Shown here one piece after another: positions 1 to 64,000 of a DNA stretch of 64,000 nt. The stretch covers positions 1-64,000 of IMG/VR virus record IMGVR_UViG_3300021963_005223; one strand, written 5' to 3'. How positions within the stretch are numbered: the first letter of the stretch is position 1; every line of letters begins with the position of its first letter. The notes under the pieces are model-generated. The model searched no databases. It was not told where the DNA came from and was given only the letters and a program-made list of their open reading frames with translations. The DNA is from a virus. Made by a program: the position numbers and the translations under genes.

Positions 1-4
1 TTAT

Positions 5-81
5 GTGGGTGTGCTGCTGAATGGTTAGGCGACGGATTGCAAATCCGTTTCATGCAGGTTCGAGTCCTGTCACCCACTCCA
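5..81 (+). tRNA. tRNA-Cys(GCA)
   Basis: Acceptor stem GTGGGTG/CACCCAC, anticodon arm ACGGA-TTGCAAA-TCCGT, GGTTCGAGTCC T arm, encoded CCA. Confidence 0.9.
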
Positions 82-103
82 TGTTTTTGCAATAAAATAA
101 TAC

Positions 104-132
104 TTTACAAATAATATGTTGTAGTGTATAAT
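104..132 (+). promoter_or_regulatory. sigma70-like early promoter
   Basis: TTTACA-17 bp-TATAAT upstream of tRNA-Glu. Confidence 0.8.
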
Positions 133-146
133 TATTATTCTTTAGT

Positions 147-221
147 GCTCGGTTCGTCTATCGGTTAGGACACTGCCCTTTCACGGCAGGAAGAGGGGTT
201 CGATTCCCCTACCGAGTACCA
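147..221 (+). tRNA. tRNA-Glu(TTC)
   Basis: Cloverleaf with CTGCC-CTTTCAC-GGCAG, T arm, CCA. Confidence 0.93.
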
Positions 222-460
222 TATTTGATTATATTGGGTTACCAATACCAGTAGGATAACTTACACTTGGCTGCATCGACGGATGTGGGGTGATTAAGTT
301 ATCAGGAAAGATGGAAACGAAGCTGAAATCAGTAAGCGGATACGGTGGTCACGCTGGATAAAGTTGGAGCGTAATGTATGATGCGACCAGTCGTAGGACG
401 ACTACGTGGTTAACCATCGAGTGATGGTTGTTGCTGATTATCCCAGTGTAATCAAATATG
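222..460 (+). ncRNA. putative structured ncRNA 1 in tRNA cluster
   Basis: Non-coding interval closed by a ~22-bp inverted repeat (217-238 / 442-463) with G-U-compatible differences. Confidence 0.6.
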
Positions 461-585
461 GTATTAGTTTAGCTGACGTAAGCCATTGAGTAAACGTCAA
501 CTCTCCGTAACCATATCAATAAACAGTAAACTCGAGTAAAGCTGTTGAGGTATGGCAAATAGTGCGTCAGCTAAACTAATATCAT
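461..585 (+). ncRNA. putative structured ncRNA 2 in tRNA cluster
   Basis: Closed by TATTAGTTTAGCTGACG / CGTCAGCTAAACTAATA, with internal stems. Confidence 0.6.
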
Positions 586-670
586 GGAGATGTAGGAAAA
601 TTGGTAACCCCAGCTGACTGTAAATCAGCCACCTCTGGTACTGCTTGTTCGACTCAAGCCATCTCCACCA
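586..670 (+). tRNA. tRNA-Tyr(GTA)
   Basis: GGAGATG/CATCTCC, GCTGA-CTGTAAA-TCAGC, long variable arm, CCA. Confidence 0.9.
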
Positions 671-677
671 AATTTTA

Positions 678-754
678 GGTGCGTTAGTTCAGTTGGTTAG
701 AATACTTGCCTGTCACGCAAGTGGTCAGGGGTTCGAGTCCCCTACGCATCGCCA
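678..754 (+). tRNA. tRNA-Asp(GTC)
   Basis: Canonical cloverleaf, CTGTCAC loop, GCCA end. Confidence 0.95.
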
Positions 755-760
755 AGTTGA

Positions 761-834
761 CGCAGGTAGGTCAAGTGACCCACATGGTCTCATAAGCCAT
801 AGTGAGAGTGGAGCGTTACCACTACCTGCAACCA
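761..834 (+). tRNA. tRNA-Met(CAT), initiator-like, atypical
   Basis: C1:A72 mismatch, ATGGT-CTCATAA-GCCAT, non-canonical T loop AGCGTTA, ACCA end. Confidence 0.75.
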
Positions 835-841
835 AATGTAT

Positions 842-924
842 GCCCTGATGGTGGAATTGGTAGACACGCTGGTCTTAGAAGCCAGTGCGCAAGCGTGAGA
901 GTTCGAGTCTCTCTTGGGGCACCA
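842..924 (+). tRNA. tRNA-Leu(TAG)
   Basis: CTGGT-CTTAGAA-GCCAG, long variable arm, ACCA. Confidence 0.93.
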
Positions 925-1136
925 TTGTTGAGAGTTTGTGCGAAAGAGTAAGCAATCCAAACTGTTATGGAAGATAACCATCCTTATCAAGTCAGCCCAA
1001 TATCTGGGAAATAGTAGAATGCTGATGCTACGTGAACGATACGATTAGGAGAGCGGTGGCAAAGTTCAGAAACTGAATGACCTTAAACGTCTAATTTGCA
1101 ACACGTGCTTAAACATGCAACAGTACTCTCAACAAT
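925..1136 (+). ncRNA. putative structured ncRNA 3 in tRNA cluster
   Basis: Perfect 16-bp closing stem CACCATTGTTGAGAGT (920-935) / ACTCTCAACAATGGTG (1125-1140). Confidence 0.6.
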
Positions 1137-1212
1137 GGTGATGTAGCTTAGTAGGTAGAGCAATTGCTTCATACGCATTAGGTCAGTGGTTCGATCCCAC
1201 TCATCACCACCA
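1137..1212 (+). tRNA. tRNA-Met/Ile2(CAT)
   Basis: GGTGATG/CATCACC, TTCATAC loop, CCA. Elongator Met versus lysidine-Ile cannot be resolved by eye. Confidence 0.85.
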
Positions 1213-1218
1213 GAATTA

Positions 1219-1295
<77 letters not shown>

Positions 1296-1311
1296 AGATA
1301 TATAAGAGTTA

Positions 1312-1385
1312 GCCCTATTAGTTAAATGGTAGAACATCGGTTTTGTAATCCGAGGATGGCAGTTCGATTCTGTCATGGGGCACCA
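1312..1385 (+). tRNA. tRNA-Thr(TGT)
   Basis: Cloverleaf, TTTGTAA loop, CCA. Confidence 0.92.
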
Positions 1386-1393
1386 AAGTTTAT

Positions 1394-1468
1394 TCCCTAG
1401 TAGCTCAGCGGTAGAGCAGCAGACTGTTAATCTGTTGGTCCGTGGTTCGATCCCACGCTGGGGAGCCA
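1394..1468 (+). tRNA. tRNA-Asn(GTT)
   Basis: Canonical cloverleaf, CTGTTAA loop, GCCA. Confidence 0.95.
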
Positions 1469-1488
1469 ATATAATATAGGAGATAGTT

Positions 1489-1617
1489 ATGGCAGGTAAA
1501 GGAAGTGTTAGTAAACATAATAGAGTAATTAAGAAAACTTGTCAGAATGGAAGTAAGACAAGTACATTAAATAAGTCTAAAAAGAATCATAAGAAGTATA
1601 GAGGACAAGGTAGATAA
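1489..1617 (+). CDS. small basic protein, 42 aa (MAGKGSVSKH...KKYRGQGR)
   Basis: AGGAG RBS. Lys-rich, with a C-terminal YRGQG motif seen in small proteins of T4-like phages. Too short for the ORF track. Confidence 0.75.
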   Translation: MAGKGSVSKHNRVIKKTCQNGSKTSTLNKSKKNHKKYRGQGR

Positions 1618-1625
1618 AATAATTT

Positions 1626-1701
1626 GGGGGTATAGCTCAGCTGGGAGAGCAGTAGCTTTGCAAGCTAAAGGTCGTCGGTTCGATCCCGACTACTTCCACC
1701 A
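1626..1701 (+). tRNA. tRNA-Ala(TGC)
   Basis: Cloverleaf with G3:U70, TTTGCAA loop. Confidence 0.93.
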
Positions 1702-1706
1702 AAATT

Positions 1707-1782
1707 GCCCACATAGCTCAGCTGGTAGAGCAACTGATTAGTAATCAGTAGGTCACGTGTTCGAATCATGTTGTGGGCACCA
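1707..1782 (+). tRNA. tRNA-Thr(AGT)
   Basis: GCCCACA/TGTGGGC, ACTGA-TTAGTAA-TCAGT, CCA. Confidence 0.9.
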
Positions 1783-1794
1783 AAAAATAATGAT

Positions 1795-3159
1795 ATGACA
1801 AAAAATATCGGAACATGTTTAAGTAGAAGTGACAGAGTTGCCATAATTGATCTAACCAAATCTCAAGAAAGTAAAATTACTCATAAACAGTTAGATGATT
1901 ATTCTAATGCTGTTTGTAATAAACTGCTTGAGATTGGAATCAATAAAGGTGATTCTGTAGCACTACATTCAAATAATAATACACAAGCAATCATTTACAT
2001 GTATGGTATAATGAAAGCTGGTGCTGTTTGTTTGTTGATGAATCCAAATTTTAAAGATAAACAATATATTTTAGATATCACTAAACCCAAGTTAATTGTA
2101 AATCAGAGCGATAATTATCTTGGTGAATTAAATGATTTTAGTGATAATTCTGTTGAAGTTAATGAAACTGATTTAGCATTCTGTATGTTTACTTCTGGTT
2201 CAACAGGAAAACCTAAAGCTGTTTTACATACTCATAAAAACAGATATTGGATTATTGAGAAGCATAAAGTCAAACACGATAAGCCAAGAAAATTTTTAGT
2301 TGCAACATCGATGCATTATGCAAGTGCTTTATCAAACATACATCAACAGATAAACTCAGAAAATACTTTGGTTTTGTTTGATAAAGTAGATCCTATTAAA
2401 ATTATATCTTCCATAGAGAAATATCAAATTACAGATATCTCTGCTCCTGCTGCAGTTATGAACATGTTATTGAAGCATGAAAATATGTTCGAGCGTGTAA
2501 ATTTATCATCTGTTAAATTCGTTACTCTCGGTTCTTCTATCGTTAGAGAAGCAACTATTAAAAAACTCAAATCAATTTTCCGAAATGCTTATGTAAAAAT
2601 CTATTATGGAACTTCTGAGTTAGGTCCAAATCTTTTTGCAGAACATCCGTCTTTACCAACTCCAGATATGAGTGTAGGATATGCTGCTGATGGTATAGAG
2701 TATAGAATTGTTGATGGTGTTTTGCAAATTAAAACACCATCGTTGTTTTATGGATATGTGAACAGTAACAAAAATTTAACTGAAGATGGGTTTTACAATA
2801 CAAACGATTATTTCACTGTAGATAAAAATGGTTTTTATTACTGTCACGGTAGAGCAGATGATTGCTTTAAATCTGGTGGTAACATGATCAATCCATATGA
2901 AATTGAAGCATTACTAGAACAGTTTCCAAATGTAATCACTGCAGTTGTAGTTCCAAAAGAAGATGATATTAAATTGTTTAAACCAGTTTGTTATGTCTCA
3001 ACCAAAGGTAAAATATCTATCGAGAATCTAAAACAATTTGCGCTAGATAAATTAGAAGCATATAAAGTTCCACGAGAATTTTATCTTTCTGAAATTCCAT
3101 TGACCAACAATGGAAAAATTGATAGAACTAAACTTAAGGAAATGACTAATGCGAAATAA
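1795..3159 (+). CDS. AMP-binding acyl-CoA synthetase / adenylate-forming enzyme
   Basis: FTSGSTGKPK, YGTSE, GRADD and NGKIDR motifs. Start moved to ATG 1795 because the 1768 start overlaps the tRNA. Confidence 0.9.
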   Translation: MTKNIGTCLSRSDRVAIIDLTKSQESKITHKQLDDYSNAVCNKLLEIGINKGDSVALHSNNNTQAIIYMYGIMKAGAVCLLMNPNFKDKQYILDITKPKLIVNQSDNYLGELNDFSDNSVEVNETDLAFCMFTSGSTGKPKAVLHTHKNRYWIIEKHKVKHDKPRKFLVATSMHYASALSNIHQQINSENTLVLFDKVDPIKIISSIEKYQITDISAPAAVMNMLLKHENMFERVNLSSVKFVTLGSSIVREATIKKLKSIFRNAYVKIYYGTSELGPNLFAEHPSLPTPDMSVGYAADGIEYRIVDGVLQIKTPSLFYGYVNSNKNLTEDGFYNTNDYFTVDKNGFYYCHGRADDCFKSGGNMINPYEIEALLEQFPNVITAVVVPKEDDIKLFKPVCYVSTKGKISIENLKQFALDKLEAYKVPREFYLSEIPLTNNGKIDRTKLKEMTNAK

Positions 3160-4027
3160 TAAAACAGTTTTAACTTGTGCAGTCACAGGTGCTGTAACTT
3201 CAAGAGAACAAACTCCACATCTACCTGTCACTCCAGAAGAAATCGCTACATCTGCACTAGAAGCAGCTGAAGCTGGCGCAGCTGTTGTTCATATTCATGT
3301 TAGAGATGTAATTACTGGTAGACCTAGCATGGAATTGGATCACTATCGTGATGTTGTTGATAGAATTAAGAAACAAAACAACGATGTTCTTATTAATTTG
3401 ACTACTGGTCCAGGTGGATTCTTTATTCCCGATTTACAAAGAATTGAAATTGCTGGTAAAGGTACTACTGTGTTTTCTGCAGAAAAACGTGTCAAACATA
3501 TTCAAATGATTAAACCTGATCTTTGCTCATTAGATTTTAATACAATGAATCAAGCTGGTGATGGTATTCGTCTAAATCATAAGAAGATTGTGAAACAAAT
3601 GCTGCATTTGATTCAAGAAGCAGGAACTAAACCTGAATTGGAGATTTTTGGTTCAGGCGATTTTATGCTGGCAAGAGAATATGTTAAAGAGGGATTGGTT
3701 AAAGGTAATCCTCTATGGCAATTTGCGTTAGGTGTTAAGTATGGATTTGAATGCACACACGAAGCAGTCAACTACTGTCAATCGATGTTGCCAGAAAATA
3801 GTTTATGGTCTGCGTTTGGTATCGGTAGAGAAGAAATGCCGATCGTAGCCAATACTTGGTTGTTGGGTGGTCATGTCCGTGTTGGATTGGAAGACAATAT
3901 ATATCTAGAGAAGGGTGTTTTAGCAAAAACCAATGCAGAGTTGGTCACTAAAGCAGTTAGAATAATCAAGGATCTTGGTGGTGAAATTGCCACTTATGAT
4001 GAAGCAAGAAAAATTTATTTGAGTTAA
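3149..4027 (+). CDS. beta-keto acid cleavage enzyme (BKACE / Kce / DUF849 family)
   Basis: TCAVTGA, EAGAAVVHIHVRD and HVRVGLEDN motifs. Confidence 0.93.
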   Translation: MRNNKTVLTCAVTGAVTSREQTPHLPVTPEEIATSALEAAEAGAAVVHIHVRDVITGRPSMELDHYRDVVDRIKKQNNDVLINLTTGPGGFFIPDLQRIEIAGKGTTVFSAEKRVKHIQMIKPDLCSLDFNTMNQAGDGIRLNHKKIVKQMLHLIQEAGTKPELEIFGSGDFMLAREYVKEGLVKGNPLWQFALGVKYGFECTHEAVNYCQSMLPENSLWSAFGIGREEMPIVANTWLLGGHVRVGLEDNIYLEKGVLAKTNAELVTKAVRIIKDLGGEIATYDEARKIYLS

Positions 4028-4028
4028 T

Positions 4029-4102
4029 ATCTCGATGGTGTAATGGCAGCATAAGGATCTCCAAAATCCTTGGTTGGGGTTCGAGTCCCTATCGGGATGC
4101 CA
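4029..4102 (+). tRNA. tRNA-Trp(CCA)
   Basis: ATCTCGA/TCGGGAT, AGGAT-CTCCAAA-ATCCT, GCCA. Confidence 0.9.
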
Positions 4103-4104
4103 AT

Positions 4105-4178
4105 GCGGGGTTAGTTTAATGGTAAAACTACAGATTTCCAATCTGTTGTTGAGAGTTCGATTCTCTCACTCCGCTCCA
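4105..4178 (+). tRNA. tRNA-Gly(TCC)
   Basis: GCGGGGT/ACTCCGC, TTTCCAA loop, TCCA. Confidence 0.93.
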
Positions 4179-4194
4179 TATTAAAGGAAGTAAA

Positions 4195-4935
4195 ATGGAA
4201 AATAAAGTTGTAGTTATAACAGGTGGTGCTGGTCAAGTTGGTTCAGCTACAGCAAAACGATTAGCCAGTAAAGGGTGTAGAATCGTTTTGATTGTTCGCA
4301 GCAAACCAGAACTAGCACAAAAACTATGTGATGAATTACCCAATTCAAATCTAGAACATTTCTATATTCAAGCATCAGTGACTAACAATGAAGAGATGCG
4401 CATAGCAGCTGCTCAAGTCAGGAATAAAGCTGGTAGATGCGATCTATTGGTCAATGCAGCTGGTGTTTCATATGGTAAATCAAATGATTCTCCTCTATCA
4501 ACAACTGAAGATACGTTACAAAAAACATTTGATGTAAATGTTAAAGGTATACTCAATACAGTTAATAATTTTTATCCTATGCTGAGAGAACGTACTGGTG
4601 TCGTTATCAATCTTTCCTCAATGGCTGGTTTTAAATCTAGATCAAATAGTTTAGCTTATTCTGCTTGTAAATCAGCAGTAAATATTATGACAGAATGCTA
4701 TGCTAAATCATTGGGACCAGTTAGATTTCTAGCTATTGCTCCTTCTACACTAGAAAACCCAACGAGTGGCAGGCAAAGAATGCCACCAAATATTGTAAAC
4801 ACATATAAAGAATCGATACCATTAAAAAGAATTCCTAATGGTAATGATGTAGCAGAAGTTATTGACAGTATTTTTAATGACATGAAATTTTTAAACGGCA
4901 ACATCATAAAATTAGACGGAGGGTTTAATTTGTGA
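4195..4935 (+). CDS. short-chain dehydrogenase/reductase
   Basis: TGGAGQVG, LVNAAG, YSACK (YxxxK) and LDGG motifs. Confidence 0.93.
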   Translation: MENKVVVITGGAGQVGSATAKRLASKGCRIVLIVRSKPELAQKLCDELPNSNLEHFYIQASVTNNEEMRIAAAQVRNKAGRCDLLVNAAGVSYGKSNDSPLSTTEDTLQKTFDVNVKGILNTVNNFYPMLRERTGVVINLSSMAGFKSRSNSLAYSACKSAVNIMTECYAKSLGPVRFLAIAPSTLENPTSGRQRMPPNIVNTYKESIPLKRIPNGNDVAEVIDSIFNDMKFLNGNIIKLDGGFNL

Positions 4936-4960
4936 TGGCATTTAAATAAAAAGGTATAAT

Positions 4961-5443
4961 ATGGGTGTAATCAACATTAATGAAGTTAAAGATTTTATCG
5001 AGTCACAGAGTCCTGAGACCAAAGTTTATATCGGTGGTGATTCTGAGCGATTTTTGATTGGAAAAGATTGGTACGCAGATTATACTTTAGTTATTGTTAT
5101 TCATATTAATGGTGACAATGGCTGTAAGATTTTTGGTGAAGTTCAACGTGAACGTGACTGGGATCAGAAACGTGATAGACCACGTATGCGATTAATGAAT
5201 GAGGTTTATAAAATCGCAGAACTATATAATAAATTACATGATGTTTTAGAGGATAGAGAAGTGCAGGTTCATTTGGACATTAACCCAGATGAAATGTATG
5301 GTTCATCGTGTGTAATAAATGAAGCTGTTGGTTATATCAAAGGTATGTGTAATGTTATTCCTATGGTTAAACCAAAAGCATTTGCTGCATCATACGCTGC
5401 AGACAGATATAAAAGTATCGCACCGAATAAAAGGGTTGCTTAA
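4961..5443 (+). CDS. RNase H-like YkuK (DUF458) family protein
   Basis: YIGGDS...VHLDIN...KPKAFAASYAAD pattern. Confidence 0.8.
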   Translation: MGVININEVKDFIESQSPETKVYIGGDSERFLIGKDWYADYTLVIVIHINGDNGCKIFGEVQRERDWDQKRDRPRMRLMNEVYKIAELYNKLHDVLEDREVQVHLDINPDEMYGSSCVINEAVGYIKGMCNVIPMVKPKAFAASYAADRYKSIAPNKRVA

Positions 5444-6180
5444 TGATAAAATATAATGTTGATGTATATGATGATATTGTACCAGAAGACTTACGATGGT
5501 CTGTTTGGGAATACATTCAAAATCAAACATTCCACGGAACGAGGAAGGATATCTCTTATCCAAACCCTGGATCTGCTATCTACTACAAACCTATCGAAAA
5601 CAAAAAAGAATATCTTGATGATACAGTTCCATCAGTGAACAATCAATATATTTATCGTTGTGTGTTTGGCAATTCAGATAATGAAGTTGAGTTTCGTCAC
5701 CCAATTATTTGGAAACTCTGGAAAACTATTAACAAGCATTTGGATAACAGATTCTCTATTTCTGGCGATGAGGAAGGAATAGCAGATAAATCACTTAAAT
5801 ACCCATTCTCTCGTTGTTATGTGAATGCGCAACCAGAAGAAACCATTAAAAGATCTCATGGTGTTCATCGTGATACCATCGACATGAATGAGACCAAAAA
5901 CTTCACGTTACTTTATATTGCAAACCTACAGTGGTATCCTACTTGGATGGCAGAGAATGTATTTTTCTCTGATGATGAAACTACCAGTGATACCCAACAA
6001 TTTCAAAAAGGTTTGGGACAATCTCGTGGTTTCCCAGTTGGAGAACCATTTAAAATTGTAACACCAATGGCAGGTAGAGTTATTCTTTATGATGGTAGAA
6101 CGCTACATACAACAAAACCTTGCGCACCATGGGCAGAACACATGCGGTATGCTGTTGTCTTTAGGATTAGAGAAAAATAA
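5443..6180 (+). CDS. 2OG-Fe(II) oxygenase
   Basis: HRD (HxD)...GRVILYDGRTLH...RYAVVF. Confidence 0.8.
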   Translation: MIKYNVDVYDDIVPEDLRWSVWEYIQNQTFHGTRKDISYPNPGSAIYYKPIENKKEYLDDTVPSVNNQYIYRCVFGNSDNEVEFRHPIIWKLWKTINKHLDNRFSISGDEEGIADKSLKYPFSRCYVNAQPEETIKRSHGVHRDTIDMNETKNFTLLYIANLQWYPTWMAENVFFSDDETTSDTQQFQKGLGQSRGFPVGEPFKIVTPMAGRVILYDGRTLHTTKPCAPWAEHMRYAVVFRIREK

Positions 6181-7604
6181 TGTTTTTTGATGATTATAAT
6201 GAATTTGTCAATGATGATCCCAGAAAGGGAAGAGCAGCTGTTCCAGTTACAGTTGAATCTTTAAGTAAACGATCAGCTGTTCTATTGCCAAAATGGTTAA
6301 TCAAAGATAAAACCATTTTAGATCTTGGACACTGTGTTGGTGCATTTGGTCATTGGGCACTATCCAATGGTGCCAAACATTATACTGGCATCGATATACA
6401 CGAAGAATTTTGTGACACTTCTACCAAACTATTATCAAAGTATTGGTCTGATGATAAATTTGAAATTCATACTGCAGAGATTAATAACTTTTTATTAAAT
6501 TCTAAAAACAAATACGACATCGTCTTAGCTGCTGGAATCATCCATGGTTATTTCGATGTCGTTTCATTACTGCGAAACATATCCAATGGTTGCTCTGATG
6601 TGATTGTAATAGAAACTATAGACATCGATGACTCAATCATACCTCAAATTCAATTTCGATATCACAATATGGCAAGCCCAGATGTCAATCAACCATATAC
6701 AGGTTGGACATCTGCGATCGGATTAAATGCATTGAATCATGTAATGCACGAATTTGACTTTGCTCAGTTTGGTGAAAGAGTATATCCAGAAAAGATAATT
6801 AACTCTCATGACTCATATAATCAAATCTTTATAAACGAAAAGCGTAGACCGATGGACGGAATGCCCAATAGGTTTATGATTAGGTATAAGAGAAATAAAA
6901 CAGTTAAGCATTCACTTGAAAATAATATAAAGAATGGAATAACAAACGAAAAAGCTACTTTAGTTCAACCTAAAGCTGTAGAACAAAAGATTTGGGAGTT
7001 TGATGAAGGAGTTGCTTCTAGATTTCAACAAGAAGCACTGACAAATATTCCAGATTACGAGCGTGTCGTTGACTTATGTTTACAGATAGTAAATGAGAAA
7101 TTTAAAAAGGGTGCAACAGTAGTTGACGTTGGTAGTGCACTGGGATATACTTTAGATAAATTTGCCAATGCTGGATATAATGTAATTGGTATTGAATCCA
7201 GCGAACAAATGAAATCTAAATCAAAACATCATGACAAAGTTGTCATCTCCTCATCATTTCCAGAATTATCTTGTGATGTAGTCCTAGCTAATTGGACGCT
7301 ACACTTTGTCAATGAGAGAAAAGAGTATATACAAAATATATACAACAATTTGAATCGATCAGGAGTTTTAATTCTGACTGATAAAACAACACAGTCAGAA
7401 ACAATTAAAAAATTATACTATGACTTCAAGCGTTCCAATGGTATTACTGAAGAATATATAAAAATGAAAGAAGAAATGCTCAAAGGATATATGAGCACTT
7501 TACCTGCTCAATGGTATATTGAAACTTTGCAGGAAGTTGGATTTATTAATATTCAAATAATAAATAGCAGACTTGGGTTTGTATCATTTTATTGCGAAAA
7601 ATAA
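6180..7604 (+). CDS. two-domain SAM-dependent protein: N-terminal CmoB-like methyltransferase fold plus C-terminal CmoA-like domain
   Basis: N-term ILDLGHCVG...GAKHYTGID. C-term WEFDEGVA..F...IPDY, NWTLHF, GVLILTDK, DFKRSNG. Confidence 0.75.
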   Translation: MFFDDYNEFVNDDPRKGRAAVPVTVESLSKRSAVLLPKWLIKDKTILDLGHCVGAFGHWALSNGAKHYTGIDIHEEFCDTSTKLLSKYWSDDKFEIHTAEINNFLLNSKNKYDIVLAAGIIHGYFDVVSLLRNISNGCSDVIVIETIDIDDSIIPQIQFRYHNMASPDVNQPYTGWTSAIGLNALNHVMHEFDFAQFGERVYPEKIINSHDSYNQIFINEKRRPMDGMPNRFMIRYKRNKTVKHSLENNIKNGITNEKATLVQPKAVEQKIWEFDEGVASRFQQEALTNIPDYERVVDLCLQIVNEKFKKGATVVDVGSALGYTLDKFANAGYNVIGIESSEQMKSKSKHHDKVVISSSFPELSCDVVLANWTLHFVNERKEYIQNIYNNLNRSGVLILTDKTTQSETIKKLYYDFKRSNGITEEYIKMKEEMLKGYMSTLPAQWYIETLQEVGFINIQIINSRLGFVSFYCEK

Positions 7605-7612
7605 AGGAAAAT

Positions 7613-7807
7613 ATGTTAACATTCAAGGAACAATGGGAAGCAAAAAAAGCATTGAAAAAGGCTAAGAAAAAAGCACGCAACAATGCAATAGAACAACATG
7701 GTATGGATAAAAAGACTGCCACTCGTGCTGTGAAAGATGCAGTTAAACGCATGACATCAGCACCGAAACAACAACCAATCACCAAAGCAGCTGGACGTGG
7801 TGGGTAA
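7613..7807 (+). CDS. small basic hypothetical protein
   Basis: AAGGA RBS before ATG 7613. Lys/Ala-rich. Confidence 0.6.
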   Translation: MLTFKEQWEAKKALKKAKKKARNNAIEQHGMDKKTATRAVKDAVKRMTSAPKQQPITKAAGRGG

Positions 7808-7832
7808 TTATTATTTTTAACTTGGAGAAATT

Positions 7833-8747
7833 ATGAAAAAATTATTAGCAATTATTGCATGTGCACTTAGTATGAATGTCATGGCACGTGAGAACATTAC
7901 CATATATTATGGTTGGACAGCAAGCGATTCATTGGCAAATTACAGTCGTGCTCTGGCAATGGAAGCAAACAAAATTCAAAATAAGTATACGTTTCTATTT
8001 GATACCAAACCAGGAGCAGGTGGTGCACTTGCAGCACAGCATGTTCTAAGAGAACCAAACTCTATCGCTGCGCATTCAACTGCTTTCTTTATTAGACCTA
8101 TAGTATATCCAAATGAAAGTTACGATATTAGTCAGTTTTCTCCCTTGTGGAATCATTGCACCTCACCTATCTCTATTGCGTCATCTAAGTACAAATCTTG
8201 GAACGAAGTACCTAAGGATAAACCTTTGACTATTGGTGTATCTGGTTTAGGTGCCACGACGCACTTGGTGGCTATTACACTCCAAGAGAAATATACAAAC
8301 TTAACAATAGTTCCATTTAAATCATCGAACGATTCTATGCTCGCAATGGTTTCTGGTCAAATCGATATGCATTCTGGATTCATTAGCCAATCTGAACAGT
8401 GGACGAAAGATAATATTAATAGCGATCGTCGTGTGAATATTCTTGGAATTACTGGCAATAAACAAGTCAATACATATAAACCTCTAACAAGTCAAGGGTT
8501 CCAACCAGTATTTGGTCAAATGAATGCCAGCCAGATTTTAATAGTTGCAACAAGTAAATTTGATGAAGCCAAAAGAAAAGAGTTACATCAAATTTTTACC
8601 GAAGCAGCAAAATCAAAATCTGTTCTTGATTCGTATGCAGTTGATTACTGTGAGCCAATGAAAACAACTTATGAAGATATGCCTAAGTTTTTTAGTAATG
8701 GTATAGATTACTGGAAAAAGTTGGCAATAAAAGTTAAACTGGATTAA
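7833..8747 (+). CDS. Bug/TctC-family substrate-binding protein
   Basis: Signal peptide, KPGAGG, GVSGLGATTHL, VPFKS...MVSGQID. Confidence 0.85.
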   Translation: MKKLLAIIACALSMNVMARENITIYYGWTASDSLANYSRALAMEANKIQNKYTFLFDTKPGAGGALAAQHVLREPNSIAAHSTAFFIRPIVYPNESYDISQFSPLWNHCTSPISIASSKYKSWNEVPKDKPLTIGVSGLGATTHLVAITLQEKYTNLTIVPFKSSNDSMLAMVSGQIDMHSGFISQSEQWTKDNINSDRRVNILGITGNKQVNTYKPLTSQGFQPVFGQMNASQILIVATSKFDEAKRKELHQIFTEAAKSKSVLDSYAVDYCEPMKTTYEDMPKFFSNGIDYWKKLAIKVKLD

Positions 8748-8765
8748 ACCAAATAATATTGCAAT

Positions 8766-8794
8766 TTTACATTAATGTGATTTTCAAGTATAAT
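8766..8794 (+). promoter_or_regulatory. early promoter
   Basis: TTTACA-17-TATAAT. Confidence 0.8.
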
Positions 8795-8813
8795 TTAATT
8801 AAGTGAGAAATAA

Positions 8814-9053
8814 ATGTTGTGGTTTAAAACTGGTGGCGATGATCCGAAAAAAGACGACCTGCGTGTAATACGCAGGTTTGCTTGGATACCTACACGTATA
8901 AAAGGTAATTGGTTGTGGTGGAAACATTACCAAGTATTGCAAGAATATAAAACTGTAACGATTATCACACCTGAAATACCAAGTGGTCAAACAGCATTGA
9001 TGTGGTTAGATCTTGATACATATAATATAGAGGAAAAAGTTGAAATTAGCTAG
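8814..9053 (+). CDS. hypothetical protein
   Basis: ORF directly behind an early promoter. Confidence 0.6.
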   Translation: MLWFKTGGDDPKKDDLRVIRRFAWIPTRIKGNWLWWKHYQVLQEYKTVTIITPEIPSGQTALMWLDLDTYNIEEKVEIS

Positions 9054-9921
9054 TTTATTATTTGGTGCATTATTCAGTTTAAATGTATATGCACAAGAGA
9101 CAGTGAGAATCTACTCACCATACAGTCCAACGCATTCTGGTACGCCAGCAATGTTCAAGATTATTGATGAAGCCAATAAGTCTCAGAACATCTACAAATT
9201 TATCCTTGAATTCAAACCTGGAGGTAATCAGATTATTGCACTGAAATCCATGGATGAAAACAGTCTGGCCATTATGGCACCTGCATACGTTGAGAACGTA
9301 AACAAGGGTTTGATTAAGGAAGAAGATTACATTCCTATCCATACTATCGGTGACGCATGCTGGACTGTTATTACCAATGGACCAGTCAAAAGTATTAAGG
9401 AACTCACTGTCGGTGGTGTAGGGTTCGGAAACTCTGCTCACCTAACTGGACTAGCCATGGGTGAGAAGTTTGGTTTCCCAGTTCGCTATATCGTCTTTAA
9501 ATCCAATAATGATGCACTGGTCAATATGGCAGGAAATAATGGTATAAACATGGTCATCGATCGTTGGGAAGCATATGAGTCCATGAAGACCAAAAATCCA
9601 AATCTACAAGCATACGCAGCATCCTGTCCTGTTCGTCTACCACAAGATCCCAAGTTAAAGACACTGGGAGAAAATGGAATCAAAGCACCATACGTATTCA
9701 ATATCACAGTGGCACCAAAGTCCATGACTACAGCCAAGCGTAAGGTTATTGCAATCATTCTGAACGATGCTCAGAACAAGATTGGAGCGGATGAAATCTT
9801 CAGAGTATCAGGTATGAGAATACCAAAGGAATCAGCTGAGGAATTCTATGGTAAGTCAATCAATACAGTACGCAGTCTACAGACCAAGTATCGTAAAGAA
9901 ATCGAGGAAGCAAGCAAATGA
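9040..9921 (+). CDS. second Bug/TctC-like substrate-binding protein
   Basis: Signal peptide, KPGGN, GGVGFGNSAHL, IVFKS, TLGENG. Confidence 0.75.
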   Translation: MKLASLLFGALFSLNVYAQETVRIYSPYSPTHSGTPAMFKIIDEANKSQNIYKFILEFKPGGNQIIALKSMDENSLAIMAPAYVENVNKGLIKEEDYIPIHTIGDACWTVITNGPVKSIKELTVGGVGFGNSAHLTGLAMGEKFGFPVRYIVFKSNNDALVNMAGNNGINMVIDRWEAYESMKTKNPNLQAYAASCPVRLPQDPKLKTLGENGIKAPYVFNITVAPKSMTTAKRKVIAIILNDAQNKIGADEIFRVSGMRIPKESAEEFYGKSINTVRSLQTKYRKEIEEASK

Positions 9922-10084
9922 AACCATTTCCAACCGATGGCATGGATCGCTGCAAAGTCTGTGGTCGTTACTATCAACCAGAATGTGAGTGGAATCAAGG
10001 TAGATGTCCCCATCATCCACCTCATTGGGAACGATTCCTAAATCTATTCCAATGGTTGAAGTCATTATTCACAAGAGGGAGAAA

Positions 10085-10225
10085 ATGAAAACATTGCAAG
10101 AACAAGAAACACAAGCCATCCTAGCCATGGCTGATAGAATCAAAGAACTCGAAGAGTTATTGAAACAAGCCAACGATCGAGTGAGACAGTTAGAGTCACA
10201 GGTCTATGGCGGATCTACTCAATAA
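10085..10225 (+). CDS. short coiled-coil hypothetical protein
   Basis: GGGAG RBS before ATG 10085. Confidence 0.55.
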   Translation: MKTLQEQETQAILAMADRIKELEELLKQANDRVRQLESQVYGGSTQ

Positions 10226-10397
10226 ACCAGATTATCTGGAACGTCCACTTTGTAGACACAAGGGTTGTGATCGCTTTGCACAGCAGTTCGGTGCCAAAGG
10301 TAAAAATAAGAAGCCAATCTATTTAAAAACTTGCACTAAACACTTAAACGAAAGGATACAATATGTGGAAAGTAAAATACATTCCAGACACCAATGA
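10206..10397 (+). CDS. small Cys/His hypothetical protein
   Basis: C-x4-C...C-x2-H pattern. Confidence 0.5.
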   Translation: MADLLNKPDYLERPLCRHKGCDRFAQQFGAKGKNKKPIYLKTCTKHLNERIQYVESKIHSRHQ

Positions 10398-10493
10398 ACG
10401 TCACACTGTGGCTCTGGTCAAGTTATTCAAAACTGAACAAGATGCGACCACTTTCGCCAATTCACTGGGTAAACGACTAATTTCAATCACTCC

Positions 10494-10712
10494 ATGCTGA
10501 ATAATATCCTCACAGAAGTCGGTTCGTTATGGTCATGGGTCACTGGTGTAATCGCTGGTCTGGGTGTCACAGCCACAGTACTAATCCTTGGATTCATCAT
10601 GGTATACATCAAACTCAAGCGTATTCACGACAGACTGCAAATGATTCATAATATAACCATATCTGAAACCAGAGATCTATCCCTGAGAATTAACAAACTG
10701 GAAAGCAAATGA
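10494..10712 (+). CDS. small membrane protein
   Basis: One hydrophobic segment, ORF coupled to neighbours. Confidence 0.55.
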   Translation: MLNNILTEVGSLWSWVTGVIAGLGVTATVLILGFIMVYIKLKRIHDRLQMIHNITISETRDLSLRINKLESK

Positions 10713-10942
10713 ATCGAGCATGGCGAGAAGCGGAACATTCCAATCATTTCTACTATTCCATGGAAACTGGACTGATTCAAGCCCACGTATTTAAAATAGG
10801 ACAATCCTATACCATCTATAATGCAAAGGTTTATTTCGAAGGTTTGGACAGAATCATTGGATCTTACATCGAACTGGACTACGCCAAGAAAGCAGTTGAA
10901 ACTTGGTGGCTACAACAAGAAGTTACATTACTGGAAAATTAG
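10709..10942 (+). CDS. hypothetical protein
   Basis: ATGA overlap with the previous ORF. Confidence 0.55.
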   Translation: MNRAWREAEHSNHFYYSMETGLIQAHVFKIGQSYTIYNAKVYFEGLDRIIGSYIELDYAKKAVETWWLQQEVTLLEN

Positions 10943-10967
10943 TTTTTCAAACGAAGCGAGGTGACCC

Positions 10968-11243
10968 ATGGACGAAGAAAGTAAACTGAAGCATTCCAAG
11001 CGACTACAACAGAAACATAACCATATTCTAAAAGAAACCAGAATAGCCAAACAGAACCATGTTCCTGTAGAAAATCCCCATAGACTTGCAAAGAAATCAC
11101 CAATGAACTGTGGTAATCCAAAGTGTCCCATGTGTTCCAATCCAAGGAAAGTATGGAAAGAACTAACCATACAGGAACAGAAATTATTCCAAGATTTAGA
11201 TGAACAACGTGATAGACATTCCAACGGACAAAACAATGACTAA
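10968..11243 (+). CDS. small basic Cys-motif hypothetical protein
   Basis: CGNPKCPMCSNPR motif, GAGG RBS. Confidence 0.65.
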   Translation: MDEESKLKHSKRLQQKHNHILKETRIAKQNHVPVENPHRLAKKSPMNCGNPKCPMCSNPRKVWKELTIQEQKLFQDLDEQRDRHSNGQNND

Positions 11244-11471
11244 TAATAGTTCTATTTCTCTAAGCGAAGCGGAGCTGTCCAAGGTTGCAGACTGGCATTC
11301 GGATAAAGGATATACCCTATCCACCCACGAGAAACAACAAGAGTTTGCAAAGAAACGTAATTATACCTATGAGTGGAATGGTGTAAGTCCCAGTGTTAAT
11401 TCACAGTGGAAAGTAGAGAAATGTCCATGGGATAATTGGAAAGCAAATAGAGATATTGTATAGGAAGAAAA

Positions 11472-11666
11472 ATGTTAAAAGATCGTAAATTACTTGTAGA
11501 AGCAGAAATAACCAAACTAACTGATGTAGCTGCACACATGTATCTGGATGCCATGATATCAGTGAGTACTCTTGACCCAGAATATGAAGCCATCCGTGAA
11601 AGAATTACAGATTTACAGCATGAGCGTAAGATGATACAATTATTGCTGGATAAAGGACATGAATGA
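11472..11666 (+). CDS. hypothetical protein
   Basis: AGGA RBS, coupled to the next ORF. Confidence 0.55.
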   Translation: MLKDRKLLVEAEITKLTDVAAHMYLDAMISVSTLDPEYEAIRERITDLQHERKMIQLLLDKGHE

Positions 11667-11806
11667 CAGACGAAGAAGTACTGAAATTCTATAATGAACT
11701 GGAAGAACACTATGGAGATAAGCTGGTCAACTTCGAGCATCATCCAAGACAATTCCAGTGGCAAGTGATTACGTATAAGTATTACAAGGAACAAAATGGT
11801 TCTTGA
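11663..11806 (+). CDS. small hypothetical protein (MTDEEVLKFY...HHPRQF)
   Basis: ATGA coupling, 47 aa, not in the ORF track. Confidence 0.5.
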   Translation: MTDEEVLKFYNELEEHYGDKLVNFEHHPRQFQWQVITYKYYKEQNGS

Positions 11807-11971
11807 ACATGGTAAGAATCCAGTGAAATATCGCTGGTGTGATAATGAGGATAAAGCAGTGTCAGAATGGTTCCATGAAATTAGAGAAGCATTGCAGTGG
11901 ATAATAAAGCATGATGAAGAGAAAATGAAAGAGACGAAAAGTAAATCTGGTGTTCTACTACCGCAATTATT

Positions 11972-12310
11972 ATGACGTACAGACAAAAGACCTGCCCATA
12001 CTGTTCTACTCAGCATAAAAAGCGTGGACCCTACTGCTCAAAGTCCTGCTCTAATCGTGGTAGAACTATTACCGAGACACAGAAAGCCAATATGTCTCAT
12101 GCTCAAGCCAAGCAACACTCAGAAAGAGAACGATCTCCTGGTCAGTGGGAAGTTCTTACTCGAAATCAACTGACTGCACGTAACAAAAACCTCCCCAAGA
12201 CAGAAGAATTGGTCACTGATCCCAATGAACTCTACCTTCCACCCATGTCTCCCTCTCTGCCAGCCAATCAATTCGTGGCTTCTGGCGATCTCTGGACCGA
12301 AAAAGACTAA
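11972..12310 (+). CDS. Zn-finger / NUMOD3-like hypothetical protein
   Basis: CPYC...YCSKSCSN, TETQKANMS. Confidence 0.55.
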   Translation: MTYRQKTCPYCSTQHKKRGPYCSKSCSNRGRTITETQKANMSHAQAKQHSERERSPGQWEVLTRNQLTARNKNLPKTEELVTDPNELYLPPMSPSLPANQFVASGDLWTEKD

Positions 12311-12345
12311 TCGTTGTAAAAATGCAATTGCAAGAGTAATATTTC

Positions 12346-12374
12346 TTTACATTTATTTGACATTGTAGTAGAAT
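12346..12374 (+). promoter_or_regulatory. early promoter
   Basis: TTTACA-17-TAGAAT. Confidence 0.7.
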
Positions 12375-12408
12375 TACGGTGTTAGGGTTGATAAAGGAGA
12401 AAGTTATT

Positions 12409-12630
12409 ATGAAAAATGTGAATCCGTTTGAAATTTGTGTCGTTAAATTTACTGATGAGCTGACTGCTACCTATTCTTTTAATGTTTTCTTGACTGATTT
12501 ACCGAAATTTGTCCGTGAAGTCGTGAAATTCCTCGGTGAAACCCCTCTTGAATCGCTGAATGTTGAATTTGGGGTTGATCCTGTGAAAAATCGGGCTGGT
12601 GAAGTCGAGTTTTGGCGTAAATTTTATTAA
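12409..12630 (+). CDS. hypothetical early protein
   Basis: AAGGAG RBS before ATG 12409. Confidence 0.65.
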   Translation: MKNVNPFEICVVKFTDELTATYSFNVFLTDLPKFVREVVKFLGETPLESLNVEFGVDPVKNRAGEVEFWRKFY

Positions 12631-12745
12631 CCCTCTAGTCTGAAGGGTTATTTTGAGCTCTAAGTCGTTGATTTTAAACGACTTTTTGCTCTAAAAAAAG
12701 TCCTTTACAACAATTCAGATCTGCCGTATAATAGTCTTATGATGA
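12628..12745 (+). promoter_or_regulatory. stem-loop plus early promoter module, copy 1
   Basis: AACCCT..AGGGTT hairpin, AGTCGTT..AACGACT hairpin, TTTACA(12704)-17-TATAAT. Related copy at 26949. Confidence 0.75.
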
Positions 12746-13695
12746 AATGTGAAAGGAATCTCGTGAATACTCTGAAAATCTCCATTAAGACCGATCGTTC
12801 TGGCAAATCTGTCATTTTTCTCGGTGACAAGAAGGTTACCACTGGCAAAACTGGTCGTGGTCTTGAGGAAGTTGTCGAGTTTCACTATCGCAAAATCACT
12901 GGTGTGAAAGCTCCCTACTCTATGATTATGGGTGAAACCAAGATCGAAGAGTCCAAGTCTACCAAATTTGACATTAATCAGCGTTTCTCGTTCGTGGAGA
13001 AACTTGTGTCTATGGTTGCTGATGGTGTTCAGCCCTCTGCCATTATCACTGGTGAAGGTGGACTGGGTAAGACCTACACTGTGACCAAAACTCTTGAAAC
13101 TAAGGGTTACAAAGACATTAGCGATCTTGCAGACTTCCAAGTTGGTGCTGTGATTAACACTCGTAAATGTTTCACCATGGTTAAGGGTTACTCTACTCCT
13201 AAGGGTTTGTATCGTACCCTCTTTGAAAACAACAAATCCATCATCGTTTTTGATGACTGTGACTCTGTGTTAAAAGACCCAGTTGCACTGAATCTGTTGA
13301 AGTCGGCTCTTGATTCTTACGGTAAGCGTATCATCTCTTGGAATGCTGACATGAAAGACGAAGATCTTCCACGTAGCTTTAATTTCGAAGGTCGTGTGAT
13401 TTTCATCTCCAATATGGATGATGGTAAGATTGACCAAGCCATTCGTAGTCGTTCAATGATGATTGATTTGACCATGACCACTGAACAGAAAATCGAGCGT
13501 ATGGAAACGATCGCTATGATGGACGAGTTTCTCCCTGAGTACGATAAAAACATCGTTAAAGATGCGTTGGGTCTGATTCGTGATATCAGCAAAGACTGTA
13601 AGGAAATTTCCCTACGTACGCTGATCTCTGTATCCAAGGTACGTGCTGCAAACAGCGACTGGAAAGACCTTGCTACCTACATGTTGACTGCCTAA
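12739..13695 (+). CDS. AAA+/P-loop ATPase
   Basis: Walker A GEGGLGKT, Walker B IIVFDDCD, FISN, AIRSR. Confidence 0.85.
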   Translation: MMKCERNLVNTLKISIKTDRSGKSVIFLGDKKVTTGKTGRGLEEVVEFHYRKITGVKAPYSMIMGETKIEESKSTKFDINQRFSFVEKLVSMVADGVQPSAIITGEGGLGKTYTVTKTLETKGYKDISDLADFQVGAVINTRKCFTMVKGYSTPKGLYRTLFENNKSIIVFDDCDSVLKDPVALNLLKSALDSYGKRIISWNADMKDEDLPRSFNFEGRVIFISNMDDGKIDQAIRSRSMMIDLTMTTEQKIERMETIAMMDEFLPEYDKNIVKDALGLIRDISKDCKEISLRTLISVSKVRAANSDWKDLATYMLTA

Positions 13696-13861
13696 TGGGG
13701 GGGTATCTAATGAGCACTAACACTGAACATACAATTACACTGACTGAAGATGAGATGATGACCATGGAGATGGCATTGATGGATGTATTGGAACGTGTAT
13801 ATGAATCTGGTGATACAGAGACATATGAGCAGGTGAAACAACTATTCGAGAAAGTTACAGC

Positions 13862-14086
13862 ATGATTACTATTAGTGGACTTACAAAGAAACAAGTAGAA
13901 CTATTGGACACCATGTGGGAACTGAAGGACATGGAAGACTATGAAAATTGGCGAAATAGTCTAGACGAAAATACAATGAATGAAGTAGATACATTGGAAC
14001 AAATGGTCTTACTTGCGCAATCAGATGAAATTGAAGATTGCGATTGTGAAAAAGCATTGGCATATTTGGATAAATTTATGCTATAG
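13862..14086 (+). CDS. acidic hypothetical protein
   Basis: Coupled ORF. Confidence 0.55.
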   Translation: MITISGLTKKQVELLDTMWELKDMEDYENWRNSLDENTMNEVDTLEQMVLLAQSDEIEDCDCEKALAYLDKFML

Positions 14087-14111
14087 GGGGTAGGGGTAAA
14101 AGTAAGTCGAA

Positions 14112-14260
14112 GGGATTCCAGGGACTCCTAGGTCTTTTGTATAGCTCAGTTAAACCCCGACCCTAATTTTAACTAAGGGACTCCTAGTATTCTCGGGACT
14201 CCTGTAATAACTAAGGGACTCCTGTAATAACTAAGGGACTCCTGGTAGAATCGGGACTCC
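14112..14260 (+). repeat. GGGACTCC direct-repeat array (iteron-like)
   Basis: Copies at 14112 (variant), 14121, 14177, 14195, 14215, 14235, 14253. The 20-bp unit GGGACTCCTGTAATAACTAA is tandemly duplicated. Confidence 0.9.
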
Positions 14261-14289
14261 TTTACAATAATTCAGTATTGTAGTATAAT
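14261..14289 (+). promoter_or_regulatory. early promoter
   Basis: TTTACA-17-TATAAT abutting the last repeat. Confidence 0.8.
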
Positions 14290-14325
14290 TATATTATTGA
14301 AGTTCTTTATTATGGAGAATACAGT

Positions 14326-14937
14326 ATGAAATCTTATATGGCAATCGTTTCTGACTATTTTTTCTCATCCAAGGAATTGGAAGAATATGGTAAAGATTAC
14401 CAGACCATTGAATTGGCCATTGACATTTTAACCACTCATGGAGTCGGTGGTAAATTTGTTGAGTCTTTGGTTCGGTATTATTTTGGCATAGAAGATGCTT
14501 ATAGTATACATGGATGGGATGGTTATAAGAATTCACAACCAGTGGAAATGAAAACCGAGACTATCAATAATTCTAAAAGATTGAATTGCGAGGGATCTTT
14601 TGCAGAACATCGAAGTGGAACTCTTCGAAAGAGTGATCTATTCAAGGCAGAACGACCATTGATTTATTCAATTGGAGTTGATAATGTCACTGGTAAATGT
14701 CTCTATGTAATGGAAACTAACACTAAACTTTGTCAGGATTCCTGTTTGCTCTTTGAAAGGTTGGATGCTAAATCACCGAGAATTTCCTTTGGTCATTGGC
14801 AAGATCAAAAGGATTCTTATAAGATTCTTTATCAGAATTATGGTTTGGTCAATTTGAAAAAATCTGAGTTTTCAGATAATCTTTTAAGTGTTCTCAATGA
14901 AAAGGATGTTCCTTCTACTTTGGAATTTTTTATATAA
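14326..14937 (+). CDS. putative PD-(D/E)XK restriction-endonuclease-like protein
   Basis: GKFVE...GWDG...VEMKTE resembles the E..D..ExK catalytic pattern. Confidence 0.5.
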   Translation: MKSYMAIVSDYFFSSKELEEYGKDYQTIELAIDILTTHGVGGKFVESLVRYYFGIEDAYSIHGWDGYKNSQPVEMKTETINNSKRLNCEGSFAEHRSGTLRKSDLFKAERPLIYSIGVDNVTGKCLYVMETNTKLCQDSCLLFERLDAKSPRISFGHWQDQKDSYKILYQNYGLVNLKKSEFSDNLLSVLNEKDVPSTLEFFI

Positions 14938-15040
14938 TGGAAAATCATTTGATTATTGTATTTTTGTATATTATTGGTCTAGGATTCCTTGCGGGACTCC
15001 TTGGCTGTATTCTCAATGCATTTGTAAAGAGTATATTTAA

Positions 15041-15280
15041 ATGAATACACTATACGCATTAATGATTGTAACTTCAGTTGGAGTTTCAGAGGGTTATACC
15101 TTCGCTTCGCTTGAAGATTGTAATAAAGCATCTAATCGAGTACGGGACTCCTTTTGTGTTGCCAAGATTCCAGTGAAAGTCAATGTGGATGTAGATATGG
15201 GTGTTGCAGGAACCATAACTGTGGATCGTATGTTTGACCTATTGCAACAAATGAAGACTCGCATGGAGAAATTACAGTAA
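15041..15280 (+). CDS. hypothetical protein
   Basis: ORF with hydrophobic N-terminus. Confidence 0.5.
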   Translation: MNTLYALMIVTSVGVSEGYTFASLEDCNKASNRVRDSFCVAKIPVKVNVDVDMGVAGTITVDRMFDLLQQMKTRMEKLQ

Positions 15281-15372
15281 AATATAAACCTTTACTTTTA
15301 TAAGGTTTTGGCGTATAATTGGTTTTACAGTCGATTTTGGCTGTGGTTGGAAAGTGACAAAGGTGGTTTAAA

Positions 15373-15588
15373 ATGCATGATTATAATACTAAGTCAGTGA
15401 ATTTGAAGTTGTCCGTGGGTCAGGAACAAACTGTCGTGCTCGCTTCGCTTAAGAAACATTGTTCTAATTTAGAGCGTGAGCTGATGCAGCATGCTCTTGG
15501 CAATGATACTCTTTCGCAGGTTGATATATCGGATAACATCAAATTCATTGATTCTGCAATGTATGTAATGAGACACTACGGAGACTGA
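15373..15588 (+). CDS. hypothetical protein
   Basis: Follows TTTACT-17-TATAAT (15291-15319). Confidence 0.55.
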   Translation: MHDYNTKSVNLKLSVGQEQTVVLASLKKHCSNLERELMQHALGNDTLSQVDISDNIKFIDSAMYVMRHYGD

Positions 15589-15589
15589 G

Positions 15590-15781
15590 ATGGGATTGAT
15601 TGGACGCTGGGAACCTGAGGATATGTATACCGAAGTCTGGGATTTATTCCAAGAAGGACTGCGTCCAATTTCAATTTGTGCAATACTGGGGTTAACACTT
15701 CAAGAAGTCTATGATATTTTAGATGATGGGGACTCCTACGAAGAATGGATGAATGAGCAATATGATGAGGATTTGATGTAA
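15590..15781 (+). CDS. small HTH-like acidic protein
   Basis: EGLRPISICAILGLTLQEVYDIL resembles a helix-turn-helix. Confidence 0.45.
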   Translation: MGLIGRWEPEDMYTEVWDLFQEGLRPISICAILGLTLQEVYDILDDGDSYEEWMNEQYDEDLM

Positions 15782-16092
15782 TGAGTTACGCACGTTGGAG
15801 TAATAGTAGTTGGTACGCATTTTATAATGTCAATGGTAAGTTGTCATTGTGGTATGACATGGATCACACCATTGATCTTGAGTATGAAGATCTGATGGAA
15901 TTTAAACAGTATGAAGACGAAGCACTGATCACTCAGTTGATTCTTATGTATGAGTGTAATCGAGAAGAAGCGATCGAAGCTATTCAGTATATTAACATGT
16001 ATTTGGAAGACTACGATCCAAAAGATGGTGAAGAGTATGAAAAAGAGTTGGCAGAATTTATGGATAAATTGGAGAAATTAGATGATAAGTGA
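15781..16092 (+). CDS. hypothetical protein (MSYARWS...)
   Basis: Coupled ORF. Confidence 0.6.
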   Translation: MSYARWSNSSWYAFYNVNGKLSLWYDMDHTIDLEYEDLMEFKQYEDEALITQLILMYECNREEAIEAIQYINMYLEDYDPKDGEEYEKELAEFMDKLEKLDDK

Positions 16093-16300
16093 TGAAAACC
16101 TAGAGAAGTTATCCCATGAGATCGATGATGTATTGGGCGATCTTGGGGTTCGATATGGAATTAATATGTTAAGTTTGACCAGCGTTGTTCTTGCAAGACT
16201 GGCACTGATGAATATGTTTATTGGCAATAAAGAAGACTTCAATCGTCTGATACACGAAGCAGTCCTCCCTGTCACCGAGAAAGAAATTTCTTTACATTAA
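16082..16300 (+). CDS. hypothetical protein
   Basis: Coupled ORF. Confidence 0.55.
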   Translation: MISDENLEKLSHEIDDVLGDLGVRYGINMLSLTSVVLARLALMNMFIGNKEDFNRLIHEAVLPVTEKEISLH

Positions 16301-16319
16301 TTCAATATTCAGGTATAAT
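16291..16319 (+). promoter_or_regulatory. early promoter
   Basis: TTTACA-17-TATAAT, 6 nt before an ATG (leaderless-like). Confidence 0.8.
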
Positions 16320-16325
16320 TATATT

Positions 16326-16583
16326 ATGAACATTAAAACCGAAAACGAAAATCTGTTTCCCACTGGAGGAATGACTATTCCCTATGAGGTAGCACATGGC
16401 GTCACTCTTGCAAGTTTGATTGATTCTCGAACTTACTTGCAAAGTGAATTGGATCAGTGGCATGCTAATCCTAAAGATGAGCTGAACCCAGATGGGTATT
16501 GGTTACATCCTGAGGATGTTGTTAATAATATGAAATATATTCGTGCAATGGATTTGTTAATAAAATATTTTGGTGGTGAATAA
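16326..16583 (+). CDS. hypothetical protein
   Basis: Follows the promoter. Confidence 0.6.
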   Translation: MNIKTENENLFPTGGMTIPYEVAHGVTLASLIDSRTYLQSELDQWHANPKDELNPDGYWLHPEDVVNNMKYIRAMDLLIKYFGGE

Positions 16584-17503
16584 TGAAAATCGCAATTTGC
16601 TCAGATGTCCATTTAGAGTTTGGGCAGTTAAATTTGGAAAACACAGAAAATGCTGAGGTACTTGTTTTATCTGGTGATATTTGTACTGCTGTTGATCTTC
16701 GTGTCACCGATAGCATTCTTTCTTCTGCTAAAACTGATCGCTATCTTGAGTTTTTTACTGCTTGCAGTCGGAACTTCCCTCATGTTGTTTATATTATGGG
16801 GAATCACGAGCATTATCATGGTGACTATGCTACTTCTGCAAGTTATCTGAGAGATGCCATGAAACAATGTGGTGATAACATTCACTTTCTTGACAAAGAA
16901 GTCTGGGAACATAAAGACCACGTGTTTATCGGTGGCACTTTGTGGACTGATATGAATGGTGAAGATGAGATGACTATGAATCATGTGTCTCGTCGCATGA
17001 ATGACTTTCAAATATGTAAGAATAGTCTACGTGAGGTTACTTTCAAGACATTTGTACCTAAAGAAAAACCAGAAGGTATGAGTGATGAAGACTTTAATCT
17101 TCTTCCATACGAACAGCGTTACAAGAATGTGTTTAAAACTCGTGAAGCAACTTTGTCTCCACATGATGTAGTGCAAGACCACAAAGCCATGTTGAAGTTT
17201 ATTGAAGACACATACAATAATACTCCTTTATCGAAGACTGTTGTTGTTTGTACGCATCATGCACCAAGCAAAGGTTCTGAGCATCCTCGCTATAAACACG
17301 ATTCACTGATGAATGGTGCATACAACTCACAGTTGGATAAGTTTATCATGGATCGTCCAGGAATCAAATTGTGGACTCATGGTCATACTCATGAAGACTT
17401 TGACTACATGATTAAGCATTGTCGTGTTGTTTGTAATCCACGTGGTTATATTGACTACGAAGAACGTGCAGATCGTTTTCAACTTAAATTTGTGGAGGTT
17501 TAG
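16583..17503 (+). CDS. calcineurin-like metallophosphoesterase
   Basis: SDVHLE, LSGDI, GNHEHY, THHAP, HGHTH, NPRGY. Confidence 0.9.
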   Translation: MKIAICSDVHLEFGQLNLENTENAEVLVLSGDICTAVDLRVTDSILSSAKTDRYLEFFTACSRNFPHVVYIMGNHEHYHGDYATSASYLRDAMKQCGDNIHFLDKEVWEHKDHVFIGGTLWTDMNGEDEMTMNHVSRRMNDFQICKNSLREVTFKTFVPKEKPEGMSDEDFNLLPYEQRYKNVFKTREATLSPHDVVQDHKAMLKFIEDTYNNTPLSKTVVVCTHHAPSKGSEHPRYKHDSLMNGAYNSQLDKFIMDRPGIKLWTHGHTHEDFDYMIKHCRVVCNPRGYIDYEERADRFQLKFVEV

Positions 17504-17504
17504 T

Positions 17505-17840
17505 ATGAGCCAATATTTTCCTGACAAGTGGGTCGTTGTAAAAATCTCTGGATCTGATACTCCACCTATACATAAAGTATTTGCTAGTTGGTATGGTGGA
17601 TATGCAGGTTCAGATTCTTGGAAACTTAATAGTGGAATTACTAGAGCCATGTTAGATGGTACTGTATATTCATTTGATGGTTCGTCAGGATCAATCTATT
17701 ATTGTAATAGAGAATCCTATGGACTTAGTAGTTATGGTAATAGTGTTCTTTCGAGGATGATCAATAACGCTGCAGAGAATAATGTGTTGATTGAGATTCT
17801 TCCCGAGGAAACTAATTGGTTGGAGATACATTATGAGTAA
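17505..17840 (+). CDS. conserved phage hypothetical protein
   Basis: PDKWVVVKI...GGYAGSDSWKLNSGI. Confidence 0.7.
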   Translation: MSQYFPDKWVVVKISGSDTPPIHKVFASWYGGYAGSDSWKLNSGITRAMLDGTVYSFDGSSGSIYYCNRESYGLSSYGNSVLSRMINNAAENNVLIEILPEETNWLEIHYE

Positions 17841-18012
17841 GTGGACAATTATTGTAGAAGAAGATCCAGAAACAAAAGAACTAATGCTTCCTTTCTCTGA
17901 TGATATGCTTGCTGAGGTTGGATGGAAAGAGGGTGATGTCCTCGAATGGATTGATAATAAAAATGGAAGCTGGACTTTGAGGAAGAAAGATGAAATCACA
18001 AAAACAGATTGA
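17833..18012 (+). CDS. AbrB/MazE-like DNA-binding protein
   Basis: LMLPFSDDMLAEVGWKEGDVLEW. Confidence 0.65.
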   Translation: MSKWTIIVEEDPETKELMLPFSDDMLAEVGWKEGDVLEWIDNKNGSWTLRKKDEITKTD

Positions 18013-18152
18013 ACAACACATCGAGGATATTCATAACAAGATTTGTCCTAATGAGATCGAGGAAGCAGTTGCATTTCTTTATGCGCAAGTTCTAAGACTC
18101 AAAGATGAAAATCAAGAACTTAAAGATAAAATCAAATTGATGGAGCAAGATT

Positions 18153-18458
18153 ATGCCTAAGTTTACACTAATTGCAGAACATACGGATCTTTATGGTAAG
18201 CCAGATGGCACCAAAGTGAATTACGAATTTTTTGTTGACACTTTAGACAATGTTCTAGAGCATGTTGATTTGTTTATTCGTGGTTGTGGGTATAACCCAA
18301 CTGGCAATTTAGATTATGTTCCTGATGAAGAATATTATGGAACAGGTCCAGAATGGTATAACGAAGAATTCGAAACACCTACGGACACTAAATACAACCC
18401 CGATCAAAAAGAAGTAGGTCATTCAGCTTATTTTTATGATACGGAGAGAAACAGATGA
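18153..18458 (+). CDS. hypothetical protein
   Basis: ORF in an operon-like run. Confidence 0.6.
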   Translation: MPKFTLIAEHTDLYGKPDGTKVNYEFFVDTLDNVLEHVDLFIRGCGYNPTGNLDYVPDEEYYGTGPEWYNEEFETPTDTKYNPDQKEVGHSAYFYDTERNR

Positions 18459-18829
18459 GTAAAGTATTTACTGATGTGCAAGTTTTTATGCGTTCCGCTG
18501 GGCAAAAAATCGGAGAAGATAATTACGATCAAGCAGATCTTTACTCTAGTTTAATTGACGAAGAGTATCGTGAATACATTGATGCACTTCGTGACCACGA
18601 CGACGCAGAAACGATCGATGCTTGCTTCGATATGATTTGGGTTATTGTTGGCTACATGCACTCACGTGGCTGGGATTGTGAAAATATCTGGGACGAGGGT
18701 GCAGCATCTAATCTTGCCAAGATTGATAGACTAACTGGTAAAGTTATTCGAAGAGAAGATGGTAAGATCTTAAAACCCGAAGGTTGGAAACCACCCAACT
18801 TTCATCAATTTGTAAAAGTAAAAAAATAA
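18455..18829 (+). CDS. MazG-like NTP pyrophosphohydrolase
   Basis: LIDEEYRE...IDACFD...SNLAK...RREDGKILKP. Confidence 0.8.
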   Translation: MSKVFTDVQVFMRSAGQKIGEDNYDQADLYSSLIDEEYREYIDALRDHDDAETIDACFDMIWVIVGYMHSRGWDCENIWDEGAASNLAKIDRLTGKVIRREDGKILKPEGWKPPNFHQFVKVKK

Positions 18830-18842
18830 AAAAGGTAGTACC

Positions 18843-19364
18843 ATGAATATTAAACTTTATTTAGATATGGATGGCGTGATAGCAGATTTTGACACAGCGT
18901 ATACTGCGATTCAATCTATGTCAGCTGATGGAAGAAAGTTTCGCAAAGCTGTAATGGATTATAAAATCTTTAACGATCTTGATTTTATGCCAGACGCAGA
19001 ACAACTGCTGAACCATGTTAAAACACTCAAAGATGTTGATATTGAAATTTTGACATCGATGGGAACATTTGATCCATTCGTTGGACAAGAAGTTCGTAAA
19101 CAAAAAAGTCATTGGTTGAAAGAAAGAAACATCAACTATAAACCAAATTTCGTTCGTATGAAAGCAGAAAAAGCAAAGTATGCAACAAACCCTTATGGGG
19201 TTGCGGTTCCAAACATTTTAGTTGATGATTCAGTAGGATGTGTAGAACCATTTGATAAAGCAGGTGGTCGCGGAATTTTGCACACTAGTGCAGCAACAAC
19301 AATTCCATTACTTGATTCAACAATTTTACAAGTCAGAGCACTTAACGGATTAAGACTAGGATGA
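18843..19364 (+). CDS. HAD-family 5'(3')-deoxyribonucleotidase
   Basis: YLDMDGVIADF, ILVDD, GGRGILH. Confidence 0.85.
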   Translation: MNIKLYLDMDGVIADFDTAYTAIQSMSADGRKFRKAVMDYKIFNDLDFMPDAEQLLNHVKTLKDVDIEILTSMGTFDPFVGQEVRKQKSHWLKERNINYKPNFVRMKAEKAKYATNPYGVAVPNILVDDSVGCVEPFDKAGGRGILHTSAATTIPLLDSTILQVRALNGLRLG

Positions 19365-19648
19365 ATGATTTATTTGCAACCACTTTCAGATGGATAAAAG
19401 ATGACTGGAACTCTAACCCATTTCGTTTCTTTATTGAAATCCTCGCTTGGGCTATCAGTATCGGCTGTAGTATCACTATGGCTCTCACTGTTCCAACTCC
19501 GCCATTACTTATACTTTATCCTATCTGGATTGCTGGTTGCGCTATGTATGCTTGGGCTGCTTATACTAGGAAATCGTTTGGGATGTTGGCTAACTACATG
19601 TTACTGGTGACGATTGACTTTATTGGATTGATTAGGATGTTAACATGA
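19361..19648 (+). CDS. small membrane protein
   Basis: Three hydrophobic segments. Confidence 0.65.
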   Translation: MNDLFATTFRWIKDDWNSNPFRFFIEILAWAISIGCSITMALTVPTPPLLILYPIWIAGCAMYAWAAYTRKSFGMLANYMLLVTIDFIGLIRMLT

Positions 19649-19799
19649 ACTTTAGATTCTGGTTACAAGAAATGTGGATGAAACATAAAGATGAATATGT
19701 TGAACTTGGAATTTCTATTCCAGAATCTAATGCGCAAGAATATTTCCGTAAATACAAGTATTGGTTGAAACGTGAATACAAACATCAAATGAGGAACAA

Positions 19800-20336
19800 G
19801 TGAATATATTTTATCTACATCATGATACAAAAATTTGTGCAGAAATGCACGTTGATAAACATTGCGTAAAGATGATTCTCGAATATGCTCAACTACTATC
19901 TACTGCTCATCGTGTCCTTGATGGTCACGAGTCCATTACTACTTCGGTTTCTGGGCGTAAGAAAAAAACTTGGACTATTAGCGATCATCGCAACGATGTC
20001 CTTTACAGTGCTACCCATATTAATCATCCTTCGGCTATTTGGGTAAGACAATCGCTTGAAAATTATCAATGGTTATACAATATGTTCCGTGATTTAATTA
20101 AGGAATATAATTATCGTTATGGTAAAGTGCATAAGTGTTCTATGTTGCTTGGCGACTTACAGTATCCACCAAACAATATTCCTAAAGATAAACCATTTAC
20201 TGAACCGACTCCAGCTATGCCAGATCATTACAAGGTAGCAGGAGATTCGGTTTCGTCATATAAAAATTATTATCTGGGCGATAAACAAAGAATGTTTTCT
20301 TGGAAAAATCGTCCAACTCCGTCTTGGATTTGCTAA
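19800..20336 (+). CDS. pyrimidine-dimer DNA glycosylase (DenV-like) family protein
   Basis: MNIFYL...DKHCVKMILEYAQLLSTAH, THINHPS. Confidence 0.75.
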   Translation: MNIFYLHHDTKICAEMHVDKHCVKMILEYAQLLSTAHRVLDGHESITTSVSGRKKKTWTISDHRNDVLYSATHINHPSAIWVRQSLENYQWLYNMFRDLIKEYNYRYGKVHKCSMLLGDLQYPPNNIPKDKPFTEPTPAMPDHYKVAGDSVSSYKNYYLGDKQRMFSWKNRPTPSWIC

Positions 20337-20344
20337 ATACAATT

Positions 20345-20584
20345 ATGCCTACATATACTTTTATTGATAATAATACTAACGAGAAGTTTGATAAATTTCT
20401 GAAAATTGCGGATCGTGAGCAATTCCTCAACGACAATCCCCATATTCAATCAGTTATAACTGCACCAGCAATTACAGGCGATCATGTATCTGTTAAAAAG
20501 GATACAGGGTTCAAGGAGGTACTGCAAAAAATTAACGAAAGAAATCCACACAACGATTTAGGTAAAACTTCCTCACAATTATAA
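20345..20584 (+). CDS. FmdB-like small protein (MPTYTF...)
   Basis: Typical gene upstream of phoH in T4-like phages. CTAAATA late box just upstream. Confidence 0.65.
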   Translation: MPTYTFIDNNTNEKFDKFLKIADREQFLNDNPHIQSVITAPAITGDHVSVKKDTGFKEVLQKINERNPHNDLGKTSSQL

Positions 20585-20599
20585 CCACAAGGATTTTTA

Positions 20600-21367
20600 A
20601 TGGCTCGCACATCAGCTGCAAAGAAAGTGGTAGACATTCATTATGACGAGCGTGAAACAAAACCTACTGCCAATAATCAGTTAAAGTTACGTTTAGATAA
20701 TTTAAAAACTTTTCAACCACTTACTGATAATCAGAAATTATTTTTTGATGCATATAAAACTGGCGATTATTTTATAGCATTACACGGAGTAGCAGGTACT
20801 GGTAAAACTTTTATTGCTCTCTATAAAGCAATTGAAGAAGTTCTTGATAAATCAAATCCCTTCAATAAAATTATTGTAGTTCGTTCTGCGGTTCAATCTC
20901 GAGAAATTGGTCATCTTCCAGGCGACGTTAACGAGAAGATGGATATTTACGAACAACCGTATCGTCAAATTTGTCATCAGTTGTTTGATCGTAAAGATGC
21001 ATGGGATCGTTTAGAGGAACAGGGATATATTCAGTTTATTTCAACGTCTTTTATTCGTGGTATGTCTTTCGATAATGCAATTATTATTGTTGATGAGATG
21101 CAAAACTTGACATATGAAGAAATTGATACAGTTATGACACGTGTTGGTCATATGTCTAAGATTATTTGGTGTGGTGACTATCGTCAGACTGATCTAAATA
21201 AACGAAAGAACGATGTTACTGGTATTTTGAAATTTTTTGATATTGCACAGCACATGAAATCATTTACACGCATTGAGTTTACTGTAGATGATATCGTTCG
21301 TTCATCATTAGTTAAAGATTATATTTTGGCTAAATTAAAGTACGAAGATCACGAGGACAAAAAATGA
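20600..21367 (+). CDS. phoH: PhoH-family ATPase
   Basis: GVAGTGKT, GHLPGD, FIRGMSF, DEMQN, GDYRQTD, DIVRS. Confidence 0.95.
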   Translation: MARTSAAKKVVDIHYDERETKPTANNQLKLRLDNLKTFQPLTDNQKLFFDAYKTGDYFIALHGVAGTGKTFIALYKAIEEVLDKSNPFNKIIVVRSAVQSREIGHLPGDVNEKMDIYEQPYRQICHQLFDRKDAWDRLEEQGYIQFISTSFIRGMSFDNAIIIVDEMQNLTYEEIDTVMTRVGHMSKIIWCGDYRQTDLNKRKNDVTGILKFFDIAQHMKSFTRIEFTVDDIVRSSLVKDYILAKLKYEDHEDKK

Positions 21368-21984
21368 TAACAGCAGAACAATTTAAACACTTATTCCCAC
21401 GTGCTCAAGATCCAGCATCGTGGGCTGAGTCGATGAATAACGTATTCCCAACTTATGACATTAATACACCACATCGTGTAGCAGCATTCCTTGCTCAGTG
21501 TGGACATGAGTCTGGTGGTTGGACAGTATTCGAAGAAAACTTAAATTACTCAGCACAAGGTTTATGCAGTATTTTTAAGAAGTATTTTCCTACACTTGAA
21601 TCAGCAACACCATATGCACGCAAGCCAGAAATGATTGCTAATAAAGTTTATGGTGGACGTATGGGTAATGGACCAGAAGAATCTGGCGATGGCTGGAAAT
21701 ATCGTGGACGTGGTCCAATTCAGTTAACAGGAAAATCTAACTATATGCAGTTTGCCAAGGATATGTTTGAAGATTGGGAAAATCTTTTCGCAAATCCAGA
21801 TTGGGTTACTGCAGATCGTGATTTTGCATTAATGTCAGCTATTTGGTTCTGGAATAAAAACGGATTAAATAAAGAAGCAGACGCAGGTGATATCAAGACA
21901 ATGACAAGAAAGATTAATGGTGGATTTATTGGTCTTGATGATAGAATTAAACATTACAACGAAGCTATTCATTTGTTAACATAA
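21364..21984 (+). CDS. GH19-family endolysin
   Basis: AAFLAQCGHES, ENLNYS, YRGRGPIQLTG, TRKINGG. Confidence 0.92.
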   Translation: MITAEQFKHLFPRAQDPASWAESMNNVFPTYDINTPHRVAAFLAQCGHESGGWTVFEENLNYSAQGLCSIFKKYFPTLESATPYARKPEMIANKVYGGRMGNGPEESGDGWKYRGRGPIQLTGKSNYMQFAKDMFEDWENLFANPDWVTADRDFALMSAIWFWNKNGLNKEADAGDIKTMTRKINGGFIGLDDRIKHYNEAIHLLT

Positions 21985-22775
21985 TGAAATACAAAACGAT
22001 ATTCATAAGTGATGTCCACTTAGGTACTCGTGATTGTCAAGCAAATAAATTAAATAATTTTCTTAAACATAATACTTGCGAAACTTTATATCTTGTAGGA
22101 GATATAATTGATGCTTGGAAAATACAGCAAAATAAGTGGAGATGGAAACAACCACACACTAATGTTGTAAGAAGAATACTTGGTCATGCTAAACGTGGGA
22201 CAAGAGTTGTATATGTAGCAGGAAATCATGATGAATTCTTAAGACCGATGATTCCATATGGATTTTCTTTTGGTCTGATTGAAATAATAAATCAAACAGA
22301 ACATATTGGTATAGATGGAAAACGCTATCTTGTAACTCATGGTGATTTGTTTGATGGCATTACTCGTCTCGCTCCTTGGCTAGCGTTTCTTGGAGATAAA
22401 CTTTATGACTTCGTACTTGAATGGAATTCAAGATTTAATTGGGTTCGTCATAAACTGGGATTTGGTTATTGGAGTCTGAGTAAATATCTAAAACATAAAG
22501 TTAAGAAAGCATCTGACTTTATGTTTCAGTTTGAAAAGAATCTTGCTGGGTATTGCAAGAAACGTGGCTTTGATGGTGTTATATGTGGGCATATCCACCA
22601 CGCAGAAATAAAAGAAATTGATGGCGTCGTTTATATGAACGATGGTGATTGGGTTGAATCTTGTACTGCACTCGTTGAGCATTATGATGGTCGCTGGGAA
22701 ATAGTAACTTGGACCAAGGAGAATGACAATGTGGTTAATGATGTTGATAGCAGTGCACATAAACAACCCGAATGA
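21984..22775 (+). CDS. PlcP-like / LpxH-family metallophosphoesterase
   Basis: FISDVHLG, LVGDIID, GNHDEFLR, HGDLFD, ICGHIH, NDGDWVES. Confidence 0.85.
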   Translation: MKYKTIFISDVHLGTRDCQANKLNNFLKHNTCETLYLVGDIIDAWKIQQNKWRWKQPHTNVVRRILGHAKRGTRVVYVAGNHDEFLRPMIPYGFSFGLIEIINQTEHIGIDGKRYLVTHGDLFDGITRLAPWLAFLGDKLYDFVLEWNSRFNWVRHKLGFGYWSLSKYLKHKVKKASDFMFQFEKNLAGYCKKRGFDGVICGHIHHAEIKEIDGVVYMNDGDWVESCTALVEHYDGRWEIVTWTKENDNVVNDVDSSAHKQPE

Positions 22776-22902
22776 CATTCCAGGAAGAATAAATTTACAA
22801 TTTCAAACTCAACAACAGTGTGAACAAACTCTACAAACAATGACTTATTGGTTAAAGTTTGAACAATTTAAGATTGAAGGTAAATGTCAAAAATTAAGTT
22901 AG
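22729..22902 (+). CDS. small hypothetical protein
   Basis: 57-aa ORF (MWLMMLIAVH...) bridging its neighbours, AGGAG upstream. Confidence 0.45.
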   Translation: MWLMMLIAVHINNPNDIPGRINLQFQTQQQCEQTLQTMTYWLKFEQFKIEGKCQKLS

Positions 22903-23603
22903 AAGAAAAGATAACAATAGTTGTTCCATGTAAGAATGAAGAAAATTATATTTCTCACTTACTTGACCATCTAAAGAAACAAAACATTGGTAATACTCGC
23001 ATTATTATTGCAGATGCTTCTACGGATAATACAAGAGAAGTTATTGCTAATAATAAAGGTAATTTGAATGTTGAGATTATCGATGGCGGACCAGTTTCTA
23101 TTGCAAAAAATAATGGGGCGAAACTTGCAACTACACCATATATTCTATTCATTGATAGTGATGTAAGATTTTTTAAAGATACAGTTATATTTGACACTAT
23201 TAAAGAATTAGAGTATAATAATCTTGACATGATTGGATTATATGCAAAATGTTACGATGGTGACATTAGAGCACAAATTGGGTTTATGATATTTAATGCT
23301 ATCAATGATATGATGAAACATTGGGTACCATTTGCGGTTGGTGCTTATATGTTAACACGAAGAGATAAATTTGAAGAGTATGGTGGATTCCCTGCTAAAT
23401 ATGGCACTAGCGAAGATTTCTTTTTATCAAAAAAGTATGATGTAAAGAAATTCAAATTAGTCAACCATTATTTTGGACAGGATAGTAGAAGGTTTCATAA
23501 AATGGGATACTTTGGCATGGCTTGGTATCTAATTAAAAACTTTTTTAATAGAAATAATGAAAATTATTGGAATGAAATAGATTATACGAAATATTGGAAA
23601 TGA
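22884..23603 (+). CDS. family 2 glycosyltransferase
   Basis: IVVPCKNEE, DASTD, FIDSD, ED motif. Confidence 0.9.
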   Translation: MSKIKLEEKITIVVPCKNEENYISHLLDHLKKQNIGNTRIIIADASTDNTREVIANNKGNLNVEIIDGGPVSIAKNNGAKLATTPYILFIDSDVRFFKDTVIFDTIKELEYNNLDMIGLYAKCYDGDIRAQIGFMIFNAINDMMKHWVPFAVGAYMLTRRDKFEEYGGFPAKYGTSEDFFLSKKYDVKKFKLVNHYFGQDSRRFHKMGYFGMAWYLIKNFFNRNNENYWNEIDYTKYWK

Positions 23604-24253
23604 AAACATTTATACATCATGAATTTCCCAAACTTGAACGTGATACAAAACCCGATGGTACGAGAGTATATAAAACACCATCGGGTCGAGCCTATCCCTC
23701 CGTCACCACAGTTACGGGACTGCACTCAAAACAATCAATCATGGAGTGGAGAAAGAAAGTCGGAGAAGAAGCAGCAAACAAAATCTCCAACAGAGCAGCC
23801 ACTCGAGGAACAAGAATACATACCCTCTGCGAATCCTATTTGCGTGGAGAGTCTACTGAACCAGATATATTCGATCAAGAAATATATAAAGGGTTAGTTC
23901 CGTATCTCGATAAAATAAATAACATACATGCATTAGAAGATCCACTTTATTCTGACCATTTAGAAGTTGCAGGAACAGTTGATTGTATTGCAGAATATGA
24001 TGGTAAACTTGCAGTTATAGATTTTAAAACTTCTTCGAAAGTTAAACAGCGTGACTGGATTACTGGTTATTTTATGCAAACATCTGCGTATGCTGTTGCA
24101 TTCGAAGAGAGAACTGGGATACCAGTTGGACGTATGGTTATTATAATGGGTGTTGATGACCACGAACCACTTATTTTTGAAGAAAAGAGAGATGATTGGA
24201 TCGGCGAGTTTGTAAAATTGCGACAAGAATACAAACAAATTAAAAATATTTGA
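23594..24253 (+). CDS. PD-(D/E)XK exonuclease
   Basis: YPSVTTV, RGTRIH, AGTVDC, IDFKTS. Confidence 0.85.
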   Translation: MEMKTFIHHEFPKLERDTKPDGTRVYKTPSGRAYPSVTTVTGLHSKQSIMEWRKKVGEEAANKISNRAATRGTRIHTLCESYLRGESTEPDIFDQEIYKGLVPYLDKINNIHALEDPLYSDHLEVAGTVDCIAEYDGKLAVIDFKTSSKVKQRDWITGYFMQTSAYAVAFEERTGIPVGRMVIIMGVDDHEPLIFEEKRDDWIGEFVKLRQEYKQIKNI

Positions 24254-24278
24254 CAAATATGAGAAAGTAGGGTATAAT
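24250..24278 (+). promoter_or_regulatory. consensus sigma70 promoter upstream of tmRNA
   Basis: TTGACA-17-TATAAT. Confidence 0.8.
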
Positions 24279-24430
24279 GTTATTAAATGCTGAAATCGCA
24301 CCTAATATAATTATATTAGAAGAACGTAAACTTCCTGAAGGTTGGAAAGAAGGAGATATGTTTAAAGTTATTATTGGTGCGAATGGACAAGTTACACTAA
24401 TCAAGTCAACGCAAGATGGTGTAATGTAAG

Positions 24431-24718
24431 AATTGCTGTATGAAGCAATGAGAAAGGTGTTCTGGACGTGGGTTCGACTCCCACCACCTCCACCTGAACA
24501 TATTCCGAACCGAGTTATCGGTAGCAAAGCGAAACGCTGAGTATGTTCAGGTGGGGGTGCCATGGTTTCGACAGGGCAATGAGTAACAGAGTGGACAGCA
24601 CGACACAGAGAGTCGTAAAAAGTAAAAAACGTAAACGCAAACGACGCACAGTTCGCATTAGCAGCCTAAACACTGCTTAGGGTTTCGGTAGGTTTCCTCG
24701 TAACAGAATAACCTACCA
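24431..24718 (+). ncRNA. ssrA: circularly permuted (two-piece) tmRNA, tag ANDAQFALAA
   Basis: T arm and acceptor 3' strand (24468-24492) precede the 5' strand GGGGGTG (24553). G3:U pair. Tag frame 24637-24669. Confidence 0.92.
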
Positions 24719-24832
24719 CGAATTAGTGAAGTCTTTGCTCATAATTGGCAACCGATATCCTTGATATCTTGTACCAAGAAAAGTGACGACATTAATGTGC
24801 AGTAAATCATTAACTTTTATTAAGGAACTATC

Positions 24833-25045
24833 ATGAAATCAATTATCGCATTAGTAATGTTGGCATTTGCAACTGTTTCGTTTGCAGCTGAACCTGCAAA
24901 GAAGCCAGAAGCAAAGAAAGAAGAAACAAACTGCGTAACTAAGGACAAACAAGGTAAATGTCCTCCAGCACCTAAGTCTGAGAAACCTACTCCTAAGAAA
25001 GTAGAGAAGAAAGACGACAAGACAGCTGATGCAGCAAAAAAGTAA
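24833..25045 (+). CDS. small secreted Lys/Pro-rich protein
   Basis: Signal peptide, AAGGA RBS. Confidence 0.7.
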   Translation: MKSIIALVMLAFATVSFAAEPAKKPEAKKEETNCVTKDKQGKCPPAPKSEKPTPKKVEKKDDKTADAAKK

Positions 25046-25128
25046 TACCTAAATAATAGACAGTGGGTTGATGGATCCCAATAAAACCATCATTACACAC
25101 AACTCATAAACACACAAAGGAGTAAAAC

Positions 25129-25398
25129 ATGAGTAATATGACCCCGTTCGAGATTCGCCTAGAACTTTTAAAAATGGCGAAAGACATGCTTAATGACGAA
25201 TATTATGGTAAGCGTGAACAAATTAGCAACGACTGGCATGTAAAAGTCGACTCTGCTAAAATCAATGGTGGAACTATTCCAGAACATCCTGGGTTTCCAT
25301 CTTATCCAAGTGAAGCCGATATTATTGCGAAAGCAACTGCTCTCAATGGTTTCGTTTCAAACATCCCAGTAGATACAAAGACTAAGAAGTCCACCTGA
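25129..25398 (+). CDS. conserved hypothetical protein (PFEIRLELLKMAKDML)
   Basis: AAGGAG RBS, late box upstream. Confidence 0.75.
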   Translation: MSNMTPFEIRLELLKMAKDMLNDEYYGKREQISNDWHVKVDSAKINGGTIPEHPGFPSYPSEADIIAKATALNGFVSNIPVDTKTKKST

Positions 25399-25452
25399 TA
25401 GGGATTGGAGTGTGCAGTCACATGCACACTCTTTAACTTACTAAGGAGATTT

Positions 25453-25953
25453 ATGAAATTAATCCGAGTAACATTCATTTCAATAGCAGTAATGATAGCT
25501 GTTACAGCAGCTGTTACGTTTTATGATAAGGGTTATACAATACTCGATATCAAATATGGTCAGTTGACCAGTGATGCCAGAAAACAGGTAGACTGTTTGG
25601 CTGAAAACATTTATTATGAAGCAGGATATGAGCCACGTGATGGCCAAGTTGCTGTTGCCATGGTCACATTAAATCGTGTACAGGATCCAAGATTCCCAAA
25701 AGACATTTGCGGAGTTGTAAAACAAAAAACACAAAGTACTTGTCAGTTCTCTTGGTTTTGTGAGCCAAGAAAATACATAAACCAAAATGTTTATAAAGAT
25801 AATTTAGAAGTTGCGTTGTATGTATACGCAAACTATGAAAATTTGCCAGACAACACTAATGGCGCAAAGTTTTACCATGCCGACTACGTTAACCCTAAAT
25901 GGAAGTTGGAGAAAACTACTAAAATCGGTAGACACATTTTTTACAGGGATTAA
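25453..25953 (+). CDS. SleB / Hydrolase_2 cell wall hydrolase
   Basis: CLAENIYYEA, VAMVTLNRV, CQFSW, IGRHIFY. Confidence 0.9.
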   Translation: MKLIRVTFISIAVMIAVTAAVTFYDKGYTILDIKYGQLTSDARKQVDCLAENIYYEAGYEPRDGQVAVAMVTLNRVQDPRFPKDICGVVKQKTQSTCQFSWFCEPRKYINQNVYKDNLEVALYVYANYENLPDNTNGAKFYHADYVNPKWKLEKTTKIGRHIFYRD

Positions 25954-25955
25954 AG

Positions 25956-26522
25956 GTGATTGATATGATGCAAAAATTAAATTTACAGGTAAAAGAAGAA
26001 CATTCACGCCATTCGTTTTTCTTGCTGATGGAAGAAGTTACATTGGCAACTTGTAAACAAGCAGTTGAGTGGATATTTGAAAATAATTTCCAAGAAGATC
26101 GTGCCGATTTATTGAACATGGTTATCACTTCTCCAGGTGGTGACTTGAATGCAGCTTTTGCATTAGTTGATACTATGCGTGGTTCAGCTATCCCAATTAG
26201 AACAATCGGACTTGGTCAGATTGCTTCAGCTGGACTAATGATTTTTATTGCTGGTGAAAAAGGAAACCGAATCCTTACACCAAATACATCTATTCTTTCG
26301 CATCAATATTCGTGGGGTGCGTTTGGTAAAGAACATGAGTTATTTGCGACAGTGAAAGAATTTGATTTGACCACGAAACGTATGATTAGTCATTATAAAA
26401 AATGTACTGGATTATCTGAGAAAAAGATTCGTGAGGTTCTATTACCACCACAAGATATGTGGTTATCAGCAACCGAAGCAAAAGAGTTAGGATTGTGCGA
26501 TGCAGTTAAAGACATTAATTAA
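25956..26522 (+). CDS. clpP: ClpP-family protease subunit
   Basis: ITSPGG, GQIASAG, ILSHQ, DMWLSATEAKELGLCD. Confidence 0.88.
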   Translation: MIDMMQKLNLQVKEEHSRHSFFLLMEEVTLATCKQAVEWIFENNFQEDRADLLNMVITSPGGDLNAAFALVDTMRGSAIPIRTIGLGQIASAGLMIFIAGEKGNRILTPNTSILSHQYSWGAFGKEHELFATVKEFDLTTKRMISHYKKCTGLSEKKIREVLLPPQDMWLSATEAKELGLCDAVKDIN

Positions 26523-26691
26523 CTATTTAAAATACTCAGGAGTATGGGTTAACTTTGCTCTAAATCCATGTCATTGGTCATTTAGATCAGAGTTCATGCA
26601 CCCTGATGATTTAAATCCAAAAATGAAAGGTATATACTTGGTTTGTGGGTTTATTTCTGTCAGGATTATTATTGATGATGGAAGTTGGTAA
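26500..26691 (+). CDS. hypothetical protein
   Basis: Overlapping ORF ending IDDGSW. Confidence 0.5.
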   Translation: MQLKTLINYLKYSGVWVNFALNPCHWSFRSEFMHPDDLNPKMKGIYLVCGFISVRIIIDDGSW

Positions 26692-26951
26692 AGGGAGAAA
26701 ATATGCCAGAATTAACTAACAACAAAGACAAACTTGGATTTATTATTGGTGCAACGCTAATTATAATTACAGGAATTATTTGTTTAACGTTTTACAATTA
26801 TTATCAAACATTGGCGATTAAGTCGAACATCGAATCTGCTATCGTTAAAGGAATTGACCCTGTAGCAGTAAAATGCGCATATTCCAGTGGCGACGTTATG
26901 TGCGTAGCCTATGCAGTGGCTCACGGACAGGGAAATACTCCTAAAAAATAA
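26685..26951 (+). CDS. membrane-anchored hypothetical protein
   Basis: TM helix, GIDPVAVKCAY. Confidence 0.65.
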   Translation: MVKGENMPELTNNKDKLGFIIGATLIIITGIICLTFYNYYQTLAIKSNIESAIVKGIDPVAVKCAYSSGDVMCVAYAVAHGQGNTPKK

Positions 26952-27050
26952 CCCTACAGGTTAAGGGGTTATCTAACTCGTTGATTTTATACGAGTTTTT
27001 TAGGGGGTTTACAATAAATCAGTTTCGGTGTATAATAGTCTTATGATGAT
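26949..27050 (+). promoter_or_regulatory. stem-loop plus early promoter module, copy 2
   Basis: TAACCCT..GGGGTTA, ACTCGT..ACGAGT, TTTACA(27008)-17-TATAATAGTCTTATGATGA. Confidence 0.75.
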
Positions 27051-27065
27051 TGAAAAGGAACTGTT

Positions 27066-27275
27066 ATGAAATATCGTGTTATTGTAAATGGTGTATCTTT
27101 TTATACTACTGGTGCTGCTATCAAACGTGGTGTTGGTGATAATGTTTCAGTGAATACTGTTGTGAGACAATTGTTCGAAAATATGTTCAACGCAATTGGC
27201 ATCGCTTCTACAATGACAGTATACGACCATAAAATGGACCGAGTGAAGTATGACGTCCAAATATCTAAAGTTTAA
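27066..27275 (+). CDS. hypothetical early protein
   Basis: AAGGA RBS after the promoter. Confidence 0.65.
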   Translation: MKYRVIVNGVSFYTTGAAIKRGVGDNVSVNTVVRQLFENMFNAIGIASTMTVYDHKMDRVKYDVQISKV

Positions 27276-27276
27276 C

Positions 27277-27305
27277 TTTACATTAATTCAATACTCGGGT
27301 ATAAT
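27277..27305 (+). promoter_or_regulatory. early promoter
   Basis: TTTACA-17-TATAAT, near-identical to the 16291 promoter. Confidence 0.8.
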
Positions 27306-27311
27306 TATATT

Positions 27312-27662
27312 ATGATTCTTATTCACACTGGTCTTGGTCGATCCAAGAAACGTAAGCCAAATGCAAAGCAACGTGAGTTGCAAGCATCATGGGAAGCCAT
27401 GATAAAGAAGTATGCCACAAAGAAGGTTGCTCCAAGAAAAGAGCAATCACTCAGTGACGTATACTCACTCGGTACACCTGCTTGTCGTGAGACACCTAAG
27501 ATTCCGAGTCTTCCATTTACTGCTGGTCCATGCACCAAAGCACCTGACAAGGTGTATACTGGTACTGCGATCAAAGGTATTGGTACTATGCATAAGTCAA
27601 ATGCTGTTCCTATCTTTTCAGATCAGGAAGCGATTGACATTGCTAAAATGAGGAGAGGTTGA
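27312..27662 (+). CDS. conserved basic phage protein (…GIGTMHKSNAVP…)
   Basis: HKSNAVP motif. Confidence 0.7.
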   Translation: MILIHTGLGRSKKRKPNAKQRELQASWEAMIKKYATKKVAPRKEQSLSDVYSLGTPACRETPKIPSLPFTAGPCTKAPDKVYTGTAIKGIGTMHKSNAVPIFSDQEAIDIAKMRRG

Positions 27663-27898
27663 TGGACAAAAAGATCTTAATGAAGATTCGTTTAAAGCAA
27701 GATGGAACGTGGGAACATGTTTATAACGATGGTTCTACGGATCAAGAGTTTTATGAATTGAACATTGTAGAACTTGCTCGCATTCAACGTGAAAAACTCT
27801 TTAATCAATCGCAAGACTATCTAGAACAAGCAGTAGAGTTGTCTGGATATAAAGATGCGAAAGAAGTTATTGCTCATATACAACGAAAGACTAAATAA
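27659..27898 (+). CDS. hypothetical protein
   Basis: Coupled ORF. Confidence 0.55.
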   Translation: MMDKKILMKIRLKQDGTWEHVYNDGSTDQEFYELNIVELARIQREKLFNQSQDYLEQAVELSGYKDAKEVIAHIQRKTK

Positions 27899-28170
27899 TG
27901 AACGCTAAATTGAATAAAATTGTATCCGCAAGTCATGCAGGTGATGTTAAGGATGTTCAAGATCTTTACATTAGCCTATTGAATGACAAAATGAAACTTG
28001 ACAAATTTTTTAGTATGTATCTGGATAAATTCGGTAACAAAATGGATCCCGAAAAAACTGATACTAATATCTGGAAACTTTATAATCTTAAATCGAAAGA
28101 ATATTCGGAACTTAATCATGCTATTAGAACAGCCAGTTATTACCTCAATAAACACGCTAAGAATGTTTAA
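27898..28170 (+). CDS. hypothetical protein
   Basis: Coupled ORF. Confidence 0.55.
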   Translation: MNAKLNKIVSASHAGDVKDVQDLYISLLNDKMKLDKFFSMYLDKFGNKMDPEKTDTNIWKLYNLKSKEYSELNHAIRTASYYLNKHAKNV

Positions 28171-28378
28171 AACTTCAAACGAATTTTCTCTTTACATTGA
28201 ACAAGTTGTCAATGAAAAACGCATCACGCACATGGATGCTATTCTTGAATATTGTAAAGAGAACTATCTTGAGCCACAGGATATTGCTAAGTTAGTCAAT
28301 AAATCCTTAAAAGAAAAGGTGGCTCTTAATATGCAAGAGTTAAATTATCTCCCTAAGAAAGCACAACTGGATGTTTAA
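28163..28378 (+). CDS. gp33: late transcription coactivator
   Basis: FSLYIE..MDAILEYC..LKEKV..LNYLPK. Syntenic with gp59 and gp32. Confidence 0.85.
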   Translation: MFKTSNEFSLYIEQVVNEKRITHMDAILEYCKENYLEPQDIAKLVNKSLKEKVALNMQELNYLPKKAQLDV

Positions 28379-28559
28379 GTATTTCTGGTTAGTTATACCA
28401 GCAGTTGCATATGTAATTATGATAGGGTCGCTTTTTTATGTTCTCGCAAAACAAGAAAACAGAACTATTCGATATGATTGTACTTGGGTAGAGATCTCTC
28501 CAGATATTCCACCTAAAGTAAAAGAAGAATGTAGGAAGAAACTAAGTGGACGGATTTAA
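28371..28559 (+). CDS. small membrane protein
   Basis: TM helix, EISPDIP. Confidence 0.55.
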   Translation: MFKYFWLVIPAVAYVIMIGSLFYVLAKQENRTIRYDCTWVEISPDIPPKVKEECRKKLSGRI

Positions 28560-29160
28560 AGCGTATAAGTATTACATAGCTGTCAAACTCCATTTCACCA
28601 AAGACAATTTCGATGTATTTAAAAATCGTGGTAACCTAAAGGGAACACGTGATGCATTTAATGCAAGGAACGATCGTTTAATGTTCGAGAAACTTGCAAG
28701 GAAATATCCTGTTGATAAGGATTTGATACAATATTATGTGGCTACCTTTGCTTATGGTAGTGATACAGCAGTTTATTCTATGGAAGAAGCAGAAAGTAAT
28801 TTGATTGAGTGGAATCGCAGAAAGCAAAGTATCACTAAAATTTTCTCTGATGATTGCAATAAAATTTTATTGGATGCTTGCAAGAATAAATTTAAAGAAG
28901 ATTTTATTTTTAACTTGACAAATAAAGGTTATTGTAGTATACTTAAATTATTCCTTGGTAATCAGATAACACTTGAAACAGTCAGAATTATTGATGACTT
29001 TCATCCTATGATTGATACTTGGAAAACTAACTCGTCAATGATATTACTTTGGGAAAACGATATACGTAGAATTGAAAAATCTAAAGGTTTCGTGAAATAC
29101 GATAAGATTAAAATTCAAAAAGTTTTTAATAGTTTCTTGGAAGAAGTTAAAGAGTTATAA
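28546..29160 (+). CDS. gp59: helicase loader
   Basis: YKYYIAVKLHF, ITLET. Synteny. Confidence 0.85.
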   Translation: MDGFKAYKYYIAVKLHFTKDNFDVFKNRGNLKGTRDAFNARNDRLMFEKLARKYPVDKDLIQYYVATFAYGSDTAVYSMEEAESNLIEWNRRKQSITKIFSDDCNKILLDACKNKFKEDFIFNLTNKGYCSILKLFLGNQITLETVRIIDDFHPMIDTWKTNSSMILLWENDIRRIEKSKGFVKYDKIKIQKVFNSFLEEVKEL

Positions 29161-29161
29161 A

Positions 29162-29386
29162 ATGGGCAAGACTTGGAATAATCATTCGAAGAAATTCGAT
29201 GATGAGCAAGCCAGTAAGCGATCTGGTAAACATGCTAAACATTCTAATAATAAAAAGAGTGGAGGTATGAAAACGCTAAATAGTTATGTTGAAGAAGATT
29301 ATGATGATCCTTTCGAGGATACACTTGAAATTCATGATGAGATTTTTATACAACATAATACTAATACAAACGACGATACTCCGTAA
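29162..29386 (+). CDS. hypothetical protein (basic N-term, acidic C-term)
   Basis: ORF between gp59 and gp32. Confidence 0.55.
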   Translation: MGKTWNNHSKKFDDEQASKRSGKHAKHSNNKKSGGMKTLNSYVEEDYDDPFEDTLEIHDEIFIQHNTNTNDDTP

Positions 29387-29403
29387 ATACGAAAGGAAAT
29401 ACT

Positions 29404-30312
29404 ATGGACATTCAAGCACTTCGCAAAATGCGCAATTCTGACTTCGGCAAAATCGCTGGAGAGTTCGAGAAAATCGCAAATCCCCAAACCCAAACTAAGT
29501 CATATGCTGATGATCGCTTCTGGAAACTAGAAGGTGATAAAGCAGGTAATGGTACAGCCACACTTCGCTTTCTACCACGTGTAGAGGGTGATGAGTTGCC
29601 ATGGGTTCGTATATTTTCTCATGGATTCCAAGGTCCGACTGGGAAATGGTATATTGAAAATTCCCTCACTACTCTTAATGAGAACGATCCAGTCGGTGAG
29701 TTGAACACCAAACTTTGGAACTCTGGTTCTGAAGCCAACAAGAAAATTGCTCAAGCACAAAAGCGTAAACTAAGTTTTATCGCTAACGTGTTGATCGTTT
29801 CTGATCCTAAGCACCCAGAGAACGAAGGTAAAGTATTCCTATTTAAATTTGGTAAGAAAATCTTTGATAAGATTATGGACAAAGCACGTCCTACTTTCGA
29901 AGATGAAAAGCCAGTGAACGTGTTCGACTTCTGGGAAGGTGCCAACTTCAAACTGCGTATGCGTAAGAAGGATGGTTATACCAATTATGATGAATCTGCT
30001 TTCGCTGAGCCATCTGCAATTTCATCTGACGATGAAGCAATTCTTAAGGTTGCTAATGCTCAATATAAATTGGCAGAGTTCCTCGATCGTAAGAACTTCA
30101 AGTCTTATGATGAGTTGAAAAAGAAACTGGAAGAAGTATTGTCTGGTGATTCTTTTGCAGGTAAATCTGCAGCTGAACTTTCTGAGGAAGAAGATCGTCC
30201 AGTTGCTTCTGCACCAAAGATCGCAAGTAAACCTGCACCATCCATTGCGTCAGCTAGTGACGACGATGAAGATGTAATGTCTTATTTCGAGAAGATTGCT
30301 AAAGAAGATTAA
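29404..30312 (+). CDS. gp32: single-stranded DNA-binding protein
   Basis: DDRFWK, RFLP, WYIENSLTT, FGKKIFDKI, GANFKL, acidic tail. Confidence 0.97.
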   Translation: MDIQALRKMRNSDFGKIAGEFEKIANPQTQTKSYADDRFWKLEGDKAGNGTATLRFLPRVEGDELPWVRIFSHGFQGPTGKWYIENSLTTLNENDPVGELNTKLWNSGSEANKKIAQAQKRKLSFIANVLIVSDPKHPENEGKVFLFKFGKKIFDKIMDKARPTFEDEKPVNVFDFWEGANFKLRMRKKDGYTNYDESAFAEPSAISSDDEAILKVANAQYKLAEFLDRKNFKSYDELKKKLEEVLSGDSFAGKSAAELSEEEDRPVASAPKIASKPAPSIASASDDDEDVMSYFEKIAKED

Positions 30313-30330
30313 TCTTTAGAGTAGAAAAGA

Positions 30331-30356
30331 AAAGGGAGCTTCGGCTCCCTTTTTTA
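30331..30356. terminator. bidirectional intrinsic terminator
   Basis: AAAGGGAGC-TTCG-GCTCCCTTTTTT between convergent genes. Confidence 0.9.
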
Positions 30357-32150
30357 TTATGTTGCGAATCGTGACCTAACGTATCGACTCATTGTTTGTT
30401 CTTGATTGCGAACAGGTAATTGAACCACTGAATTATTAGTTGTCTTATTATTTGTTACTGGAGCGACAACAGTATTACCACCACTACCACCACCTGCTAC
30501 TGCAGCAGTTCTGGCTCCATCATTGGCAGCTGATTGATTGGAAACGAAGTTTGCTTGTCCCATCGCTGCACCCATAGCAACAATTTTATCAGTAGGTAAT
30601 GCAGCAATGGCTTTAATATTTTCTGGTTTAATATCAGAGAACATCTTAAGTCCAGCACCAAGTTTCTCAACACCAATACCTGCTTTCTCAATATTTTGTC
30701 CATGTTCACCTAAAGCAATAATCTGATCCACTGGAGATTTTTGTCCAGAAACTTTAGATAGTAGACCACCAACTAAGTTGCCTATACCACCTACTACGTT
30801 GGCTGCAGCAAAAGCAGCCATACCACCAGAAACTGCCAGTAAACCTGCGCCAACCATCATAAGATTGTTTCCATCTACAGCAGCTAATCTTTCAATGGAA
30901 GAGGTGATAGCATTTATGGTTGCAATAATTGCTTCAGATATGGCTCCGATAACACCCATAACAACATTACCGACAGCACTAATAATTTCAGGAATTTTTT
31001 CAATAGCTGCCACGAATACGTTTTGAACAACGTCTGCCACTTTAATTAAAACTGGAGCGAATGCTTCCATAAATGGCGCAGCGTATTCAAGTGCTTTACC
31101 TATTCCCATAAACGCTAAAACTGCTGCACCAAGACCTAGAAGAACTTTTGGATTTGCTAAAGCAGAAACACCTTGCGCAATTCCTATTAGCAGTGCTTTA
31201 ATACCTGCACCTGCGCCAGCACCGATTGATTTTAAACCAGCTCCAAGTGCTTTAAATCCTGCACCTAGTGCTCCTAGTATTCCAGCACCCATCCCACTAC
31301 CATCACTGGGAGCAGCTGCTTTCATTTTATCACCACCCATTGCAGATGTGTTCTTTGATATTTCTTGTAGTAGTTTAGTTTGTGCTTCTTCACGACGAGC
31401 AGATTCCATTTCTTCTTCAGAAACATTCATCGCATCGTTTTGTTCTTTATTTGTTAATTCAGTTCCAGCTGCTTGTGGTTTTGCTATTAAATTCGCACGT
31501 AAGTCTGTTTTAGCAAATGCATCAGATAGTGATTCACGTTTAGATAATAAACGCTGTCCTTCTTTCGTACCAGCCATTTGTTTATCATTTAAGCCAGTTT
31601 CTTTTTTAAACTTTTCTAAATCAGCTTCATTTGATTTAATACTCTTTGCTGTCTTATTTCTTTCTTCAAAATCTTGACCAAGTTCTTTATATGACTTTTC
31701 GCTTCCTAGTTTCTTTTGCTGATCAGCGAATTCTCTTGAAGCAATTTTCTTATCAAACATACCACCTACATTAATTGCTTTGAGTGCAGTTGTCCCTGTT
31801 GCTCTGGCTGATCCAAATTTATCCCCAAAACTTTTCCCAAGATTTGCAAATTTATCTCTAATCGAGTCGAAGGTTTTTACAGTTGACGCTATATTTGCAA
31901 TTGCTTCAGATTCTTCACCTTTGATTCTTTTTAATTCGTCCGCAGAAACTTTACTAACTTGAACAAGTTCTTCTTGTTGTTCTAGCTGTTTCTTTTGGAC
32001 TTTAAGTATTTCTTCTTCACGTTTAGCTGGCGCACCAGATTCAGCCAATGTTCTAATTGTTTGAATGTGTTCTAGCGATAACTGTTGAACTTCCAACAGT
32101 TTCTTAAAATCGCTCGATTGAACATGAATCGTCATCGGTGGTTTAGCCAT
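30357..32150 (-). CDS. putative tape-measure / baseplate hub protein (gp29-like)
   Basis: Coiled-coil plus Ala/Gly-rich hydrophobic repeats, C-terminal NTVVAPVTNN, downstream of gp26/gp51. Confidence 0.65.
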   Translation of the reverse strand: MAKPPMTIHVQSSDFKKLLEVQQLSLEHIQTIRTLAESGAPAKREEEILKVQKKQLEQQEELVQVSKVSADELKRIKGEESEAIANIASTVKTFDSIRDKFANLGKSFGDKFGSARATGTTALKAINVGGMFDKKIASREFADQQKKLGSEKSYKELGQDFEERNKTAKSIKSNEADLEKFKKETGLNDKQMAGTKEGQRLLSKRESLSDAFAKTDLRANLIAKPQAAGTELTNKEQNDAMNVSEEEMESARREEAQTKLLQEISKNTSAMGGDKMKAAAPSDGSGMGAGILGALGAGFKALGAGLKSIGAGAGAGIKALLIGIAQGVSALANPKVLLGLGAAVLAFMGIGKALEYAAPFMEAFAPVLIKVADVVQNVFVAAIEKIPEIISAVGNVVMGVIGAISEAIIATINAITSSIERLAAVDGNNLMMVGAGLLAVSGGMAAFAAANVVGGIGNLVGGLLSKVSGQKSPVDQIIALGEHGQNIEKAGIGVEKLGAGLKMFSDIKPENIKAIAALPTDKIVAMGAAMGQANFVSNQSAANDGARTAAVAGGGSGGNTVVAPVTNNKTTNNSVVQLPVRNQEQTMSRYVRSRFAT

Positions 32151-32153
32151 ACT

Positions 32154-32342
32154 TTACCTTTTTTTCTGTGCTTCTAATCTCTGTTTTTCTTCTTCTAAAT
32201 GCTTAATTAACATGGCAACATACACTTCTCTTTCAAACGGAATCATATTCTCAAGTTCCGTTAGCGAGTATTTGTGGTACTGCATCAAAGCAAAATTCAT
32301 TTTATAATAATTGAACAAACTATCATGACAAAGGTTTATTAA
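32154..32342 (-). CDS. baseplate hub assembly protein (gp51-like), possibly expressed by frameshift
   Basis: LINLCHDSLFNYYKMNFALMQYHKYSLTELENMIPFEREVY. First in-frame ATG only at 32300. Not in the ORF track. Confidence 0.75.
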   Translation of the reverse strand, partial: LINLCHDSLFNYYKMNFALMQYHKYSLTELENMIPFEREVYVAMLIKHLEEEKQRLEAQKKR

Positions 32343-33058
32343 AAAAAACTTTGGAGTCCCTCCAAAACTTTATGGTGAGCACGATTACAAACAGGGCAGT
32401 TATAATTAACTTCTTGTTTTAATCTCGGCATAGTTTCAAAGAACTTTTGCACTTTGGCAAATTGCTCAGAAGTTAAGTTGTTAATAAAATCTAACAGTTC
32501 TTCTTGAGTCTGTTCTTTTCCATAAAATAGTTCGTCACCTTGATAAATGTAATCAATACATTCAGCAACAATTTTGAATAAATCATCAAGATTGTTTACA
32601 TCAAGGTTCTGTAATTTCTTTAACACTTGCATTGTAGGGTATTTCATCACAACACCAACGTCGCCGAATAAGTGAACCTTATTATTGTGGTCTGGTGATT
32701 TTTCTACCTGCAGTTTCGTAATATCAAAAGAGATTTGAACTCTGGCTTTTTCATCTTCGCAAACATCACATGGGAAAATTAAATCTACAGTTTCCCCAAC
32801 AGACTTTGCACGCAATTGAGTGAAAATATATTCTAAATCAAATGTTGCTATTTCATCAGCATTAAAATCTCCAACTACACACGTCTTAATAACATCTTTA
32901 AGCGTATTAACCATAACGATTGGGTCTTCGCTTTGTTGTGCCATCATTAATGCTTTTTCTTCACGAACCAAAAATGGTCTATATTTTACTTCTTTCCCAG
33001 TAGATGGGATCGTCAACGTATACGTTGGCGTGCTACTCATTGGTAATGCCATATTCAA
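32339..33058 (-). CDS. baseplate hub / assembly chaperone (gp26-like)
   Basis: PTYTLTIPSTG..YRPFLVREEK, LRAKSVGE, FFETMP, GLQSFF. Confidence 0.85.
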   Translation of the reverse strand: MNMALPMSSTPTYTLTIPSTGKEVKYRPFLVREEKALMMAQQSEDPIVMVNTLKDVIKTCVVGDFNADEIATFDLEYIFTQLRAKSVGETVDLIFPCDVCEDEKARVQISFDITKLQVEKSPDHNNKVHLFGDVGVVMKYPTMQVLKKLQNLDVNNLDDLFKIVAECIDYIYQGDELFYGKEQTQEELLDFINNLTSEQFAKVQKFFETMPRLKQEVNYNCPVCNRAHHKVLEGLQSFF

Positions 33059-33480
33059 TCTCCTTTAGTCATATTCTTAATAAGTTTATTCAACTCAGTC
33101 GTGCTACCAACAAAGATAGCGTTATTATTAGTTACCTGTTTTGCTGCTTCAGCTTTACTAGGTGCATCAAGTTTTTGTTTTTGCTGATGTAAGTCCATCA
33201 ATTGTTGGTTTACGTCAGCTAATTGTTTCATCAAATTGCCCACAACTTCGAAAGCACGTGGGTGCTCAGATTGTTTTGCAACTTCCAATGCATCTGTTAA
33301 TGCCAATTGTCCTTGTTGCAATAATACACGAAGATTGTTTCTGGCGACTGTATAGTCGTCTTCAATCTTTTCATTTACTGGAGTTATAGTATTTCCTGTA
33401 GAATCCAATACTTCAACTTCAGTTTTCTTTTCAATCTTAACTGTATCAAAAACTTCTGACAATTTATCATCAATTTTCAT
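33055..33480 (-). CDS. terminase small subunit (gp16-like)
   Basis: DDY..AR.NL, SEHPRAFEV, NNAIFVGST. Confidence 0.75.
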   Translation of the reverse strand: MKIDDKLSEVFDTVKIEKKTEVEVLDSTGNTITPVNEKIEDDYTVARNNLRVLLQQGQLALTDALEVAKQSEHPRAFEVVGNLMKQLADVNQQLMDLHQQKQKLDAPSKAEAAKQVTNNNAIFVGSTTELNKLIKNMTKGD

Positions 33481-33493
33481 AATAATCCTTTAT

Positions 33494-34195
33494 TTATTCT
33501 CTACCACTAAAGTTCATAGTGTTGTAATCTTGTTGAAATCCAGTAAAGTTAGAAGCATATTGTTCTGGTACACTTGCATAGCTAGACAGTTCTCTATCAT
33601 TAAGTGTTGGTAGTTTTGTCCAACGTGCCCAAGGAGATTCTTTAGTTTCCATCGGAGCAGAAAACGATCTAGAAGTCCAATATTTGTAATTCATAGAAAT
33701 TTGTAATTTCATAACTTCTTTTTGGTCATATCCAACTTGAATCTGTCCAACATTTTTTGGATAGCATTCATTCATTTCAATTTCGTAGCGTTTTCTATTT
33801 TTAGTGTCTTCTACTTCAATTTTAATTTCTGATGTATAGTCATCATAATAGTTAAAATTTCTAGAAAATGGATCTTGAATTGACTCCATCCACTGATCAA
33901 AAAACTTTTTAACTTCCATGTTGTTATCTACATAAAAAGATAAATTGGCATTATCAAACATTTTTTCGTTTGGTGCTTCACGAACTTCACCATGAATTCT
34001 AATCTGATTGGTTGCCATAGTTACACCTGGGATAGTTATATCAGAACAGAATAAAAGAATTTTTCTCATGTTTGGTGCATACGACATACTCTTAGGGACT
34101 CTAATTGATACAGTATATCTTGATGTTCTCATCAACCCTTCGGTTTTAACCAGAGAGATAAAATTCTTTAAAACTCCATTTTTTGGTTCAGACAT
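33494..34195 (-). CDS. tail tube initiator (gp54/gp19-like)
   Basis: CSDITIPG, FFDQW, YYDDY, ECYP. Confidence 0.7.
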   Translation of the reverse strand: MSEPKNGVLKNFISLVKTEGLMRTSRYTVSIRVPKSMSYAPNMRKILLFCSDITIPGVTMATNQIRIHGEVREAPNEKMFDNANLSFYVDNNMEVKKFFDQWMESIQDPFSRNFNYYDDYTSEIKIEVEDTKNRKRYEIEMNECYPKNVGQIQVGYDQKEVMKLQISMNYKYWTSRSFSAPMETKESPWARWTKLPTLNDRELSSYASVPEQYASNFTGFQQDYNTMNFSGRE

Positions 34196-34198
34196 TTT

Positions 34199-34798
34199 TT
34201 AACCCATTTTTCTAAGTGAATCTGCCCAGATTGCATCTTTAGATGAACCCACAAATCTTTCAACTGGAAGCAACATTGCAGTAGCCCAATCATTTGCAGG
34301 AATTTCCCTAAAGGGTGATCTTACATGATTTAACAGATAATGTTTAACGCATGGAATCGCTCCATTATAACGAGATACTCCATCTATAAGTGCCCAAGAA
34401 TATTTGATTCTTGTCGTTTCGTTCATTTTATCGTTACTCTTAAAAATCATTAAACGATCTAGTAAACGAACACGTAATTGGTATGGTAAATAATGCATAT
34501 TTAAACCCAAGAATCCACCTTCTACTTTTCTAAACGGGAAAACTAGAGGGAACCTATCATAATACGGTAGAGTATCTTTTAGTTTTGGGTCATAAAAATA
34601 CATATAAAGTTTCCCAGGAGTGATACTGGTCTTTAGTTGTGTCGTATCGCCCTGTAATACTTTAGGTGGTGTTATTCTCTGTTTGTTTAACAGTAGAACT
34701 TGTTGTTCAAACCAGCCACGAGACTTTTTAGCTGCAGTCTTGAGGTCGTATTGGTTTTTCTCAAATACGTCTTGTAATGTTGTTGGATTTTTAGCCAT
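34199..34798 (-). CDS. gp2: DNA end protector
   Basis: YDPKLKDTLPYYDRFPL, GLNMHYLP, LPVERF. Confidence 0.9.
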   Translation of the reverse strand: MAKNPTTLQDVFEKNQYDLKTAAKKSRGWFEQQVLLLNKQRITPPKVLQGDTTQLKTSITPGKLYMYFYDPKLKDTLPYYDRFPLVFPFRKVEGGFLGLNMHYLPYQLRVRLLDRLMIFKSNDKMNETTRIKYSWALIDGVSRYNGAIPCVKHYLLNHVRSPFREIPANDWATAMLLPVERFVGSSKDAIWADSLRKMG

Positions 34799-34813
34799 AT
34801 TATTATTTAGGCA

Positions 34814-35248
34814 TTATAAGCCAAGTTCGTTTTCTGTAATGATTTTAAATTCCCACCCACGATCTTTGGCGTATTCTGTAGCTGCTTGCCATTTAGCCTG
34901 ATTTTTAATAAAAGTCATAGATTCAGTTATGTATTTCTGTGTTTGGCGACCTGGATATTCAGGTGGTTGAGTTTGTTTAAAAGGTTTAACCTCGATAAGA
35001 TAGGTCTTTAATATACCATCTTTTTGTTTAACTTGTATCTGAAAATCAACAAAATAACGATGTAATTTATTGTCTGTGGGACATCTATATGGAACTATAG
35101 TTTCCTCGGATCTCCATTTTATAACTGAGGGGTTTTTGTCACACCAAGAAGCGAATCTGGTCTCCCAGGAGCTGCGCATAATTATGTTTGTTGGATCCCC
35201 AGCATATTTTTCTGGAAATATTGGTTTGAATAATCTTTTGTGAAACAT
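34814..35248 (-). CDS. gp4: head completion nuclease
   Basis: RSSWE, HRYFVDF, IEVKP, NQAKW, ITENELG. Confidence 0.92.
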   Translation of the reverse strand: MFHKRLFKPIFPEKYAGDPTNIIMRSSWETRFASWCDKNPSVIKWRSEETIVPYRCPTDNKLHRYFVDFQIQVKQKDGILKTYLIEVKPFKQTQPPEYPGRQTQKYITESMTFIKNQAKWQAATEYAKDRGWEFKIITENELGL

Positions 35249-35250
35249 GC

Positions 35251-35281
35251 CTAAATAATATGATATCGATCAACTATTTAG
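35251..35281. promoter_or_regulatory. opposed pair of late promoters
   Basis: CTAAATA on + (35251) and on - (35275-35281) between divergent structural operons. Confidence 0.7.
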
Positions 35282-35296
35282 CTTCAGGATACAAAT

Positions 35297-36472
35297 ATGG
35301 CATTTCAAGACGAAATGGGTAATTATTACGGTGATGGTTCGAGCCAAAACGCTGAGCCAAAAAACTCATCACAGCCAGCTGTTCCACCAAAAGTATTAAC
35401 TGGTCCTTTATATACTTCTAGAGAAAGAACTACGTTTGATAGCAAAACTTACAATATAGAACAACATTCATACCCTCAAGATATTATGAGTTTTGAATAT
35501 GGTGGAAACTATGTATTGTTTTATATTAATGTTGCTGTTGAATCTAAACTATTCAATGATGCTAAAGTTGAGACAGTTGCTGACGTCCCAACCAGAGATA
35601 GAGGTTCAACTATTGCTATGAATGAAAAGTTATATGACGACCCTACTAGCGGAAAATCTAAAGCTGCTTTTGTTGGATTAAATGCAGCAGGACAAGTAAT
35701 TGAAGGTGCTGCAGCTGGTGGTTTATTTGCAGGTAGAAAGGGTGCTGTTGTTGGAGCAACTTTAAATGCTGCTCCAGCTGCTATTGGTATCGGTGCTGCA
35801 GCGACTCAAGCTGCTTCTGTAACTCGTGCGCAGAAAAGATTAAAAACTGCTATTGCATTGCATATTCCAAACCAATTAAATATTCGTTATGGTGTTTCTT
35901 ATGGCGAGGAAGATACATTTTCATATCAAGCTGCAGCTGCTGGCGCAGAAGCAATACTTAAAGCATTAGAAGGTGGTGGAGCAAAAAATTTAGGTAATGA
36001 TGCAGCTGCGATTGTTGGCGCGATGGGATTAAAAAGTGATAAACAAGGTGCAGCTGCCAGCGCAGCATTTGGTTTGGCATCAAACCCAAAGAAAGAACAA
36101 GTATTTAAGAATGTCGACTTTAGAACATTCCAGTTTGACTATCAGTTCTTTCCAAGAAATAAAGATGAAGCAGCCAATGTTATAGAAATTATTAATACAT
36201 TCAAATATCACATGCATCCAGAATTTAAAGATGCGAATGAATTTTTATATGTTTATCCTTCTGAGTTTGATATAACATATTATCAAAACGGACAAGAGAA
36301 TCAAAATTTACATCGTCATACTTCTTGCGTACTAACAGAAATGAATGTGAACTATACACCTAACGGACAGTTTAACAGTTTTGATAATGGTATGCCAACG
36401 CAAATTAATATAACATTAAGTTTCCGTGAACTTTCACTTCTTACTAAAGATAAGATTAAGGATGGTCTATAA
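35297..36472 (+). CDS. gp48: baseplate tail tube cap
   Basis: NPKKEQVF..FRTFQFDYQFFPRN, VNYTP, LSFREL. Confidence 0.85.
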   Translation: MAFQDEMGNYYGDGSSQNAEPKNSSQPAVPPKVLTGPLYTSRERTTFDSKTYNIEQHSYPQDIMSFEYGGNYVLFYINVAVESKLFNDAKVETVADVPTRDRGSTIAMNEKLYDDPTSGKSKAAFVGLNAAGQVIEGAAAGGLFAGRKGAVVGATLNAAPAAIGIGAAATQAASVTRAQKRLKTAIALHIPNQLNIRYGVSYGEEDTFSYQAAAAGAEAILKALEGGGAKNLGNDAAAIVGAMGLKSDKQGAAASAAFGLASNPKKEQVFKNVDFRTFQFDYQFFPRNKDEAANVIEIINTFKYHMHPEFKDANEFLYVYPSEFDITYYQNGQENQNLHRHTSCVLTEMNVNYTPNGQFNSFDNGMPTQINITLSFRELSLLTKDKIKDGL

Positions 36473-36963
36473 TGTACTTCGAAGATTTCCCAAAATTTTT
36501 ATATGACTTCGAAATTAAAGGTGAACGTAGATCATTCGTTGTCACCGATATAACAAGAAACATTCGTTTCCGCAGAGACGTTCTTGCAAATATAACAGTA
36601 TATGATGAGTATGATGTTGTTGATGGTGAAACACCAGAAATTGTAGCGGAGAAAATATATGGCGACGCACAATTTCACTGGGTAGTCATGTTAGCAAATG
36701 AAAGATTTGATTACAGATCTGATTGGGTAATGGATTATCCAAGACTTTCTGCGTTTATTGAAGATAAGTATGGCAATCAAGCTGATCAACCGCATCATTA
36801 TGAAGATGCTAAAGGTAATATCGTTCATTCCTCAGCTCCAGGTGCAGCATCGGTTTCTAATCGTCAATATGAAGAAGATTTAAATGAAAAGAAAAGAAGA
36901 ATTAAAATAGTTTCCCCACAAATATTAAATACAATATTAACTAACTTCGATAATTTATTATAA
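36472..36963 (+). CDS. gp53: baseplate wedge subunit
   Basis: GETPEIVAEKIYG, HWVVMLAN, NEKKRRIK. Confidence 0.9.
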   Translation: MYFEDFPKFLYDFEIKGERRSFVVTDITRNIRFRRDVLANITVYDEYDVVDGETPEIVAEKIYGDAQFHWVVMLANERFDYRSDWVMDYPRLSAFIEDKYGNQADQPHHYEDAKGNIVHSSAPGAASVSNRQYEEDLNEKKRRIKIVSPQILNTILTNFDNLL

Positions 36964-38240
36964 TGCAGCCACAACAAACATTAAGATTTGCTGGTGATGT
37001 ATCAGTAGGTAAAGTTAGAGTAATATCACAAAGCGGATTTTATCAAGACATTGCCAATCAAATTATAGGTATACAAGTTTTTGAAGACTTGTTATCGCCT
37101 TTCATCACAGGTACTTTAATTATTAAAGACTCTTTAGATTTAATTAATCTATTTCCATTCGTAGGTGAAGAATATGTTGAACTTGATATTAAAACACCAA
37201 CATTAAAAACAGGAAATATATCTGGTAAGTTTTACATCTATAAGATGACAGACAGAGAAATGCTTAAAGATAAACAAGTAGTTTATCAATTACACTTCAC
37301 TTCTCAAGACGCACTAATTGATTTAAATAAAAGTATTAGTAAAACTTTTACAGGTAAAGTATCTGATATTGCAAATACATTATTGACGGATAAGACTAAT
37401 GGTATACAATCAACTAAGAAAAATATTGTAGAAGAGACATCCAATTCAACCAAATATACTTCTAATTTCTGGTCTCCGATTAAAAACTTATTATATTTAA
37501 CTGACAACGCTGTAAGTAAAAATGCTTCACCGAGTTATGTGTTTTTTGAAAACAGAGACGGATATAATTTCGTTTCTTTAGATTTTTTATATAAACAACC
37601 AATTATAGCCAACTTCACATTTGACAATTATGTTCGTGATGATAGACCAATGGGTGGAAGTATTAAAAATTTAGAAGAAGATTATAAAAGAATTATTGGA
37701 ATTAAAATTCCAACAGGAATAGATTATATTGATAGAATCTCTTCTGGTGTTTATGGTTCCAGAATGTATACACATGATATTGCTTCTAAGAAAATATCAA
37801 GTAATAATTTTGATATGTTAAAAAATGCCAAAAAGCAAAGTCGTTTAAACGAGTTCCCTCCTGCTTCCAAGAAAGTTATATATCGTTACGGTTCAACTAT
37901 TATGTTTAAACCAAAATATTATAATAACTTTTCTAATTTTGGTGATGTGACTAATGCTGGAATAATCCAAGAAAGAACGTCATTAATGAAACAAGCAGAA
38001 TCAACTAAAATACAAATTGTAGTTCCTGGACGTTGTGATTATACGGTAGGTAGAAAAGTTTATGTAAAACTTAATAAGATTGAACCAGTCAGTAAGAACG
38101 ATAAGAATACTATTGACAACATGTTCTCTGGGAATTATATTATATCTGCAATAAATCATTTTATCACTAAAGAAAAACATGAAAGTACTTTAGAGTTGAT
38201 AAAAGATTCTTTATTAATTAATCTGGATAAGGCGAAATAA
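36963..38240 (+). CDS. baseplate hub protein (gp27-like)
   Basis: FEDLLSPFITG, YVFFEN, FSGNYII. Located between gp53 and gp5. Confidence 0.7.
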   Translation: MQPQQTLRFAGDVSVGKVRVISQSGFYQDIANQIIGIQVFEDLLSPFITGTLIIKDSLDLINLFPFVGEEYVELDIKTPTLKTGNISGKFYIYKMTDREMLKDKQVVYQLHFTSQDALIDLNKSISKTFTGKVSDIANTLLTDKTNGIQSTKKNIVEETSNSTKYTSNFWSPIKNLLYLTDNAVSKNASPSYVFFENRDGYNFVSLDFLYKQPIIANFTFDNYVRDDRPMGGSIKNLEEDYKRIIGIKIPTGIDYIDRISSGVYGSRMYTHDIASKKISSNNFDMLKNAKKQSRLNEFPPASKKVIYRYGSTIMFKPKYYNNFSNFGDVTNAGIIQERTSLMKQAESTKIQIVVPGRCDYTVGRKVYVKLNKIEPVSKNDKNTIDNMFSGNYIISAINHFITKEKHESTLELIKDSLLINLDKAK

Positions 38241-41122
38241 TGGAGTTGTATACTGGTGTAGTTGAGAATAGACAAGACCCACTAAAACTTGGTCGTTGTC
38301 AAGTTCGTGTGGTTGGTATCCACACAGATGATAAAACATTATTACCAACAGAAGATTTACCATGGGCATATCCGATGCAACCTGTTACATCTGCTGCTAT
38401 TAGTGGATTGGGTTACTCACCTACAGGTCCAGTTCCTGGCACATGGGTTATTGTTATGTTCCGTGACTCAGATCAACAACAGCCAATTATTTTAGGTACT
38501 GTTGGTGGTATACCTCAAACTAAAGCTGGCTCAAGAGCATCGGATGATTCTAATGATTCAATTCTACCAACTGAAGGTGGAATTTTAACAGACAGTAGTG
38601 GTAATCCTGTTACTGATAGCTCAGGACAACCAATTACAACTGGAACAGATGCAGCAAACAACTCTGCGCCAGTACCAGTAGCGTCAACTGCACCAGTTGT
38701 TACACCAAGTACAGACATTCCAACTACTCCTCCGCCAAAATCTGGTGCCGCAAATAAAGCGTCTGATGGTATCAAAGCACTCATCGCTGCTTGTGACAAA
38801 GTTGGTTTGACTACAAAATATGCAAAGTGCGCATTACTTGGTATTGCTGGTGGTGAGTCAAAGTGGGTTCCACAAAAAGAAGATTATCAATATAACCCAA
38901 CAAGACTTAAACAAATTTTCTCTGGAGCTACGCCAGAAGTTATAGATCAATATTCATATGCAAGAAAGAAAGGTATGTCTCGTCAAGAGTTCTTTTCTTT
39001 CTTCTATGGTCCATCTTTCCGTGGAAAAAATTTCTTGGGAAATAAAAATAATGACGATGGTGGTAAATATTATGGTCGTGGTTTTATTCAGTTGACTGGA
39101 CGTGCAAATTATGAAAGATATCAAAAACTTGGATTAGCTGCTGGCTTAAATATTGACATTGTAAATAACCCAGATTCACTTGATGATGATTTAAATACTT
39201 CTGCTCTTATTGCTGCTCTTTACATTAAGGATAGAGTTAAGGGTTGGGAAAAACTGATGTATCAAGAAGGATTCTTTGAAGCAGCGAAGACTTCAGTTGG
39301 TGTTAACTCTCCCGATATTGCATTAGTTAAAAAACAATACTATGAATATTTCTTGGGCGGACAAACTGGTCCAGAGCCAACTAATAAAGATGCAACTGCA
39401 GTTGAACCAAATTTAACACCTGCAGAAATAAAAGCTGCACCTCCAGAAAAACAAGAAGCATACAAAGAAGATCGTTCTGGTAATGCTACTCAATATGGTT
39501 TCACAGATCCATCTGGTAAATATCCATTACGTGATCATATGAATGAGTCTGATACTAATAGACTTGCACGTGGTGTTATTGAAGGTACTTGTTTCCAATT
39601 TAAAGATTTAATGCGTCAGAGAGATGTGCCAACTGCAAAAGGTTTAAAGTGGTCACAACCTCTTTCACCATATAATACCATTTATCCTTACAATAAGGTA
39701 TTTGAATCTGAATCTGGTCACTTAATGGAATTTGATGATTCTCCTGCAGGTGAGCGTATTCATTTATATCACCGCAAGGGAACATATCTTGAGATTGACC
39801 CAAATGGATCTCAATTAAATTTTATCGTTGGTGATAGTTATCAAATAGTATTGCGAAACAATAACCTTTATGTTAAAGGTTCGGGTAATATAACTGTCGG
39901 TGGCAATCTTCGTGTTTTGGTGCAAGGGGATGCTAATATTGAAGTGGAAGGTAACAGTAGTATTCTGATGAAAGGTGACGCAGAATTAGGTGTTGCTGGT
40001 AATCTAGACATGACTGTTGGTGAAGATTTCAATTTAAAAGTTAATGGCGATTATAATGTTATGGCAACAAACATTAGAAATTATGCAGAAGAAAAACACC
40101 AGACGTATGCGTCTTCCAATGTTGAAGTTAAATCTGATATGATTATTTTACAAAAGGCACAAGAAATTAACATCAATTCAGATGGTGAGATGAATATTCT
40201 CTCAGGTGCAACAATGCATGTAGATTATTCAGAAGGACAATTTGGTAATGGTGCAGCTGGCGCAGAACCAGATGCGGTAGAAGCAGTCGATTTAACTGCT
40301 CCAGAATTAATACAAGCAGTTGTTCCAAGTTTTGACAATTTACCACCACCAGAAAGATCTTTCGAAGATATTGCTAAATTTGAAACTCCTGATGAGTGGG
40401 AAACGCCAGCTGGACAGAAAGAAAAAGAAAAGCAGTATAACACTCCTGAATTTAAAGCACCTGAGAATAAAATTCCAGAAGCACAGGAAGTTCCACCTCC
40501 TACTGCACCAAATACAGTTAAAGGTAAACCAGTTGATACTGCTCCAGTATATAACACAACTGAATATGGTCCATCATTTAAACTTTCGAAGAATTTCACG
40601 ATTGCTCAATTGGTTGAACCATCAGTTATCCTTAGAGATATTGCAGTTGGTGGTAGTGTAATAACTAAACAAGATATTGTTGCTAATCTTGTTGCTCTTG
40701 CAGAAAATGTTTGCGAACCATTATATTCAACTTATGGTCCAACCAGTGGCAAGTTCGCACCGCAATCTCCAAAAGGTGCTTGGTGCATTAACTCTTGCTT
40801 AAGAAATGGTACTGGAAGATCACAACATGATATTGGCCAAGCAATAGATTTGCGTTACAATCCTAAACGTTCTTTCGAAGAAATGTGGAAATTTGCTCTT
40901 GAGTTAGAAAAGACATTACCATATGATCAAATTATTCTTGAGTATAGAAGACCAGGAGCTAAGTTTAATCCAGGTCCAGGTTGGATGAATTGGATTCATA
41001 TTTCTTATAATCCAAAAGGTTTACGTAAACAAAACTTTACTATGATTGATGACGTTTCAGTAAATGCACAAGGACAAGTGCAAGCTGGAAGTAGAGGACT
41101 ATTCTTGTTTGGAACATCATAA
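38240..41122 (+). CDS. gp5: baseplate central spike with GH19-like lytic domain and C-terminal M15-like peptidase domain
   Basis: GVVENRQDPLKLGRCQVR OB fold, YYGRGFIQLTG, YPYNKV..ESGH, beta-helix repeats, SQHDIGQAID..WIHIS. Confidence 0.88.
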   Translation: MELYTGVVENRQDPLKLGRCQVRVVGIHTDDKTLLPTEDLPWAYPMQPVTSAAISGLGYSPTGPVPGTWVIVMFRDSDQQQPIILGTVGGIPQTKAGSRASDDSNDSILPTEGGILTDSSGNPVTDSSGQPITTGTDAANNSAPVPVASTAPVVTPSTDIPTTPPPKSGAANKASDGIKALIAACDKVGLTTKYAKCALLGIAGGESKWVPQKEDYQYNPTRLKQIFSGATPEVIDQYSYARKKGMSRQEFFSFFYGPSFRGKNFLGNKNNDDGGKYYGRGFIQLTGRANYERYQKLGLAAGLNIDIVNNPDSLDDDLNTSALIAALYIKDRVKGWEKLMYQEGFFEAAKTSVGVNSPDIALVKKQYYEYFLGGQTGPEPTNKDATAVEPNLTPAEIKAAPPEKQEAYKEDRSGNATQYGFTDPSGKYPLRDHMNESDTNRLARGVIEGTCFQFKDLMRQRDVPTAKGLKWSQPLSPYNTIYPYNKVFESESGHLMEFDDSPAGERIHLYHRKGTYLEIDPNGSQLNFIVGDSYQIVLRNNNLYVKGSGNITVGGNLRVLVQGDANIEVEGNSSILMKGDAELGVAGNLDMTVGEDFNLKVNGDYNVMATNIRNYAEEKHQTYASSNVEVKSDMIILQKAQEININSDGEMNILSGATMHVDYSEGQFGNGAAGAEPDAVEAVDLTAPELIQAVVPSFDNLPPPERSFEDIAKFETPDEWETPAGQKEKEKQYNTPEFKAPENKIPEAQEVPPPTAPNTVKGKPVDTAPVYNTTEYGPSFKLSKNFTIAQLVEPSVILRDIAVGGSVITKQDIVANLVALAENVCEPLYSTYGPTSGKFAPQSPKGAWCINSCLRNGTGRSQHDIGQAIDLRYNPKRSFEEMWKFALELEKTLPYDQIILEYRRPGAKFNPGPGWMNWIHISYNPKGLRKQNFTMIDDVSVNAQGQVQAGSRGLFLFGTS

Positions 41123-41637
41123 TGTGGGAACCTGTTAATGCTTTATTGGGTACTTATGCGGAGTTAGCTTCGTTCAGTCATACAATACAATATTATACAG
41201 AAACTGCAGGAGACCCAACTGCAACACCTCCAACTACTGGTGGTAGAACTTATTACTCAGTTAGAATTATACCGCAAGAAATTAATCCAAATAGTGTGAG
41301 TATTTCTGGCGCAACTTTATCTGGGTTTTACAAAGGTATATTTAATGATGGTTTGACGACTAGAGACCGTAAAGGAAATATAACTACAATTACAACATTG
41401 GGTTCAAATGCCAGCGTCTGGGACGCAGTTAATAGATCCAATGTTCATGAAGTTATTGGGTTTGACCCAGATATGACTCGTAGTAGAACATTTTCTTATG
41501 TTGCACAAGCGTATGACCCATTAACCCCAAATACTATAATTGAGAGTCAGACATATAATGTTCTTTGTGAAGATAAAAACTGGACTCCAGGAATGATGTC
41601 TTTAAAGGAATTGGTTTCATATGCCAGCAATAACTAG
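41122..41637 (+). CDS. hypothetical baseplate-region protein
   Basis: Between gp5 and the PAAR gene. Confidence 0.65.
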   Translation: MWEPVNALLGTYAELASFSHTIQYYTETAGDPTATPPTTGGRTYYSVRIIPQEINPNSVSISGATLSGFYKGIFNDGLTTRDRKGNITTITTLGSNASVWDAVNRSNVHEVIGFDPDMTRSRTFSYVAQAYDPLTPNTIIESQTYNVLCEDKNWTPGMMSLKELVSYASNN

Positions 41638-41923
41638 AATTGGAGATAAGTCAACAGGACATGGGTGTTTTCCACCAACTGTTATGATAACCACACCTGT
41701 AGCAAAAACCTATTTTAATGGGAAATTTCCAGGTGTTGTGAGTCCAAACTGTAAATGGGCAGCTCATACTTGTGGAAGACAAACTCATAACTCAGATCAA
41801 AGGTATCCAACCTCTGGTGCAAGTAAAACGTATATTGAAGGTAATAAAGTAGCAAGAATAGCCGACCCAATCGCCTGTGGTGATGCAATTGGTCAAGGAT
41901 CTTCGAATTCTTTTGTAGAATAG
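41621..41923 (+). CDS. PAAR spike-tip protein (gp5.4-like)
   Basis: MPAITRIGD..GHGCFPP, VARIADPIACG. Confidence 0.9.
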   Translation: MPAITRIGDKSTGHGCFPPTVMITTPVAKTYFNGKFPGVVSPNCKWAAHTCGRQTHNSDQRYPTSGASKTYIEGNKVARIADPIACGDAIGQGSSNSFVE

Positions 41924-41937
41924 GACTAAATAATTAG

Positions 41938-42330
41938 ATGGCACGCAATACAAGAAACTTTTCGGATTTAGACTTAAATTTCACTGCTCATCCAGTGACG
42001 AAAGATATCGTCCTGAGATATGATGAAAATGCTATAAAAACCAGTCTAAAAAACCTAATCTTAACATCAAATTTTGAGAGACCTTTCCATAGTGAAATAG
42101 GATCTCCAATTAAGCGTTTGTTGTTCGAACCAGCCACACCAATGTTGGCTGTTGTTATGAAACGTGCAATCGTAGATACTGTTAATAATTTTGAGCCACG
42201 TGTTCAATTATTAAATGTTGATGTTGATGTATCAATAGATAGTAACGCTATTAGAGTTACGATAGAATTTAAAATAGTAAATACCGAAAGACCTTTAACT
42301 CTTGACCTCGTATTAGAGAGAACCCGATAA
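41938..42330 (+). CDS. gp25: baseplate wedge subunit
   Basis: ERPFHSEIGS, FEPRV. Confidence 0.93.
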   Translation: MARNTRNFSDLDLNFTAHPVTKDIVLRYDENAIKTSLKNLILTSNFERPFHSEIGSPIKRLLFEPATPMLAVVMKRAIVDTVNNFEPRVQLLNVDVDVSIDSNAIRVTIEFKIVNTERPLTLDLVLERTR

Positions 42331-44180
42331 TGGCAAATAAAAAGATAAACGTAACAGAGTTAGATTTTGATGCGATAAAATCTAACCTTAAGAATTTCCT
42401 AAAAGGACAAGAACAATTTCAAGATTATGATTTTGAGGGTTCTGGTCTTTCAATTCTTTTAGATGTTCTGGCTTATAACACACATTATAATGCTCTTTAT
42501 AATAACTTAACAATTAATGAGATGTTTTTGGATTCAGCCAGCAAAAGAAACAGCGTTGTTTCTTTGGCAAAAATGCTCGGTTACGTTCCACGTTCTTGCT
42601 CTTGCGCAACTTCCACAGTTCGTTTAACTGTAAATAGTGGAATTGCTGGACCAAGTGCTTTAACCCTACCAGCTTATAGCACGTTTTTAACTTCTGTTGA
42701 TGGAGTCCAGTATACATTCTATACAACTTCTTCTTATACAATTACTGGTACAGGAACATCTTATACATTCGATAATATTAAAATTGTTGAAGGAACTCCA
42801 CTTAATTTCATTTGGGAATACTCCAACGCAAACAATTATATTATTCCAAACGCAAACATAGATCTATCAACATTAAAAGTTAAAGTTCAAGAATCAGCTA
42901 ATTCTGATTTTTATGAAACTTTCACAAACTCATCTTCGATCACTACAGCCGATGCAACAACTAAAGTTTATTTTGTGAAAGAGATTGATGATGGATTATA
43001 TCAATTAACTTTTGGCGATGGTGTTATTGGTAGAGAATTGTCTGCTGGCAATATTATTCATATTGAATATATGGCATCTTCATTGGCTGCACCAAATGGA
43101 GCAAGATTGTTCCAATACACTGGACAAACATTAATATCTAATGCATCAAACGTAGTAACATGTTTGGCACCTGCTTCTGGTGGTTCTGTAGCAGAAGATA
43201 TTGAAAGAATTCGTTTTAATGCACCAAGAACTTATGCATCACAAAATCGTTGTGTAACACCAGACGATTATAAAGCATTAATTTATTCCGCACTACCATC
43301 AGCTAAAGCAGTTTCTGTTTGGGGTGGTGAAGACAATAATCCTCCAGTTTATGGAAAAATTTTCGTTTGTGTTAAACCTGTTGACTCATCTAAATTAACA
43401 CAACTTCAAAAGTCTGAGTTGGTTAATACAATACTACAAAGTAAAAACGTAGTTTCTGTTATCCCAGAAATAGTAGACCCAGAATATTTAAATATATCAC
43501 TTAATGTTGATGTAAAATATAACCCAAGAGAGACTACTAGATCTGCTCCAGAAATTCAAACTATTGTAACTAATACAATTTTTGATTATGATGATAATGA
43601 GTTAGAAAGTTTTGATGGTGTATTCCGTTTCTCAAAATTATCTGCAGCCATTGATGCTTCAGAAAAATCAATTACAAACAATACAATGACTGTATTGTTA
43701 AGAAGAAATATTGCACCTCGTTATAATGTTTCTGCGCAGTATCTATTGAATATTATTAATCCAATATATTACTCAGAAGCTCCTGGTGGTTCATTGGGTA
43801 CAACAGGATTTTATATTTACGGTAGTGATGATATTCACTATCTCGATGATAATGGATCCAACATTCGCTTATTTAAATATGGATCCAATGCTCAAAAGTT
43901 TATTGTTAATGAACAAATTGGAACTATTGATCACGCTAAGGGTATTTTAGATATTCGCAATTTACATATTGTAGCGTTGGCAGATATTGATTGGGAAATT
44001 ACACTTAAACCAAAATCAAATGACGTAGTTTCTGCATTAACGCAAATTGCTAAAATAGCCAGAGATCATTTATACGTAACTGCAACACCAGATCAAACTG
44101 CTATTGGAGATCTACGTGCTGGATTTAATTATACATTTAGCTCCTCAAATGCAACAGTTACAGGCGATAGAGTAATTTAA
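42330..44180 (+). CDS. gp6: baseplate wedge subunit
   Basis: ELDFDAIK, DYDFEGS, LAYNTHY, QNRCVTPDDY, WGGEDN. Confidence 0.95.
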   Translation: MANKKINVTELDFDAIKSNLKNFLKGQEQFQDYDFEGSGLSILLDVLAYNTHYNALYNNLTINEMFLDSASKRNSVVSLAKMLGYVPRSCSCATSTVRLTVNSGIAGPSALTLPAYSTFLTSVDGVQYTFYTTSSYTITGTGTSYTFDNIKIVEGTPLNFIWEYSNANNYIIPNANIDLSTLKVKVQESANSDFYETFTNSSSITTADATTKVYFVKEIDDGLYQLTFGDGVIGRELSAGNIIHIEYMASSLAAPNGARLFQYTGQTLISNASNVVTCLAPASGGSVAEDIERIRFNAPRTYASQNRCVTPDDYKALIYSALPSAKAVSVWGGEDNNPPVYGKIFVCVKPVDSSKLTQLQKSELVNTILQSKNVVSVIPEIVDPEYLNISLNVDVKYNPRETTRSAPEIQTIVTNTIFDYDDNELESFDGVFRFSKLSAAIDASEKSITNNTMTVLLRRNIAPRYNVSAQYLLNIINPIYYSEAPGGSLGTTGFYIYGSDDIHYLDDNGSNIRLFKYGSNAQKFIVNEQIGTIDHAKGILDIRNLHIVALADIDWEITLKPKSNDVVSALTQIAKIARDHLYVTATPDQTAIGDLRAGFNYTFSSSNATVTGDRVI

Positions 44181-46007
44181 ATGACAACCGAATTAAGAAG
44201 AAGTAAGTTATCTTCATTAATTTCAGGACAACTCCCAGAGTTTGTCCGTGAAGATCATCAAACTTTCGTCGCATTCTTAAAAGCATATTACACTTATCTG
44301 GATAATACTTCTCCAGATATTAAAGACTTAAGAGATTTAGACAAAACATTAAATTCTTTTATAGACCATTTTAGGAATGAGGTTGGTTTAAATTTACCAA
44401 CACAGATTAATGCAAATCCTAGATTTTTATTACAACATATTAAAGATCAATACTTAGCTAAAGGTTCTGAGTCATCCTATAAGTTATTATTCAGACTTTT
44501 GTTTGATAAAGAAGTTTCTATTGATTATCCATCTAAACAAATATTTCGTGTTTCAGATGGTAAATGGAATCAAGACGTTTCTATTATTGCAAAAGTTACT
44601 TCAGGTCATCCAGATCAAGTTGTTGGAAAACTTATTGATGTTATTACACCAACCAAAATTATTCGTGTTCAAATTGATAGAAGACAATATATTGAGATTG
44701 AAGTTGAACGTGTAGTACAAATTGCAGATGATATCTATGAATTTTACGTAGACCGAAGATTTTTCGGTGATGTTGGAATCGGCGATAGATTACGTTATAA
44801 AACTGGAGATATCTATTTTACCGCAGATATTCTTGCCACTACATCTAAATTAAAAGTATTAGTACCAGGAACTGGTTTCAAAATAGGGCAGCTTTACCCG
44901 ATTAGAAATAGTAAGGGTACTGGTTCTATTATGAAGATAACTAGAACTAATACGGAAGGTGGAATTTTAGACGCAGAGTTTATTAAGTTCGGTACTGGCT
45001 ATACAACAGATTTTACATCAACCATTTATGCTGACTTAGGACAGTCAGCAGCTGGAACTGGTGGAAGTTCTTTGCAGATAATCGGTGGTAATATTAGTAT
45101 TACTGAAGCTACCGATGGATTCACTGAATCTGGATCAATCAATAAATCAGATTATGCTGTAGCCAATGCTATCGATGGAACTTATGCTGGTGACATTCTA
45201 CGTGAATTTGGATCTGCTGGTGGAGGAAATGAATTTTCTAGCCCTTACGATCCTGCAGTTATTAAAGTTACTCTTGGTGCATTGGCAAAATACCCAGGAT
45301 ACTATATTACCAACGATAGTTTCTTGAATGATGCAATTTTTATTCAAGACAGTCGCTTTTACCAACCATTTTCTTATGTTTTAAAGATAGATGAAAGTTT
45401 AGATTCATACAAATCTATCGTTAAAACATTACTGCACCCTGCAGGTATGGCTGTATTTGGTGAATATGAAATTAAAAACGAGTTTGACATCGCCCTCACT
45501 CTTGAGGCGATGATTAAAAATCTATCAGTAACTATTCAAGATACTCAAAATATTGTAGATTTAGCTCCTAATGTATTTTTAACCAAAGGGTTTACTGACG
45601 ACTCGGTTTCTATTTCTGATCCTACAGTTTCTTTATTGACATGGAAACCTCTGGAAGATACACTGTCAGCACCAACAGATAGTCAGACTTTGTTATTCGG
45701 AAAAGGTTTAACCGATACGCAATTTTTATCTGATAGTACAACCAATGACATTGGTAAATCGTTATTAGATTTGCCAATACTTATCGACTCTGCACCTACC
45801 TTTGCTATAACCAAAGGACTTATAGATACACCAGTAATAACTGAACTACCTTACTTTTCGGTGACTAAATATATTAATAACACTGGTTCTGGAGATGATA
45901 TAACAACGCCAGTTGATTCTGGTGGTTTTATGATTTTAAACCCATATGCTGAAGCTGGTTGGTTTTTAGAACAGTATGTTGGAATCCCAATTAACTTCTC
46001 AGGCTAA
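44181..46007 (+). CDS. baseplate wedge subunit (gp7-like)
   Basis: QLPEFVREDH, KGSESSY, IQDSRFYQPFSY, LLHPAG. Confidence 0.75.
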   Translation: MTTELRRSKLSSLISGQLPEFVREDHQTFVAFLKAYYTYLDNTSPDIKDLRDLDKTLNSFIDHFRNEVGLNLPTQINANPRFLLQHIKDQYLAKGSESSYKLLFRLLFDKEVSIDYPSKQIFRVSDGKWNQDVSIIAKVTSGHPDQVVGKLIDVITPTKIIRVQIDRRQYIEIEVERVVQIADDIYEFYVDRRFFGDVGIGDRLRYKTGDIYFTADILATTSKLKVLVPGTGFKIGQLYPIRNSKGTGSIMKITRTNTEGGILDAEFIKFGTGYTTDFTSTIYADLGQSAAGTGGSSLQIIGGNISITEATDGFTESGSINKSDYAVANAIDGTYAGDILREFGSAGGGNEFSSPYDPAVIKVTLGALAKYPGYYITNDSFLNDAIFIQDSRFYQPFSYVLKIDESLDSYKSIVKTLLHPAGMAVFGEYEIKNEFDIALTLEAMIKNLSVTIQDTQNIVDLAPNVFLTKGFTDDSVSISDPTVSLLTWKPLEDTLSAPTDSQTLLFGKGLTDTQFLSDSTTNDIGKSLLDLPILIDSAPTFAITKGLIDTPVITELPYFSVTKYINNTGSGDDITTPVDSGGFMILNPYAEAGWFLEQYVGIPINFSG

Positions 46008-46028
46008 TAAATTTTATAGGAGATACAA

Positions 46029-46472
46029 ATGGACTTAAATGAAAATCTAAAAATGAAGGGTGAACTTACTATCGTTCACAAAAATGCTGAAGGACAAATT
46101 AAAGATGTAATTAGCATTCCTAACTTGGTAGTTACAGCTGGTAAACAATACATTGCTTCACGCATGGTTGGTGCTTCTGCTACTGTTATGACTCACATGG
46201 CTATCGGTACTGGTACTACAACTCCAGCAGTTGGAGATAGTACATTAGGAACTGAAGCTGGACGTGTTTCTTTAGCATCTTTTTCCGCTAGTGGAACAAG
46301 CGTAACTGCAACTGCAACTTTCCCAGCAGGTACTGGTACTGGTGCTATTACTGAAGCAGGTATTTTAAATGCAGCTTCTGCTGGTACTATGCTTTGCCGT
46401 ACTACATTCCCAGTTGTAAACAAAGCAGCTGGTGATAGCATTGCTATTACTTGGGTTATTACTGTAAGCTAA
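46029..46472 (+). CDS. virion structural protein
   Basis: [17 protein letters not shown]. Located in the baseplate operon. Confidence 0.7.
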
Positions 46473-46485
46473 TAAAACTAAAACC

Positions 46486-49053
46486 ATGCCATCTTCTTCT
46501 GCGCTACTAAAGTCGTCTTTACACAATTCAATTGCTAAAGGTCTCTATAATGAGATACAGAATCGCACAGCCAAATATTATTATTTTTTAGGTAAGACTC
46601 TGCAGTGGCCACAGGAATTATCGCCACCAACCCCAATTGATTCTCGTAAATATGATTTAGAATCACGTAATGAAATTATTACAATGAAAGAAATTCGTTC
46701 AACAGATGTAGCGTTTATTGTTGATCGAATTAACTGGCAATCTAATACCGTATATGATATGTATGATGATCATTATTGTGATGAATTAGATGGTATTAAT
46801 TTAATTTCTGGTGGTTATGGATATGCTGATCCTCCAACTGTTAATATTACAGGTGGTGGTGGAACAGGTGCTACTGCTGTTTCATACATATCAAATGGTG
46901 TTGTAATAGCAATAGAATTAACAAACGCTGGTCGTGGATATGTAAGCACACCAACTGTTACATTAACTGGTGGTGGTGGCGAGGGATCACTTGCTACTGC
47001 TGTTCTTCCTATTTCTTTCTCTGGTAAGCAGAGAATGGAAGACTGCAATTTTTATGTTGTGACTGATGAATTCAACGTATACAAATGTTTAGATAACAAT
47101 AACAACGCTGCTTCTACATACAAGCCAGTTGGTACTACTGTTGATCCAGTTACACTGCCAGATGGATATATGTGGAAATACATGTATAGTATTCCTATTG
47201 CTTTACGTAATAAGTTTCTGACAGAAGCATATATGCCAGTTGTCACTGCTATTCGCCCACAATTTTATTCTAGTGGAGCAATACAAACAGTTAAAGTAGA
47301 CAAACGTGGTCAGAACTACACATATGCAAATATCTCTGTTTCTGGAGACGGATATAGAGAACTTGATCCATTGTTTATTATTGGAAGTAATGTATCCAAT
47401 CAAGGTTCTGGTTATATATCAGCAACAGTAGATATTACTCCACCATTTACTTCTTCAACATGGACAGCTAGTATTAATGTTCTACTTGGCCAAAAATATA
47501 AGTATGGTAATAATATCTATGAAGTAGTTTTACCTGGAACAACTGCAGCACCAGCACCAACACATGGTTCTGGAATAATATCAAATGGTACTGCTGCTTT
47601 AAAATATATCGGTACAGTTGCAAGAGCAACAGCAACGGTATCAGCAAATAAAGTGACTGCAATTAACCTTATCGGCGCAGTTAGAGAAGTTGCACTTACA
47701 GATGGTGGTGTTGGTTATATAAATGCACCAGCTGTTTCTTTCTCTGGTGGAGCAGGATCTGGTGCAACTGCTTCTGTTATAATGACTGGCACTTCAGTAA
47801 GAACTGTAGTTATTTCCAATTCTGGAGATAATTATACTTCTACTCCATCAGTAACCCTTGGAACTTCTTGGACTGCAGCAACAGCACTTACTTTACAGCA
47901 ACAAGTTTATGTTGCTAATAGGCTATATACAGTAACAACTGCAGGAACAACAGGAGGTGTTGCTCCTACTCATACAAGTGGTTCTGCTTCTAGCGGAACT
48001 GCAACACTAGCATATGCTGGTCGCCCTGCAACTGGTTCAGTTGTGTTAAGATATGGTACTGGTTACTCTAGTTTACCAACTGTTACTATTAGTTCAACAA
48101 GTGGAACTGGAGCAACTGCTTATCTTTCTGGTATAAAGTCAGAAGCAAAATTAATACCACTATTAAATAGTGGAGAATTAATTGGAGTTGAAATTGAAGA
48201 TGGTGGTATTGGTTATACATACGCCAACTTAACAGTTACTGGTGATGGAACTAATGCAGAACTTTCTGCAGATTTATCTCCAGGCGATGTAAGTACACTT
48301 CAGGCTAACACTGAGTTATTAACTGTTGATGGACGTATTATGTCTATTAAAGTTATATCAGGTGGATATGGTTATGCTGGTGCCACTATAACTATTACTG
48401 GCGATGGTACTGGCGCAGCTGCTGAAGCTATTACTGAAAATGGTAAAATTAAAAAAATCCGTATGACTAATTATGGTCAAGGTTATCGCTGGGCACAAGT
48501 TACAATCAGTGGTTCTGGTTTTGGTGCAACTGCAAGAGCTATTATGACTGACTTTGGTGGTCACGGGAAAGATTCTATCAATGGTTTATATGCTAGATCT
48601 TTAATGTTCTATTCAAATGTGTCTAGAGATAAAAATCAAGGATTTGACGTTAACAATGACTTCCGTCAAATTGGAATTATTAAAAACCCAAGAAAATATG
48701 GATCAACATATTCATTAGATTCTATTTTGGCATCAGCTTGTTTCGTTGTCAATGGGTCTATTAATACTAACAATTTTGTAAAAGACCAGACCATTTACTT
48801 GTCGAATAATGGAGCTAGATTTAGAATAGTCAATTTAACTAGCAATTCTGCCTTAGTGCAAAGTTTAGACAATGCAATACCAGTGGTTGGGTCAGTATTA
48901 ACCAACGACGCATCACAAAATTTCACAGTTTCTGGATTGACTCTACCAACAGTAGATAAATATTCTGGTGATCTGCTTTTCGTGGACAATAAACAAGCGT
49001 TTACTCCAACCGCAGACCAAACAGTAACTCTTAGAACTGTTATAAAATTCTAA
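46486..49053 (+). CDS. gp8: baseplate wedge subunit with inserted repeats
   Basis: [40 protein letters not shown]. Confidence 0.85.
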
Positions 49054-49081
49054 CAATAGTAATTAACTAGAAGAGTAAAAG

Positions 49082-52000
49082 ATGATCGATTTCAATACCG
49101 AACCATATAATGACGATTACGACGAGAACAGTAAATTCTATAGAATTTTGTTCCGTCCAAGTTTCGCTCTACAGGCTCGTGAATTAACACAATTACAATC
49201 TATCCTTCAGAAACAAATCCAGCGTCATGGAGATAATATCTTCAAACAAGGTTCAATGGTTCTGCCTGGACAAATATCGATTGATACTAATGCACAATAT
49301 GTTAAATTGCAGCCATTATATAATGGCGTAGCTGTAGAAACATTTTTATCTAATCTTAAAGATAAAGTTATTGTTGGTTCAAATAGCAGCCTGACAGCAG
49401 AAGTTATCAAAGTTCAAAGTGCTGAGCAAACTGAGCCATCAACAATTTATGTTCGTTATAAAAATTCTGGAAGCAACAATACAACTAAAGTATTTGCTGC
49501 AGGAGAAGTAATTACAACAGAAGATACTCAATATTCTTTCCAAGCTATAGCAGATACCCCAACTGGAATGGGTTCAATTGTTTCCATTGAACGTGGTGTT
49601 TATTACGTTAATGGTTTCTTTGTTCTAGTTGGCGCACATTCTATTATTCTTGACAAATATAGCAACACACCATCATATCGTGTTGGATTGAATGTAGAAG
49701 AAAAAATTGTTACTCCTGAAGAAGATGCAACTTTATTGGATAATGCCCAAAATAGTTTCAACTATGCTGCTCCAGGTTCTCATCGTTATTATATCGATTT
49801 AACTCTAAAGAAAGTTTCTTTAGAGTCAGCTTCTGACGCCAACTTTATTGAATTGCTACGTGTTGAAAATGGTGTCAATAAAAAGATTACTACTAAGACA
49901 GAATATTCTGTTTTAGAACAAACACTGGCTCGTCGCACTTATGATGAGTCTGGTGATTATACTGTAAGAAACTTCAATATTGATATTCGTGAACATCGCA
50001 CAAATAATCGTGGCGCATGGATACAAAATACTGCATTCTTAATCGGCGACGTTGTCACTAATGCTGGTAAAACATATGTAGCTAAAAATAGTGGAACTTC
50101 TGTTACAACTGCTCCAGTACATACTACTGGTACCGCATATGATGGTCCAGGATCTACTGGTATTCAATGGGAATATACAACAACACCAGTTTACAATCGT
50201 GGCATCTACAAAAATGGTGATGAGTCTAAACTTGCTATCGGTTTAGAGCCAGGAAAAGCATATGTTCGTGGATATGAGATTGAAAAGATCGCCACAGAAT
50301 ATGTTGCTATTAACAAATCTCGTGAATATTCTCAGGCAGATAATGCTTTTATTTCTGCAGAAATAGGTAATTATGTTGTAGTCAACAATCTATGTAAGAT
50401 TCCTCCAATCGGAACTAATGCTGTAGTTAATCTGAGAGATCAATTAACTGCAACACGTGGAACTGAAGCAGGATCTATCATTGGTACTGCACGTGTTCGT
50501 GGTATAGAATGGGACAATGGATCAATTGGATCTACTACAGCATCATATAAGTTATTTTTGTATGATATCAATATGGCCAGTGGTAAACAGTTCTCTAGAA
50601 ACGTTAAATCGTTTGGATTGACTTCAACAGGATTTACTGCTGATGTTAACCCAATCACTACACCATTAATTGGTTCTGTTACTGCTGCTGGAACAACTGT
50701 TACTGGTAATGGAACTTCTTTTTTAACAGATTTAATTGTTGGTGACTATATTTACGTTAACAACGCATCATATAGAATTACTGCAATCGCTTCTCAAGTT
50801 TCATTAACAATATCTGCTTCTCTAACTGCAACAAACGCAGCATATAGTTTAGTCAAAACTAACGTGTTAGCAACTAATCTAGAGAAGTCTTTATTCAGTT
50901 TACCATATAGCACAGTTCGTTCTTTAAGAAGTGCATTATCAACGAATGATACTTCTTACACAGTTTCAGCATTATACAGCGAAACTGTAGCTTCAGGTAA
51001 TATTAACTTGAATGCTGCAGCAGGAACTTTTGCTTCTGGTTCTGTCACTGGAAACTTTATTGTGACTAGAAATGATAATGGTGATATTATTCCTATTAAC
51101 AGTGTAACAGTAACAGGAAGTTCTGCCACTATTAACGTTGGCACATTATATAATGGTGTTACTTGTACTATTGTTGGAACATTAAACAAAACTGGTTCTA
51201 GTTCTACAGAGAAAACTAAAACACACGTTACTGGTGCGACTAAAACATTTACAACTTTAACAACAGTTTCTCCAACAACATTATCTTTAGGTAAAGCTGA
51301 CTGCTGGAAGATTAACAGCGTTAAAATGGATTCTGGTTCTTTTGCATCCCCAACAGGTTCTTATACTATCGATATTTCTGATCGTTATGAATTTGATAAT
51401 GGTCAAAGATCAACCCATTATGATCTTGGTAGAATTGTATTAAAAGATACATACGCTCCACCATCTGCACCTATACAAGTAACTTTTGAATATTTTACTC
51501 ATTCAGTTGGAGATTATTGCAGCGTTAATTCATATCCTGCAACTATTTCATATTCAGAAATTCCAGCAGAATTAAGAGATGGTTTAGACTTCCGTCCAAG
51601 AATTGATGACGATGGCATTAACTTCAGCACGGTAACTCAATTACCAAGACGTGGTTCTAACATAACTACAGACTTTACTTATTATTTGTCCAGAAAAGAA
51701 AAAATTGCTGTTGACATAAATGGTAATTTCTTTAATATTTCTGGAACATCATCTATTAATCCAGGTGATGCTGAAGATTCTTCAACAGGAATGATTCTTT
51801 ACAAACTAACTCTTTCTCCTTATACTTTTGATACTACAAGCAACAATATTAAAATTGAATCTGTTGATAATAGACGTTATACAATGCGCGACATCGGTAA
51901 ATTAGAAAAGCGTATTGATAACTTAGAATATTACACTTCACTTTCGTTACTAGAACAACAAACTGAGTCTTTAAAAATAACAGACTCTACTGGTCTAGAC

Positions 52001-55000
52001 AGAATGAAGAATGGATTTATAGTTGATAACTTTACAGGTCACGGTATCGGCGCAGCTGATTCTGTAGACTATCGTTGTTCAGTTGATATGAACAAAGGTG
52101 AGCTACGCCCATTCTATACAATGAAAAACGTCAATTTAATTGAAAAGGCATCTACTAATGCTGCTCGTTCAGCAGCAAAATATTCACAATATGGAGATGT
52201 TATAACTCTTCCAATCTTAGAGAATGTTCCGTTAATTAAACAACAGTTTGCTTCTCGTTTAGAAAACATCAATCCATTTGCAGTATTCACTTTCCTTGGT
52301 GATGTTAAACTAAATCCTCAAACTGATGACTGGTTTGAAACTGAACGTCGTCCAGATATTATCAATAATATAGAAGGTAATTTTACAACAATCAATACTC
52401 TTGCTGAAAAAGCTGGAGCATTGGGTACTGTTTGGAATGCTTGGCAAACTCAATGGACTGGTCAACAAGTTAGTGGAACATTTGGTTTTGCAAACGCAAA
52501 TTCTGGTTCAGTTAATTTCGGTGGAGTATTTGGAACTGTTAGCGCAAACTTTGGTAGCAGAGGTGGTGGTGCACGTCGTTGGGTTACGGCAGAACTAACA
52601 GCCACTCAAGTTGGTCAAACACGATCAGGTATCAAAACTGATATTGTAGCAAAAATTGATAAACAAATTGTTGCCGATCGTGTATTATCAACAGCTGTTA
52701 TTCCATATATTCGTTCTAGAAATGTTTTAGTTCAAGTTCGTGGTTTAAAACCATTAACACGTTTCTACCCATATTTTGATGATGTAGATATGTCTGCGTA
52801 TTGCACGCCAGCATCCAAAATTACTTATACATCAACTAGCGGAACATTTGATGCTACAACAAACGTAGGTGGTATCGCTACTGAAGAAGCACGACGCATT
52901 AATGGCGATTCTCAAGTTTGTTTGAATCGTGGTGATTATATTAGAGGTGTTACAAGTAATGCTACTGCTGTTGTAATTGGAACTGAAACGGATTATGACA
53001 CTAATACTAAATCTTTATTTGTTGTAAACATAAAGGGAACATTCCAGAATAATGAACAAATTACTGGTTCTGTTTCTAATGCAGTTGGAGTTATTAACTC
53101 CATCACTGTAAATGCAACAGGTGGAAATCTTGTAACTAATAAGAGTGGCGATGTTAATCTACTATTCTTTATTCCAAATACAGACTCAGTTCGTTTCCGC
53201 ACTGGCTCACGTGAGTTTAAACTTGTAGATAGCTCTACTGCAAATGGCGCATTTACTTCTCGTGGTCGTGCTCAATATAGAGCAGAGGGTATCGTTGAAA
53301 CTAAACAAGCAACTGTAAATGCAGTACGTAATGCTGAGTTGGTTCAGAACGTAGTCGAAGATAGCAGAACTATTATTGAGACATCTTCACGTGTTCTATC
53401 AGACACAGGTTGGTATGACCCTCTTGCACAAACATTCTTGATCGACAACAAAGGTGGTGCATTTTTAACTAAGGTCGACATTTTCTTTGCAAGTAAAGAT
53501 ACTGCTATTCCTGTCACTTTGGAAATTCGTGAAGTTATAAACGGATATCCAGGTAAGCGTGTTTTACCATTCTCACGTGTAACTCTACGTCCAGAGCAAG
53601 TAAACATTTCAACTAACACAGTTGATTTAGATGGAGTAGCAACTCCTACATTTGATACTCCAACATCGTTTGTGTTTCAATCTCCTGTTTATGTTCAGGA
53701 TGCATCTGAATATTGTATCGTTTTAATTTCAGATTCTAACAAATATAAATGTTGGATTTCTCAGTTGGGTGATACTGTCCCAGGAACAAGCAGAACTATT
53801 TCTGAACAACCATATCTTGGATCGCTATTTAAATCTCAGAATGCTTCAACATGGACAGCAGATCAAACTCAAGATTTAATGTTTACAATATACAAAGCTA
53901 AATTTGATATATCTGGAGTTGGAACAGTTCAGTTTGTTAATGATGTTCTTCCTTATACCACATTAGATACAGATCCATTCCAAATGACTGCTGGATCTAA
54001 TATTATTCGTGTATGGCAAAATAATCATGGTTTAACAGATGGTTCTAAAGTAACTATCTCTGGTGTTTCTGGAACATTAAATGGTATACCTGCTGCAGAA
54101 TTAAATGGAACATGGTTTATAAGTAATATTGACGTTGATTCTTATACAATTACTACAACAACCACAGCAACTAAGACTGGCTATTATGGTGGAACTACAG
54201 TAAGAGCTACTGGACAGGTTCAATATGATTCAGTTATGCCAGTTGCTCAAGTTCAAAATTTCTCAGAAACTTCTACAACATATTCATTGAAAACTACATC
54301 TGGAAGATCAGTTGATGGTTCTGAAACTCCATATGTTCAGGATATTTCTTTCGGTGCTTGTTTAGTTAATGAGAATAACTATTTTTATAGCCCACGTTTA
54401 GTTTCTTCTGAAATAAACGAAAATACATTTACTGGTGGCAATAAATCAGTGACTTTTGCTATAAACTTATCTTCAACTAATAATTCTTTATCGCCAGTTT
54501 TAGATACACAGCGTATGAGTTTGATTGCTATTTCCAATAGAATTAACTCTCCTTCTCATACCAATACCAATGTAACTCCAACTGACTATACTCAGTTATT
54601 TACTGGCGCAACGGGAGCATTTAGCTTCTCTGGCTCTACAATAACTTCCACTGTTTCTGCAGTTAGAAATTTAATGCAGACTATCGGTATTGGTCAATTT
54701 ATTAGAGTAGAGGGAACTACAACTGCTGGAAACGCTGGAACTTATCTTGTAACTGATGTCATCGACAATGGAAGTAATTGCACGATTACTGTTTCTGGAG
54801 TAACATTTACTTCTGAAAATGCGGTTACTGGAACTATAGTTTCTACAGTTAACCTGTTTACAGACGAGATTGCTCCAGTAGGATCTTCAACGATTTCCAA
54901 GTATGTTTCCAAGACTATTAAATTGGCTCTTCCATCTACATTCATGAAGATCAGGTATTCAGCCAATATTCCAAACCAGTCTGACGTTTTAGTTTATTAT

Positions 55001-55231
55001 AAGACTATTTTGGGGTCTTCGGGTAATATAGATAAGACTAAATATACTTTAGCAACCCCTATTTCAACACCAACTAAAGTTGAAAATGGAAATGAAAGAT
55101 TCTATGATGTGGACTACTCTTTAAATAATTTGAATCCATTCGATACTGTTCAGGTCAAGTTAGTTATGAAGTCTACTAATACATCTGCAGTTCCAAGAAT
55201 TAAAGATTTAAGAATTATTGCATGCGCATAA
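49082..55231 (+). CDS. large virion structural protein (VrlC / DUF4815-like)
   Basis: PYNDD..FRP..QARELTQLQ, ARRTYDESGDY, RYTMRDIG, DPLAQTF, LFKSQNASTW. Confidence 0.85.
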   Translation: MIDFNTEPYNDDYDENSKFYRILFRPSFALQARELTQLQSILQKQIQRHGDNIFKQGSMVLPGQISIDTNAQYVKLQPLYNGVAVETFLSNLKDKVIVGSNSSLTAEVIKVQSAEQTEPSTIYVRYKNSGSNNTTKVFAAGEVITTEDTQYSFQAIADTPTGMGSIVSIERGVYYVNGFFVLVGAHSIILDKYSNTPSYRVGLNVEEKIVTPEEDATLLDNAQNSFNYAAPGSHRYYIDLTLKKVSLESASDANFIELLRVENGVNKKITTKTEYSVLEQTLARRTYDESGDYTVRNFNIDIREHRTNNRGAWIQNTAFLIGDVVTNAGKTYVAKNSGTSVTTAPVHTTGTAYDGPGSTGIQWEYTTTPVYNRGIYKNGDESKLAIGLEPGKAYVRGYEIEKIATEYVAINKSREYSQADNAFISAEIGNYVVVNNLCKIPPIGTNAVVNLRDQLTATRGTEAGSIIGTARVRGIEWDNGSIGSTTASYKLFLYDINMASGKQFSRNVKSFGLTSTGFTADVNPITTPLIGSVTAAGTTVTGNGTSFLTDLIVGDYIYVNNASYRITAIASQVSLTISASLTATNAAYSLVKTNVLATNLEKSLFSLPYSTVRSLRSALSTNDTSYTVSALYSETVASGNINLNAAAGTFASGSVTGNFIVTRNDNGDIIPINSVTVTGSSATINVGTLYNGVTCTIVGTLNKTGSSSTEKTKTHVTGATKTFTTLTTVSPTTLSLGKADCWKINSVKMDSGSFASPTGSYTIDISDRYEFDNGQRSTHYDLGRIVLKDTYAPPSAPIQVTFEYFTHSVGDYCSVNSYPATISYSEIPAELRDGLDFRPRIDDDGINFSTVTQLPRRGSNITTDFTYYLSRKEKIAVDINGNFFNISGTSSINPGDAEDSSTGMILYKLTLSPYTFDTTSNNIKIESVDNRRYTMRDIGKLEKRIDNLEYYTSLSLLEQQTESLKITDSTGLDRMKNGFIVDNFTGHGIGAADSVDYRCSVDMNKGELRPFYTMKNVNLIEKASTNAARSAAKYSQYGDVITLPILENVPLIKQQFASRLENINPFAVFTFLGDVKLNPQTDDWFETERRPDIINNIEGNFTTINTLAEKAGALGTVWNAWQTQWTGQQVSGTFGFANANSGSVNFGGVFGTVSANFGSRGGGARRWVTAELTATQVGQTRSGIKTDIVAKIDKQIVADRVLSTAVIPYIRSRNVLVQVRGLKPLTRFYPYFDDVDMSAYCTPASKITYTSTSGTFDATTNVGGIATEEARRINGDSQVCLNRGDYIRGVTSNATAVVIGTETDYDTNTKSLFVVNIKGTFQNNEQITGSVSNAVGVINSITVNATGGNLVTNKSGDVNLLFFIPNTDSVRFRTGSREFKLVDSSTANGAFTSRGRAQYRAEGIVETKQATVNAVRNAELVQNVVEDSRTIIETSSRVLSDTGWYDPLAQTFLIDNKGGAFLTKVDIFFASKDTAIPVTLEIREVINGYPGKRVLPFSRVTLRPEQVNISTNTVDLDGVATPTFDTPTSFVFQSPVYVQDASEYCIVLISDSNKYKCWISQLGDTVPGTSRTISEQPYLGSLFKSQNASTWTADQTQDLMFTIYKAKFDISGVGTVQFVNDVLPYTTLDTDPFQMTAGSNIIRVWQNNHGLTDGSKVTISGVSGTLNGIPAAELNGTWFISNIDVDSYTITTTTTATKTGYYGGTTVRATGQVQYDSVMPVAQVQNFSETSTTYSLKTTSGRSVDGSETPYVQDISFGACLVNENNYFYSPRLVSSEINENTFTGGNKSVTFAINLSSTNNSLSPVLDTQRMSLIAISNRINSPSHTNTNVTPTDYTQLFTGATGAFSFSGSTITSTVSAVRNLMQTIGIGQFIRVEGTTTAGNAGTYLVTDVIDNGSNCTITVSGVTFTSENAVTGTIVSTVNLFTDEIAPVGSSTISKYVSKTIKLALPSTFMKIRYSANIPNQSDVLVYYKTILGSSGNIDKTKYTLATPISTPTKVENGNERFYDVDYSLNNLNPFDTVQVKLVMKSTNTSAVPRIKDLRIIACA

Positions 55232-55232
55232 A

Positions 55233-55460
55233 ATGGAACAATATCTAAAGGTATCTGGTCACGACAATCTAGTCAGAGACATGTCTTCCAAGGCAGTCAT
55301 AAATACTAGTATGTCCGAATATGAAGAATATATGGCACTTCGTAAAGCAAAAGAACAAGAACAACAACTTATTGCAAACCAGACTGAAGAAATAAATAAT
55401 CTAAAGTCAGATATATCTGAGATTAAGCAGATGTTACAAATGCTTATTAAAGATCGCTGA
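55233..55460 (+). CDS. small coiled-coil protein
   Basis: LVRD..SKAVINT, EINNLKSDISEIK. Confidence 0.7.
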   Translation: MEQYLKVSGHDNLVRDMSSKAVINTSMSEYEEYMALRKAKEQEQQLIANQTEEINNLKSDISEIKQMLQMLIKDR

Positions 55461-55476
55461 AAAATAAGGGAAAATA

Positions 55477-56649
55477 ATGGCGACACTCGTTTTAAGACAA
55501 ACTAAGGGACTACCCCTTACCAACGCTGAAGTTGATGGGAACTTTACCAACTTAAATGATGAGTTGGCGACCAAACTTCCTTCCACCTCATACACTGCAG
55601 CTGACGTTTTAACAAAAATTAAGACTGTAGATGGAACAGGTTCTGGTTTAGACGCAGACCTTTTAGATGGTCTAAGCACTAGTTCAACCTTACCAGGAAT
55701 TGTGGATAAAAGTTCTGTTGTGACTCGAGACACATCTGGTAATACTGCCCTAAACCAATTATCGCTTACTGGTGCATTATCTGGTACAACTGCTACATTT
55801 AGTGGTGGTGTTTCAGTTGGCTCAATCACTATAGCAGGTGGATCCATTCCAGTTTCTGCTGGTGGTACAGGAGCTACAACTGCTCAGAATGCAAGAATAA
55901 ATTTAGGTTTGGTTTTAGATACAGACGTTCAAGCGTATAATTCAAATTTACAAGCATTATCTGCTGCTTCACCAGCAGCAGATAGATTACCATATTATAC
56001 TGGTGCTTCCACTGCAGCTTTAGCAACTTTCACTTCTTTCGGAAGAACTTTAGTTGCTTCTACTGACGTTTTTGCTGCAAGAACTAATCTTGGTTTAGTT
56101 TTGGGTACTGACGTACAACCTTTCTCAGCTGAACTTTCTTCTGTAGCTGGTTTGTCGACTACTGGTATAATTATCAGAACTGGTGCTGGAACCAAAGCAA
56201 CAAGAACTATTACAGGAACAGCTGGAGAAGTTGTTGTAAGTAATGGTGATGGTGTAGCTGGAAACCCAACATTAAGTCTTGGTACAGGTATTGCAAAATT
56301 ATCTGCAAATAACACCTTCGCTGGAACTAACACTTTCCAAGTAATTTATGCAACTGAAGTTAATACAACCTCAGACGAAAGACTGAAAGAGAACATCCAA
56401 ACGCTAAATAATGCTGTGGATATTGTTAATAGTTTGCGTGGCGTAGCCTATATTAAGGGTGGCAAAGCAGAACTTGGTTTGATAGCTCAAGAAGTTGAAC
56501 AGGTTATCCCTCAAGTTGTTGGGACAGATATGTCTGGTTATAAAACCATCGCCTATGGAAATATGGTTAGTATATTGGTCGAAGCTATCAAAGAACAACA
56601 AAAAACAATTAGAGAATTAACTACTCGTTTAGAGAAACTGGAGAAATAA
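55477..56649 (+). CDS. tail fibre protein with C-terminal S74 intramolecular chaperone
   Basis: LDADLLDG, ARxNLGL repeats, SDERLKENI, GLIAQEVE. Confidence 0.88.
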   Translation: MATLVLRQTKGLPLTNAEVDGNFTNLNDELATKLPSTSYTAADVLTKIKTVDGTGSGLDADLLDGLSTSSTLPGIVDKSSVVTRDTSGNTALNQLSLTGALSGTTATFSGGVSVGSITIAGGSIPVSAGGTGATTAQNARINLGLVLDTDVQAYNSNLQALSAASPAADRLPYYTGASTAALATFTSFGRTLVASTDVFAARTNLGLVLGTDVQPFSAELSSVAGLSTTGIIIRTGAGTKATRTITGTAGEVVVSNGDGVAGNPTLSLGTGIAKLSANNTFAGTNTFQVIYATEVNTTSDERLKENIQTLNNAVDIVNSLRGVAYIKGGKAELGLIAQEVEQVIPQVVGTDMSGYKTIAYGNMVSILVEAIKEQQKTIRELTTRLEKLEK

Positions 56650-56650
56650 T

Positions 56651-57031
56651 ATGGCAATTCATGCAGCAACTGGATTTAAAAGATCTGATGGAACAGATGT
56701 AGTAAACCTGTTCTGGAACTACTATGATGCAGGTAACAGAAACTATACTGAAGGTAATGGTAACTGCGGATGGAACTGTGCATGTAATAACTGTAATTCC
56801 AACTGTAACTGTAACTGCGGTAACTGCGACGCTGGAGATATTTCTATTAACGTAGCTACTACCGATAGACGTATTAACATGTTCCGCAACACTGCTTATG
56901 CAGACGGTATCCGTCACGACAATCAAGATAACACTTTAGGTGGTTTCCAATGGTTCCGCACAAACTGTAACTGTAACTGTGCATGTAACTGTAATTGCGC
57001 TTGCGACTGTGCTTGTGCTTGTGCATGTTAA
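56651..57031 (+). CDS. Cys-rich (Xaa-Cys)n protein, candidate rSAM substrate
   Basis: 19 Cys in two clusters. GGAG RBS, 1 nt after the fibre stop codon. Confidence 0.8.
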   Translation: MAIHAATGFKRSDGTDVVNLFWNYYDAGNRNYTEGNGNCGWNCACNNCNSNCNCNCGNCDAGDISINVATTDRRINMFRNTAYADGIRHDNQDNTLGGFQWFRTNCNCNCACNCNCACDCACACAC

Positions 57032-57045
57032 TGGAGACAGAATAA

Positions 57046-57975
57046 ATGTTTAAAATTATTAAAACTCAAATTACAGCATCTTTAAAAGAAGGTTCTGAGA
57101 TTGGTATAAATGCCAATTATAGAACAACAATGGGCTATAATTCTGAAGACAAAACAATTTCAGTAAAAGTAGAAAAATTAAACAGACCAGATTTGACTCG
57201 TGAAGAAAATTTGGAAGTAACATACACAGAAGTAGCTTCTAGAATATTTGGTTTAGAAGATTTTCCACAAAATACTGATAACATAACTTGGTTCACTGAG
57301 TATGATGTTGAAGCAAATAAAATTTCAGATCCGATTGAGATTTGGGATTGGGTTGCTACATTACAACAAAAGACTCCTCCTGCTCCAAATGTTCCATATA
57401 CTATCGGTTCTTTACAAACAGACTTCGCAGCTCACTTTACGCCAAAAATACTTCCATTATTTCATTTAGGTTCTTTCAATAAATCAGTTGAAAATTTTGA
57501 AGGTTCATTGTTACAATTTTACGTAACAAATGCAGACCAAACTACATTGGCTCCACATGATACAATTTTAACAGATCCAAATCTAGAAGTTAAAACTTCA
57601 TTAGAAAAATCTCAGTGGAGTAGTATCAATATTTTACCTATGCTTTCATACAATTTACTAGACGCTAATGGAGATGTAGTTGAAGTTGAACAGACTAAGA
57701 TGGTAACACCTCGTCACCAAAAAGTAACTTTACCTAAAGCTGATGAATATTCTGTTAGAATTAACTTCACTAAACCTGCATTTAAAAATATTTCCAATAC
57801 ATATAATGTTTCAGTGGTTAATGGCGGAATTAATAAAAATAGGATTGTAATTTCAGAAGGATCTTCTGTTGTTCTAGTTAATGCACGTGGACTAAATTCT
57901 GGAGACTTCGTTAAAGTTAAGCTAAATATTGGAAAGTATAATAGTTTCGGTGAATTCTGGATTAATATTCAGTAA
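57046..57975 (+). CDS. hypothetical protein
   Basis: GGAG RBS, no recognisable motif. Confidence 0.7.
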   Translation: MFKIIKTQITASLKEGSEIGINANYRTTMGYNSEDKTISVKVEKLNRPDLTREENLEVTYTEVASRIFGLEDFPQNTDNITWFTEYDVEANKISDPIEIWDWVATLQQKTPPAPNVPYTIGSLQTDFAAHFTPKILPLFHLGSFNKSVENFEGSLLQFYVTNADQTTLAPHDTILTDPNLEVKTSLEKSQWSSINILPMLSYNLLDANGDVVEVEQTKMVTPRHQKVTLPKADEYSVRINFTKPAFKNISNTYNVSVVNGGINKNRIVISEGSSVVLVNARGLNSGDFVKVKLNIGKYNSFGEFWINIQ

Positions 57976-58045
57976 ATTTGAACTAATAATTTTGAAATAA
58001 ATACTCGATATCTTGTCGAGTATTTTAAATAATTTAAAGGTGAAT

Positions 58046-59521
58046 ATGAGTAAATATAGATTAATTCTACAGGGTTCTAATGATGTAAAAGAAGTTTTGG
58101 TTTATGATCCAATAACTTCTGAAATGGTTTGGGAAGAATCTGGGGAAAGACCATCCTTGCAGCATTTGGGTCAAGATATCGAATATAAAGTTACAGCATC
58201 AAAACAGTGGAAACCATTTAAGGTTACCAATCCACACGACCCAGATCTGCATGGTCGTAAATCCAAAAAGCCAACAACATTAAAAATTACCATGGGTCTT
58301 AAGTGCAATTTTAAGTGCACTTATTGTAACCAAGCTCATCAGCCACACGATCCAGTTGGTGGTCCAGAAGATGCGGATGATTTAATCCAAAAAATCAAAA
58401 CAAACTTTGAACTTGGAACTTATGACCCAGTAAGAATCGAATACTGGGGTGGAGAACCATTTGTTTATTGGAAAACTTTAAAACCACTATCTGAGAAATT
58501 GCGTAAAGTGTATCCAAAAGCACAGTTTACTATTGTTACCAATGGTTCTATGTTAGATCGAGAAAAAGTCGACTGGCTAAACCAGATGGGATTCTCAGTA
58601 GGTATGTCTCATGATGGTCCATTGCATGCTCAAAATCGTGGACCAGATCCATTGGATGATCCAAAGATGCGTTTCGGTATCGCTTACGCATTAAAAACTA
58701 TGGGTCAAATGCGTTTTTCTTTTAACGCAGTTTTAACAAGAGAAAATGTTTCTTTAGCTGCAGTAAGAAACTTTATTCTTGATAAAATTAACCAAAGACA
58801 TCCAGATTACCCTGATCAACCTGGTATTGATCAGCGAGAAATTCATGTTACCACTGAAGAATTGCTGTTACCGTATGACGATGATGGAATGAAACATTCA
58901 TTGGTTACTCCAGATGAAAAGAAGATGATTCTTCATAACCTTTTCTGGGAAACAATTAATCAAAGAAATGAGTTTAGTTGGACTGTGCATAGTAAAATTA
59001 AAAACTTTTTTGACAGTTTGATTAATCAAAGACCTGCTGAGGCTCTTGGTCAAAAATGCGGTATGGATAGAGAAGACAATATTGCGATTGACATGAAAGG
59101 TAATGTAACCACTTGCCAAAATACTTCTTCTTTGACTAAACACCATATTGGTAACATTGAAGATTTTGATAATATTCGTTTAACTACTTCATACCACTGG
59201 AGTACTAGAAGTGAGTGTCCAAGTTGCCCAGTAGTTCAATTATGTCAAGGTGCTTGTTTATTCTTAGAAGACAAGTATTGGGAACAAGCGTGTGAAAACT
59301 TGTTCTATTATAACTTGGCGATGCTGGCTTCTTCTCTGTTTATACTTACAGGAGGTCTTGTACTAGTAGAAGTACAAGGAGAAAAGATAAGAAACGAAGG
59401 AATCACTTCGATACCAGTTATTGATATTAATTTTGTCAAATCTGATGGTAAAGAAACTTCCTGGAAAGTTCGTAAACCAATCGGTATTCCAGTTGTAACA
59501 GTTCCAGTTGGCTTGCAGTAA
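58046..59521 (+). CDS. radical SAM protein with SPASM domain
   Basis: CNFKCTYC (CxxxCxxC), WGGEP, SHDG, CPSCPVVQLCQGAC (Cx2Cx5Cx3C). Confidence 0.93.
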   Translation: MSKYRLILQGSNDVKEVLVYDPITSEMVWEESGERPSLQHLGQDIEYKVTASKQWKPFKVTNPHDPDLHGRKSKKPTTLKITMGLKCNFKCTYCNQAHQPHDPVGGPEDADDLIQKIKTNFELGTYDPVRIEYWGGEPFVYWKTLKPLSEKLRKVYPKAQFTIVTNGSMLDREKVDWLNQMGFSVGMSHDGPLHAQNRGPDPLDDPKMRFGIAYALKTMGQMRFSFNAVLTRENVSLAAVRNFILDKINQRHPDYPDQPGIDQREIHVTTEELLLPYDDDGMKHSLVTPDEKKMILHNLFWETINQRNEFSWTVHSKIKNFFDSLINQRPAEALGQKCGMDREDNIAIDMKGNVTTCQNTSSLTKHHIGNIEDFDNIRLTTSYHWSTRSECPSCPVVQLCQGACLFLEDKYWEQACENLFYYNLAMLASSLFILTGGLVLVEVQGEKIRNEGITSIPVIDINFVKSDGKETSWKVRKPIGIPVVTVPVGLQ

Positions 59522-59861
59522 TATGTCTTTTTTGAAGTGCAAAATCTGGCTGGTTGAGCAATATCCAAGATATGGGTCTAATTATAATTTGTTCCCAATA
59601 TCTGATATTATAGATTATGATTCTGATAATACATTTTATGACTATAAAGAAGATAAATCCCAGCATTTTATAAATATGATGGTTCCAGAATTTGAAATTT
59701 ATGCAACAGAAGAACAGATTGAAATTTTAAATAAATATACTGAAGAGATTATCAGTAAAAAGATTCCGATACTTAGAAATGTGCAAAAGGGTGATGTGGA
59801 GTATTGGATGATAGATACTACATTTTTAGACTATCATCTTAAAACAAAAAATATCCAATAG
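59508..59861 (+). CDS. hypothetical protein
   Basis: ORF fills the gap. Start uncertain. Confidence 0.5.
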   Translation: MACSNMSFLKCKIWLVEQYPRYGSNYNLFPISDIIDYDSDNTFYDYKEDKSQHFINMMVPEFEIYATEEQIEILNKYTEEIISKKIPILRNVQKGDVEYWMIDTTFLDYHLKTKNIQ

Positions 59862-59870
59862 GAGAAAAAA

Positions 59871-60818
59871 ATGAATGCAAAACATGTTAAATGGGTCATT
59901 GCACATGAACCTATCGGCTTGTTTCTTAAAGTAGCGGATCGTTTCGCTACAGAAGTAAACGAGAAGACTGGTGGAATGTTCAATATTGAAGTTTTATCAT
60001 TGTCAGATTATTCTGCAAAATATAACGATGGCAAAAAGATCACTAAAAATGAGTTAATGACTTTAGTTGATTCTGGTGCTATTGAAATGAGCCACATCTA
60101 TACTACTTGGTTAGCTGATTATAATAAAGATCTACATGCTTTAGATCTACCTTTCTTATTCCGTGACCACGATCACGCTGATGCAGTTCTAGAAGGTGAA
60201 ATTGGTACTGAGTTGTTAGCTGGTGTATCTAAGAATTCTAATATTCACGCTATGTCTTTCACTTACTCTGGTGGTTATCGTGTTGTTCCAGCTAACTTCC
60301 GTGCTGATACTGTAGAAGCATGGAGAGGTCAAGCTGTTCGCACTTCACGTTCTCCAGTAGCTGTTGAGACATTTAAGTTACTAGGTGCTGAGCCAAAAGA
60401 GCACATCGCTCTAGAAGAAATGAATGAATATGCAGATAAAGGTGAAATTGCTGCTGGTGAATCAACTTACGTTCGCATTTTCCCACTAGATCAGTATAAA
60501 TCTTTTAAAGTTGTTAATGACACTGCTCATAGCTTGTTCTTAACTTCTATTATTGTTAACAAAGACTTTATGGCTCAGTTTGACGAAGAAACTCGAGAGA
60601 TTCTAGCTACTGCTGCATTTAATGCTGCTCGTGTAGAGCGTCGTGAATCTGTAGCTGACATTCCTAACATCTTGGCTGAATGTCAAGAAAAAGGTGTTGA
60701 AGTTGTTCGTATGTCTACTGAAGAACAGAAGAAGTTCCAAGAAGTTACTTCTGCTGTTTATGAAAAGTTTGCAGACTATTTCACTCCAGGATTAGTGCAG
60801 AAAATTAAGTTACAATAA
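59871..60818 (+). CDS. dctP: TRAP transporter solute-binding protein (DctP family)
   Basis: EVNEKTGG, LDLPFLFRD, RTSRS, FKLLGA, TAHS. Confidence 0.85.
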   Translation: MNAKHVKWVIAHEPIGLFLKVADRFATEVNEKTGGMFNIEVLSLSDYSAKYNDGKKITKNELMTLVDSGAIEMSHIYTTWLADYNKDLHALDLPFLFRDHDHADAVLEGEIGTELLAGVSKNSNIHAMSFTYSGGYRVVPANFRADTVEAWRGQAVRTSRSPVAVETFKLLGAEPKEHIALEEMNEYADKGEIAAGESTYVRIFPLDQYKSFKVVNDTAHSLFLTSIIVNKDFMAQFDEETREILATAAFNAARVERRESVADIPNILAECQEKGVEVVRMSTEEQKKFQEVTSAVYEKFADYFTPGLVQKIKLQ

Positions 60819-60834
60819 GCGTTTTGACAAATGA

Positions 60835-60854
60835 TGGGGAGCTTCGGCTCCCCA
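60835..60854 (+). terminator. GC-rich UUCG hairpin, probable terminator or stability hairpin
   Basis: TGGGGAGC-TTCG-GCTCCCCA. Confidence 0.7.
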
Positions 60855-60884
60855 AAATAATTATTCCTTTTAATCAATTTTACA

Positions 60885-61937
60885 ATGACTATGAATAAAG
60901 AATGTTTATATTATAATTGCTATAATGTTCCAGAAGTAATACAAGCTGGAGATAAAAGTATTGAACCTTATCTATCACCAGATTATTCAGATAAAGTTTT
61001 CCAGTTTTATAGAAAATATAAAATGGATTTGACTAATGTAGTATGTGATAGAATGGATATCCTTCCACATTATATTAACATAAAAAAGAATCAATTTCCA
61101 CTACCAAAAATTGAGCCAGATTTTAATATGTCTTTTGCTGAGTGCGTTGAAAAACGAGCAAAAGAAATTTTGGCACTCAATAAACCAATAACGGTAGTTT
61201 GGAGCGGTGGTATTGATAGTACACTTGTAATATTTTCACTGCTTCAATTTTGCAATGACCCATCACAAATTACTGTTTATGGAACTTATAACTCTATTGT
61301 AGAGTCTGGTGATGTATTTGAAAAATATATCCTGCCAAGGGGTGTCAAATATCAGTTTGCAGTATCATCTAGAAAATACTTTAAAGATGATACACAAATC
61401 TATATCTCTGGTTTTATGGGTAATCAATTATTTGGACCAGTTGATGATTTTTCATATTCAAAAGCTACATTGTTTCATCACCATCTTAGAGGTAATGGTG
61501 ATATTGAAGATTCTTACGAAACTGTGTTGACTGAAGAGATGCACGAGTTTTTATTACCTGCACTTAAAGCCAGTCCAAAGAAAATAGAAACTGTTAGAGA
61601 TTTACGCTGGTTTGGTATTTTTATGTTAGATTGGCACCAGTCATATTATGATATTTTAATCAAAACAAAAAATTATGATAAAGTTTATCATTTTTTTGAT
61701 GATGCTGATATGCAAAAATATTCTATGACAACAAAAGAGCCATACACAAAAGTAAAGGGAAACCCTCTGACCCATCGCTGGGTCATGAGGGAATTAATTG
61801 AAGAGTGGGGGAAGTGCTCTCACTATGCTTGGAACAAACCAAAGAGTATATCAAACTTGGCCAATAGAGCTGCTGACTGGTATTTTATAATGCCAGATCA
61901 TAGTTTGATTACTCCAAACAATATTAAATTTAATTAG
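60885..61937 (+). CDS. asparagine-synthetase-like PP-loop ATP pyrophosphatase
   Basis: WSGGIDST, ISGFMGNQLFG. Confidence 0.7.
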   Translation: MTMNKECLYYNCYNVPEVIQAGDKSIEPYLSPDYSDKVFQFYRKYKMDLTNVVCDRMDILPHYINIKKNQFPLPKIEPDFNMSFAECVEKRAKEILALNKPITVVWSGGIDSTLVIFSLLQFCNDPSQITVYGTYNSIVESGDVFEKYILPRGVKYQFAVSSRKYFKDDTQIYISGFMGNQLFGPVDDFSYSKATLFHHHLRGNGDIEDSYETVLTEEMHEFLLPALKASPKKIETVRDLRWFGIFMLDWHQSYYDILIKTKNYDKVYHFFDDADMQKYSMTTKEPYTKVKGNPLTHRWVMRELIEEWGKCSHYAWNKPKSISNLANRAADWYFIMPDHSLITPNNIKFN

Positions 61938-62563
61938 TAATTAACAAACCCAACATAAACATTTAAGAATACTTGTGCTTGGTCTGATAAATTAGTTTCA
62001 ACGTAGCGTTGCAAATATCCTGGAGTGACAACAATTTCACCAACACGAGCACGAATTCCATAGTTTGTTGCAACTAAACCATTAGAAACCAGTTGGCGAA
62101 TTGTTTGGACTCCACCTCTTGTATCAGCGAAATATGTGTTTGGTGGGAACTGTCCTGTATGCAAAACGAATGTTAAAATTAGAGGAACGTGTTCATAGCA
62201 ATGTAATGGTACATGCTCTTGTGGCTGTTGGAAAAATACGCTAGAACCAAGGATCTCGGGCAATCTCTTTAGATCTTGATTTTCTTTATCTTCAAATTCT
62301 TCTAATTGCTTGCAAGTACTATATACGAACCCTCTAAATTTTTCTACTAGTGGGTTGTCAATACCCATAATATTTACATTCCCAGTTTCATTATTATGCT
62401 GGTTGTAAATAGCTAAAAATTCATTGAGTTCTTCTTCATTTAAATTAAAAGAAAAACAGCGCAAAGGTGTTGGGAAAAGTGATTTTTCGAATGTTTTTGT
62501 CACTTCAATAGAAGTTTCTTGACTTGTAGAAACTTCAGTCTGGGGTTGTTGATTTTCTTGCAT
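61934..62563 (-). CDS. 2OG-Fe(II) oxygenase-like protein (possibly degenerate)
   Basis: LFPTP N-terminus, DTRGG, GEIVVTPGYLQRYV. Confidence 0.55.
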   Translation of the reverse strand: MQENQQPQTEVSTSQETSIEVTKTFEKSLFPTPLRCFSFNLNEEELNEFLAIYNQHNNETGNVNIMGIDNPLVEKFRGFVYSTCKQLEEFEDKENQDLKRLPEILGSSVFFQQPQEHVPLHCYEHVPLILTFVLHTGQFPPNTYFADTRGGVQTIRQLVSNGLVATNYGIRARVGEIVVTPGYLQRYVETNLSDQAQVFLNVYVGFVNY

Positions 62564-62679
62564 TTTATCTCCATAAGTTAATTAAATTTCAGCTTTCGCT
62601 CAAAGGTATTTATACACCCGTCTTGTATTTAGCGTTTTCAAATAGAATAAATAAACATGTATATTGGGAGAAAAATTAA

Positions 62680-63015
62680 GTGGCTACAGTTACAAACTTA
62701 TACGTAGATCAGGGTTCGTTTTACAGAACTCACGTCACAGTTGCTAATTCCGATGGGAATGCTCTGGACTTAACTGGTTTTACTGTTGCTTCTCAGATGA
62801 GAAAGTCATATCAGTCTTCGACTGGATTTAACTTCACAACTTCTATAAGTAATCCGACTCAAGGTAGGGTTAGACTTGAACTAACTTCTGAACAATCAAG
62901 AGTCATCCCTGCAGGTAAATATCTTTATGATGTTGAAATTCTATCTCCAACAGGGGAGAGAACTAGAGTCGTTGAAGGTATAGTTTTAATAAACCCAGAA
63001 ATCACGAAGATCTAA
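62680..63015 (+). CDS. virion / tail-associated protein
   Basis: NLYVDQGS, QMRKSY, YLYDVEI, RVVEG. Confidence 0.75.
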   Translation: MATVTNLYVDQGSFYRTHVTVANSDGNALDLTGFTVASQMRKSYQSSTGFNFTTSISNPTQGRVRLELTSEQSRVIPAGKYLYDVEILSPTGERTRVVEGIVLINPEITKI

Positions 63016-63016
63016 A

Positions 63017-63247
63017 ATGGCAGATATTATCGCTACAGTAGACGATCCGTATGGATCATCATTAGACTCTGGAACAACAGTTACAGCATCATCTACATCG
63101 GTACCACCAAATACAATCGAAAATATGTTAGATGTAGATTTGCAGACGTTGACTGATGGGGCATTACTAATTTACAAAAATACCACCTCCAAATGGACTG
63201 CTTCCACGATGTTGGATAAGCAGAACATGGAAGGTGGAGAATTTTAA
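63017..63247 (+). CDS. small virion protein
   Basis: DGALLIY..KW, ends GGEF. Confidence 0.65.
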   Translation: MADIIATVDDPYGSSLDSGTTVTASSTSVPPNTIENMLDVDLQTLTDGALLIYKNTTSKWTASTMLDKQNMEGGEF

Positions 63248-63262
63248 TCGGAGACATAAAAG

Positions 63263-64000
63263 ATGGCATCTATAATCAGAATTAAACGCTCGTCTACAAA
63301 CGGAAATCCAGCAACGCTGGGTGCTGGTGAACTAGCATACTCTGCCTTAGCAGGAACAGTATCGAATGGTGGTGATCGCCTATACATAGGTATGGGTACA
63401 GAAACCTCAGGTAATGCTGCGAACCACGTAATTATCGGTGGTAAGTATTTTACCGATATGATGGATCATACTCCAGGAACTTTAACTGCAAGTTCTGCAC
63501 TTATTACTGATTCCAGCAATAAAATTGATGTAATTAACGTAGGAAATTTAACTCTTACTGGTAGTACAAATACTATTAGTTCCACTGATACTAATGGTAA
63601 TATTTTATTAGACCCAGCTGGCACTGGCTATGTTCAGGTCGTTGGTACTAATGGTTTTATCCTTCCTGTTGGTACGACTGCTCAAGCAGGTCCAGCAATC
63701 CAAGGTACTGTTCGTTACAATACTGATAAATCTTCTTTCGAAGGTTACAACGGAACTAACTGGGGTTCACTTGGTGGTGTTAAATCTGTTGATGGTTTAA
63801 CATATATTATCGCTGAAACTTCTCCAGGTGCTTCTGACGATACATTAAGATTCTACGCAAGTAATAACGTCACTGCTGTTCAAGTAGCTACATTAGATCA
63901 AACTAAATTAGCAGTTCTACAAACTACTGCTTCAACTAGCACTACTACTGGTGCGTTGACCGTAGCTGGTGGCGTTGGTATCGCAGGTAATTTATATGTT
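63263..64000 (+). CDS. tail fibre / virion protein (truncated by window end)
   Basis: MASIIRIKRSS..LGAGELAYS, RYNTD..FEGY..WGSLGG. Frame open to the window end. Confidence 0.8.
   Translation, partial: MASIIRIKRSSTNGNPATLGAGELAYSALAGTVSNGGDRLYIGMGTETSGNAANHVIIGGKYFTDMMDHTPGTLTASSALITDSSNKIDVINVGNLTLTGSTNTISSTDTNGNILLDPAGTGYVQVVGTNGFILPVGTTAQAGPAIQGTVRYNTDKSSFEGYNGTNWGSLGGVKSVDGLTYIIAETSPGASDDTLRFYASNNVTAVQVATLDQTKLAVLQTTASTSTTTGALTVAGGVGIAGNLYV

Follow-up and report, generated by a model that had tools for sequence, protein, structure and literature searches.

The cassette described here lies in a 64,000-nt stretch of DNA (the window) from a freshwater T4-like phage. The ORFs of an initial annotation of this DNA were all found where it had placed them, and the cassette sits, as annotated, between virion genes of the late structural operon. 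Directly ahead of it is a gene for a 390-aa tail-fibre protein (55477..56649, + strand; matches to many tail-fibre PHROGs) with a C-terminal S74 intramolecular-chaperone domain (residues 299–348; PF13884, E 3.7e-13, 50 bits against a cut-off of 22), and virion genes resume from 62680. The gene content observed between these points is, in order, a Cys-tailed 126-aa protein, a 309-aa protein, a radical SAM (rSAM)/SPASM enzyme, a 117-aa protein, a DctP-family protein, a PP-loop enzyme and, on the opposite strand, a DSBH protein. Blastn found no match to the cassette among the INPHARED phages, and a sigma-70 promoter scan did no better than on shuffled sequence.

The 126-aa protein (56651..57031, + strand), the presumed rSAM substrate, starts 2 nt past the fibre stop codon. 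Eighteen of its 19 cysteines, a total already noted in the initial annotation, fall in 'Cys-X' runs, which make up two (Cys-X)n blocks: an internal one, NCGWNCACNNCNSNCNCNCGNC, and a C-terminal tail, NCNCNCACNCNCACDCACACAC, that reaches the stop codon. The protein is conserved in 12 relatives at 57–82% identity, with every repeat Cys invariant. Its Cys run far exceeds chance, as it is the sole such run in the 81-kb record, and as (Cys-X)n runs upstream of homologous rSAM genes are some 50 times more frequent than in the background of the same loci. Comparison of the family with fibre tails of other phages (hhalign, 97%) gave an alignment limited to the tail; outside it hhalign detected no homology to fibre tip domains, which leaves the N-terminal 95 residues without demonstrated kinship to such tips. 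A tblastn search of phages with the 126-aa protein returned no match, probably owing to the low-complexity filter. Contigs identical to the cassette are present in a freshwater metatranscriptome library; such contigs cannot demonstrate transcription, and DNA carry-over is possible. One contig joint there omits 127 nt within the 126-aa gene, most likely a repeat-induced assembly artefact.

The enzyme encoded at 58046..59521 (+ strand) is 491 aa long from its probable start codon, the ATG at 58046, in an ORF that opens with a TTG at 58013. It is firmly a radical SAM/SPASM protein, as had been read from its CxxxCxxC and Cx2Cx5Cx3C motifs: PF04055 matched at 41.5 bits (cut-off 29.5) and TIGR04085 at 37.1 bits (cut-off 27), the latter covering a full 7-Cys SPASM domain of the kind that binds two auxiliary [4Fe-4S] clusters, and both C98, C102 and C105 of the rSAM motif and C349, C368, C402, C405, C411, C415 and C427 of the SPASM domain are invariant among 14 homologs. 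The protein matches phrog_1802 (E 7.7e-63) and consists of an N-terminal three-strand β domain, the rSAM core, the SPASM domain and a C-terminal extension (AF2 model, pLDDT 81.9). Among solved structures it comes closest to the thioether synthase CteB, to anSME and to TigE, and its best NCBIfam match is the ranthipeptide maturase PapB (E 3.9e-19), with anSME second. None of the curated cut-offs was reached, however, whether for the families of PapB (NF047865, 69 bits against 340), SCIFF (TIGR03974, 41.9 against 425), CrpC (TIGR04463, 52.7 against 525), QhpD (TIGR03906, 47.8 against 453) or anSME (TIGR03942, 61.6 against 349.45). As every characterised maturase family scored far below its cut-off, the type of reaction catalysed remains open.

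The initial annotation had also raised the possibility of an RRE in the rSAM N-terminus or in the 309-aa protein, which we took to mean a PqqD-like fold (a three-strand sheet plus a three-helix wHTH) in the enzyme or its partner. Neither location bore this out. The modelled strands of the rSAM N-terminus (15–20, 26–32 and 37–40, pLDDT 86–94) form a three-strand sheet but are not followed by the helices of an RRE, the 309-aa protein is modelled as an all-β sandwich, and neither matched PF05402. A canonical RRE is therefore absent from both proteins as far as prediction goes, and the identification of the 309-aa protein as an RRE was rejected in favour of a conserved all-β, three-sandwich partner.

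Relatives of the enzyme are numerous: protein databases contain more than 1,300 homologs, viral contigs account for 580 stretches, and bacterial genome assemblies, mostly of freshwater Alpha- and Betaproteobacteria, for a further 242. Whether such relatives co-occur with Cys-rich ORFs and fibre genes had been posed as a check on the initial annotation, and the answer was positive in both directions. Taking distinct loci with at least 3 kb of upstream sequence, a (Cys-X)≥3-Cys run was found upstream of the family rSAM gene, on the same strand and no more than 6 kb away, in 93 of 101; T4-like relatives outside this regular expression have short tails of the form '...NCxNCNC'. Conversely, where 4 kb or more of sequence followed a unique C-terminal (Asn-Cys)≥4 tail, a family rSAM gene was present in 27 of 28 cases and a distant rSAM in the remaining one, as against one in 54 occurrences of (NC)≥4 outside a C-terminal-tail context. 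This observed linkage spans myo-, sipho- and Ackermann-like phages. By itself it is no proof of enzyme–substrate pairing, which remains an inference, and no chemistry, mass or virion-proteomics data are at hand. A predicted complex of the rSAM enzyme with the 126-aa protein scored 0.00 with an uncertain partner fold, which is evidence neither way.

What carries the tail in most relatives is a tail-fibre protein of 200–700 aa, with the tail at its extreme C-terminus. These carriers match PHROG tail-fibre families and lie in the tail modules of RSP15, JWF and T4-like phages. In some distant relatives (L091, L195-L246) a homolog of the window's own S74 fibre bears the Cys tail itself, the N-terminal part of the fibre running into a tip domain with a short Cys tail. 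Fibre C-termini in relatives read '...NCxNCNC(NC)', and in T4-like relatives a His-rich stretch, HLDTNHHFDPHHHH, immediately precedes the short tails. The last Cys is the C-terminus in 68 of 145 unique tails, and most others extend no more than seven residues further. A Hint autoprocessing domain directly follows the Cys tail in nine of the 145, and Hint also comes after the Cys tail in Achromobacter phage JWF gp028. Judged from these sequences, the Cys tail would always be the mature C-terminus. The X position is Asn in 95%, 97% and 88% of tails at the first three repeats, with Ala tolerated at later ones.

Since the tails of relatives are mostly either the extreme C-terminus of a fibre or followed by Hint, the 126-aa protein can be regarded as a putative detached fibre-tail module and not as a peptide for secretion. 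That it attaches to the S74 fibre has not been demonstrated, and its location in the virion is inferred. The cassette might instead make a free RiPP-type peptide, a bacteriocin or signal unrelated to the virion, from a 126-aa precursor; its small Cys-rich ORF, rSAM enzyme with a SPASM domain, and AsnB-like and oxygenase-like proteins give it the look of a RiPP cluster, and auxiliary genes do occur in the hypervariable host-recognition regions of aquatic T4-like phages (PMC7029224). We consider this very improbable, and rejected a secreted RiPP, because homologous tails are fused to fibre proteins in most loci, because no leader protease or exporter is found among the cassette ORFs, and because of the position in the late operon, where the 2-nt gap couples translation of the 126-aa protein to that of the fibre.

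Alternatively, the Cys tail might give the fibre tip a structural ladder based on bound metal or on disulfides, the rSAM enzyme having some other assembly role in which it acts on a different residue or protein, or for which the tail is merely a docking tag. The T4 gp37 needle has His-coordinated iron sites, and alternating Cys with His-rich stretches beside the short tails of relatives would suit a metal site. A strict Cys-X-Cys pattern in an extended strand also places all thiols on one face, and Cys-based covalent attachment is documented in cyanophage Pam3, whose fibres are tethered by disulfides (PMC9942802). Such a ladder leaves unexplained, however, both the near one-to-one, two-way co-occurrence of tail and SPASM enzyme and the near-invariance of Asn, as opposed to any small residue, in the first three repeats, and SPASM maturases characteristically target Cys-containing peptide segments. 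We therefore regard it as unlikely.

The conserved core of the cassette consists of the Cys-tailed protein, the family of the 309-aa protein, the DSBH protein and the rSAM enzyme. The 309-aa protein (57046..57975, + strand), annotated as unknown, indeed matched no family, and PDB profile searches with it and with the DSBH protein were likewise without match. By profile it belongs with 'cluster 2' (hhalign 95.8%, E 7e-9), a family that comes after Cys-tailed fibres in other phages and, as cluster 2/h309, is present in 60 of the 101 loci. Its AF2 model (pLDDT 80.6, pTM 0.77) has three β-sandwich domains, with full-length BFVD matches to viral proteins of 250–315 aa (TM 0.61/0.68, E 1.8e-15) and merely generic Ig-like matches by fold in the PDB. 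Pairwise BLASTP against the RSP15 and JWF neighbours gave nothing, homology being visible by profiles and fold only, and an Atlas search (score < 0.8) was uninformative. The role of the protein is unknown; it could be a presenter or chaperone, or a distal structural part.

The DSBH protein (61934..62563, - strand; 209 aa) was only partly what its annotation as 2OG-oxygenase-like implied. Its fold homology to the 2OG-Fe(II) oxygenases stands (phrog_81, E 1.1e-6; hhalign to the PF13759-positive cluster 3, 91.6%, E 8.4e-7), but two of the three canonical metal ligands are missing: the HxD/H...H facial triad is absent from this protein, where the aligned positions are H121-x-Y123 ... R186, a replacement invariant in 13 members of the subfamily. 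Cluster 3, which matches both PF13759 and phrog_81, is the oxygenase that flanks the rSAM gene in most other loci, and there the H...H is retained; the DSBH family occurs in 64 of the 101 loci.

We interpret the cassette as a device for maturing a virion protein, in which the rSAM enzyme acts on the (Asn/Ala/Asp-Cys)n tail of the 126-aa protein, and put the probability of this reading at roughly 60%. The suggestion of the initial annotation that the phage modifies its own fibre tip or adhesin, and not a secreted peptide, is supported by the two-way linkage and the fibre-borne tails. As the same rSAM family adjoins Cys-tailed fibres in hundreds of other phages, enzymatic modification of the host-binding fibre tips appears, on genomic grounds, very probable for phages with the cassette, with the enzyme–substrate relation again inferred.

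The chemistry is likewise inferred, thioether cross-links being the most likely type of modification. In such a reaction, the 5'-deoxyadenosyl radical would take a hydrogen from a carbon of a residue neighbouring Cys, most obviously the strongly preferred Asn, and a Cys thiolate on an auxiliary SPASM cluster would capture the carbon radical. Asn cannot be the acceptor throughout the tail, as Ala is tolerated at later repeats. The product would be a ladder of ranthionine or sactionine-type thioethers, either intrachain or among the three chains of the fibre tip, and such cross-linking would stiffen the tip and make it indifferent to redox conditions and proteases. As conserved co-factors of this step, the 309-aa β-sandwich protein could act as presenter or chaperone, and the DSBH protein as a hydroxylase or a non-catalytic descendant of one. 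That phages of several unrelated morphotypes thus staple the C-terminal Asn-Cys tails of their receptor-binding fibres into a thioether ladder, one that may join the three fibre chains, by means of a dedicated rSAM enzyme aided by a β-sandwich presenter and by a DSBH protein, is a tentative proposal to which we give slightly less than an even chance.

The enzyme might also modify the tail without forming thioethers, by Cys-to-formylglycine conversion (anSME-like), epimerisation, C-methylation or C-C/C-N cross-linking, to which the DSBH protein might add a hydroxylation. The lack of any score above a curated maturase cut-off leaves room for this, as do the rank of anSME among the NCBIfam matches, its structural closeness, which equals that of CteB, the annotation of JWF gp030 as an anSME and the canonical PF13759 oxygenase partner in 64 of the 101 loci. 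Yet the tail lacks the C/S-x-P/A-x-R sulfatase motif, which is absent from the whole 126-aa protein along with any proline, the top sequence match is a ranthipeptide maturase, and thioether formation is what typically goes with a full seven-Cys SPASM domain and substrates dense in Cys. We thus find a non-thioether reaction improbable, and retain thioether formation as the preferred chemistry.

Several characterised systems resemble the cassette in part. The ranthipeptide/sactipeptide systems PapB/PapA (freyrasin) and CteB/CteA (thermocellin) share with it an rSAM core plus SPASM domain, Cys-dense repeats and Asp/Asn-type acceptors, but their substrates are leader peptides that are recognised by an RRE and then exported, whereas the phage substrates are fibres or a 126-aa protein and the cassette has no leader protease, exporter or RRE fold. 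The SPASM rSAM enzyme QhpD forms Cys-to-Asp/Glu thioethers within QhpC, the small subunit of quinohemoprotein amine dehydrogenase; there the modified protein is a small structural component of a larger complex, although substrate, context and partners are unrelated to those of the phage. anSME shows comparable sequence and structural similarity and targets a Cys in a full-length protein, but the phage cassette has neither a sulfatase nor a CxPxR motif. In Methanococcus voltae, CrpC, a TIGR04463-type SPASM rSAM enzyme with three [4Fe-4S] clusters, puts several ranthionine thioethers on the whole protein CrpA, including its C-terminal segment (Dieter et al. 2026, PMC13692751), which sets a precedent for our reading. 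Both systems pair a SPASM rSAM enzyme with an adjoining gene for a Cys-rich protein, not a short peptide; the phage system differs in the strict Asn/Ala/Asp-Cys alternation at the extreme C-terminus of its substrate, and in its setting in a tail-fibre module with β-sandwich and DSBH partners and no predicted RRE.

Phage tail fibres are known to mature by means of chaperones and self-cleaving domains. The S74 and Hint modules, both of which occur in Cys-tail loci, are like the cassette C-terminal devices for fibre-tip maturation, but they are autocatalytic and leave no cross-link, whereas the rSAM cassette would modify the tip enzymatically and in trans. Literature searches for a link between radical SAM enzymes and tail fibres found no description of one. 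If the proposed stapling is real, it would be the first known case of a virion structural protein being cross-linked post-translationally by an enzyme in the manner of RiPPs, and would newly help to determine how stable fibres are and which hosts they serve. A covalent modification installed by an enzyme on the receptor-binding tip would bring a further level of control to the assembly and stability of particles and to the recognition of hosts, and would extend RiPP-type radical chemistry beyond secreted peptides to virus particles; the short tail (NCNCNC...) and its enzyme could act as a portable protein-stapling tag. Because the family includes cultured phages (Ralstonia phage RSP15 and Achromobacter phages JWF and 2-1), the hypothesis is directly testable.

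The three remaining genes, the one for the 117-aa protein included, form an accessory module that is separable from the core. Two of them, for DctP and the PP-loop enzyme, were counted among the tailoring enzymes in the initial annotation but instead make up a separable two-gene add-on: they are paired in 55 of 60 loci, and both are absent from a lineage (L024/L067) that retains cluster 2/h309 and DSBH. The 117-aa protein of unknown function (59508..59861, + strand), between the rSAM enzyme and DctP, is syntenic in 20+ loci of T4-like relatives (27–41% identity) and had no match in Pfam, NCBIfam or PHROG searches. The PP-loop enzyme (60885..61937, + strand; 350 aa), which has no glutaminase domain, appears from its motif to be of adenylating type and AsnB/QueC-like. 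Its description as Asn-synthetase-like holds for the invariant SGGxDS motif (SGGIDS here; S107-G-G-x-D-S-T invariant) but finds no support in Pfam or NCBIfam, neither of which gave a match. Its Atlas neighbours are viral clusters named Asn synthase or QueC, one of them auto-named 'Asparagine synthase family', and the PDB offered only weak PP-loop motif matches, with LarE at E 0.2. The DctP call was sound (59871..60818, + strand; PF03480, E 5e-40, 138 bits against 23.4). This TRAP-type solute-binding protein keeps the carboxylate-binding Arg ('VRTSRSP' aligns with 'IRTLQSP' of 4P47) and is leaderless, with six residues ahead of the first strand and no export signal; no DctQ/DctM membrane partners (PF06808, PF04290) were found in the 81-kb record, which is 45% complete. 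Directly 3' of the DctP stop codon, a terminator-like scan picked out a GC-rich hairpin with a UUCG-type loop and an 8-bp stem containing six GC pairs (60835..60854, + strand), a possible terminator or RNA stabiliser.

The window is part of an 81-kb genome fragment from a T4-like myovirus that has not been cultured; GC content is 33–40%, and a completeness estimate of 45% implies a full genome of ~170 kb. Exact window DNA is present in freshwater and lake metagenomes from 12 studies (2013 to 2025), and identical contigs also occur in a metatranscriptome library, which is not proof of transcription. The open reading frames that the initial annotation had placed in the tail region are all present as it described them. 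Upstream are genes for the baseplate hub, wedge and tail tube, together with one for a 2049-aa VrlC-like protein (phrog_358). The cassette begins 2 nt past the stop codon of an S74-domain fibre gene (PF13884, 55477–56649) with a 126-aa protein containing 19 Cys (56651–57031), and continues with a 309-aa protein (57046–57975), a radical SAM/SPASM enzyme (rSAM) whose reading frame opens at 58013 and whose probable start is the ATG at 58046, where its homologues begin, a 117-aa protein between the rSAM and DctP genes, a DctP-family protein (59871–60818), a PP-loop protein of 350 aa with the motif SGGIDS (60885–61937) and, on the complementary strand, a protein of 209 aa that matches phrog_81 ‘2OG-Fe(II) oxygenase’ (61934–62563). 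Tail genes do resume afterwards, as had been claimed: virion genes run from 62680 (phrog_1084/3304, then a fibre-like protein). Elsewhere, in the early/middle region, the C-terminal half of a 474-aa protein (6180–7604) matches phrog_4752 ‘tRNA methyltransferase’ (E 6e-48).

The enzyme class is clear, as both PF04055 and the SPASM model TIGR04085 score above their curated cut-offs, and the CxxxCxxC motif (C98/C102/C105) and seven SPASM Cys are invariant in 14 homologues of 43–73% identity. Every named maturase family falls far under its cut-off (PapB 69 versus 340, anSME 62 versus 349, TIGR04463 53 versus 525, QhpD 48 versus 453), such that the rSAM represents a family of its own. Its AlphaFold2 model (pLDDT 81.9, pTM 0.85) is nearest in structure to CteB (5WGG/5WHY), anSME (4K39) and TigE (8VPO). 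The RRE fold for which the initial annotation had proposed to look at the N-terminus is not borne out by this model, which has a confident three-strand sheet at residues 15–40 and lacks there the three helices of a PqqD-type RRE.

Homologues of the rSAM at E ≤ 1e-10 number more than 1,373 proteins. In IMG/VR contigs the family accounts for 580 stretches; another 242 lie in bacterial genome assemblies, chiefly of freshwater Alpha- and Betaproteobacteria, including Limnohabitans, Polynucleobacter, Ferrovibrio and Rhodospirillales; the latter copies are presumably prophages or binned phage contigs. The gene is also present in cultured phages, namely Ralstonia phage RSP15 (ORF045) and Achromobacter phages JWF (gp030) and 2-1, in which it lies directly 3′ of tail-fibre genes. 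Full-text literature searches found no paper tying radical SAM enzymes to tail fibres; a pelagimyophage study merely mentions ‘radical SAM cassettes’ in a host-recognition cluster after VrlC (PMC7029224). The VrlC-like protein of the window (49082–55231) is homologous to RSP15 ORF044 (RSP15 locus L001:9295-14142; 31–45% identity over ~1,400 aa), which is encoded directly 3′ of the RSP15 rSAM gene. Thus the giant structural protein accompanies the rSAM cassette in two phages that differ greatly.

That rSAM homologues are linked to Cys-rich reading frames, the pairing on which the initial annotation had built its case, held in both directions. We called and clustered ORFs in 149 non-redundant rSAM loci, and for the forward test used the 101 distinct loci that had 3 kb or more of upstream sequence, seeking same-strand runs no further than 6 kb 5′ of the rSAM gene. 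A (Cys-X)≥3-Cys run was found in 93 of these 101, at an upstream density ~50 times that elsewhere within those same loci. Several of the ‘misses’ bear shorter tails (RSP15 ORF048 ends NTNCQCGN), and the T4-like relatives L195–L246 each have a fibre that ends ‘...NCxNCNC(NC)’. For the reverse test, a DNA pattern scan of IMG/VR for (Asn-Cys)4 returned 118 loci, from which we counted unique in-frame hits lying C-terminally in ORFs of 80 aa or longer that were followed by no less than 4 kb of sequence (n = 28). A family rSAM accompanied 27 of these tails, and the 28th has a distant rSAM. Outside this context (short ORFs, giant-virus low complexity), one hit in 54 had a family rSAM. On one viral contig, two tandem small ORFs, each with an (NC)n tail, precede a single family rSAM (L339:2312-2700); several tailed substrates may share an enzyme.

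Most carriers of these tails (cluster 1) are recognizable fibre proteins of 200–700 aa, encoded in tail modules and matching PHROG tail-fibre families. Among 145 unique tails, runs contain 3–11 Cys, and the last Cys is the final residue in 68, with most others extending no more than seven residues beyond. Nine tails (L032, L044, L048, L125–L128, L134, L136) and JWF gp028 (L002:5679-7130) carry a Hint-type autoprocessing domain (‘C[FS][PL]xGT.V.[ML]ADG’) directly after the Cys run, cleavage of which, via a thioester intermediate, would again expose the tail as the C-terminus. The C-terminus of a phage fibre is its distal, receptor-binding end. In L195–L206 and L246, His-rich stretches such as ‘HLDTNHHFDPHHHH’ immediately precede short Cys tails at fibre C-termini (~3200–3400 in each locus). 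T4 gp37 has HxH iron sites, and by analogy these stretches suggest a metal site of similar kind.

The whole cassette recurs in identical gene order in 13 related viral contigs. Among cassette-bearing relatives the 126-aa protein is 57–82% identical, all Cys in both of its (Cys-X)n blocks are invariant, and the C-terminal run stops no more than one residue short of the stop codon; no second run of this kind exists in the 81-kb record. Judged by sequence conservation, this Cys-rich ORF is a real gene. Homology to fibre tips could not be demonstrated outside the tail. In other T4-like viruses (L091 and kin), whose rSAM is 34–41% identical and which also have the 117-aa protein, DctP and PP-loop genes, a homologue of the window's fibre lacks the S74 domain and terminates in a Cys tail. 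Because of this homologue, the module in the window's lineage appears, on comparison of the genes alone, to have been split into an S74 self-cleaving-chaperone fibre and a separate 126-aa tail protein. A metatranscriptome contig (run X6) skips 127 nt between the two Cys blocks (56834–56962); as this length is not divisible by three, the join is probably an assembly artefact caused by the repeat. Over 56522–57095 the depth in run X13 also peaks, which suggests that this repeat is common to many related phages.

The comparison establishes the class of enzyme, a conserved set of genes, linkage in both directions, the C-terminal placement of the tail and the fibre nature of most carriers; modification of the tail of the fibre or 126-aa protein by the rSAM is our inference. 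Bond formation between Cys-S and Asn Cβ has precedent in NxxC peptides (reviewed in PMC8326336), and Asn precedes Cys in 95%, 97% and 88% of cases at the first, second and third repeats of the 145 tails (Asn, Ala or Asp later), a near-invariance that suggests Asn as the acceptor. Thioethers would be the most probable product, by inferred likeness to the thioether-forming PapB, CteB, QhpD and CrpC systems; in CrpC/CrpA, thioether cross-links are placed on a whole Cys-rich protein (2026; PMC13692751), the acceptors of which were mapped by NiCl2/NaBD4 desulfurisation.

Two further partners are conserved. The gene 3′ of the tailed fibre usually encodes a ~290-aa protein (cluster 2, 60 of 101 loci), to which the window's 309-aa protein is homologous through its C-terminal domain (hhalign 95.8%, E 7e-9). 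Its AF2 model (pLDDT 80.6) matches, at full length, uncharacterized viral proteins of 250–315 aa (BFVD: TM 0.61/0.68, E 1.8e-15), one of them from Ralstonia phage RP12, whose genome also has an rSAM homologue. An RRE, likewise proposed as a possibility here, is not what the model shows: it consists of three β-sandwich domains, for which the PDB offers no more than generic neighbours resembling Ig domains or pilus chaperones (Z ≤ 9). The next commonest neighbour, present in 64 of 101 loci (cluster 3), is a 2OG-Fe(II) oxygenase of the PF13759/phrog_81 type with its H...H pattern intact. The earlier description of the 209-aa gene as 2OG-oxygenase-like stands as to homology (phrog_81; cluster 3, hhalign 91.6%) and fails as to the canonical triad, the positions of which are H121, Y123 and R186, invariant in its own subfamily; the protein may thus not be a canonical oxygenase. 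One lineage (L022/L024/L067) keeps the tail protein, the 309-aa homologue, the rSAM and the 209-aa homologue without DctP, the PP-loop enzyme or the 117-aa protein.

Homologues of the PP-loop protein have a DctP gene alongside in 55 of 60 loci, and an rSAM too in 46. About a dozen viral contigs (L200, L211, L214, L215, L222–L225, L227, L230, L231, L238) carry the pair with no rSAM closer than 7 kb; the two genes form a phage module in its own right, and a widespread one. DctP has no signal peptide and retains the carboxylate-binding Arg; neither DctQ nor DctM was found in the 45%-complete 81-kb record. The PP-loop protein matched no HMM family; SGGxDS is invariant in its family and its Atlas neighbours are auto-named Asn synthase or QueC. 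In our reading, the pair is a separable unit that handles a carboxylate of some kind in the cytoplasm, and any link to the Cys tail is speculation. A strong hairpin, rich in GC and capped by a UUCG-type tetraloop, lies in the gap that separates the DctP stop codon from the PP-loop gene (60835–60854).

Follow-up and report, generated by a model that had tools for sequence, protein, structure and literature searches.

A cysteine-tailed protein encoded beside a phage tail fibre as a putative fibre tip and candidate substrate of a co-encoded radical SAM/SPASM enzyme

What is the role of a small phage protein that ends in 11 consecutive Xaa-Cys pairs? The question is raised by a gene in a 64-kb stretch of viral DNA (hereafter, the window), which belongs to a record that is an 81-kb fragment. 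This gene encodes a 126-aa protein with 19 Cys (15% of its residues), divided between one 8-Cys cluster and the terminal Xaa-Cys pairs, the same two clusters that the earlier note on this DNA had described. Its features are as follows.

56651..57031, + strand: Asn/Cys-repeat gene, ATG start, TAA stop, 126 aa, 19 Cys
56666..56710, + strand: N-terminal motif ATGFKRSDGTDVVNL, residues 6-20
56762..56827, + strand: Cys cluster 1, residues 38-59, NCGWNCACNNCNSNCNCNCGNC, 8 Cys
56963..57028, + strand: C-terminal tail, residues 105-126, NCNCNCACNCNCACDCACACAC, 11 Xaa-Cys units, the last residue being the last Cys

The N-terminus (MAIHAATGFKRSDG...) lacks a hydrophobic leader, in agreement with the absence of a signal peptide noted earlier. 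Four or more consecutive Xaa-Cys pairs occur in this ORF alone among the ORFs of the 64-kb window, and the 81-kb record contains no NCNCNC site besides 56651..57031. Searches at permissive thresholds with the protein or its alignment gave no match in Pfam, NCBIfam, PHROGs, or PDB sequences. The protein atlas and tblastn against deposited phages likewise returned no match, and, as neither Pfam nor PHROG gave a match of any sort, nothing places the protein in the T4/T2 gp38 adhesin family by sequence. The AlphaFold2 monomer model, built from a 28-sequence alignment, was uninformative (pLDDT 42).

Conservation of the ORF in related genomes, on which the earlier note had made its reading depend, was found in 10 proteins of the protein collection and at 24 loci in viral contigs, with both Cys clusters kept. 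In cluster 1, C39, C43, C45, C54, and C59 are invariant and C56 is nearly so, and the non-Cys blocks ATGF[KR]xSxGTDL, TDxRINxFRNT, and GIRHDxQD are kept as well. All Cys of the shared tail are invariant with free codon usage (133 TGT and 61 TGC in 21 genes), and AAC/AAT and GCA/GCT likewise interchange in tail codons across relatives; within the window gene itself, TGT/TGC, AAC/AAT, and GCA/GCT are all present, as had been claimed. Tail length differs by whole Xaa-Cys units (7 to 11 in aligned relatives, 9 to 11 in full-length genes from viral loci), and dN/dS relative to the window gene is 0.11–0.29, synonymous sites being nearly saturated. These data identify a genuine gene under purifying selection, and the combination of invariant tail Cys, varying codons, whole-unit length changes, and these dN/dS values bears out the earlier proposal that the repeat is no microsatellite but is preserved as protein sequence. 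Asn in the tails is mostly encoded by AAC (121 AAC to 26 AAT in 21 genes), and the 2049-aa gene at 49082-55231 favours AAT (105 AAT to 46 AAC).

The stand-alone form makes up a small family found in one clade of freshwater phages, whose genomes are about 170 kb to judge by the largest contigs. Among 1.84 billion representative proteins, a profile search found only three clusters of this family; the fibre-fused forms described below are too divergent or compositionally biased for such a search. The window phage recurs in metagenomes of 12 studies, from freshwater, lake, estuary, and marine-labelled samples. Contigs from a metatranscriptome library that are 100% identical to the window span the whole 126-aa ORF, which is compatible with its expression, DNA carry-over also being possible.

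The 126-aa gene is closely packed with its neighbours. The stop codon of the fibre shaft lies 1 nt before its start, GGAG is found 8–11 nt upstream of its ATG, and the following 309-aa gene starts 14 nt past its stop and is also preceded by GGAG. The surrounding genes are listed below (other loci in the comparison are cited by their L numbers).

55477..56649, + strand: tail-fibre shaft, 390 aa, with a C-terminal self-cleaving Peptidase_S74 chaperone (PF13884, E 3.7e-13, residues 299-348) and matches to many PHROG tail-fibre families
57046..57975, + strand: accessory protein, 309 aa, without Cys, with beta-sandwich domains
58013..59521, + strand: radical SAM/SPASM enzyme, 502 aa, the proposed Cys-tail maturase
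59508..59861, + strand: small protein, 117 aa, conserved in the clade and in L098
59871..60818, + strand: DctP-type solute-binding protein (PF03480, E 5e-40)
60885..61937, + strand: 350-aa protein with faint asparagine synthetase/PP-loop similarity (NCBIfam E 0.025-0.031, below cut-offs)
61934..62563, - strand: convergent gene, 209 aa

Starting from the 2049-aa structural gene, the order is therefore 2049-aa, 80-aa, shaft, Cys protein, 309-aa, enzyme, 117-aa, DctP-like, 350-aa, and convergent 209-aa, and it is retained in all of the 24 clade loci that reach far enough; L018 and L023 carry about 4 kb of additional genes between the accessory gene and the enzyme. A promoter and terminator scan gave no more sites than in shuffled sequence and was uninformative on the operon. 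Family searches gave no match for the 117-aa protein, and a Pfam search gave none for the 350-aa protein. The DctP-like protein is among the best conserved of the block (74–89% identity across the clade) and occurs outside the clade in L098 only, and the 350-aa gene is distributed in the same way; the DctP-like and PP-loop-like genes, being restricted to the clade of the window plus L098, were ruled out as core parts. The DctP-like gene (59871-60818) sits among late structural genes, and no dctQ or dctM was found among the neighbouring genes scanned.

The convergent 209-aa gene has an orthologue in L001 (41% identity, E 3e-50) that matches an oxygenase-cluster HMM (E 2e-5). The window gene itself does not match this HMM at E 0.01 and has no Pfam match, and BLASTP comparison with the oxygenase of other loci was not significant; the L001 orthologue weakly suggests that it may be a divergent tailoring enzyme of the 2OG-Fe(II)-oxygenase type. 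A weak match to the oxygenase-cluster HMM (E 6e-5) was also found for a 245-aa ORF at 5443-6180 of the window, which has no Pfam match and lies far from the fibre module.

Because synteny within a single clade proves little, we examined the linkage between tail and enzyme outside the clade. Enzyme homology (35–50% identity) yielded 159 loci, comprising 79 viral contigs and 80 bacterial genomes; the bacterial loci are mostly prophages of Alpha- and Betaproteobacteria (e.g., Limnohabitans, Ferrovibrio, and Rhodospirillaceae). An ORF with four or more Xaa-Cys pairs is present in 122 of the 159 loci. Where at least 3 kb of upstream DNA was available (116 enzyme loci), 106 loci have a same-strand tail ORF with at least four pairs no more than 5 kb upstream. 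The remaining 10 consist of two loci with a tail further upstream, four with a three-unit version, and four without a tail, three of which lie in an ABC-transporter context. The density of the Xaa-Cys motif is 0.19 per strand-kb in the 5-kb upstream zone and 0.0024 elsewhere in the same loci, a difference of ~80x.

The linkage was also found in the reverse direction. When DNA was scanned with a pattern for NCNCNCxCxC, without regard to the enzyme, 114 new loci emerged, with 84 C-terminal-tail ORFs, and the enzyme lies downstream on the same strand in 43 of the 45 tail ORFs with at least 3.5 kb of downstream DNA and in 25/25 of those with at least 5 kb. Of 15 short, microsatellite-like matches to the pattern, 1 has the enzyme, namely L203, where a tailed ORF is truncated by the contig end. 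As a control, 63 other S74-fibre loci (749 kb) were examined, and the enzyme, accessory homologues, and Asn-Cys tails were all absent from them. The DNA pattern also caught an unrelated family of ~90-aa Cys-rich ORFs (...FLNCCVRLVNCNCNCICNCISACNVSC...) at L192, L195, L245, L284, and L288, with no radical SAM enzyme within the DNA examined at these loci.

Cultured phages carry the module as well. Enzyme homologues of 35–41% identity occur in unrelated cultured phages, always within the fibre module. In Achromobacter phage JWF, the fibre gp028 contains NCNCDCNCNCSC (...KPRQNCNCDCNCNCSC in context) and then a Hint domain (Pfam) that begins at residue 307-308, directly after the Cys tail; gp029 comes next, and then the enzyme, gp030. 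Ralstonia phage RSP15 has a side tail fibre, ORF048, that terminates in ...NTNCQCGN, and its enzyme, ORF045, comes after two intervening genes of unknown function. The counts given above, which derive mostly from metagenomic contigs, many of them closely related, and are not independent events, show together with these phages and the prophages that a Cys-rich candidate substrate is co-encoded with the enzyme beyond phylogenetic inertia (106/116, 43/45, and 0/63). The (Asn-Cys)n-tailed protein, the beta-sandwich accessory protein, and the radical SAM/SPASM enzyme constitute a triad, and its members co-occur almost without exception.

Tail anatomy was described from 179 unique tails. These comprise 4–14 Xaa-Cys units (mode 5), the 11 units of the window protein being at the high end, and Xaa is Asn in 67%, Ala in 16%, and Asp in 9% of all positions, with Asn exceeding 91% in the first three. 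The tail is preceded by an aromatic/Arg/Thr strand (e.g., FRT, YRNT, NCRT). In 47% of the tails the protein stops exactly at the last Cys, and in 16 a Hint domain follows, cleavage of which would give the same end. The Hint-tailed fibres are those of L026 (3679-5130, JWF gp028), L042, L053, L057, L136-L140, L143, L145, L199, L246, L261, L278, and L298, and in these the last Cys of the tail abuts the Hint catalytic Cys (...DCxC/CFPAGT, with the slash at the junction). Carriers of the tail range from 67 to 730 aa and in most loci are true tail fibres of 300-730 aa; they include proteins that have the T7 tail-fibre N-terminal domain, collagen triple-helix repeats, and matches to many PHROG tail-fibre families, and the tail is therefore located at the distal end of trimeric fibres.

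The remainder of the 126-aa protein also has counterparts in these fibres. The motif ATGF[KR]xxDGTD opens the Cys-rich C-terminal tip domain in the long fibres of L037, L040, L125, L051, and L060, which upholds the earlier suggestion of a fibre-like N-terminal motif, and an HMM of residues 1-37 matches ~90-130 residues before the tail in L133/L134/L141, L040, L037, L125, and L068. In long fibres, this motif marks the junction of shaft and tip domain: ARATGFKIADGTDIGEL is found ~130-170 residues before the end and is followed by NNCxG...NGNC...WWTWG...DEIGG...NNCNCGxFNCYSNCNCNC. Cluster 1 of the window protein corresponds to the pre-tail NNCNCGxFNC block of the fibre-fused versions, and the order of elements is the same, with about 45 extra residues between the Cys blocks. 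A Cys-free protein of 199 aa (P0012, from the representative library) contains three tandem copies of the TGFRxSxGxDLxxLF motif with which the 126-aa protein begins, a motif that has no Pfam family.

A direct connection between the two forms is provided by L098, a locus syntenic with the window in which the 2049-aa, DctP-like, 350-aa, and 117-aa proteins all have homologues. The fibre encoded there shares 54% identity with the window shaft over residues 2-267 (E 1e-75) and ends in ...YQWAYNCNCVCNC, without an S74 domain and without a separate small gene. Because L098 fuses shaft and tail, the elements follow the same order, and the HMM matches fall at the shaft-tip junction, we read the 126-aa protein as a tip domain split off as its own gene, that is, as a stand-alone form of the fibre-end domain. 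The shared order of motif, pre-tail Cys block, and tail, together with the L098 fusion, shows homology with the C-terminal end of true tail fibres. At L105 (4573-5504), three small genes in tandem (95, 92, and 115 aa) begin alike, with an N-terminus of the type M(A/S)TTLGNG(I/V)VTFGDGT, and each end in an Asn-Cys tail; this trio lies upstream of the accessory gene and the enzyme and resembles a multi-copy set of exchangeable tips.

A tail at the C-terminal end of a trimer might be explained by disulphides, in that the Cys runs would form interchain bonds that aid trimer assembly or lock the tip while the enzyme acts elsewhere, for example on the accessory protein. The C-terminal cysteine annulus of the P22 tailspike is a proposed aid to trimer assembly (PMC3357383), and Cys-assisted assembly and disulphide networks are known in phage tails (PMC3357383, PMC10811340). 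This explanation is nevertheless quite improbable: the 309-aa accessory protein of the window lacks Cys and would hardly suit an enzyme of the SPASM type that acts on Cys, the tail and the enzyme would have to occur together so strictly by coincidence, and the >91% Asn in the first three units is left unexplained.

The same geometry would suit a metal-binding tip. With Cys at every second position, the thiols of an extended strand lie on one face, and the carriers are trimeric fibres with collagen repeats, so that the alternating Cys faces of three parallel tails might hold a column of metal ions or iron-sulphur clusters with no covalent modification, the enzyme being otherwise employed. The needle of the T4 long tail fibre, for instance, binds iron through His-x-His repeats. 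The earlier note had offered a metallothionein or metal-cluster protein as an alternative, and as a main reading this finds no support, since no metallothionein or other metal-binding family was matched and neither the near-obligate two-way linkage to the SPASM enzyme nor the accompanying oxygenases would be explained. The usual partner residues of Cys in metallothioneins are Lys, Ser, and Gly, whereas here they are Asn, Ala, and Asp. We consider metal binding in place of modification unlikely, although metal binding and covalent modification of the tail could occur together.

The 502-aa enzyme itself is a clear member of its superfamily, matching PF04055 (41.5 bits, cut-off 29.5), the SPASM family TIGR04085 (37.1 bits, cut-off 27, residues 349-419), and phrog_1802 (E 7.7e-63). 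In a 7-sequence alignment, the CxxxCxxC motif (C98/C102/C105) is invariant, as are C349, C368, C402, C405, C411, C415, and C427 in the C-terminal part, which make up the full SPASM Cys set. Relatives number >570 in viral contigs and 213 in bacterial genomes. Among named families, the enzyme comes closest to PapB, sulfatase maturase, nif11/geopeptide maturases, QhpD, CcpM, and CteB. All of the scores compared with NCBIfam cut-offs (in bits) are far below them (PapB 69/340, CteB/SCIFF 42/425, QhpD 48/453, CcpM 46/500, and anSME 62/349), and the enzyme therefore represents a new subfamily. Its alignment to the sulfatase maturase, which forms formylglycine, is about as good and covers almost the entire enzyme.

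The accessory family has one homologue per locus in 127 loci (iterated HMM), including RSP15 ORF047, and in other loci its gene almost always directly follows the tailed gene. The AlphaFold2 model of the window protein (pLDDT 89, pTM 0.85) consists of beta-sandwich domains and has generic Ig-like structure matches only (Foldseek TM about 0.2; VIA Z of at most 8.8, tied with many unrelated entries). The assignment of a function from the fold was dropped, given that only such generic matches were found.

Additional genes occur between the accessory gene and the SPASM enzyme in other loci. These encode 2OG-Fe(II) oxygenases in 58+5 loci, a second radical SAM enzyme in 15+1 loci, and an unknown family shared with RSP15 ORF046. 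The second radical SAM enzyme, of ~340-356 aa, is encoded just upstream of the SPASM enzyme in its 16 loci, for example at L037 (5981-6997), L044 (5962-6984), and L169 (4361-5431). A pair of fatty-acid-desaturase-like genes for membrane proteins (PF00487) occupies this position in four loci, namely L018 (10299-11806), L023 (10107-11617), L034, and L078, which lie in a sub-branch of the clade of the window.

We propose that the 126-aa protein forms a fibre tip and that the enzyme acts on its Cys tail, probably cross-linking it by thioethers, a reading to which we assign a probability of about 0.6 on the strength of sequence and gene-context comparisons. In its favour are the near-obligate two-way linkage, the spread among cultured phages, the fibre carriers, the L098 fusion, and the invariant Cys. 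Further support comes from the SPASM Cys set of the enzyme, whose nearest named families are Cys-modifying peptide and protein maturases, and from the typical tailoring enzymes that accompany the module elsewhere (2OG oxygenases and a second radical SAM enzyme). Against it stand the enzyme scores, far below the cut-offs of all named maturase families, the comparable alignment to the sulfatase maturase, and the lack of a recognisable leader-binding (RRE) domain.

Under this proposal, the 126-aa protein would be produced late, in one operon with the upstream S74-type fibre shaft, as a free-standing version of the Cys-rich tip domain that elsewhere mostly forms the C-terminal end of a trimeric tail fibre. 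It would dock on the shaft once the S74 domain is cleaved off and would then be a component of the virion. From the gene neighbourhood, the Asn-Cys tail, and probably the first Cys cluster as well, would be modified by the radical SAM/SPASM enzyme encoded two genes downstream, with the beta-sandwich protein encoded in between probably acting as a helper or structural partner. The likeliest chemistry would be a thioether from the Cys sulphur to a carbon of an adjacent Asn, Asp, or Ala residue, either inside a single chain or bridging the three chains. The thioether is favoured because its formation is the commonest chemistry of sacti- and ranthipeptide enzymes and QhpD on Cys-rich substrates; formylglycine formation or epimerisation may be the alternative. 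In this manner, the fibre would gain, where it binds the host, a redox- and protease-proof ladder in place of 19 oxidation-prone thiols.

An enzyme set that resembles a RiPP cluster, beside a small candidate substrate, might also indicate that the 126-aa protein is a RiPP precursor with a long leader, from which a peptide is cut off and released without becoming part of the virion; the three tandem tailed genes of L105 (92-115 aa) would then be comparable to multi-copy precursors. We regard this as very improbable. In most loci the tail ends a true tail fibre of 300-730 aa, in L098 it is fused to the shaft, and the 126-aa gene is translationally close-packed in a late structural operon. No leader protease and no exporter or transporter was found among the conserved neighbours, self-cleaving Hint or S74 modules being present instead, and the three loci in an ABC-transporter context lack the tail. 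Whether a released peptide, a disulphide zipper, or metal binding alone is assumed, either the linkage to the enzyme or the fusion to the fibre is left without an explanation.

The known roles of radical SAM/SPASM enzymes lie in the maturation of small peptide antibiotics and of a few enzyme subunits. If one of them is indeed dedicated to fibre ends, the proteins of virions would undergo a type of chemical tailoring that is undescribed in the searched literature, in which we found no paper describing a module of a radical SAM enzyme and an Asn-Cys fibre tail. We give even odds to the broader view that many phage lineages cross-link, after translation, the fibre ends that bind the receptor by RiPP-type radical SAM chemistry, that the Asn-Cys ladder, thioether-linked or modified in another way, would be a new class of virion-protein modification, and that the 126-aa protein would be a modular, exchangeable tip. 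This bears on the survival of fibres in oxidising or proteolytic settings, on host-range determinants, and on new protein-stapling enzymes. The module is widespread and present in cultured phages (Achromobacter JWF and Ralstonia RSP15), making it directly testable, and the version in the window is handy in that the tip domain is a separate 126-aa gene, a convenient candidate substrate.

Among known systems, ranthipeptide and sactipeptide maturation (PapB-freyrasin, CteB-SCIFF with PDB 5WGG, and NxxcB-NxxcA) is alike in that a SPASM radical SAM gene adjoins the gene of a Cys-rich substrate. PapB is the best NCBIfam match of the window enzyme (E 3.9e-19) and CteB its second-best PDB match, and Asn and Asp are both known as Cys-thioether acceptors in such systems. 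Here, however, the enzyme would act on a protein of 67-730 aa that forms a virion fibre or fibre tip, in place of a short exported peptide, and Cys occupies every second residue in place of the CxxxD or NxxC spacing. The module described here is also phage-encoded, lacks a leader protease or exporter, and has a conserved beta-sandwich partner.

QhpD/QhpC of quinohaemoprotein amine dehydrogenase would be the nearest precedent for modification of a structural protein instead of a released peptide. QhpD is a SPASM radical SAM enzyme that introduces Cys-to-Asp/Glu thioethers into a subunit that stays in a larger assembly, and its family TIGR03906 matches the window enzyme at E 8e-13 (48 bits, cut-off 453). 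The two systems differ in substrate sequence, in biology, and in context, dehydrogenase genes being absent here. The anaerobic sulfatase-maturating enzyme (anSME, PDB 4K36-4K39) aligns to the window enzyme almost from end to end, the SPASM part included (residues 93-415), and the JWF enzyme homologue has been deposited under this name. The target motif of anSME is C/S-x-P/A-x-R, whereas the tail lacks this motif and no sulfatase is present.

With regard to the fibre, the S74 chaperone, the P22 cysteine annulus (PMC3357383), and the His-x-His iron needle of T4 gp37 are similar C-terminal devices that lock or assemble trimeric adhesins, but they have neither a dedicated radical SAM enzyme nor an Asn-Cys ladder. 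What is new here is that the pairing of a SPASM maturase with a Cys-rich substrate, of a known kind, would be applied to a virion fibre.
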